NCBI RefSeq assembly: GCF_040719375.1
Contig: NZ_JBFDTP010000001.1
Location: 1-24,000, forward strand
From: Clostridium sp. AN503
GTDB lineage: Bacteria; Bacillota; Clostridia; Lachnospirales; Lachnospiraceae
Length of the DNA: 24,000 nucleotides
Direction of reading: 5' to 3'
Both the position numbers and the translations under genes were made by a program. The notes beneath the pieces are model-generated. The model saw only the letters and a program-made list of their open reading frames with translations, had not been told where the DNA came from and ran no database searches. This document shows positions 1-24,000 of the stretch, piece by piece. The number at the start of each line of letters is the position of its first letter. Within the stretch, counting starts at the first letter, position 1.

Positions 1-147
1 CATACTAAAGGTTGTTCTCATTATTTTCTACCTGCAAAATTATAAAAAGAATCATATTCTATTTTTTATATAAATTATAATAATAAGCGACTACAATTCG
101 CCTCTTGTTTCATGATTATCTCTTATACTTATACAAGGAGGGCGCAT

Positions 148-489
148 ATGGACTATACTTTTATATCAGGAAGAATTCTTACATTATTGGAAAAACACAA
201 TGTAACAGAATACGAACTCAGCATGCAGCTCGGACGGTGCCGGAGTTATATCAATAAAATCACGTCCGGCAAGGCGATGCCCTCTATGAAGGGATTTCTT
301 GACATCTGTGATTATTTTCAGATCACGCCGGAGGAATTTTTTAGCAGCCAGAATGTCAATGATATACAGACCATACGGAAAATCACACGGGATCTGAAGG
401 ATTTGGATTCCTCCTCCCTGGATCTGATATCGGAGCTTGTGTCAAAATTGAAAAAACATAGGGATACGGAGGAGGATGCTCGTATATGA
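148..489 (+). CDS. Small XRE-family helix-turn-helix transcriptional regulator (no receiver domain)
   Basis: The ORF track gives 112..489. I prefer the ATG at 148 because AAGGAGG (135-141) lies 6 nt upstream. The N-terminal ~60 aa (ISGRILTLLEKHNVTEYELSMQLGRCRSYINKITSGKAMPSMKGFLDICDYFQITPEEFF) fit the Cro/C1 HTH pattern. The stop overlaps the next gene's start (ATGA at 486-489). Confidence 0.8.
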   Translation: MDYTFISGRILTLLEKHNVTEYELSMQLGRCRSYINKITSGKAMPSMKGFLDICDYFQITPEEFFSSQNVNDIQTIRKITRDLKDLDSSSLDLISELVSKLKKHRDTEEDARI

Positions 490-1787
490 CATGCTTTTTG
501 ATGATTCTGGGATTTTTCATATGTATCTTTGAGGAGCTAATGATCTATTCCGTATGTGATACCTTTTTAGAGAGACGTTTTTGTTTTAAATACCAGGACT
601 TTGTCATAATTGCATTTCTATCCTCCATCCTGTTTCTTGCCAATCAGCTTCATCATCCTCTTTTAAATGTTGCCGTTGCACTTATGACGTCTCTGACGAT
701 CGCATTGCTGCTCTTTACCGGTCTCATCCGAGAACAGCTGTACTGCTGCAGCCTTGCCTGTATGGTGATCTTTTCCACCGAACATGTTGGTTTTCGTCTG
801 CTTGGAGGAGAGTTATCCCGCTATGGCTTTCTTTCAACTATCCTTGCAACTATCATGATTAAGCTCACCTCATTTTTTATCCTTCAGGTGATCTGTCATT
901 ATGCCAAAAATAAAAAGATCCAATTCACTGGATCCAGAATAACCACCTGGTGTTTTTTTCTTTATCCGCTGACCTGTTTTATTCTGCTTATAGGGCTGCG
1001 CTACTCTCATATTAATGTGACACTGCATTCCTTTGGAGAAAAGATCCTGATTGTCGGACTGTTTCTCCTGCTTTTTTCTAATATGCTGCTGTTCTTTTTA
1101 TACGACTATATTATTTCTATAACGGAACAGGTACGGAAACATGAACTCAGTCAGACTAAGGATTCATTAACCCAGCAGCACTTTGCCATTCTTCAGGAGA
1201 CCAACACCAAATACGCATCTCTTTTACATGATGTGAATAACTACATCCAAACCATACAGACCCTGCAGCTTCAGAATGATTCTCTAAAAATAAAGAGTAT
1301 TTCCAATTCCCTGATGAATGAAATATCTGATATCAGCAGTCAAACCTTTTGCAGCTCGCCTGTTATTAATGCAATCCTGCATGAAAAACAACAGTCATCC
1401 CTGCAGAAACAGCTTGATTTTCGTGTCTTCGTGGAGCCATGTTTCCCCACCCCTGATATTCCTGACAACGACTTGATCAGTCTGCTCTGCAATCTGCTTG
1501 ATAATGCTATGGAAGCCGCTATCCAATGTACTGACGGATTTGTTGATGTTAAATTTTTTGTCAATGGGGCGTATCAGATCATAAAAATACAAAATCCCTA
1601 CAAAGATCATCCCAAGCATGACCAGAATCGTTTTTTCACATCAAAGCCAGACACTCAAAACCATGGTTTTGGTATCCGGCGAGTGGAAGCTATTGCAGAA
1701 AAACATCATGGTACACTGAAAATTTCTATGGAAGAGTCTCTGTTTACTGCCGTGGTACTGCTTCCTGTAAAAACAGCTCAGCAATAA
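486..1787 (+). CDS. AgrC-like membrane sensor histidine kinase (HPK10-type, GHKL ATPase)
   Basis: The first ~210 aa contain about 7 hydrophobic helices. The H-box-like LLHDVNNYI, N-box NLLDNAMEA and G-box HGFGIRRVEAIAEKHHG are present. The architecture and its position next to agrD/agrB match AgrC/ComD-type peptide sensors. Confidence 0.8.
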   Translation: MTCFLMILGFFICIFEELMIYSVCDTFLERRFCFKYQDFVIIAFLSSILFLANQLHHPLLNVAVALMTSLTIALLLFTGLIREQLYCCSLACMVIFSTEHVGFRLLGGELSRYGFLSTILATIMIKLTSFFILQVICHYAKNKKIQFTGSRITTWCFFLYPLTCFILLIGLRYSHINVTLHSFGEKILIVGLFLLLFSNMLLFFLYDYIISITEQVRKHELSQTKDSLTQQHFAILQETNTKYASLLHDVNNYIQTIQTLQLQNDSLKIKSISNSLMNEISDISSQTFCSSPVINAILHEKQQSSLQKQLDFRVFVEPCFPTPDIPDNDLISLLCNLLDNAMEAAIQCTDGFVDVKFFVNGAYQIIKIQNPYKDHPKHDQNRFFTSKPDTQNHGFGIRRVEAIAEKHHGTLKISMEESLFTAVVLLPVKTAQQ

Positions 1788-1793
1788 AGTCAT

Positions 1794-1862
1794 TACCAAT
1801 TTTTCTAAAAAACGTACCAATTTTTCTATTTTCAAATCTTGTCTGAGCAAATATGGTAGAAT
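1794..1862 (+). promoter_or_regulatory. Putative activator-dependent promoter of agrD-agrB: two perfect 14-nt direct repeats plus an extended -10
   Basis: TACCAATTTTTCTA occurs at 1794-1807 and again at 1815-1828, a 21-bp period. TGgTAGAAT (TG at 1854-1855, TAGAAT at 1857-1862) lies 32 nt upstream of the agrD ATG. There is no good -35 at 17-bp spacing; TTCAAA at 1831-1836 would give a 20-bp spacer. Confidence 0.45.
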
Positions 1863-1893
1863 ATTATAAAACATAGGATAAGGAGGTTTTTTC

Positions 1894-2061
1894 ATGAAAA
1901 ACTTAAAAAAGATCTGGAATACTTTAAACAGTCATGGTTTTATGTCCGCACTGAACTGTCTTGCGGTCATAGCAGTCATTAACTCCGTAAGCTCCACCTG
2001 CTTCTGGGATTTCTACCAGCCGGAGGTACCGGAATCCGCCCGCAGACTGGCAGAGAAGTAA
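1894..2061 (+). CDS. agrD: Cyclic-lactone autoinducer peptide precursor (AgrD family), 55 aa, absent from the ORF track
   Basis: My translation is MKNLKKIWNTLNSHGFMSALNCLAVIAVINSVSSTCFWDFYQPEVPESARRLAEK. AGGAGG (1881-1886) lies 7 nt upstream of the ATG. A hydrophobic N-terminal helix is followed by Cys-x4 and then the YQPxxP tail typical of clostridial AgrD peptides. The gene sits directly upstream of agrB with a 1-nt gap. Confidence 0.85.
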   Translation: MKNLKKIWNTLNSHGFMSALNCLAVIAVINSVSSTCFWDFYQPEVPESARRLAEK

Positions 2062-2062
2062 G

Positions 2063-2659
2063 ATGCTGAACCGACTCATCAGCCGTTTTATCAACCGGCA
2101 GATCGAGCAGGGCATCTTAAAACAGGAGGAGCGGGAAGCATACGAATATGGATATTTCCTGATTGCGCTGGAGATACTGAATATCTCCGTCATGGCGTTC
2201 ATCGGCATCCTTTTCCGATGCTTCCTGCCTCTCCTGTTTTTTACTGTATGCCTGATCCTGCTCCGCAAATATGCGGGAGGGATCCACGCATCCAGCTATG
2301 TGCGGTGCGCGGCAGTGTCCGCCGTCCTGGAACTGGCTGTGGTGTCCCTCCTGCGCACAGGTCTCTGGCAGCCATTGTTCCTTCCGGCGGCTCTGGCTGC
2401 CATATGCGGGTGCGCGGTCATCTGGAGCTTCAGCCCGGTAGCCGCAGCAGCCAAACCCCTTACCGGGGACGAAACCCTGCGTTTTCGCCGCACGGCCCGC
2501 AGGCGTCTCATTGCAGCCGCTGTACTGGCAGTCCTCCTTTTCGCACTCCGCCTTTATCTGTGGGCTTTTATTATGATGCTGGACTTTATCGTCATTGGAG
2601 GCGCCATGGGTGTGGCTTTGTTCCAGACGCACAGACAGAGACAGGACCAGGGAAGCTGA
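2063..2659 (+). CDS. agrB: Accessory gene regulator B (AgrB) membrane peptidase that processes AgrD
   Basis: The N-terminus MLNRLISRFINRQIEQGILKQEEREAYEYGYFLIALEILN and the motif LRKYAGGIHA are characteristic of the AgrB family. It is a polytopic membrane protein and lies immediately downstream of agrD. Confidence 0.85.
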   Translation: MLNRLISRFINRQIEQGILKQEEREAYEYGYFLIALEILNISVMAFIGILFRCFLPLLFFTVCLILLRKYAGGIHASSYVRCAAVSAVLELAVVSLLRTGLWQPLFLPAALAAICGCAVIWSFSPVAAAAKPLTGDETLRFRRTARRRLIAAAVLAVLLFALRLYLWAFIMMLDFIVIGGAMGVALFQTHRQRQDQGS

Positions 2660-2686
2660 TGTTCCCTGGTCCTTTTCTCTGTTTCT
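2643..2686 (+). terminator. Rho-independent terminator of the agr transcript
   Basis: A perfect 12-bp stem pairs AGGACCAGGGAA (2643-2654) with TTCCCTGGTCCT (2662-2673). The loop is GCTGATG and contains the agrB stop codon. A T-rich tract (TTTCTCTGTTTCT) follows. Confidence 0.7.
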
Positions 2687-2692
2687 ACCCCT

Positions 2693-4210
2693 TTATGCCG
2701 TCTGCACCGCCTCCGTCAGCGCCGCCTCCGTGACAGCATCCCCGTTTTTCCTGCTAAGCTCTTTATTAATCTGTCCGTTCGACATGATGAGAATGCGGTC
2801 GCAGAGCCGTTCCAGCTCATCCATCTCGGAAGATACCAAAAGCACGGCATTTCCGGCGTCTGCAATACTGCGGATCAGCCTTGCGATGGATGCCTTCGCC
2901 TCCACGTCGATCCCTACCGTAGGATCATCCAGCAAAAGGATCCTTGGCTGTATAAGCAGATTTTTTGCGAAAACAACCTTCTGTTGGTTGCCGCCGGAGA
3001 GATATTCCACCTCCTGTTCAATGCTGGTACATTTCAGATCCAGCTTTTCCTTCATCTCCTCAGCCCTGCGCCTGCTCTCCTCCTCACTGATAAATACTCC
3101 CTTTTTGAGCCGGTCCCAGATCGGGAGCAGCATATTGTATTTGATGGAGTGGATTCCCACAATCCCGCTTTTGCGCCGGTTCTCCGGGACAAAAGCCACG
3201 CCCCGTTTAATGGACAGCCAGGGCTTTCCTACCGGGATCTCCTCCCCGTCCAAAAGGATCCGGCCTTTATCCGGTTTGAGAAGGCCGTAGAGGCATTTCA
3301 TCAGCTCCGTCCTTCCACTCCCCAAAAGCCCTGCGATCCCCAGGATCTCGCCCGGATACAGCTCCAGGCTGACCTTCTTCACCTTGTCTCCCCAGGAAAT
3401 ATCCTCCGCCCGGAGCGCCGGTTTTGTGTAATCAACAGGTTTCTCCGGCGCTAAATACGCCTGATTCAGCTTCTTTCCCACCATCGCTTCCACCATCTCG
3501 GTGATCGTAAGCCCATCTGTCTTCCGGTCCATCTCCACCAGGCCGTTGCGCAGTACGATGGCTCTGTCGCATATCTGCATGATCTCCTGCATGTGATGGG
3601 AGATAAAAATGACCGCGATCTTCTGCTCTTTCAGCCTTCTCACAAAAGTAAAGAGCAGCTGGATCTCCTTGTGGGTCAAGGATGCCGTAGGCTCATCCAG
3701 GATCAGGACCGACGGGTTGTGCAGCAGCGCCTTCACGATCTCCACCAGCTGCTGGTTTCCGATCGACAGATTCTCCACCGTCTCCCGCGGATCGATCTCG
3801 ATCCCAAATTCCGCAAAGGCTTCCTCCGCCTTTTTTATACAGCTATTGTCATCGATCAGGCCCGTGCGTTTCAGCTCCCGGTTCAAAAACAGGTTTTCTG
3901 TCACAGTCATGGTCGGAATCAGGGAAAATTCCTGATAAACCATGGCAATCCCGCATTTTGCCGCTTCCGATGCACCGCGGATCGTAACCTCCCTGCCATC
4001 CACCTGGATCTGGCCCTTGTCAAGATGATAGACACCCGTCACAATCTTCATGAGCGTGGATTTTCCGGCTCCGTTAGCCCCTAATAGTCCCAACACCTCG
4101 CCCTTTTCCAGGCTGAAGGAAATCCCCTTTAAAACCTCGTTCTCAAAGAAGGATTTGTGGATATCTGTCAGCCGGAGCGCATACTCCTTCTCTTCTACCA
4201 TTCCGGCCAC
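2693..4210 (-). CDS. Sugar ABC transporter ATP-binding protein (CUT2 type, duplicated ABC domains)
   Basis: There are two Walker A motifs (GANGAGKST, GLLGSGRTE), two signature motifs (LSIGNQQ, LSGGNQQK) and two Walker B motifs (LILDEPT, LLLDDPT). The track start at 4210 is GTG; an alternative ATG lies at 4201. Either start overlaps the upstream gene's stop. Confidence 0.9.
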   Translation of the reverse strand: MAGMVEEKEYALRLTDIHKSFFENEVLKGISFSLEKGEVLGLLGANGAGKSTLMKIVTGVYHLDKGQIQVDGREVTIRGASEAAKCGIAMVYQEFSLIPTMTVTENLFLNRELKRTGLIDDNSCIKKAEEAFAEFGIEIDPRETVENLSIGNQQLVEIVKALLHNPSVLILDEPTASLTHKEIQLLFTFVRRLKEQKIAVIFISHHMQEIMQICDRAIVLRNGLVEMDRKTDGLTITEMVEAMVGKKLNQAYLAPEKPVDYTKPALRAEDISWGDKVKKVSLELYPGEILGIAGLLGSGRTELMKCLYGLLKPDKGRILLDGEEIPVGKPWLSIKRGVAFVPENRRKSGIVGIHSIKYNMLLPIWDRLKKGVFISEEESRRRAEEMKEKLDLKCTSIEQEVEYLSGGNQQKVVFAKNLLIQPRILLLDDPTVGIDVEAKASIARLIRSIADAGNAVLLVSSEMDELERLCDRILIMSNGQINKELSRKNGDAVTEAALTEAVQTA

Positions 4211-5391
4211 CCCACTTCTCTGCCGTCTGTTGTAAAGATCCCCTCTACCTTCGGCTCATTCTTTGAAATACCGCTCACCGGAGCCACATATGCCCTGGTC
4301 ACAAACATCTGGGCGCGGAATCCAAACACCACGGTGTCTCCAACCCTTGTCTGCTGCCCCTTCTCCGGCTGCAGGATACCATAGTAGTCAATGGCCTTTG
4401 GCTCCGGCAGCTCACAGCCGATGCGCTGCCTTAAAGCTTCGTCCGGGTCCGAACCTACACACGCCTTCACCTCATAGGGTTCAAACACCGGATCTACATA
4501 CATACCGCCACCGAAGCAATAAGGCTTCCCGCCATAGTAATGCGAAATCTCAGACACATAGATATAGGCGGGACGTTCCGGCATCTCCCTGTACGCATGG
4601 ATGGGCGTGGTGCCCGTAAGCCCATGCCCCGGCTCCACCTGGGTCACTCCATCCTCCGCAAGGCGCCTGAAAATATGGCTGGAAGTGGTGCCGGGCGCAT
4701 TGACCTCCAGCTTCGGATATCCGTTATGCCGGAGAAGCTCAGCGGTCTTTAACAGGGTTTCATAGTTATGGGTCGGATTGACAGATAATGTCTCCGGGTC
4801 ATAGAGCTGCGCCGGAAACGTGGCAATCCCTGAAAAGCTTAAGCCCTTCATGGAATCAATCCGGTGGGCAGTCTCCAAAATATCCTCATCCAGATACCCC
4901 GCCTCATGCCCATGATAAAAAGAATCCCCGTTCCCATATATCCGTACCATAATATTTTGATGCTCAGAGGGCTTTAAAGCTTTTGATATGGCCGCCGCCT
5001 TCTCATCATTGTATACCATCCAGTAGGCAGGGTTTAGGTCCACCGCCGCCCTGGTCTCTGCAAAGGGGACCTGGACAAGATGGCCCAGATGCCCGATCTT
5101 CATGCCGGCTGCTGCCATGGGCCTGGCGTCATTCATATCCACACAGACCCCGGCCTCGATCCCAGCTCTCATGACCGCCTGGATGGCGACCGGATTCCGC
5201 CCGATCTGCTTTGTCATGGCAAATGCTTTTAAGTTCCATTTCCCGGCTTCCTCTGCCATAAGCTTTGCGTTCTGATAGATCGTGTCAATATCCAGAACAT
5301 AGCAGTTTGCCGGGATCAGCCCTTTCTGATGAAGCAGGATACCCGCCTTGATCAGCTCCGGGTTTCTATTGATCAACTGGTTTAAAAACAT
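4195..5391 (-). CDS. YhfX-like PLP-dependent enzyme (alanine racemase fold, fold-type III)
   Basis: The N-terminus MFLNQLINRNPELIKAGILLHQKGLIPANCYVLDIDTIYQNAKL...AMTKQIGRNP resembles what I recall of E. coli YhfX, including the MTKQxGRNP lysine motif. GGGAGG lies upstream of the ATG. The family assignment rests on memory, not a search. Confidence 0.65.
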   Translation of the reverse strand: MFLNQLINRNPELIKAGILLHQKGLIPANCYVLDIDTIYQNAKLMAEEAGKWNLKAFAMTKQIGRNPVAIQAVMRAGIEAGVCVDMNDARPMAAAGMKIGHLGHLVQVPFAETRAAVDLNPAYWMVYNDEKAAAISKALKPSEHQNIMVRIYGNGDSFYHGHEAGYLDEDILETAHRIDSMKGLSFSGIATFPAQLYDPETLSVNPTHNYETLLKTAELLRHNGYPKLEVNAPGTTSSHIFRRLAEDGVTQVEPGHGLTGTTPIHAYREMPERPAYIYVSEISHYYGGKPYCFGGGMYVDPVFEPYEVKACVGSDPDEALRQRIGCELPEPKAIDYYGILQPEKGQQTRVGDTVVFGFRAQMFVTRAYVAPVSGISKNEPKVEGIFTTDGREVGWPEW

Positions 5392-5414
5392 AGATTTTCC
5401 TCCCTCATCATGAA

Positions 5415-6353
5415 TCAGTCATTTTTCGCTTCCCGCAGGCTCAAGGATACAGCCAGGATGATGATCAGGCCCCGCGCCATCATCTGTTCGGAGACAGACA
5501 ATCCCATCAGCAGCAGCCCGTTGTTCAGCATACCGATCACGATGGAGCCGATGATCGTTCCGATGATCGTCCCCTTGCCGCCGGAAAAGCTGGTCCCGCC
5601 GATCACGACCGCAGCGATCACGGACATGTTGTCATTTTCCCCCAGGGTATATCTGGCCCCATTTAACCGCCCCGCGTACAGGATTCCCGCGAATGCCGCC
5701 GTCAGTGCACAGATCGTCATGGCCTGGATCTTCACCCGGTCCACCTTGATACCGGAATATTTGGCCGCAGATTCATTCCCTCCGACTGCCAGCACGGCTC
5801 TCCCGAAAGGAGTCTTCCGGTACAGCAGATGGCCTAAGATCATGACAACGATCGTCCAAAGAAACAGTGTGGAGATCGGGCCAATATCCCCCGCCCCAAA
5901 TATAAAGTTGAACTTCCTGTTGGTAATGGGTACCGCCTCCAGGTTGGTCATGGTCCTGGCGATGCCTGCAAATACGCTGCTGGTGCCCAGTGTCACAAGG
6001 AACGCCGGGATCCTTACCTTGGCAACGATCAGGCCGTTGAACAGGCCGCTTACCGCGCCCACTGCCATCCCCGCCAGAACTGCCGGGAACCAGCCCGCAA
6101 CCCGGAGGACCAGAGCTGTCGTGAGCGCAGACATGGCTACCACTGCGCCGGTGGACAGATCGATCAGGCCCGCTGATATGGCAAAGGTCATCCCAACAGC
6201 TGCTACGGAGATCATGGTTGTCTGCCTTAAGATATTCATCATATTGGCATAGGACAGAAACCCTTTATCCCGGAGTATGATAGAAAATGCAACCAAAACC
6301 GTTATAAAACTAATGTAAACAATATACTTCTTGTACTCGAATTTCCTCGCCAC
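5415..6353 (-). CDS. Sugar ABC transporter permease (CUT2/RbsC-like)
   Basis: The protein is polytopic and hydrophobic, with a Gly/Ala-rich RbsC-like composition. It has a GTG start preceded by GAGGGG. It lies between the binding-protein and ATPase genes. Confidence 0.85.
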   Translation of the reverse strand: MARKFEYKKYIVYISFITVLVAFSIILRDKGFLSYANMMNILRQTTMISVAAVGMTFAISAGLIDLSTGAVVAMSALTTALVLRVAGWFPAVLAGMAVGAVSGLFNGLIVAKVRIPAFLVTLGTSSVFAGIARTMTNLEAVPITNRKFNFIFGAGDIGPISTLFLWTIVVMILGHLLYRKTPFGRAVLAVGGNESAAKYSGIKVDRVKIQAMTICALTAAFAGILYAGRLNGARYTLGENDNMSVIAAVVIGGTSFSGGKGTIIGTIIGSIVIGMLNNGLLLMGLSVSEQMMARGLIIILAVSLSLREAKND

Positions 6354-6395
6354 GATTCTGCACCCCTCATTTCCATTCCAGTCTGCTTTCCCAGT

Positions 6396-7610
6396 CTACT
6401 TTCCAAGCACTTCCATCACGCTGGAATCCGGGTCTTTGTTCAGTGACTCATTCCAGGCTTCCACCATATTATCCTTTTTCATAGATACCGTACCGCTGAC
6501 CACATAAGAAGGGACTTCCTCTTCCAGAATGCTGAGAGCCGCCATCTTCGCCATGGTCTGACCGATCTGGAACGGCATATCCGCCACCTTGCCGTACACA
6601 TTGCCGCCCTGGGCCATGTCCAGATCGTTATTGCCGCCTAAATCCATTGTAACCACTTTACAGTCCTTATAACCACCGGCCCTCAGCTCCGAGACCACCG
6701 GCTCCGCCGCCACGTCCCAGGACACATAGATCCCGTTCAGATCCGGATTCTGGGTCATCATCGCCGTCGCTACTTCCCCAGTGGCATTTTCAGCGGAAAA
6801 TCCCGACATGGCCACGATCTCAATATCCGGGTAATCGCTCAGGATCGTCCTGACAAATTCATTGTCCCGGTTGTTGGTCACCAAATAATCCACGTCGTAA
6901 TAGATCACTCCGATCTTCCCTTTACTGCCAATCGCTTCCGCCATCAGCTTTGCGGCTGCACGGCCCATCCCGTACTGGTCACCGGTCACGATTCCCACAT
7001 ACTCCTGTCCAGCTTTATATTCATCCACACCGTTGTCTGCGAAAATGATCCTGCATCCCGCGTCGACTGCCGGCTTAAATGCCCTTGTCCCAGACACCGG
7101 GTCCACCGGAAGCGAGAGAAGGATATCCGGTTTCAGCGCCATGGTCGTCTCGATATCCGTCGCCTGCTTTGACGGGTCAAACTGGGCGTCCGATGTTGCC
7201 ACCACCTCGATCCCCATTTTTTCAAATTCCGCTTTGGCCCCGTCCGTCATGGCATTGTACCACTCGCTGGCTCCCGCCCACAGCATGGCTGCCTTCAGCC
7301 CTTTTTCCTGGATCGCTTTGTACTGTTCCTCTGTCAGCTCCACATCCGTTGTGGGAGTCGCTTCCTCTCCGTTGGGGCCTTTGGCGTACTCGCCTTCCTC
7401 ATTTCCATATCCAGGGATCACAGAAAGCCATTTGCTTTCCTCCGCGCCGCCCTCTTTTGCCGGGGTCTCCGGCGTCTGGGCCTGACTTTCTGTACCTGCT
7501 GCATTCCCCCCGGATACAGTGGTCTCAGATGGTCCGTTATCCGGCGCACATCCCCAGATCCCCGCGCTTGCCAGCACTACTGCCAAAAACACACTCATTT
7601 TTTTCCTCAT
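6396..7610 (-). CDS. Sugar ABC transporter substrate-binding lipoprotein (PBP type I, RbsB-like)
   Basis: A signal peptide ends in the lipobox-like AGIWGC. A ~90-aa low-complexity Gly/Glu/Thr/Pro linker follows. The remainder is a periplasmic-binding-protein-like domain (KAAMLWAGASEWYNAM...IIFADNG...). Confidence 0.85.
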   Translation of the reverse strand: MRKKMSVFLAVVLASAGIWGCAPDNGPSETTVSGGNAAGTESQAQTPETPAKEGGAEESKWLSVIPGYGNEEGEYAKGPNGEEATPTTDVELTEEQYKAIQEKGLKAAMLWAGASEWYNAMTDGAKAEFEKMGIEVVATSDAQFDPSKQATDIETTMALKPDILLSLPVDPVSGTRAFKPAVDAGCRIIFADNGVDEYKAGQEYVGIVTGDQYGMGRAAAKLMAEAIGSKGKIGVIYYDVDYLVTNNRDNEFVRTILSDYPDIEIVAMSGFSAENATGEVATAMMTQNPDLNGIYVSWDVAAEPVVSELRAGGYKDCKVVTMDLGGNNDLDMAQGGNVYGKVADMPFQIGQTMAKMAALSILEEEVPSYVVSGTVSMKKDNMVEAWNESLNKDPDSSVMEVLGK

Positions 7611-7638
7611 AATAACGAAATCCTCCTTCTTTTCTCCT

Positions 7639-8577
7639 TTATTTTTTTATGTAAAACATATTTCTTGCCAGCTGTATCCCCGCCTGGGCAGGGCTTTTAT
7701 CAAACACCACATAGTTGATATTTTCGTTATGCACCTGTTCTTTAAACCGTTCCCGGAACGTTTTAAGATAAAGCCATCCGTTGAAAATACTGCCGGACGT
7801 GACCATATCGATCTTCTCATCCGGCTCAAGCCCCAGCTTCTGATAGACAGCCGCCGCCATATCCGCCACCTCAAATGCGGCTGCCTTCACCACCCTTTCG
7901 CAGACAGGATTCCCACGCTCCGCCTCGTCGCTGATCATCCGGGCAGAGGAAGTGATCTCCGCGTGGTCAAAGGCTGCAATAAAATAAGGAATCTCCGTCT
8001 CTCTTTCAAGATGGTAAAATGCTTTAAGCTTGTGAAAAATACTGTCTTCCTGAAGCTGCCCGTCGCAATACCGGACCCACTCTTTTAAGACCTGTTCTCC
8101 GATCCAGTAGCCGGAGCCCTGATCGCTGAGGGGACTTCCCCAGCCCCCGCAGCGGTGGACCTTTCCCTTTTTGTCAAATCCCACGGCGATGGAGCCTGTG
8201 CCGGATATGGCGCATACGCCGGGTTGTTCTGCCACAGAACGGAATACCAGCTCTGAATCGTTGCAGATAAACACCTTGTCCATGTCAACCCGCATATGCC
8301 GGGCGATCAGGTCGTAAACCTCGTAATCCTGCTTCGTATCACAGCCGGAAACCCCTATGACGATCCCCAGGATATCCTGCGCTCTGATGTCCTGCTGAAA
8401 ACAGATTTTGTTAAAAGAATCCTTTAAGTTGGCAGTGGCCGCTTCCAGCCCTACGACTTTATAGTTGGTGCTCCCAAAAGTCTCGCTTGTGATCCGCCCC
8501 GACCTCGTGTCACAGATACAGAACTCTGTTTTCGTTCCTCCGCCGTCAATGGAAAATAAATAATTTCCCTCCCGCAC
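7639..8577 (-). CDS. BadF/BadG/BcrA/BcrD-type ATPase, N-acetylglucosamine-kinase-like sugar kinase
   Basis: The N-terminal phosphate-1 motif is FSIDGGGTKTEF, with later SGTGS and GGWG motifs typical of the ASKHA-fold GlcNAc-kinase family. It has a GTG start with GGGGGGAG upstream. Confidence 0.75.
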   Translation of the reverse strand: MREGNYLFSIDGGGTKTEFCICDTRSGRITSETFGSTNYKVVGLEAATANLKDSFNKICFQQDIRAQDILGIVIGVSGCDTKQDYEVYDLIARHMRVDMDKVFICNDSELVFRSVAEQPGVCAISGTGSIAVGFDKKGKVHRCGGWGSPLSDQGSGYWIGEQVLKEWVRYCDGQLQEDSIFHKLKAFYHLERETEIPYFIAAFDHAEITSSARMISDEAERGNPVCERVVKAAAFEVADMAAAVYQKLGLEPDEKIDMVTSGSIFNGWLYLKTFRERFKEQVHNENINYVVFDKSPAQAGIQLARNMFYIKK

Positions 8578-8596
8578 TGTTTTCTCCCCCCTTTCC

Positions 8597-9694
8597 TTAG
8601 ATGCTTCGCTTCCGTACCAGCTCTCTGGAGGTAGACAGGCCCGACAGACAGAAATTGATCAGGCCGTTGACGCCGCAGGTCTCATCACTGTTCACAAAGA
8701 TCTGCGGAAGGCTCTCCTCCGGGATAAAGCGCTTAAGCTCTTCCCTGATCCTGTGTACGGTCTCCTCACAGAACCATTTGCCCTGTAAAACCATAACCTC
8801 GGGATTGATCGTGACAATGTAGCTGATCATACCGGACACAATATACTGGATATATTTTGATGAGACCATGCCGGCGCTGTCTGCCCGGTCCTTCTGGTAG
8901 AGAAGTCCCTGAAGCTCGTCCTCAAACCAGCCTCCGCCCCGGGCATAGTCCCCGTTCCCCGGAGCCTCAAAAGGCGCCAGATAACCAAACTCACCCGCAA
9001 AGCTGCTGAACCCTTTATGAAGGCCTCCGTCTATGATGACGCCGGAACCGATCCCCTTCCCGATGTACAGATAGATCATATCCCTGCAGGTCTTTTCCAA
9101 ATGTGCGTGATAATATCCCACTGTGGTCAGCTTTACATCGTTCTCTACAAATACAGGGAGGCCATAACGCGCTGCAACCAGCTCCTCCAGCTTTAAGTTG
9201 TTCCAACCCGGCACTGCGGTGATATTCGTGACCCTCTTATCGCTTTTCACTGCGCCCGGGACGCCAATGCCGATCGCCCTCACATTGGCCTCTGATCCCC
9301 CCTTCAGCTGTTCGATGAGCGACCAGAGGCATTCCAGCGCCGCGTCACCAGTGGACGCGTCAACAGCCTCTGCCAGCTCCCGGGTCACACTGCCCACCGC
9401 GTTGACCAGATATCCGCGGAAATACCCGTCCAGATAATAAAGAACAATGATATTTCCAAAGTTTTCGTTAGCCACGTATACCCTGGCCTTTTTCCCTGAG
9501 CTGCTCCCCGTCATTCCATCCTGCCTGATGATCCCGTCTTCCTCCAGGCCATCCACAATCTTGTTCACGGTGGGCAGGCTCAAGTTTGTCTTCCTGGTCA
9601 GCTCCGGTTTCGTTATGGGCCCCTGCTGAAAAATCAAATCCTTGATAATGTCCCTGTTTACTTCTTTTAACAGTTTTGGTTGTCCTACCAGCAT
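8597..9694 (-). CDS. ROK-family transcriptional regulator (N-terminal winged HTH plus ROK sugar-kinase-like domain)
   Basis: The N-terminal segment is ITKPELTRKTNLSLPTVNKIVDGLEEDGIIRQ, and the ROK-like core includes IGIGVPGAV and GKGIGSGVIIDG...AGEFGYL. I do not see the usual CxCGxxGC zinc motif of ROK proteins. Confidence 0.8.
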   Translation of the reverse strand: MLVGQPKLLKEVNRDIIKDLIFQQGPITKPELTRKTNLSLPTVNKIVDGLEEDGIIRQDGMTGSSSGKKARVYVANENFGNIIVLYYLDGYFRGYLVNAVGSVTRELAEAVDASTGDAALECLWSLIEQLKGGSEANVRAIGIGVPGAVKSDKRVTNITAVPGWNNLKLEELVAARYGLPVFVENDVKLTTVGYYHAHLEKTCRDMIYLYIGKGIGSGVIIDGGLHKGFSSFAGEFGYLAPFEAPGNGDYARGGGWFEDELQGLLYQKDRADSAGMVSSKYIQYIVSGMISYIVTINPEVMVLQGKWFCEETVHRIREELKRFIPEESLPQIFVNSDETCGVNGLINFCLSGLSTSRELVRKRSI

Positions 9695-9712
9695 GTGTTT
9701 TGCCTCGCTTAT

Positions 9713-9767
9713 AATTAATAAACTTTATTTATTAATTACATTATAGTACTTTTCAATGATATGTCAA
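9713..9767 (-). promoter_or_regulatory. Near-consensus sigma-A promoter with a perfect 10-bp-arm palindrome (candidate operator) upstream of the ROK operon
   Basis: On the minus strand, TTGACA (9767-9762) is followed by a 16-nt spacer and TATAAT (9745-9740). Directly downstream is AATTAATAAA (9713-9722), a 5-nt spacer (cttta), then TTTATTAATT (9728-9737). This palindrome lies between the -10 and the RBS. Confidence 0.55.
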
Positions 9768-9907
9768 TATTTTGTTTTATAGATCCGATGGTTTTGTTTA
9801 TATTGTATATTTTCGCTGTATTTTTTGGTACTATTTGACGAAAGGGCAGGACTGATAGCCAGATTGATAACCTTGTTCTTAGCCGCGTTGACAGCCGGAT
9901 CGGCAGC

Positions 9908-9941
9908 AAAAAAAGAGGAGCGCCTAAGATGATCGCTCCCC
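9908..9941 (-). terminator. Rho-independent terminator after the GPH transporter gene
   Basis: The stem pairs GGAGCG (9917-9922) with CGCTCC (9934-9939). On the minus strand it is followed by a 7-T run (A-run 9908-9914 on the plus strand). It lies about 20 nt past the stop at 9961. Confidence 0.6.
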
Positions 9942-9960
9942 TTTTAAAGTATTTCCTCTA

Positions 9961-11583
9961 TTAATTTGTTTTGTACTCTACCGGCACCTGATCCATCGTC
10001 TGCCACGTCTTCATGGCTTCTTCCATGGTCATGCCCTTGGCGATCGCATCTTTTCTCACTGCGTTGACTGCCTGGATCTCCTTCATCCGCTCGCCGGTCA
10101 GGGAGTAGCCCTTCATGGCCCAGAGGGTCAGCGCCCATGCGACCATCGGCACCACGCAGAACAGGACCAGGACTACGGTCTTCATCCCCTGGGAGTAAGG
10201 CGTATCTCCGCCCGGCAGGGTGGAAAGGCCGATCGAGGCGATCGCAAATCCCACCACCGTGGAGCTTAAAGAAGACACCAGCTTGTCCACTAAAGAGAAC
10301 AGGGTTCCCATCACGCCGGGGATATATTTCCCGGAGCGGTAGGTCTCATAATCGGAGCAGTCTGCAACCATGGGGATCGGCATGTCCGCGGTGGCATAGT
10401 AGGCTCCATATCCGATCCCAAAGAACAGGATAAACAGCACCGTATAGATATTGATGTGGGACAGGGACAGGTTTACCGCCGGGTTGCCCGACCGCCAGAA
10501 CAGAAGCAGCACGAACACGCCCACATACATCACCAGCGCCAGCCCTACATACCGCATCAGGGACGCCTTCTGCCCATGTTTCTGGGAGGTGCGCACCGTC
10601 AGTGCGAAGAACGGGGCGGAAAATACATAGCCCGCGATCATCATCGGCAGGTACAGGCCATTGTAGTTGCCCATCATCGCGCCGTACAGCATACACAGGA
10701 CTGTCCCGTTGGTGGCAATGGCAAGAGCCAGCTTGCAGCCGCCGCCCGCCACCATGAGCCGTCTGAGCGGCTTGTTTTCTTTCATGATCGCAATATACTC
10801 GGAAACCTTAATCTTCTGCTGCTTCTCTTCGCCCAGCCCAAAGTATTTCGGCTGGTCCTTCTCCCAGATACCGATCACCGCCAGCACAGTTAAAAGCGCC
10901 GAGATGATGACCGCCACAGGGATCAGCGCATCGAAAAATGCCGCTGTCGTGTAGTCGCCGAACTTTGCCCGGAAGATCGGGGCCAGAAACTGGATCGCTC
11001 CCATGCCCAGCATACTTGCCACCAGGTTAAAGATCGTAAACATCGGCCGCTGGTTCGGGTCGTTGGTCAGCACGGTCTGTCCAGAACGGGTAACGGATGT
11101 CTGGAACGTATATCCGATCACATACACTGCATAAATGATCACATACATGGTGTAACGCAGCCACATCATCGTTTCCGGGATCGCGCGCGTCGCAAAATAC
11201 AAAAGGAACGCGCTCACTGCCATGATCAGGTTGCCAAGAACCATGTAGGGGCGGAATTTGCCAAAACGCCCGTTGGTCTTATCGATCATCGCACCGATGA
11301 TCGGGTCCGTCACCGCGTCAAACAGACGCATCACCGTCACCATGGTGGTGGCGAATATCAGCGCCAGGCCAAGCACCCCATTGCCATAATAAGCAATGTA
11401 GGTGATGGTCAGAATATAATAGACATTGGTCGCGCCGTTGTTAAATGGAAACAGCACCAGCTGGTAGGGCTTCGCCCTGTTCAGCCCGGAGGCCGGGGCC
11501 GCCGGGGCTGCCGCCTGTGCGCTGCCGGTGGTTTTCCCGGCCCCGGGCGTCCCGCCGGACGCCGCGCCTGTTTTCTTGCTCAT
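9961..11583 (-). CDS. MFS transporter of the glycoside-pentoside-hexuronide (GPH):cation symporter family
   Basis: The GPH signature region is RLFDAVTDPIIGAMIDKTNGRFGKFRPY, followed by about 12 hydrophobic segments. The N-terminal tail is low-complexity Ala/Gly/Pro. The track start is 11628; I prefer the ATG at 11583 (MSKK...), which lies 7 nt after GAGAGG. Confidence 0.85.
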   Translation of the reverse strand: MSKKTGAASGGTPGAGKTTGSAQAAAPAAPASGLNRAKPYQLVLFPFNNGATNVYYILTITYIAYYGNGVLGLALIFATTMVTVMRLFDAVTDPIIGAMIDKTNGRFGKFRPYMVLGNLIMAVSAFLLYFATRAIPETMMWLRYTMYVIIYAVYVIGYTFQTSVTRSGQTVLTNDPNQRPMFTIFNLVASMLGMGAIQFLAPIFRAKFGDYTTAAFFDALIPVAVIISALLTVLAVIGIWEKDQPKYFGLGEEKQQKIKVSEYIAIMKENKPLRRLMVAGGGCKLALAIATNGTVLCMLYGAMMGNYNGLYLPMMIAGYVFSAPFFALTVRTSQKHGQKASLMRYVGLALVMYVGVFVLLLFWRSGNPAVNLSLSHINIYTVLFILFFGIGYGAYYATADMPIPMVADCSDYETYRSGKYIPGVMGTLFSLVDKLVSSLSSTVVGFAIASIGLSTLPGGDTPYSQGMKTVVLVLFCVVPMVAWALTLWAMKGYSLTGERMKEIQAVNAVRKDAIAKGMTMEEAMKTWQTMDQVPVEYKTN

Positions 11584-11638
11584 ATTCATACCTCTCATTC
11601 TGTCAGATTGCTCTGCTTTCAGAATCATTCTGCTGCTT

Positions 11639-11701
11639 CAGATATTATCTGCGTCAGTTATTCTGCTGTTCCAGATATTATCTGCATCAGTTATTCTGCT
11701 G
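11639..11701. repeat. Two-copy 33-bp-period tandem repeat between the GH3 and transporter genes, each copy containing the palindrome CAGATAtTATCTG
   Basis: Copy A (11639-11668) is cagatattatctgcGtcagttattctgctg and copy B (11672-11701) is cagatattatctgcAtcagttattctgctg, 29/30 identical. Degenerate TTCTGCTG-like copies flank them at 11617-11636 and 11709-11740. Confidence 0.9.
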
Positions 11702-11708
11702 CTCCAGT

Positions 11709-14700
11709 TTACTCTGCTCCGCCATTCTGTTCTGCTTCAATTCCCGCCACGGCAAGAGCTTTTTTCCTCTTAACAGCGGTCACAAGCTGCCATACGCACA
11801 GCAGTGTCAGAAGCACACATACGGTCTTAAGCGCCACGATCGCGGTCTGCCACCACGGGGTAACGGTCTCTAACCGGTCAGATGCGGATAGATTGTTCAT
11901 GGCATTTGAATTTGCAACTGTATACAGGATCTTGTGCATTGCATCTTTCATCTCGGCAACGATAAACGGATCGTTCTCGTAGTTTGCCGCGTTGGTCTTA
12001 TGGATGGTCGGGTCCGGGCTGTCCCAGATATCGGTGCCTGCGATCAGGCCGTCGCACAGATCCATGTACTTGCTGCTGCCGGAGTAGTCGGAAATGGACA
12101 TGCCCCTCATTCCCAGCTCGCCGCGCAGATAATCGGTCTGCAGCTCGCGGTACGCGCCTGACCAGGTAGCGCCCCAGCGGTTGAAGCCGCTCATGATACA
12201 CCATGCTCCGCCATCTACGATCGCCTTGTCTGCAACCTCCAGGTAAACCTCTCTTGCGGCCTGCTCATTGATCCAGGTGTTGATGCCCATACGGCAGGTC
12301 TCGGAATCATTCAGTGCAACATGCTTCATGTAAACATATACGCCCTTGTCCTGGATGCCCTGCACTTCATTGGCGCAGATTGTCCCAGCCAGGAACGGAT
12401 CTTCGGAATAATACTCAAAGTTACGTCCGCTGTAAGGCGTGCGGTGCATATTGATGCCAGGTCCGTACAGTCCGGAATAGCCCATAGCCAGGCAGTCCTC
12501 GCCGATGCAGCGGCCCACATCGTTGATCAAGTCAATATTAAAGGTAGCTGCCATCACATCCTCAGAGGTATAGCACATAGCGGACGCGCCGCCCGTAAGA
12601 GCTGCGGTCAGACCCTGCGGGCCATTTTCATCCTTGGTGGCTTTCTTGCCGATGGACGGGATCGCCGCTGTATTGTGGAAGCCCAGGGTGATGGTCTGCG
12701 TCATCTCCTCAAAGGTAAGCTGGTCGAGCAAAGTGTTCCACATAGGATCGTCATAATCTTTGCCGATCAGGGAAGCCAGGGCCAGGCCGTTGTCCGCGCC
12801 CAGAGTCGGCATCTGCGGCATCTCATAATCCTCCGCTTTATACTGGGTGAATTCCAGGGCTTTTGCCAGTTTTTCATTGGCGCTCAGGATGATCGGCTCC
12901 TCCGGATAGGTCCCTTCCCAGTCAGAACGGCTCAGCCAGGTCACATTTCCAGGCTCTAAGGAGCTCTTGTTCGGGTCAGCCTCGTCAAACAGGTTGGTGA
13001 TCGGGGTTCCCGTTGCTTTGGAGGTTGCAAAAACAGTGGTATCCAGTTCAGGATTGCTCCATTTCCAGGTCAGCTCTGCATTTCCATCTGCATCCATGCG
13101 GCCTTCGGTATTCTCAACCGTGTAGCCCTTGGCTGCCAGGATATTGTTGGATGCGTCATGAGCGCTGGCGGCTGCGGTGAAATAATAGTCGCCTGCATCT
13201 AAAATATAGGTCTTCGCATTGTTGGAATCGTAAGCGCGCAGCTCATCTTTATCCACGGTGATAGTCAGGGTCTCGCTTGCGCCCGGAGCCAGCACCTGGG
13301 TCTTTGCAAAACCGCAAAGCTCCGCGTTTGCCTTCTCGATACCGTTTGCCCGGTCATAATCGGTGTACGGGGACTGCATATAGATCTGGACCGTCTTCTT
13401 GCCGGAATATGTATTTCCGGTGTTGGTAACTTTCACGGAAATATCAAATCCATTGTCTGTCTCTGTCACCTTGTAGTCGTCAAATGCAAAGGTGGTGTAG
13501 CTCTCTCCGTAACCAAACGGGTAAGCAACGGTGGTAGTGTAATCGTAATCACCTGCATTTTCCGTCCCCATTACCACATCTTCATAGCGGGTTTCATAGT
13601 AACGGTACCCCATGTAAATGCCTTCCTGGTATACGCCATAACGCGCTTTGATATCGGAATGTCCGTCCTCGATGCCGAATTCCGCCGCGTTCGGATAAGC
13701 CTGGGCATAGAAATTGCGGATGGCCGGGCTTGTCAGGTTGTCGTAGCAGAAGGTGTCCGCCAGACTGCCGGACGGAGTGACCGCGCCTGCAAGAAGCTGT
13801 CCCACGCCATTGATTCCGGTCTGTCCCACATCGCCGATCCACATACACGCGTCGATGCCATAATCCACGCCGCACAGCTCAGGATTTAAGAAATCCAGCT
13901 CCAGGGCATTGGAGGAGTTTAACAGCACCACGATGTTTTTAAACACGCCTGCATCCTTCTGCTTTTTCAGGCCCGCAAACAAATCCTTCTCCTCCTGGGA
14001 GAGCGCCAGATAGTTGCCGTCCCCCTCGGAGCCGTATATGTAATCAAGGCCGCTGCCGTTGTCACCGCTGGGCAGGTCTGCTCCCTCCCCGCCGGAACGG
14101 GCCAGAACTACGATGGCAGCGTCGCCATACTGGGCAAAGGAGTCCGCCGCGCCTTTTTCCACCAGATCCCACGGCACCTCATTGACCCCATATTGGGCCG
14201 GAGCGCCAAGGTCGTCTGAGATGGACTCCGGCGTCTTGCGGCTGTACTTATCCATCATATCCTTGGAAGAATAGAAATCCCAGAGCTTCTGGTTGATCTC
14301 AACTCCATTTGCATTCAGCGCATCCTTTAAGGACGGCGCGCTGGCTGTATCCACAGCGCCGGAGCCGGTTCCGCCGTACATTAAATCCACGGAGCCATGG
14401 GCAAACAGGCTGACCTTTGCTCCTTTTGCAAGGGGCAGGGCTTTGTTGTCATTTTTCAAAAGCGTAGCGCCCTCCGCCTCGACTGTGGCACAAAGGGCTT
14501 CCTCGTATGTTTCCCGCTCCTCATCGGATGCAAAATCACTCTTAAAATACTCGGTATCCTCAGTGGAATCTCCCTTGATGATCTTGTAAGTGTCCGTCCC
14601 CAACGCCACGTTGATGGTGGTGGTATAGCGGTTTGCGATGGATCCGCCCACAAAGGATCCGATGGTCAGGGCCGCCGTCAGGACGGTCAGGGCCGACCAT

Positions 14701-14726
14701 GTTTTTACTCTCGGTTTCTTACTCAT
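11709..14726 (-). CDS. Glycoside hydrolase family 3 (beta-glucosidase/xylosidase-like), permuted domain order, N- and C-terminal membrane anchors
   Basis: The first half has GH3 C-domain-like sequence (ATLLKNDNKALPL...VVLLNSSNALE) followed by a Fn3-like part (YPFGYGESYTTF...VKVTNTGNTYSGKKTVQIYM). The second half has TIM-barrel motifs (GINMHRTPYSGRNFEYYSEDPFLAG, KHVALNDSE, MSISDY). Hydrophobic anchors are TWSALTVLTAALTIGSFVGGSIA and IVALKTVCVLLTLLCVWQLVTAV followed by KRKK. I prefer the start at 14726 (GGAGG 9 nt upstream) over the track's 14771. Confidence 0.85.
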   Translation of the reverse strand: MSKKPRVKTWSALTVLTAALTIGSFVGGSIANRYTTTINVALGTDTYKIIKGDSTEDTEYFKSDFASDEERETYEEALCATVEAEGATLLKNDNKALPLAKGAKVSLFAHGSVDLMYGGTGSGAVDTASAPSLKDALNANGVEINQKLWDFYSSKDMMDKYSRKTPESISDDLGAPAQYGVNEVPWDLVEKGAADSFAQYGDAAIVVLARSGGEGADLPSGDNGSGLDYIYGSEGDGNYLALSQEEKDLFAGLKKQKDAGVFKNIVVLLNSSNALELDFLNPELCGVDYGIDACMWIGDVGQTGINGVGQLLAGAVTPSGSLADTFCYDNLTSPAIRNFYAQAYPNAAEFGIEDGHSDIKARYGVYQEGIYMGYRYYETRYEDVVMGTENAGDYDYTTTVAYPFGYGESYTTFAFDDYKVTETDNGFDISVKVTNTGNTYSGKKTVQIYMQSPYTDYDRANGIEKANAELCGFAKTQVLAPGASETLTITVDKDELRAYDSNNAKTYILDAGDYYFTAAASAHDASNNILAAKGYTVENTEGRMDADGNAELTWKWSNPELDTTVFATSKATGTPITNLFDEADPNKSSLEPGNVTWLSRSDWEGTYPEEPIILSANEKLAKALEFTQYKAEDYEMPQMPTLGADNGLALASLIGKDYDDPMWNTLLDQLTFEEMTQTITLGFHNTAAIPSIGKKATKDENGPQGLTAALTGGASAMCYTSEDVMAATFNIDLINDVGRCIGEDCLAMGYSGLYGPGINMHRTPYSGRNFEYYSEDPFLAGTICANEVQGIQDKGVYVYMKHVALNDSETCRMGINTWINEQAAREVYLEVADKAIVDGGAWCIMSGFNRWGATWSGAYRELQTDYLRGELGMRGMSISDYSGSSKYMDLCDGLIAGTDIWDSPDPTIHKTNAANYENDPFIVAEMKDAMHKILYTVANSNAMNNLSASDRLETVTPWWQTAIVALKTVCVLLTLLCVWQLVTAVKRKKALAVAGIEAEQNGGAE

Positions 14727-14754
14727 ACTGCTTTTCCTCCTATTTTCATGTTGC

Positions 14755-16788
14755 TTATACCCAGTTGGCACTCTTGCCTTTCTTTTTAGCGAGCCGGTAG
14801 GATGGATTGGGCGTTTCCACCCTGCGGACGGCAGATGTATCCCTGCATTCCCCGGCGACTGCTTCTAAGCGGTGCTCTCCTGAGATAGGAAGCCGGAATG
14901 TAAATACCCTGCTCCCCGTTTTCTTTTCAACCAGACGTCCGTCGCACCAGAGCGCCACTTCCGGCTGATTGGAATAGACTTTTATGATCGTTTCCTGTTC
15001 TGGTCTGTCCACGTAGCGGCTGCCGCATAGATGCACAAACGGCTCGCTGCTCCAGTATGCCTTGTACAGGTAGAAACTGTCCTTCTTCACCTTCCGGTCA
15101 AAGGTCACAAGACCCTTATGGTTCATGCCCGGCTCCCCGCCCTGGTCCCTGGCGTCCGCCGCAAAATCAAACATGTTCCACACGTGTGTTGCCCACAGAT
15201 ATGGGTTCCTCTCGAAACATTCCAGCATATATTCGTGGTAAACCGCCTGATATTCCTCCGTATGGTCTCCCCTGTGGGGCTTGGAAGAATGCAGGTTGGG
15301 CATCCCCTCACAGCCGTACTCCGAGTACCCCAGGCACCGCTTGGGATAGCGGAAATGGAAGAACCGCATCCACAGGTCATTTAGGAACAGCCCCGGCACA
15401 TACCAGCCCAGGTACAGATTCCATGACACCAGATCCGTGATATGGGCCGACGGATTGAACGGTCCGCACATGGCGTAGCAGGCCAGGGTCGTCAGACGGG
15501 TCGGGTCCATCTCATGGCAAAGGTCATTTAACAACCGGTGATTGTCCAGCATGTCCTTTTTGTCCTTTGTGGAAATGGTGATCTCATTGGACACGCCCCA
15601 GCAGACAATGGACGGGTGATTGTAGTTCTGGATGATCAGCTCCTTCATCTGGCTGACCGTATTCTCCCGGCCTCCCGGCATATGCTCGGAGATGTAGGGA
15701 ATCTCCGCCCACACCACCATGCCGTACTCGTCACACAGATCATAGAAATACTGGTCGTGCTGGTAATGGGCCAGCCGCACCGTGTTGGCGCCGATCTCCC
15801 GGATCAGCTCCATGTCTTTTCTGTGATGCTCTTTTGTGATGGCATTGCCCAGCCCCTTCCAGTCCTGGTGCCTCGACACGCCCTGAAGGGGGTAGCTGCG
15901 GCCGTTTAAGAAAAATCCCTTTTCCGGATCCACATGGAAGCTGCGCACACCGAACCTGCTGCTCACCTCGTCAACGACCTCTCCGTGGATCTCAAGATAC
16001 GCTGCTGCGGTGTAGAGGTACGGGTCGTCTATACCGTTCCAGAGGTGTACATCGGGGATGACTATGGTGCAGTCCGGGCCGATACCGGAGGCGACTGTGA
16101 CGCCTTCGGCGTCAAGGATGTCGATGCGGATCCTGGCGGAGGTGGTGCCGCCTGCGGAAGAGGTGCCGCCTGCGGAGGTGGCGGCGCCTACGGAAGTTGA
16201 ACCATCTGCGGAGGTGGAAACGCCTGCGAAGTCAAGGGCATTCGCCCCACAGTTTGTAAAGGTCTGCACCCGCACGCAGCCGTCTTTTCCTTTTACCTCC
16301 GGCGTGATCCAGATTCCGTTGCCGCCGTAATATTCCATGTCGAAATGCAGGCGGTTCACTACGATCAGGTTCACATCCCGGTAAATCCCGCCGTAGAAGG
16401 TGAAGTCTGCTTTCTGGGGGTATACGCGGCCGCTTATGCTGTTGTCTGCCTGGACGGACAGCAGAAGATTTCCGGTCCGGTCCAAAAAGTCCGTGATATC
16501 CACGCGGAATGTGGAGTATCCGCCGTCATGGGTGCACACTTCCCTGCCGTTTAGGCTGATTCTGGCGCTGGCATTGACGCCGCAGAACTCCAGATATACC
16601 CGCTCCTCGCCTTTTTGAAATTCGGGCATGTCCAGTTCCCGCTCATACGTGCACGTACCGCGCCAGTAATCGTTACCGCCATCCTGTCCATCCACGCTGT
16701 TCCAGGTATGCGGCAGATCCACCATGGATACCGTCCCGTCCGGTCCGGTGAATCGCCACCTGTCATTCAGATTTCTTGTTTTTCTCAT
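14755..16788 (-). CDS. Glycoside hydrolase family 2 (beta-galactosidase/beta-glucuronidase-like)
   Basis: The N-terminus has LNDRWRF. The TIM-barrel region has NTVRLAHYQ, the acid/base motif WGVSNE (E402) and the nucleophile motif YSEYG (E490). Near the C-terminus is GMNHKGLVTFDRKVKKDSFYLYKAYW. Confidence 0.85.
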   Translation of the reverse strand: MRKTRNLNDRWRFTGPDGTVSMVDLPHTWNSVDGQDGGNDYWRGTCTYERELDMPEFQKGEERVYLEFCGVNASARISLNGREVCTHDGGYSTFRVDITDFLDRTGNLLLSVQADNSISGRVYPQKADFTFYGGIYRDVNLIVVNRLHFDMEYYGGNGIWITPEVKGKDGCVRVQTFTNCGANALDFAGVSTSADGSTSVGAATSAGGTSSAGGTTSARIRIDILDAEGVTVASGIGPDCTIVIPDVHLWNGIDDPYLYTAAAYLEIHGEVVDEVSSRFGVRSFHVDPEKGFFLNGRSYPLQGVSRHQDWKGLGNAITKEHHRKDMELIREIGANTVRLAHYQHDQYFYDLCDEYGMVVWAEIPYISEHMPGGRENTVSQMKELIIQNYNHPSIVCWGVSNEITISTKDKKDMLDNHRLLNDLCHEMDPTRLTTLACYAMCGPFNPSAHITDLVSWNLYLGWYVPGLFLNDLWMRFFHFRYPKRCLGYSEYGCEGMPNLHSSKPHRGDHTEEYQAVYHEYMLECFERNPYLWATHVWNMFDFAADARDQGGEPGMNHKGLVTFDRKVKKDSFYLYKAYWSSEPFVHLCGSRYVDRPEQETIIKVYSNQPEVALWCDGRLVEKKTGSRVFTFRLPISGEHRLEAVAGECRDTSAVRRVETPNPSYRLAKKKGKSANWV

Positions 16789-16821
16789 GGCTTTTTCCTT
16801 TTCTTTGTGCTATTCGTACAT

Positions 16822-16850
16822 ACTATAGCAGGAATTTTTGTGATATGTAA
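16822..16850 (-). promoter_or_regulatory. Candidate sigma-A promoter of the GH2-GH3-GPH operon
   Basis: On the minus strand, TTACAT (16850-16845) is followed by a 17-nt spacer and TATAGT (16827-16822). It lies about 34 nt upstream of the GH2 ATG. Confidence 0.4.
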
Positions 16851-16939
16851 GCAGTTTTACTTAAGTGGTCGGTTTGGTGGTCTAAGTGGTTGCAGTTTGG
16901 GAAAGCTGGGAAAATATAATACCACCTTTGTGGATTAGC

Positions 16940-16968
16940 TTGCTATGGTAATAGATTTAAGGTAAAAT
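16940..16968 (+). promoter_or_regulatory. Candidate sigma-A promoter of the AAA-ATPase-like gene
   Basis: TTGCTA (16940-16945) is followed by a 17-nt spacer and TAAAAT (16963-16968). It lies about 60 nt upstream of the ATG at 17028. Confidence 0.45.
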
Positions 16969-17027
16969 GGTGATAGATTATAGTCTGCCAGAGAAAAAAC
17001 TGGTTGGCGAAAGGACGGTGCAGGTAA

Positions 17028-18716
17028 ATGGGAAGAACAAAATTGCCAATAGGCATCGAAAATTTTGAGGAGATTCGCAGAGAAAATTTTTACTATATAG
17101 ATAAGACAGGTCTGGTCCGGGATTTGCTGAACAATTGGGGAAAGGTGAATCTGTTTACCCGGCCGCGCCGGTTTGGCAAGACGCTCAACATGAGTATGCT
17201 TAAAAGCTTTTTTGAGATTGGCACAGATAAAACACTGTTTGATGGCTTGGCGATAGAAAAAGAAACTGTTCTGTGTGAAAAGTACATGGGTAAGTTTCCT
17301 GTGGTCTTCCTGTCACTGAAAAACGTAGATGGGCTGACATTTGAGGATGCGTATAATATGCTGCGACAGATATTACGCACAGAGATGTTCCGGCTGAAGT
17401 TTTTGGGGGATAGTGAAAAGATCTCTGAAAACGAAAAAAGATCTTTTCGGCGCTTTTGGGATGAACAGGAAACTCCGGATGATATTTTGGAAAGCTTGAA
17501 GATGCTTTCCCGTCTACTCTATCAGCATTATGGCCAGAAAGTCATTTTGCTGATCGATGAATATGACGTGCCGCTGGACAAGGCTTTTCAGCACGGTTAC
17601 TACAGGGAAATGGTATCTCTGATCCGCGGCCTGTTCGGCCAGGCCCTTAAGACCAATGATTTTCTGCACTTCGCAGTCCTAACCGGCTGTTTGCAGGTAT
17701 CGAAAGAGAGTATTTTTACAGGACTAAACAATTTTAAAGTATTGTCCATTACAGATCCGCGGTTCGATGAGCATTTCGGATTCACGGATGACGAGGTAAA
17801 GCGGCTTTTAGCGGATTATCAATTGGACGAACATTTCGACGAGACGAAACAGTGGTACGACGGGTATCGCTTTGGCAATGTGGATGTTTACTGCCCATGG
17901 GATGTGATCAACCATGTTGACCTGCTGTGCAGCCAGCCGGACGCCAGGCCACAGGCTTACTGGATCAACACCAGCGGAAATGATCTGGTGAAACGCTTTG
18001 TCGATAAAGCAGATAAAACGACGCAGAATGAGATCGAGCGTCTGGTCGCCGGAGAAGCGATTGAAAAAGCCGTGCGCCTGGAATTGACCTATGATGAGAT
18101 CGATAACAGCATTGATAATCTATGGAGCGTACTGTTCACCACCGGCTATCTGACCCAGGCCGGGGAGACAGACACCGGATACCGGCTCGTCATTCCCAAC
18201 CGCGAGGTGCGGGAGGTCTTTATCCTCCAGATCCAAGAATGGTTCCGGAAAACTATCGCACAGGATGAACGGCCCATGCAGGCGCTGTGCCAGGCATTTC
18301 TGGACGGCGATGCTGTAGAGATCCAGAAACGCTTAAACGTGATCCTGAGTAAGATGATCAGCATCCTTGATACAAAAGCACGGGACGAGCAAAAGGAAAA
18401 CTTTTACCACGGTCTGCTGCTGGGGCTTTTGCGCAGCCAGCCGGACTGGCTGATCCTGTCCAATGCAGAATCCGGCGAAGGCTTCTGCGATATCCTGATC
18501 GAGCCGGAGGACCCGGATATGGGGATTGTCATCGAGGTGAAATACGCAGCCGATATGGCGAAGCTTGATGGATGTGCGGCAAAAGCCTTAGAGCAGATCA
18601 GTGCGCTCCGGTATGACGAGAGGCTGCGCAATGACGGCAGAGATAATATCATGATGTACGGAATTTCGTTTTGTAAGAAAAGATGCAGAGTGGTATGTGA
18701 GGCTGGGAAAACCTGA
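17028..18716 (+). CDS. Predicted AAA-ATPase-like protein with C-terminal PD-(D/E)xK nuclease-like domain
   Basis: The N-terminus GIENFEEIRRENFYYIDKTGLVRDLL...FTRPRRFGKTLNMSML is typical of the 'predicted AAA-ATPase' family. The C-terminus GFCDILIEPEDPDMGIVIEVKY fits a D...E-x-K nuclease motif. Confidence 0.75.
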   Translation: MGRTKLPIGIENFEEIRRENFYYIDKTGLVRDLLNNWGKVNLFTRPRRFGKTLNMSMLKSFFEIGTDKTLFDGLAIEKETVLCEKYMGKFPVVFLSLKNVDGLTFEDAYNMLRQILRTEMFRLKFLGDSEKISENEKRSFRRFWDEQETPDDILESLKMLSRLLYQHYGQKVILLIDEYDVPLDKAFQHGYYREMVSLIRGLFGQALKTNDFLHFAVLTGCLQVSKESIFTGLNNFKVLSITDPRFDEHFGFTDDEVKRLLADYQLDEHFDETKQWYDGYRFGNVDVYCPWDVINHVDLLCSQPDARPQAYWINTSGNDLVKRFVDKADKTTQNEIERLVAGEAIEKAVRLELTYDEIDNSIDNLWSVLFTTGYLTQAGETDTGYRLVIPNREVREVFILQIQEWFRKTIAQDERPMQALCQAFLDGDAVEIQKRLNVILSKMISILDTKARDEQKENFYHGLLLGLLRSQPDWLILSNAESGEGFCDILIEPEDPDMGIVIEVKYAADMAKLDGCAAKALEQISALRYDERLRNDGRDNIMMYGISFCKKRCRVVCEAGKT

Positions 18717-18760
18717 TCATCGGCTACATGTGGGTGCATGGAAGAATTGATGCTTTTAAG

Positions 18761-18797
18761 ACAGCGAAAAAGCCGGAAGCTTACGCATCGCTTCCGG
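18761..18797. terminator. Bidirectional hairpin terminator between convergent genes
   Basis: A perfect 10-bp stem pairs AGCCGGAAGC (18761-18770) with GCTTCCGGCT (18780-18789), with a 9-nt loop. T-rich sequence follows on the plus strand (catattttatt) and on the minus strand (TTTTCG). Confidence 0.75.
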
Positions 18798-18852
18798 CTC
18801 ATATTTTATTCAGCTACTTTTCAGCAGTAAGGCCTTATCCGTCCAATCTCTT

Positions 18853-20097
18853 TCATTTCAAACGACTATACAAAAGATCCGCTGTTATATTCCTGGTCAG
18901 CTCACAATGCAGGTCCCCGCTTTTACTCATTCTGATTTCCGGACACCCTCCGCAGCAGGTGTACTTGCAAAAGCAGTCAGCACATTCAGCATAACAATGT
19001 ACGCTCATTGACCTGCTATGGCTGTCTTCATAGCAAATCTCCTCCTGCTCAAACAGGAATTGCCCTGTACTGAACCAACTTTTTTCTTCTACCTGTGAAC
19101 AACTGGTAATCACGCCGCCTGGCGAGATGATCAGCAGATTGCCCTGTGCCGCACCACAAAAAAATAACCGCGGAGATAAACGGCTGGTCTCCGGCGTAAG
19201 CAGACGGATGCCCCGTTCCTTCGCCCTGCAATAGGCCGCATAAATGCCATGCGTATACATCTCGGGATCTGGTGGCGCCAGAGTGGTATGACTGCCATGC
19301 CCGACTGTCAACATGGGAGAAACGATTACAGTGCATCCCGGGAATTCCTCTGCAAAAAAATCAACAATACGGTCTATATGTACGAGGGATTGGGCTGTGA
19401 CCGTGACTCGAAAACAGACCGTGCAATCAGATTTATGTAATTGCCGTGCATGATACATTACCCTCTCAAACGATGCTTGCCCATTTGGCCCTGGCCGCTG
19501 CTCATTTTGGATGTCTTCCGGTCCGTCTATGGATATGGTCACATTTGCAAAATTTTGTATGATAAACTCAGTCAATTCCGGATTCGAATAGTTGGCATTT
19601 GTAGTCATAGACATACGCGCCACAATGTGATGCTGGCTGGCATAGTCTCTCAAATAGTCTACAGCGTAGCGAAACAGTGCCTCATGAAGAGTAGGTTCCC
19701 CTCCGCCATAAAATGCCACTGGCAATATTGGGAATGTTTCAGACTGAACCTTTTTCTTAACAATGGCATGTACAATAGAGCGCACCTGAGCTTTGCGCAT
19801 AAGCGGCATGGGCGCCCGGCTGTCAGAGAGATAACAGTATAAACATCCCAGGTTACAACCATCCGTTAAATTAATGCAGTAAGCGGGGAAATCGCCGGGT
19901 TCCGGACAAAACGTCAGCAGTTCCCCGCTTTCGGCGGGGACTATCCCGGAAATCCACTCATCCATTGCATCTGGATCTGCCTGCAGGTTCGCCGACATCT
20001 CTTCGGACAGCAAAACCACACGCTGAGCAGCCGGGATATATGCCAATTGGTGTGACTGGTCCTGGGTTGAAATAAAAAAAACCTCAATATGATTCAT
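18853..20097 (-). CDS. Radical SAM/SPASM-domain peptide-modifying enzyme (RiPP maturase candidate)
   Basis: The CxxxCxxC cluster is DGCNLGCLYCY. The C-terminal SPASM pattern is CGAAQGNLLIISPGGVITSC followed by CADCFCKYTCCGGC (Cx2Cx5Cx3C). About 85 aa precede the SAM cluster and could bind a leader peptide. I prefer the start at 20097 (AAGGAG 8 nt upstream; ATGA overlap with the GNAT stop) over the track's 20160. Confidence 0.85.
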   Translation of the reverse strand: MNHIEVFFISTQDQSHQLAYIPAAQRVVLLSEEMSANLQADPDAMDEWISGIVPAESGELLTFCPEPGDFPAYCINLTDGCNLGCLYCYLSDSRAPMPLMRKAQVRSIVHAIVKKKVQSETFPILPVAFYGGGEPTLHEALFRYAVDYLRDYASQHHIVARMSMTTNANYSNPELTEFIIQNFANVTISIDGPEDIQNEQRPGPNGQASFERVMYHARQLHKSDCTVCFRVTVTAQSLVHIDRIVDFFAEEFPGCTVIVSPMLTVGHGSHTTLAPPDPEMYTHGIYAAYCRAKERGIRLLTPETSRLSPRLFFCGAAQGNLLIISPGGVITSCSQVEEKSWFSTGQFLFEQEEICYEDSHSRSMSVHCYAECADCFCKYTCCGGCPEIRMSKSGDLHCELTRNITADLLYSRLK

Positions 20098-20702
20098 CCA
20101 TTTATCTCCTTCAGTTGTGTAAGGGCATCGCAGTCGATCCGTACATTGAACCGGGTGCATAAACGGGTGACAAAGTCGGTGGGGTGCTGCCCTCTTGACA
20201 GCTCATATCGCAGCAGACTCTCCCGTTTCCCCGTCTCCTGGTCATAAAATCCATCCGGCACTGAGCCCACCATGCGAAATCCGCAGGCATCGTTAATTCT
20301 TTGGATGGTGCGGTGGCGCTCCGCTGTCTTTGACACAATAGTCTGGATATTGGGTTTGACTGAGAAAATCTTATCCAGCAGACACGCATAACAGGCCAGC
20401 CCCAATCCACGGTTGGAAAATGCAGGAGCTGCGCCTCCCATCACCTCGGCAGTACTGCCCTGTACGCAGACACAGGCGTATGTTACCCAGACATCGTTTC
20501 CCTGCTCCACCACCAGATGTATGGTGTTACCTGACTGTTTCCGGGTATATGCATAATGCAGATCTGTAAAGACGGAAGGAATGCCCGTCCGGGTTGGAAT
20601 CGTACATAAATTACGCCATGCTTTGTCACTCAGGCATTCCAGCAAAAAGTCCACATGGCGAAGATTGCCGCAGTCATACAGGTGCGCAGTCAGATCTATC
20701 AT
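20094..20702 (-). CDS. GNAT-family N-acetyltransferase
   Basis: The motif-A-like NRGLGLACYACLLDKIF matches R-x-x-G-x-G/A. The beta-strand and helix pattern and the ~200-aa size are typical of GNATs. The gene is translationally coupled to the radical SAM gene. Confidence 0.7.
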   Translation of the reverse strand: MIDLTAHLYDCGNLRHVDFLLECLSDKAWRNLCTIPTRTGIPSVFTDLHYAYTRKQSGNTIHLVVEQGNDVWVTYACVCVQGSTAEVMGGAAPAFSNRGLGLACYACLLDKIFSVKPNIQTIVSKTAERHRTIQRINDACGFRMVGSVPDGFYDQETGKRESLLRYELSRGQHPTDFVTRLCTRFNVRIDCDALTQLKEING

Positions 20703-20727
20703 CTGTTTTCACTCTTTCCTAAAAATG

Positions 20728-21013
20728 TCAATCCGGACAGGTTGATTTTAATTAGTTACATATGTGTCGTACAGGTGTTTTTGCCGCAAGAGCCGGTAAC
20801 CGGAAGCAGGCGGGGATCAATGTCCCCCTTAGCAAAATATTCTCTGATTTCCTCTTCGGACACATCGATATGCTCCTGCTTTGCCAATGTAACAACATCT
20901 TCAACTGTTTTTGTTGCCTGCAGTTTTTTCATAAGTTCGTCATCGCTAAGGATCTGGTCAATCGCTGTATTAATTTTACTCATATAATAATCTCCTTTGT
21001 CTGTCCGGATTGA
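20728..21013. repeat. 13-bp perfect inverted repeat bracketing the precursor ORF
   Basis: TCAATCCGGACAG at 20728-20740 is the exact reverse complement of CTGTCCGGATTGA at 21001-21013. One arm lies about 16 nt past the precursor stop. The other lies in the 5' UTR just upstream of the RBS. Confidence 0.85.
20756..20983 (-). CDS. RiPP precursor peptide with Nif11-like leader (75 aa)
   Basis: The sequence is MSKINTAIDQILSDDELMKKLQATKTVEDVVTLAKQEHIDVSEEEIREYFAKGDIDPRLLPVTGSCGKNTCTTHM. Residues 5-50 follow the Nif11-domain leader pattern (D..L..KL....t.edvv.lAke..i.vs.eEi). The tail is short and Cys/Thr-rich. There is a strong RBS (AAGGAG 8 nt upstream of the ATG), and the gene lies directly upstream of the GNAT and rSAM genes. 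Confidence 0.75.
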   Translation of the reverse strand: MSKINTAIDQILSDDELMKKLQATKTVEDVVTLAKQEHIDVSEEEIREYFAKGDIDPRLLPVTGSCGKNTCTTHM

Positions 21014-21095
21014 GCATCATTGTGTGGGCGTTACTAGTAACACTTTTATCATATAACAGATTTCCACTATGTGCATGGGCCAAAACAGCCTATTT

Positions 21096-23543
21096 CTAAA
21101 AATGGATACTCTGGAGATCTGATTTCCCACGGATATTCAGCTTGCTGTAGATCTTGTTCAGCGTATTTTTAACGGTAGCCGGAGAAATGACCAGCCTGAG
21201 GGCAATTTCCTGTGTAGTAAGCCGTTCTTTCGCAAGCAAGGCAATTTCCCGCTCCCTCGACGTCAAAGGAGAATACCCCAAAAGTTCAGCCCGCACCGCT
21301 GCAGCGCCAAAAGCAAACCGCCTTCCCAGGAGACGTACCTGCTCCAGAGCGGTCTCATCCTGGCAGGAAAGCGCACAATCCCCCAGAATTCCAGACAGAT
21401 TGGCATAATATTCTGCAATTGGCAGATAAACCTTATCGGGAATCGCCAGGGCCAGCGCACGCTCAACGCACTCCCGCGCCATAGTCCGATCGCCTGCTTC
21501 CTCATAGTAGGCTGCCTGCTCCAACCAGATATAAAGTATGGGAAGCAAATGGTGAAATTCTTTACTTTCCTGAATAAAAGCTGCCGCCGCCCCGGTAAAT
21601 TCTTCCCGTTTATGCCGACGCAGCCCCCGTAGAGTGATAATATGGGCAAAGGGAATGCTGATCGGGTAAAGCTGCTGCCTGACCGCTTCCTTACGGAATA
21701 ACCACTGGGGAATCTGCTCTTCTATGTCCAGTAAAAAATAAAGATAAGCCAGACAGACCTCCGCAGCTGTCACACAGCGAAACTCTTTCCCCTTAAACGC
21801 ATGCCGCTCAATAGCGCTTACTGCCGCTGAAAAACACTCTGCATCGCCTTGCAGCAATGCCCGCCGGGCCGTTAAGGTCAGAGTACAAAAATAGATGCTG
21901 TCCTGACCATGTTCGGCAGCAATAAATTTTGCCTGACTGGTAAACATCTTACACTCATTTTCATCTCCTGAGAGAAGGCGCGCCTCCGCATACATTACCT
22001 CCGGCGCACCAAGTCCTTTTCCTCCGCCAATAACCGCATAGCGCGGTACTCCCTCCCGCACCAGTTGAATCGTTTCCGCAAGCTTTCCCGGCTCCCGCCA
22101 GAACATATACACCACGCTGGGAATCTCAAAGGTCCAGGAATCATTAGTCAGATAGAAATCCCTCGGATCATCCAGCAATTCATATACCGCATCGTGATGG
22201 CGGCACATGCCAGCCACATCATTAAACGCCTGAAAAGATGCAATCAGCTCAAGCGCCGCTTCCACGAACTTCTGCTGCCGGACCTCCGGCATCTCCCGAA
22301 GCTGCATCAACCGGGTGATTGCAGTCCGGGCCAATGTGATTTTGCCGTTGAGACTGGCCTTGATAGCTGAACCAAGCAAAAGCTGCCATTTATCCACCAA
22401 CAACTCCTTGGAACACCGGAAAAACAGAGCATTCAGCTGATCCGTTTTCGTCCGCACCAGCTCGGCAAGCTGCAGGCTGTTCAGTGTCACGGCAAGAGCC
22501 GCCTCATCATTTCCGGACTGAACAAAAAACAGGATAGCTTCCACGTTTTTCCTCTGGGTCAAACAAGCCTCCCCCGCCCGGCCCCACATCATTTTACGGA
22601 AATCGTCATCCCGCGCCGACATCTTTGCAGACAGGTATTCTTTCAGAAGCCCGTGTAAAATATACTCCGCTCCCTCCCGGTGAACAAGCGGATTGCGCCG
22701 CACAATGTTCCACAATGCATCCGGAACTGTTTTGTGTCCTGAAATGCGCGCCGCCTGCGCCTCTGTAAACGTATCCAGCAGAGACAGGCCCAGGAAAAAC
22801 GAGCGCTGGCCGGCATCCAGCGCTCCCCAAAAGGACCGTTCCATCAGTTCATCAATTCCCACCTGTTCACTCATTCTGCCGCTTGCCAGATATTGTGTGA
22901 GATGAAGCCGCAGGGCTGCTGCCCATCCTCCTGTCAGTTCATACAGCCGCTCCGCTTCCTCCGCTCGGATCTCCACGCCATTTTTTCCAAATAACTTCCG
23001 AATGTCTTCTGTTTGAAAACAAAATACATCCTGAAAAATCTGACCAATATGCGGGTTAGAAATAGAGCTTACCGTTTCTGTGCATATGGGTTGAGTCAGG
23101 ACAACCAGATGAAGCCTCCTGCAATGGTGTGCCGCCAGCGCATCCAACAAACGGTAGGGTGCCGGAAACCCTGCCAACTGATAGTTATCAATGACTAAAA
23201 TCGTTTCCGTGTCACAGGATAAACCATCCATCAGGAGTGCAATACTTCCAATATTGTCCAACGTAGGGGAAGTGATCTTAGACAGAAAATCACCTGTATG
23301 CGCATCGGCAGAAGACAAAAGCGTGCAAATCCCGGACCATGCACGTTCCGGCGGCTCCCCGAAACAGGTATACCAGCGGCAAACCTTATCCTGCCGGTGT
23401 TTGTCCAGAAAGCAGGATACTGCGGTCGTTTTGCCAAATCCCGATCCAGCCGTAATCAGCGTTAACGGAAGAGATAAGATCGATTTCAACGCGTTTTTTA
23501 AGCGGGGAGGGAAGAAAAAAATATTGGTTGGGATTGTTTTCAA
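21096..23543 (-). CDS. Large ATP-binding LuxR-family regulator (MalT/LAL-type STAND NTPase with C-terminal LuxR HTH)
   Basis: The N-terminal Walker A is AGSGFGKTTAV, followed by a long helical (TPR-like) middle region. The C-terminal GerE/LuxR HTH is LTSREREIALLAKERLTTQEIALRLVISPATVKNTLNKIYSKLNI. The start is TTG at 23543 with GAAGGGGG upstream; no in-frame ATG precedes the Walker A. Confidence 0.85.
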   Translation of the reverse strand: MKTIPTNIFFFPPRLKNALKSILSLPLTLITAGSGFGKTTAVSCFLDKHRQDKVCRWYTCFGEPPERAWSGICTLLSSADAHTGDFLSKITSPTLDNIGSIALLMDGLSCDTETILVIDNYQLAGFPAPYRLLDALAAHHCRRLHLVVLTQPICTETVSSISNPHIGQIFQDVFCFQTEDIRKLFGKNGVEIRAEEAERLYELTGGWAAALRLHLTQYLASGRMSEQVGIDELMERSFWGALDAGQRSFFLGLSLLDTFTEAQAARISGHKTVPDALWNIVRRNPLVHREGAEYILHGLLKEYLSAKMSARDDDFRKMMWGRAGEACLTQRKNVEAILFFVQSGNDEAALAVTLNSLQLAELVRTKTDQLNALFFRCSKELLVDKWQLLLGSAIKASLNGKITLARTAITRLMQLREMPEVRQQKFVEAALELIASFQAFNDVAGMCRHHDAVYELLDDPRDFYLTNDSWTFEIPSVVYMFWREPGKLAETIQLVREGVPRYAVIGGGKGLGAPEVMYAEARLLSGDENECKMFTSQAKFIAAEHGQDSIYFCTLTLTARRALLQGDAECFSAAVSAIERHAFKGKEFRCVTAAEVCLAYLYFLLDIEEQIPQWLFRKEAVRQQLYPISIPFAHIITLRGLRRHKREEFTGAAAAFIQESKEFHHLLPILYIWLEQAAYYEEAGDRTMARECVERALALAIPDKVYLPIAEYYANLSGILGDCALSCQDETALEQVRLLGRRFAFGAAAVRAELLGYSPLTSREREIALLAKERLTTQEIALRLVISPATVKNTLNKIYSKLNIRGKSDLQSIHF

Positions 23544-23676
23544 TTGGTTTTGCCCCCTTCACTGACATGTGTTATGGTAATTGTACCATAGGCATGGGGG
23601 GTTGGGAAGGAAGCGTTTATGGTAGTATGGCGACTATTGCCTGCATAATCCGATACAAAATAAAATTTATACATCT

Positions 23677-24000
23677 TCACTCAAAAATATCCCCACTGGC
23701 AATATCCCATAAAAGCTGCAGCATTACCGCGGCAATATTTATAGAGAGATAATCGAATGTGGTGCTATTCCCATGCATAATGCAATTACGGATATTCATC
23801 CGTTTTACATCAAACAGATCCTTCAAAAGTTCAAAATATTCCGGTACGATTTCTTTTTCCGCATAATCCGAGTGCAGTATAGTCCCGATCGTAATAGGCT
23901 TATTTCTGTCCATTCCTGTTAAAATTGCCCGCTTATCTTTCGTATCATCTATAAGAGCATGGCTCACGAACATCTGATAAACCTTATTCATGGTTTGATG
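23677..24000 (-). CDS. Hypothetical protein with HEPN-like Rx4H motif; the reading frame is open to the window edge, so it is probably 5'-truncated here
   Basis: The track ORF 23677..23991 starts at an internal Met, and the three codons upstream to base 24000 contain no stop. The motif NIRNCIMHG fits the R-x4-6-H HEPN signature. The gene looks AT-rich compared with its neighbours. Confidence 0.4.
   Translation of the reverse strand, partial: HQTMNKVYQMFVSHALIDDTKDKRAILTGMDRNKPITIGTILHSDYAEKEIVPEYFELLKDLFDVKRMNIRNCIMHGNSTTFDYLSINIAAVMLQLLWDIASGDIFE

Follow-up and report, generated by a model that had tools for sequence, protein, structure and literature searches.

A divergently arranged, apparently complete agr locus with an XRE-type regulator gene and predicted AgrA operators upstream of an RHS toxin gene in a human-gut Lachnospiraceae

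The window, that is, the whole stretch of 24,000 nucleotides that we analyzed, corresponds to C2:1-24000 and so opens at base 1 of contig C2. It begins with an agr locus of a human-gut Lachnospiraceae, for which an earlier reading of the sequence alone had described the noncanonical order HTH-kinase-agrD-agrB. We verified all four of these genes, coordinates included; each lies on the forward strand.

The first gene (148..489) encodes an XRE (Cro/C1-type) HTH regulator of 113 amino acids, which matches the Pfam families HTH_3, HTH_19, and HTH_26 with E values of 3e-6 to 3e-5; the HTH_3 match scores 27.2 bits, compared with a Pfam cut-off of 23. The start codon at position 148 has an AAGGAGG ribosome-binding site and is also the one called in metagenome records; an alternative ATG lies at position 112. 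The size of about 113 residues, the lack of a receiver, and the overlap with the kinase start in an ATGA at 486-489 had all been noted in the sequence-only reading and were confirmed. Our Pfam search of the 113-residue protein detected neither a receiver nor a TPR domain. An AlphaFold model (pLDDT 73) predicts a five-helix HTH (helices 4-65) followed by two short C-terminal helices, and its Foldseek neighbors are small dimeric repressors or controllers, including 3ivp, 3op9, the R-M C-proteins, and SinR. Among the weak sequence matches of the protein was CylR2. We considered an RRNPP-type peptide-binding regulator and rejected this assignment because the protein has no TPR domain, its HTH being followed only by the two short helices. 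The XRE family is small (7 clusters). Members with 61-75% identity are found in an agr locus in every case, and a 44%-identical homologue (P0007) is found in a capsule locus, not in an agr locus.

The second gene (486..1787) encodes a 433-residue AgrC-like (HPK10-type) sensor histidine kinase (HATPase_c_5, E 1.6e-22) with about 6-7 hydrophobic segments in residues 1-205, which make up a polytopic N-terminal half. The phosphoacceptor-like histidine and the N- and G-boxes previously read from the sequence are present as LLH248DVNNY (H-box), NLLDNAMEA, and HGFGIRRV. A sequence search of the PDB returned a generic match to ZraS only, and a kinase search of the genome contigs matched only distant kinases and hence provided no synteny information. 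The third gene (1894..2061) encodes a 55-residue AgrD autoinducing-peptide precursor (TIGR04223, 33.7 bits against a cut-off of 19, E 2.8e-8) with the core SSTCFWDF and the tail YQPEVPE; relatives keep the core as CFWDF or CVWDF. The fourth (2063..2659) encodes a 198-residue AgrB peptidase/exporter (PF04647, E 4e-31). Its His/Cys pair, H75-x6-C82, is seven residues apart, a spacing also seen in the catalytic pair of Staphylococcus aureus AgrB.

No receiver or LytTR gene adjoins the agr locus inside the window, which had led to the claim that the system has no AgrA. This absence is an edge artefact, because the window begins at a contig end. Contig C1 starts with 19 nt, followed by a gene for a 242-residue protein with Response_reg and LytTR domains (agrA, C1:20-748) and then by an RHS gene. 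In seven independent metagenome contigs encoding an identical XRE protein, the reverse complement of the C1 start is joined to the C2 start by TAAT. Because TAAT alone joins the two ends, the layout is RHS <- agrA <- [170 nt] -> XRE -> agrC -> agrD -> agrB, the C1-C2 junction of the studied assembly being derived from contigs of other samples, not from its own reads. The divergent region between agrA and the XRE gene measures 170 nt in total, of which 147 (1..147) lie in the window, and the remaining 23 are TAAT plus the reverse complement of C1:1-19. The beginning of C1 recurs in inverted form at its end, with 97% identity over >7 kb; therefore, either C1 end might abut C2. At both, an agrA copy is followed by RHS. 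The alternative raised earlier, that the response regulator is encoded elsewhere and that only 147 nt upstream were visible, proved correct. A receiver-LytTR regulator is encoded immediately upstream on the other strand, 170 nt away and beyond the contig edge, and the claim of an agr system without AgrA does not stand.

Every relative with sufficient upstream sequence keeps this agrA at the locus. In other species, the closest homologues of the kinase are encoded directly 3' of a LytTR regulator gene. The kinases of two such species (G005 and G006) match the window kinase with E values of 1e-69 and 2e-58 (next kinases, 5e-8 and 3e-6), and the regulators beside them match the product of C1:20-748 with an E value of 5e-45 (next regulator, 8e-18); the agrA product is the reciprocal best match of these kinase-adjacent regulators in both species. 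We consider it very probable that the agrA upstream of XRE-agrC encodes the cognate partner of the kinase. As judged from sequence, the agr system is complete but rearranged into two divergent units, with agrA outside the window on the opposite strand.

The six genes appear to have been inherited as a unit, as all six are 60-81% identical in two related loci (L046 and L048), and the downstream flanking genes of L046 differ from those of the studied locus. The RHS region and the end of C2 are bordered by genes of IS110 and IS66 type. The GC content is low in agrA, XRE, agrC, and agrD and high in agrB and RHS, with a break between agrD and agrB. This break was considered as the seam of a recent transfer, an explanation that we rejected because relatives at 60-80% identity keep the same GC pattern.

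Upstream of agrD, two perfect 14-nt direct repeats, TACCAATTTTTCTA, are spaced with a 21-bp period (1794..1828, forward strand), and the same phase is kept in L046 and L048. We predict that they serve the agrD-agrB promoter as its AgrA (LytTR) operator. We scanned 9.65 Mb of both strands with a matrix for which the 21-bp-phased agrD-upstream repeats were the sole training set. The agrD pair was the top pair genome-wide (40.2 bits), followed by the pairs upstream of both RHS copies (39.9 bits each) and by two orphan sites (39.1 and 33.8 bits); the next match scored 27.6 bits. Predicted AgrA repeats on contig C1 occupy C1:756-790. The orphan sites have no obvious downstream gene, and an Rfam search at one of them, site A, found nothing. 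The agrD-agrB promoter is predicted as TTGTCT-17-TATTAT (1839..1867, forward strand) from a consensus scan of the identical L024 region and from reading of the sequence, which also offers TGgTAGAAT (1854-1862) as an alternative; in the consensus promoter/terminator scans, promoter-like sites were no commoner than in shuffled sequence. The 170-nt agrA-XRE region contains no AgrA-type repeat pair, its best half-site being partnerless and scoring 9.3 bits. It does contain three blocks conserved across four loci, one of which has a different gene arrangement; a search of this region in the four loci for a palindromic XRE operator revealed no convincing shared inverted repeat.

The off-window RHS gene downstream of agrA encodes a protein of 3160 amino acids, of which a 97% paralogue exists, with 31 RHS_repeat matches (E 1e-244) and a DUF6531 domain. 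The RHS core ends in ...PLNYVDPSGH and is followed by a 342-residue tail, presumably the toxin, whose similarity to EndoU is only weak (E 0.004, short of the Pfam cut-off). A 185-residue ORF lies downstream, which we infer to be the immunity gene. A second agr locus of the same genome has the order XRE-agrA-agrC-agrD-agrB-RHS, which recurs in G006, and agr genes adjoin RHS in two other genera (agrC-agrD-agrB-XRE-RHS in G173 and agrB-RHS in G076), so that no fewer than four genomes from three genera show the adjacency.

On the strength of these operators and neighborhoods, we favor, with some reserve, the view that RHS is an output of quorum sensing, probably switched on at high cell density. 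In the rival explanation, which we regard as unlikely, agr and RHS simply share a variable island, and the RHS-upstream repeats have another purpose, for example, read-through control or recombination. The adjacency across three genera speaks against this, as does the matrix score of the RHS-upstream pairs, which equals that of the agrD operator for practical purposes even though the matrix was trained without them. The pairing of repeats upstream of both agrD and RHS also recurs in G006 with a different repeat sequence, CAAAT(T/A)TTTCC, again of 21-bp period, in a locus whose proteins are only 28-36% identical and whose genes are ordered differently. Co-location is nevertheless favored by the RHS homologues inspected in other genera, the majority of which have no agr neighbor, by the two repeat sites with no obvious gene downstream, and by a very stable hairpin that separates the repeats from the RHS start codon and might be a terminator.

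We then come to the XRE gene, whose association with agr had been proposed for a genome survey. In the genus, a Pfam-verified Cro/C1 HTH gene adjoins 13/23 assessable agr loci, whereas HTH_3 genes make up about 1% of the genes in the studied genome, and in 10 of the 13 it lies at the 5' flank of agrA. The colinear order XRE-agrA-agrC-(agrD)-agrB occurs six times, and most relatives in the genus have the clostridial order A-C-D-B. The adjacency of XRE and kinase was borne out in relatives, as L046 and L048 keep the 4-nt XRE-agrC overlap with an XRE identity of 73-75%; in L052, the XRE gene is monocistronic. Such a frequency, the shared position 5' of agrA, the preserved overlap, and the intergenic blocks conserved with XRE across two arrangements are difficult to reconcile with the XRE gene being a bystander, such as a remnant mobile-element repressor, in what would be merely a rearranged agrACDB locus. 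We judge this improbable, even though mobile DNA commonly carries XRE genes, IS110- and IS66-type genes stand nearby, a homologue sits in a capsule locus, and the identity among XRE proteins of separate agr loci is only 14-19%. The agr-linked XREs may be independent recruitments and may differ in function.

The notion that the kinase signals to DNA via the XRE protein, by sequestration and release or another undescribed route other than phosphorelay that needs no LytTR regulator, can appeal to the conserved ATGA coupling, to the missing receiver, to the weak CylR2 match, and to known pairs of a membrane protein and an XRE repressor, such as CylR1/CylR2 of Enterococcus faecalis, but it is highly improbable given a cognate, conserved LytTR regulator 170 nt upstream, LytTR-type 21-bp-phased repeats rather than palindromes at the agrD and RHS promoters, a monocistronic XRE in L052, and XRE genes that precede agrA rather than the kinase in most related loci.

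Taken as a whole, the reading that we prefer, and hold to be likely, is a complete divergent agr circuit with AgrA operators at agrD and RHS and an accessory XRE regulator. From family membership, the mature peptide that AgrB makes from AgrD would be cyclic, probably a thiolactone on CFWDF. The AgrC-like kinase would sense this peptide and phosphorylate the divergently encoded AgrA, a pairing shown by orthology. Phosphorylated AgrA would bind the 14-nt direct-repeat pairs of 21-bp period; binding upstream of agrD-agrB would give positive feedback. Its predicted sites also precede the gene for the secreted RHS toxin and that for the 97% paralogue, in addition to the two orphan sites, and thus the toxin would be made at high cell density.

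The 113-residue XRE protein would be an accessory DNA-binding regulator, most likely a dimeric repressor or controller, judging from its linkage and fold. The same evidence makes it a tentative possibility that it regulates the receptor promoters, acting on the repeat-free divergent agrA/XRE-agrC region and setting receptor levels and the activation threshold. A more far-reaching idea, which we put forward as rather doubtful, makes the XRE protein the integral third regulator in an agr subclass of Lachnospiraceae. It would switch the agrA and agrC promoters in the manner of a controller and would gate or delay RHS firing driven by quorum sensing, for example, to allow receptor or immunity levels to be set first. 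Translational coupling of XRE and agrC would then fix the ratio of regulator to receptor.

At this locus, the puzzle of an agr system that lacks AgrA disappears. What takes its place is a complete agr circuit apparently wired, via recognizable operators, to a giant secreted RHS toxin; the peptide quorum sensing of abundant gut commensals is little charted. If this wiring is real, interbacterial killing by a gut Lachnospiraceae would depend on cell density, and the recurrent extra XRE regulator would be a new control point. If the XRE protein is indeed a third regulator, it would define, together with the operators, a gut-commensal "agr + XRE + RHS weapon" module, of which we saw no description in the literature that we searched. 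In that literature, whose coverage is incomplete and does not prove absence, we found no paper linking agr to XRE or to RHS. Given the operator sites, CFWDF as the peptide core, and the gene set, the proposal can be tested directly with reporters and synthetic peptide.

The agr2 locus of Clostridioides difficile has the order agrACDB (PMC3754575). The locus studied here shares with it and with S. aureus agrBDCA the AgrB peptidase, an AgrD whose core contains Cys and whose tail is of the acidic/proline kind, a LytTR regulator, and a polytopic kinase of HPK10 type. The P2/P3 region of S. aureus likewise has direct-repeat operators of 21-bp period. In our locus, however, agrA is on the opposite strand, where it heads the RHS toxin gene, a Cro/C1 HTH gene occupies its place before agrC, the agrA and agrC promoters are without AgrA-type repeats, and no RNAIII-like effector is evident.

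The modeled fold of the XRE protein, in which short C-terminal helices extend a five-helix HTH within about 110 amino acids, resembles those of C.AhdI, C.Esp1396I, SinR, and C. difficile 3ivp, with an identity of only 15-23%. Not one of these is known to belong to an agr system. C-proteins set the timing with which a toxic product is expressed from a neighboring promoter, a logic that would fit the XRE protein studied here.

In lactic acid bacteria, the class II bacteriocin loci pln, spp, blp, and cbn are three-component, pheromone-regulated systems in which an HPK10 kinase and a LytTR regulator activate toxin operons via phased direct repeats. Common to these loci and ours are a pheromone, an AgrC-like kinase, a LytTR regulator, phased repeats before both the pheromone and the weapon operons, and an immunity gene in the antibacterial-weapon operon, a role that is inferred here. 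The pheromone of the bacteriocin loci is a linear peptide with a GG leader and their weapon a small bacteriocin, whereas our locus would employ an AgrB-processed cyclic peptide, a secreted RHS polymorphic toxin of 3160 amino acids, and an extra XRE regulator.

Profile searches bore out all four genes called in the sequence-only reading, with unchanged coordinates: an XRE/Cro-C1 HTH protein of 113 aa (148-489; Pfam HTH_3, HTH_19, and HTH_26), an AgrC-like kinase of 433 aa (486-1787; HATPase_c_5, E 1.6e-22), a 55-aa AgrD (1894-2061; TIGR04223, above cut-off), and AgrB (2063-2659; PF04647, E 4e-31), which carries a His-x6-Cys pair. The XRE and kinase reading frames share the four nucleotides ATGA (486-489), in which the XRE stop and kinase start codons overlap. 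Residues 1-205 of the kinase contain about 6-7 hydrophobic segments, and its H-box (LLH248DVNNY), N, and G boxes are present.

The same reading had described an agr locus with no visible AgrA, which proved to be an artefact of the contig edge. The assembly consists of two contigs, and the window covers C2 from its first base to 24 kb. The other contig, C1, begins with 19 nt followed by a gene for a 242-aa receiver and LytTR regulator (agrA, C1:20-748). We compared the gene layout in public assemblies encoding an identical XRE protein; the metagenome contigs among them came from gut-type samples. Wherever the upstream DNA sufficed, the order was, with no exceptions, a large protein, an opposite-strand 242-aa Response_reg and LytTR gene, XRE, kinase, AgrD, and AgrB. 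Seven of these contigs join the reverse complement of the C1 start to the C2 start via TAAT, placing the regulator 170 nt upstream of XRE in divergent orientation. Therefore, the layout is RHS <- agrA <- (170 nt) -> XRE -> agrC -> agrD -> agrB, the junction in the AN503 assembly being drawn from contigs of other samples.

The gene after agrA encodes an RHS-repeat protein of 3160 aa, in which 31 RHS repeats and a DUF6531 domain are recognized, and the 185-aa ORF directly after it is probably an immunity gene. The ends of C1 (C1:1-8677 and C1:3235688-3243687) are inverted copies, 97% identical over >7 kb, that comprise the agrA 3' end and RHS; C1 terminates within the second agrA copy. An agrA copy would adjoin the window whichever C1 end abuts C2. 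These copies probably account for the assembly break and are a likely substrate for large inversions. The C2 end carries an IS66-family transposase gene set (C2:1579-1582.8 kb), and two IS110-like transposase genes lie just past the RHS and putative immunity genes (C1:12036-13220 and 15216-16000), so the RHS region is flanked by mobile elements.

The kinase's closest homologues in G005 and G006, two congeneric species, are each directly preceded by a LytTR regulator gene. Searched back against the AN503 genome, these regulators matched C1:20-748 best (E 5e-45; next regulator 8e-18), and the kinases had the window kinase as their top match (E 1e-69 and 2e-58; next kinases 5e-8 and 3e-6), which points to agrA as the cognate regulator. 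All six module genes are 60-81% identical in L046 and L048, two more distant metagenomic versions, and the downstream flanks differ in L046, which argues that the module was inherited as a unit. The minus-strand genes converging on agrB in the window (2693-6353) comprise an ABC transporter operon of sugar type (ATPase, permease) and a YhfX-like gene with an alanine-racemase fold; the L046 neighbours are an MFS transporter and GH3 and GH2 glycosidases. Across window positions 1-2659 together with agrA and RHS, GC content is about 0.40-0.46 in XRE, agrC, agrD, and agrA, 0.57 in agrB, and 0.55 in RHS. We rejected this break as a recent transfer seam because relatives at 60-80% identity keep the same pattern across the module genes, making it a stable feature of the genes.

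Upstream of agrD (1794-1828), a 14-nt sequence (TACCAATTTTTCTA) occurs twice without mismatch as direct repeats at a 21-bp period, and the phase is kept in L046 and L048. A similar pair, also conserved, lies between the agrA stop and RHS start codons (C1:756-790). With a weight matrix trained on the agrD-upstream half-sites alone, we searched the whole genome, on either strand, for half-sites paired at a spacing of 20-22 bp. The agrD pair scored 40.2 bits and the pairs upstream of both RHS copies 39.9 bits each, followed by two orphan pairs (C1:1201909-1201943, 39.1 bits; C1:2471206-2471240, 33.8 bits); the next best reached 27.6 bits. G006, with protein identities of 28-36% and a colinear XRE-agrA-agrC-agrD-agrB-RHS order, has a different repeat, CAAAT(T/A)TTTCC, with a 21-bp period in front of agrD and RHS alike. 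The case for the RHS toxin as a probable output of the quorum-sensing circuit rests most strongly on the matrix scores at the RHS sites and this pairing in G006; we infer both binding and induction from sequence. The 170-nt agrA-XRE region contains no AgrA-type repeat pair, which suggests that control of the receptor genes differs from that of the output genes.

An ~89-nt element with two tandem operator-like repeat pairs occurs at C1:1201859-1201943 (minus strand) and C1:2471206-2471290 (plus strand), with related copies at C1:2809737 and C2:1153435. Its pair one is of the window-locus type (TACCAATTTTTCTA twice, 21-bp period), and pair two (TTTTCGCCA twice, 20-bp period) is of the type upstream of agrD in the second agr locus. 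There is no obvious ORF downstream of these elements, and orphan site A faces the terminator of a convergent gene. They could be targets common to both agr systems, such as a small or antisense RNA.

The RHS leader, downstream of the predicted AgrA operator repeats and ahead of the start codon, contains a very stable hairpin (C1:803-851), whose 3' arm includes the RHS ribosome-binding site. The 122-nt leader region folds at -36 kcal/mol (z = -6.1), with four compensatory pairs across three sequences. The hairpin could be a mask on translation of agrA read-through, or a terminator. More speculatively, a predicted -10 (TATAAA, C1:818-823), judged by the spacing at agrD, would put the RHS transcription start inside the hairpin; the ribosome-binding site would then be masked in read-through transcripts from agrA and unmasked in those from the induced promoter.

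The XRE-kinase adjacency emphasized in the sequence-only reading is conserved. The close family of the window XRE is small (seven clusters); members at 73-75% identity hold the equivalent position and keep the 4-nt agrC overlap, a 61% relative is transcribed away from a colinear agrA-agrC-agrD-agrB operon, and a 44% relative lies away from any agr locus. The structural model (pLDDT 73) has a five-helix HTH and two C-terminal helices, resembling small dimeric repressors and controllers (3ivp, 3op9, R-M C-proteins, and SinR). No XRE operator could be defined in the 170-nt intergenic region. The best reading is that XRE is an accessory DNA-binding regulator of the agrA/agrC promoter region.

In each of two further agr loci of AN503, agrA is immediately preceded by a Cro/C1 HTH gene; RHS genes follow one of these loci. 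In the second locus (C2:1043251-1057000; XRE-agrA-agrC-agrD-agrB-RHS), the RHS frame is interrupted, giving ORFs of 764 and 2473 aa with 51 nt between them, and another RHS fragment comes next. Only 75 repeat-free nt separate agrB from RHS, which suggests co-transcription. Among 51 genomes of the genus, we found 25 AgrB loci in 15 genomes, 23 of them assessable. A Pfam-verified Cro/C1 HTH gene was adjacent in 13/23, at the agrA 5' flank in 10 of these 13; six loci were colinear XRE-agrA-agrC-(agrD)-agrB. Because HTH_3 proteins make up about 1% of AN503 genes (47 matches), the linkage greatly exceeds chance expectation, with the caveat that related loci are not independent. The agr-linked XREs of different loci share only 14-19% identity.

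Outside the genus, we examined 250 other genera of the family, with a single genome representing each, and 21 of these genomes encoded a homologue of the RHS N-terminal part. Among loci with enough flanking DNA, one genome had agrC-agrD-agrB-XRE-RHS (G173), another agrB-RHS (G076), and several had no agr neighbour. The agr-RHS link is recurrent, not universal.

As judged from gene order and predicted sites, the locus is a rearranged agr system with a conserved extra XRE regulator and, probably, an RHS-toxin output. The literature searched, with incomplete coverage, contained no report of a connection between agr and either an XRE gene or RHS toxins. In class II bacteriocin loci, a peptide pheromone, HPK10 kinases, and LytTR regulators control antibacterial weapons via phased repeats. 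C. difficile agr2 provides a precedent for the A-C-D-B gene order (PMC3754575).
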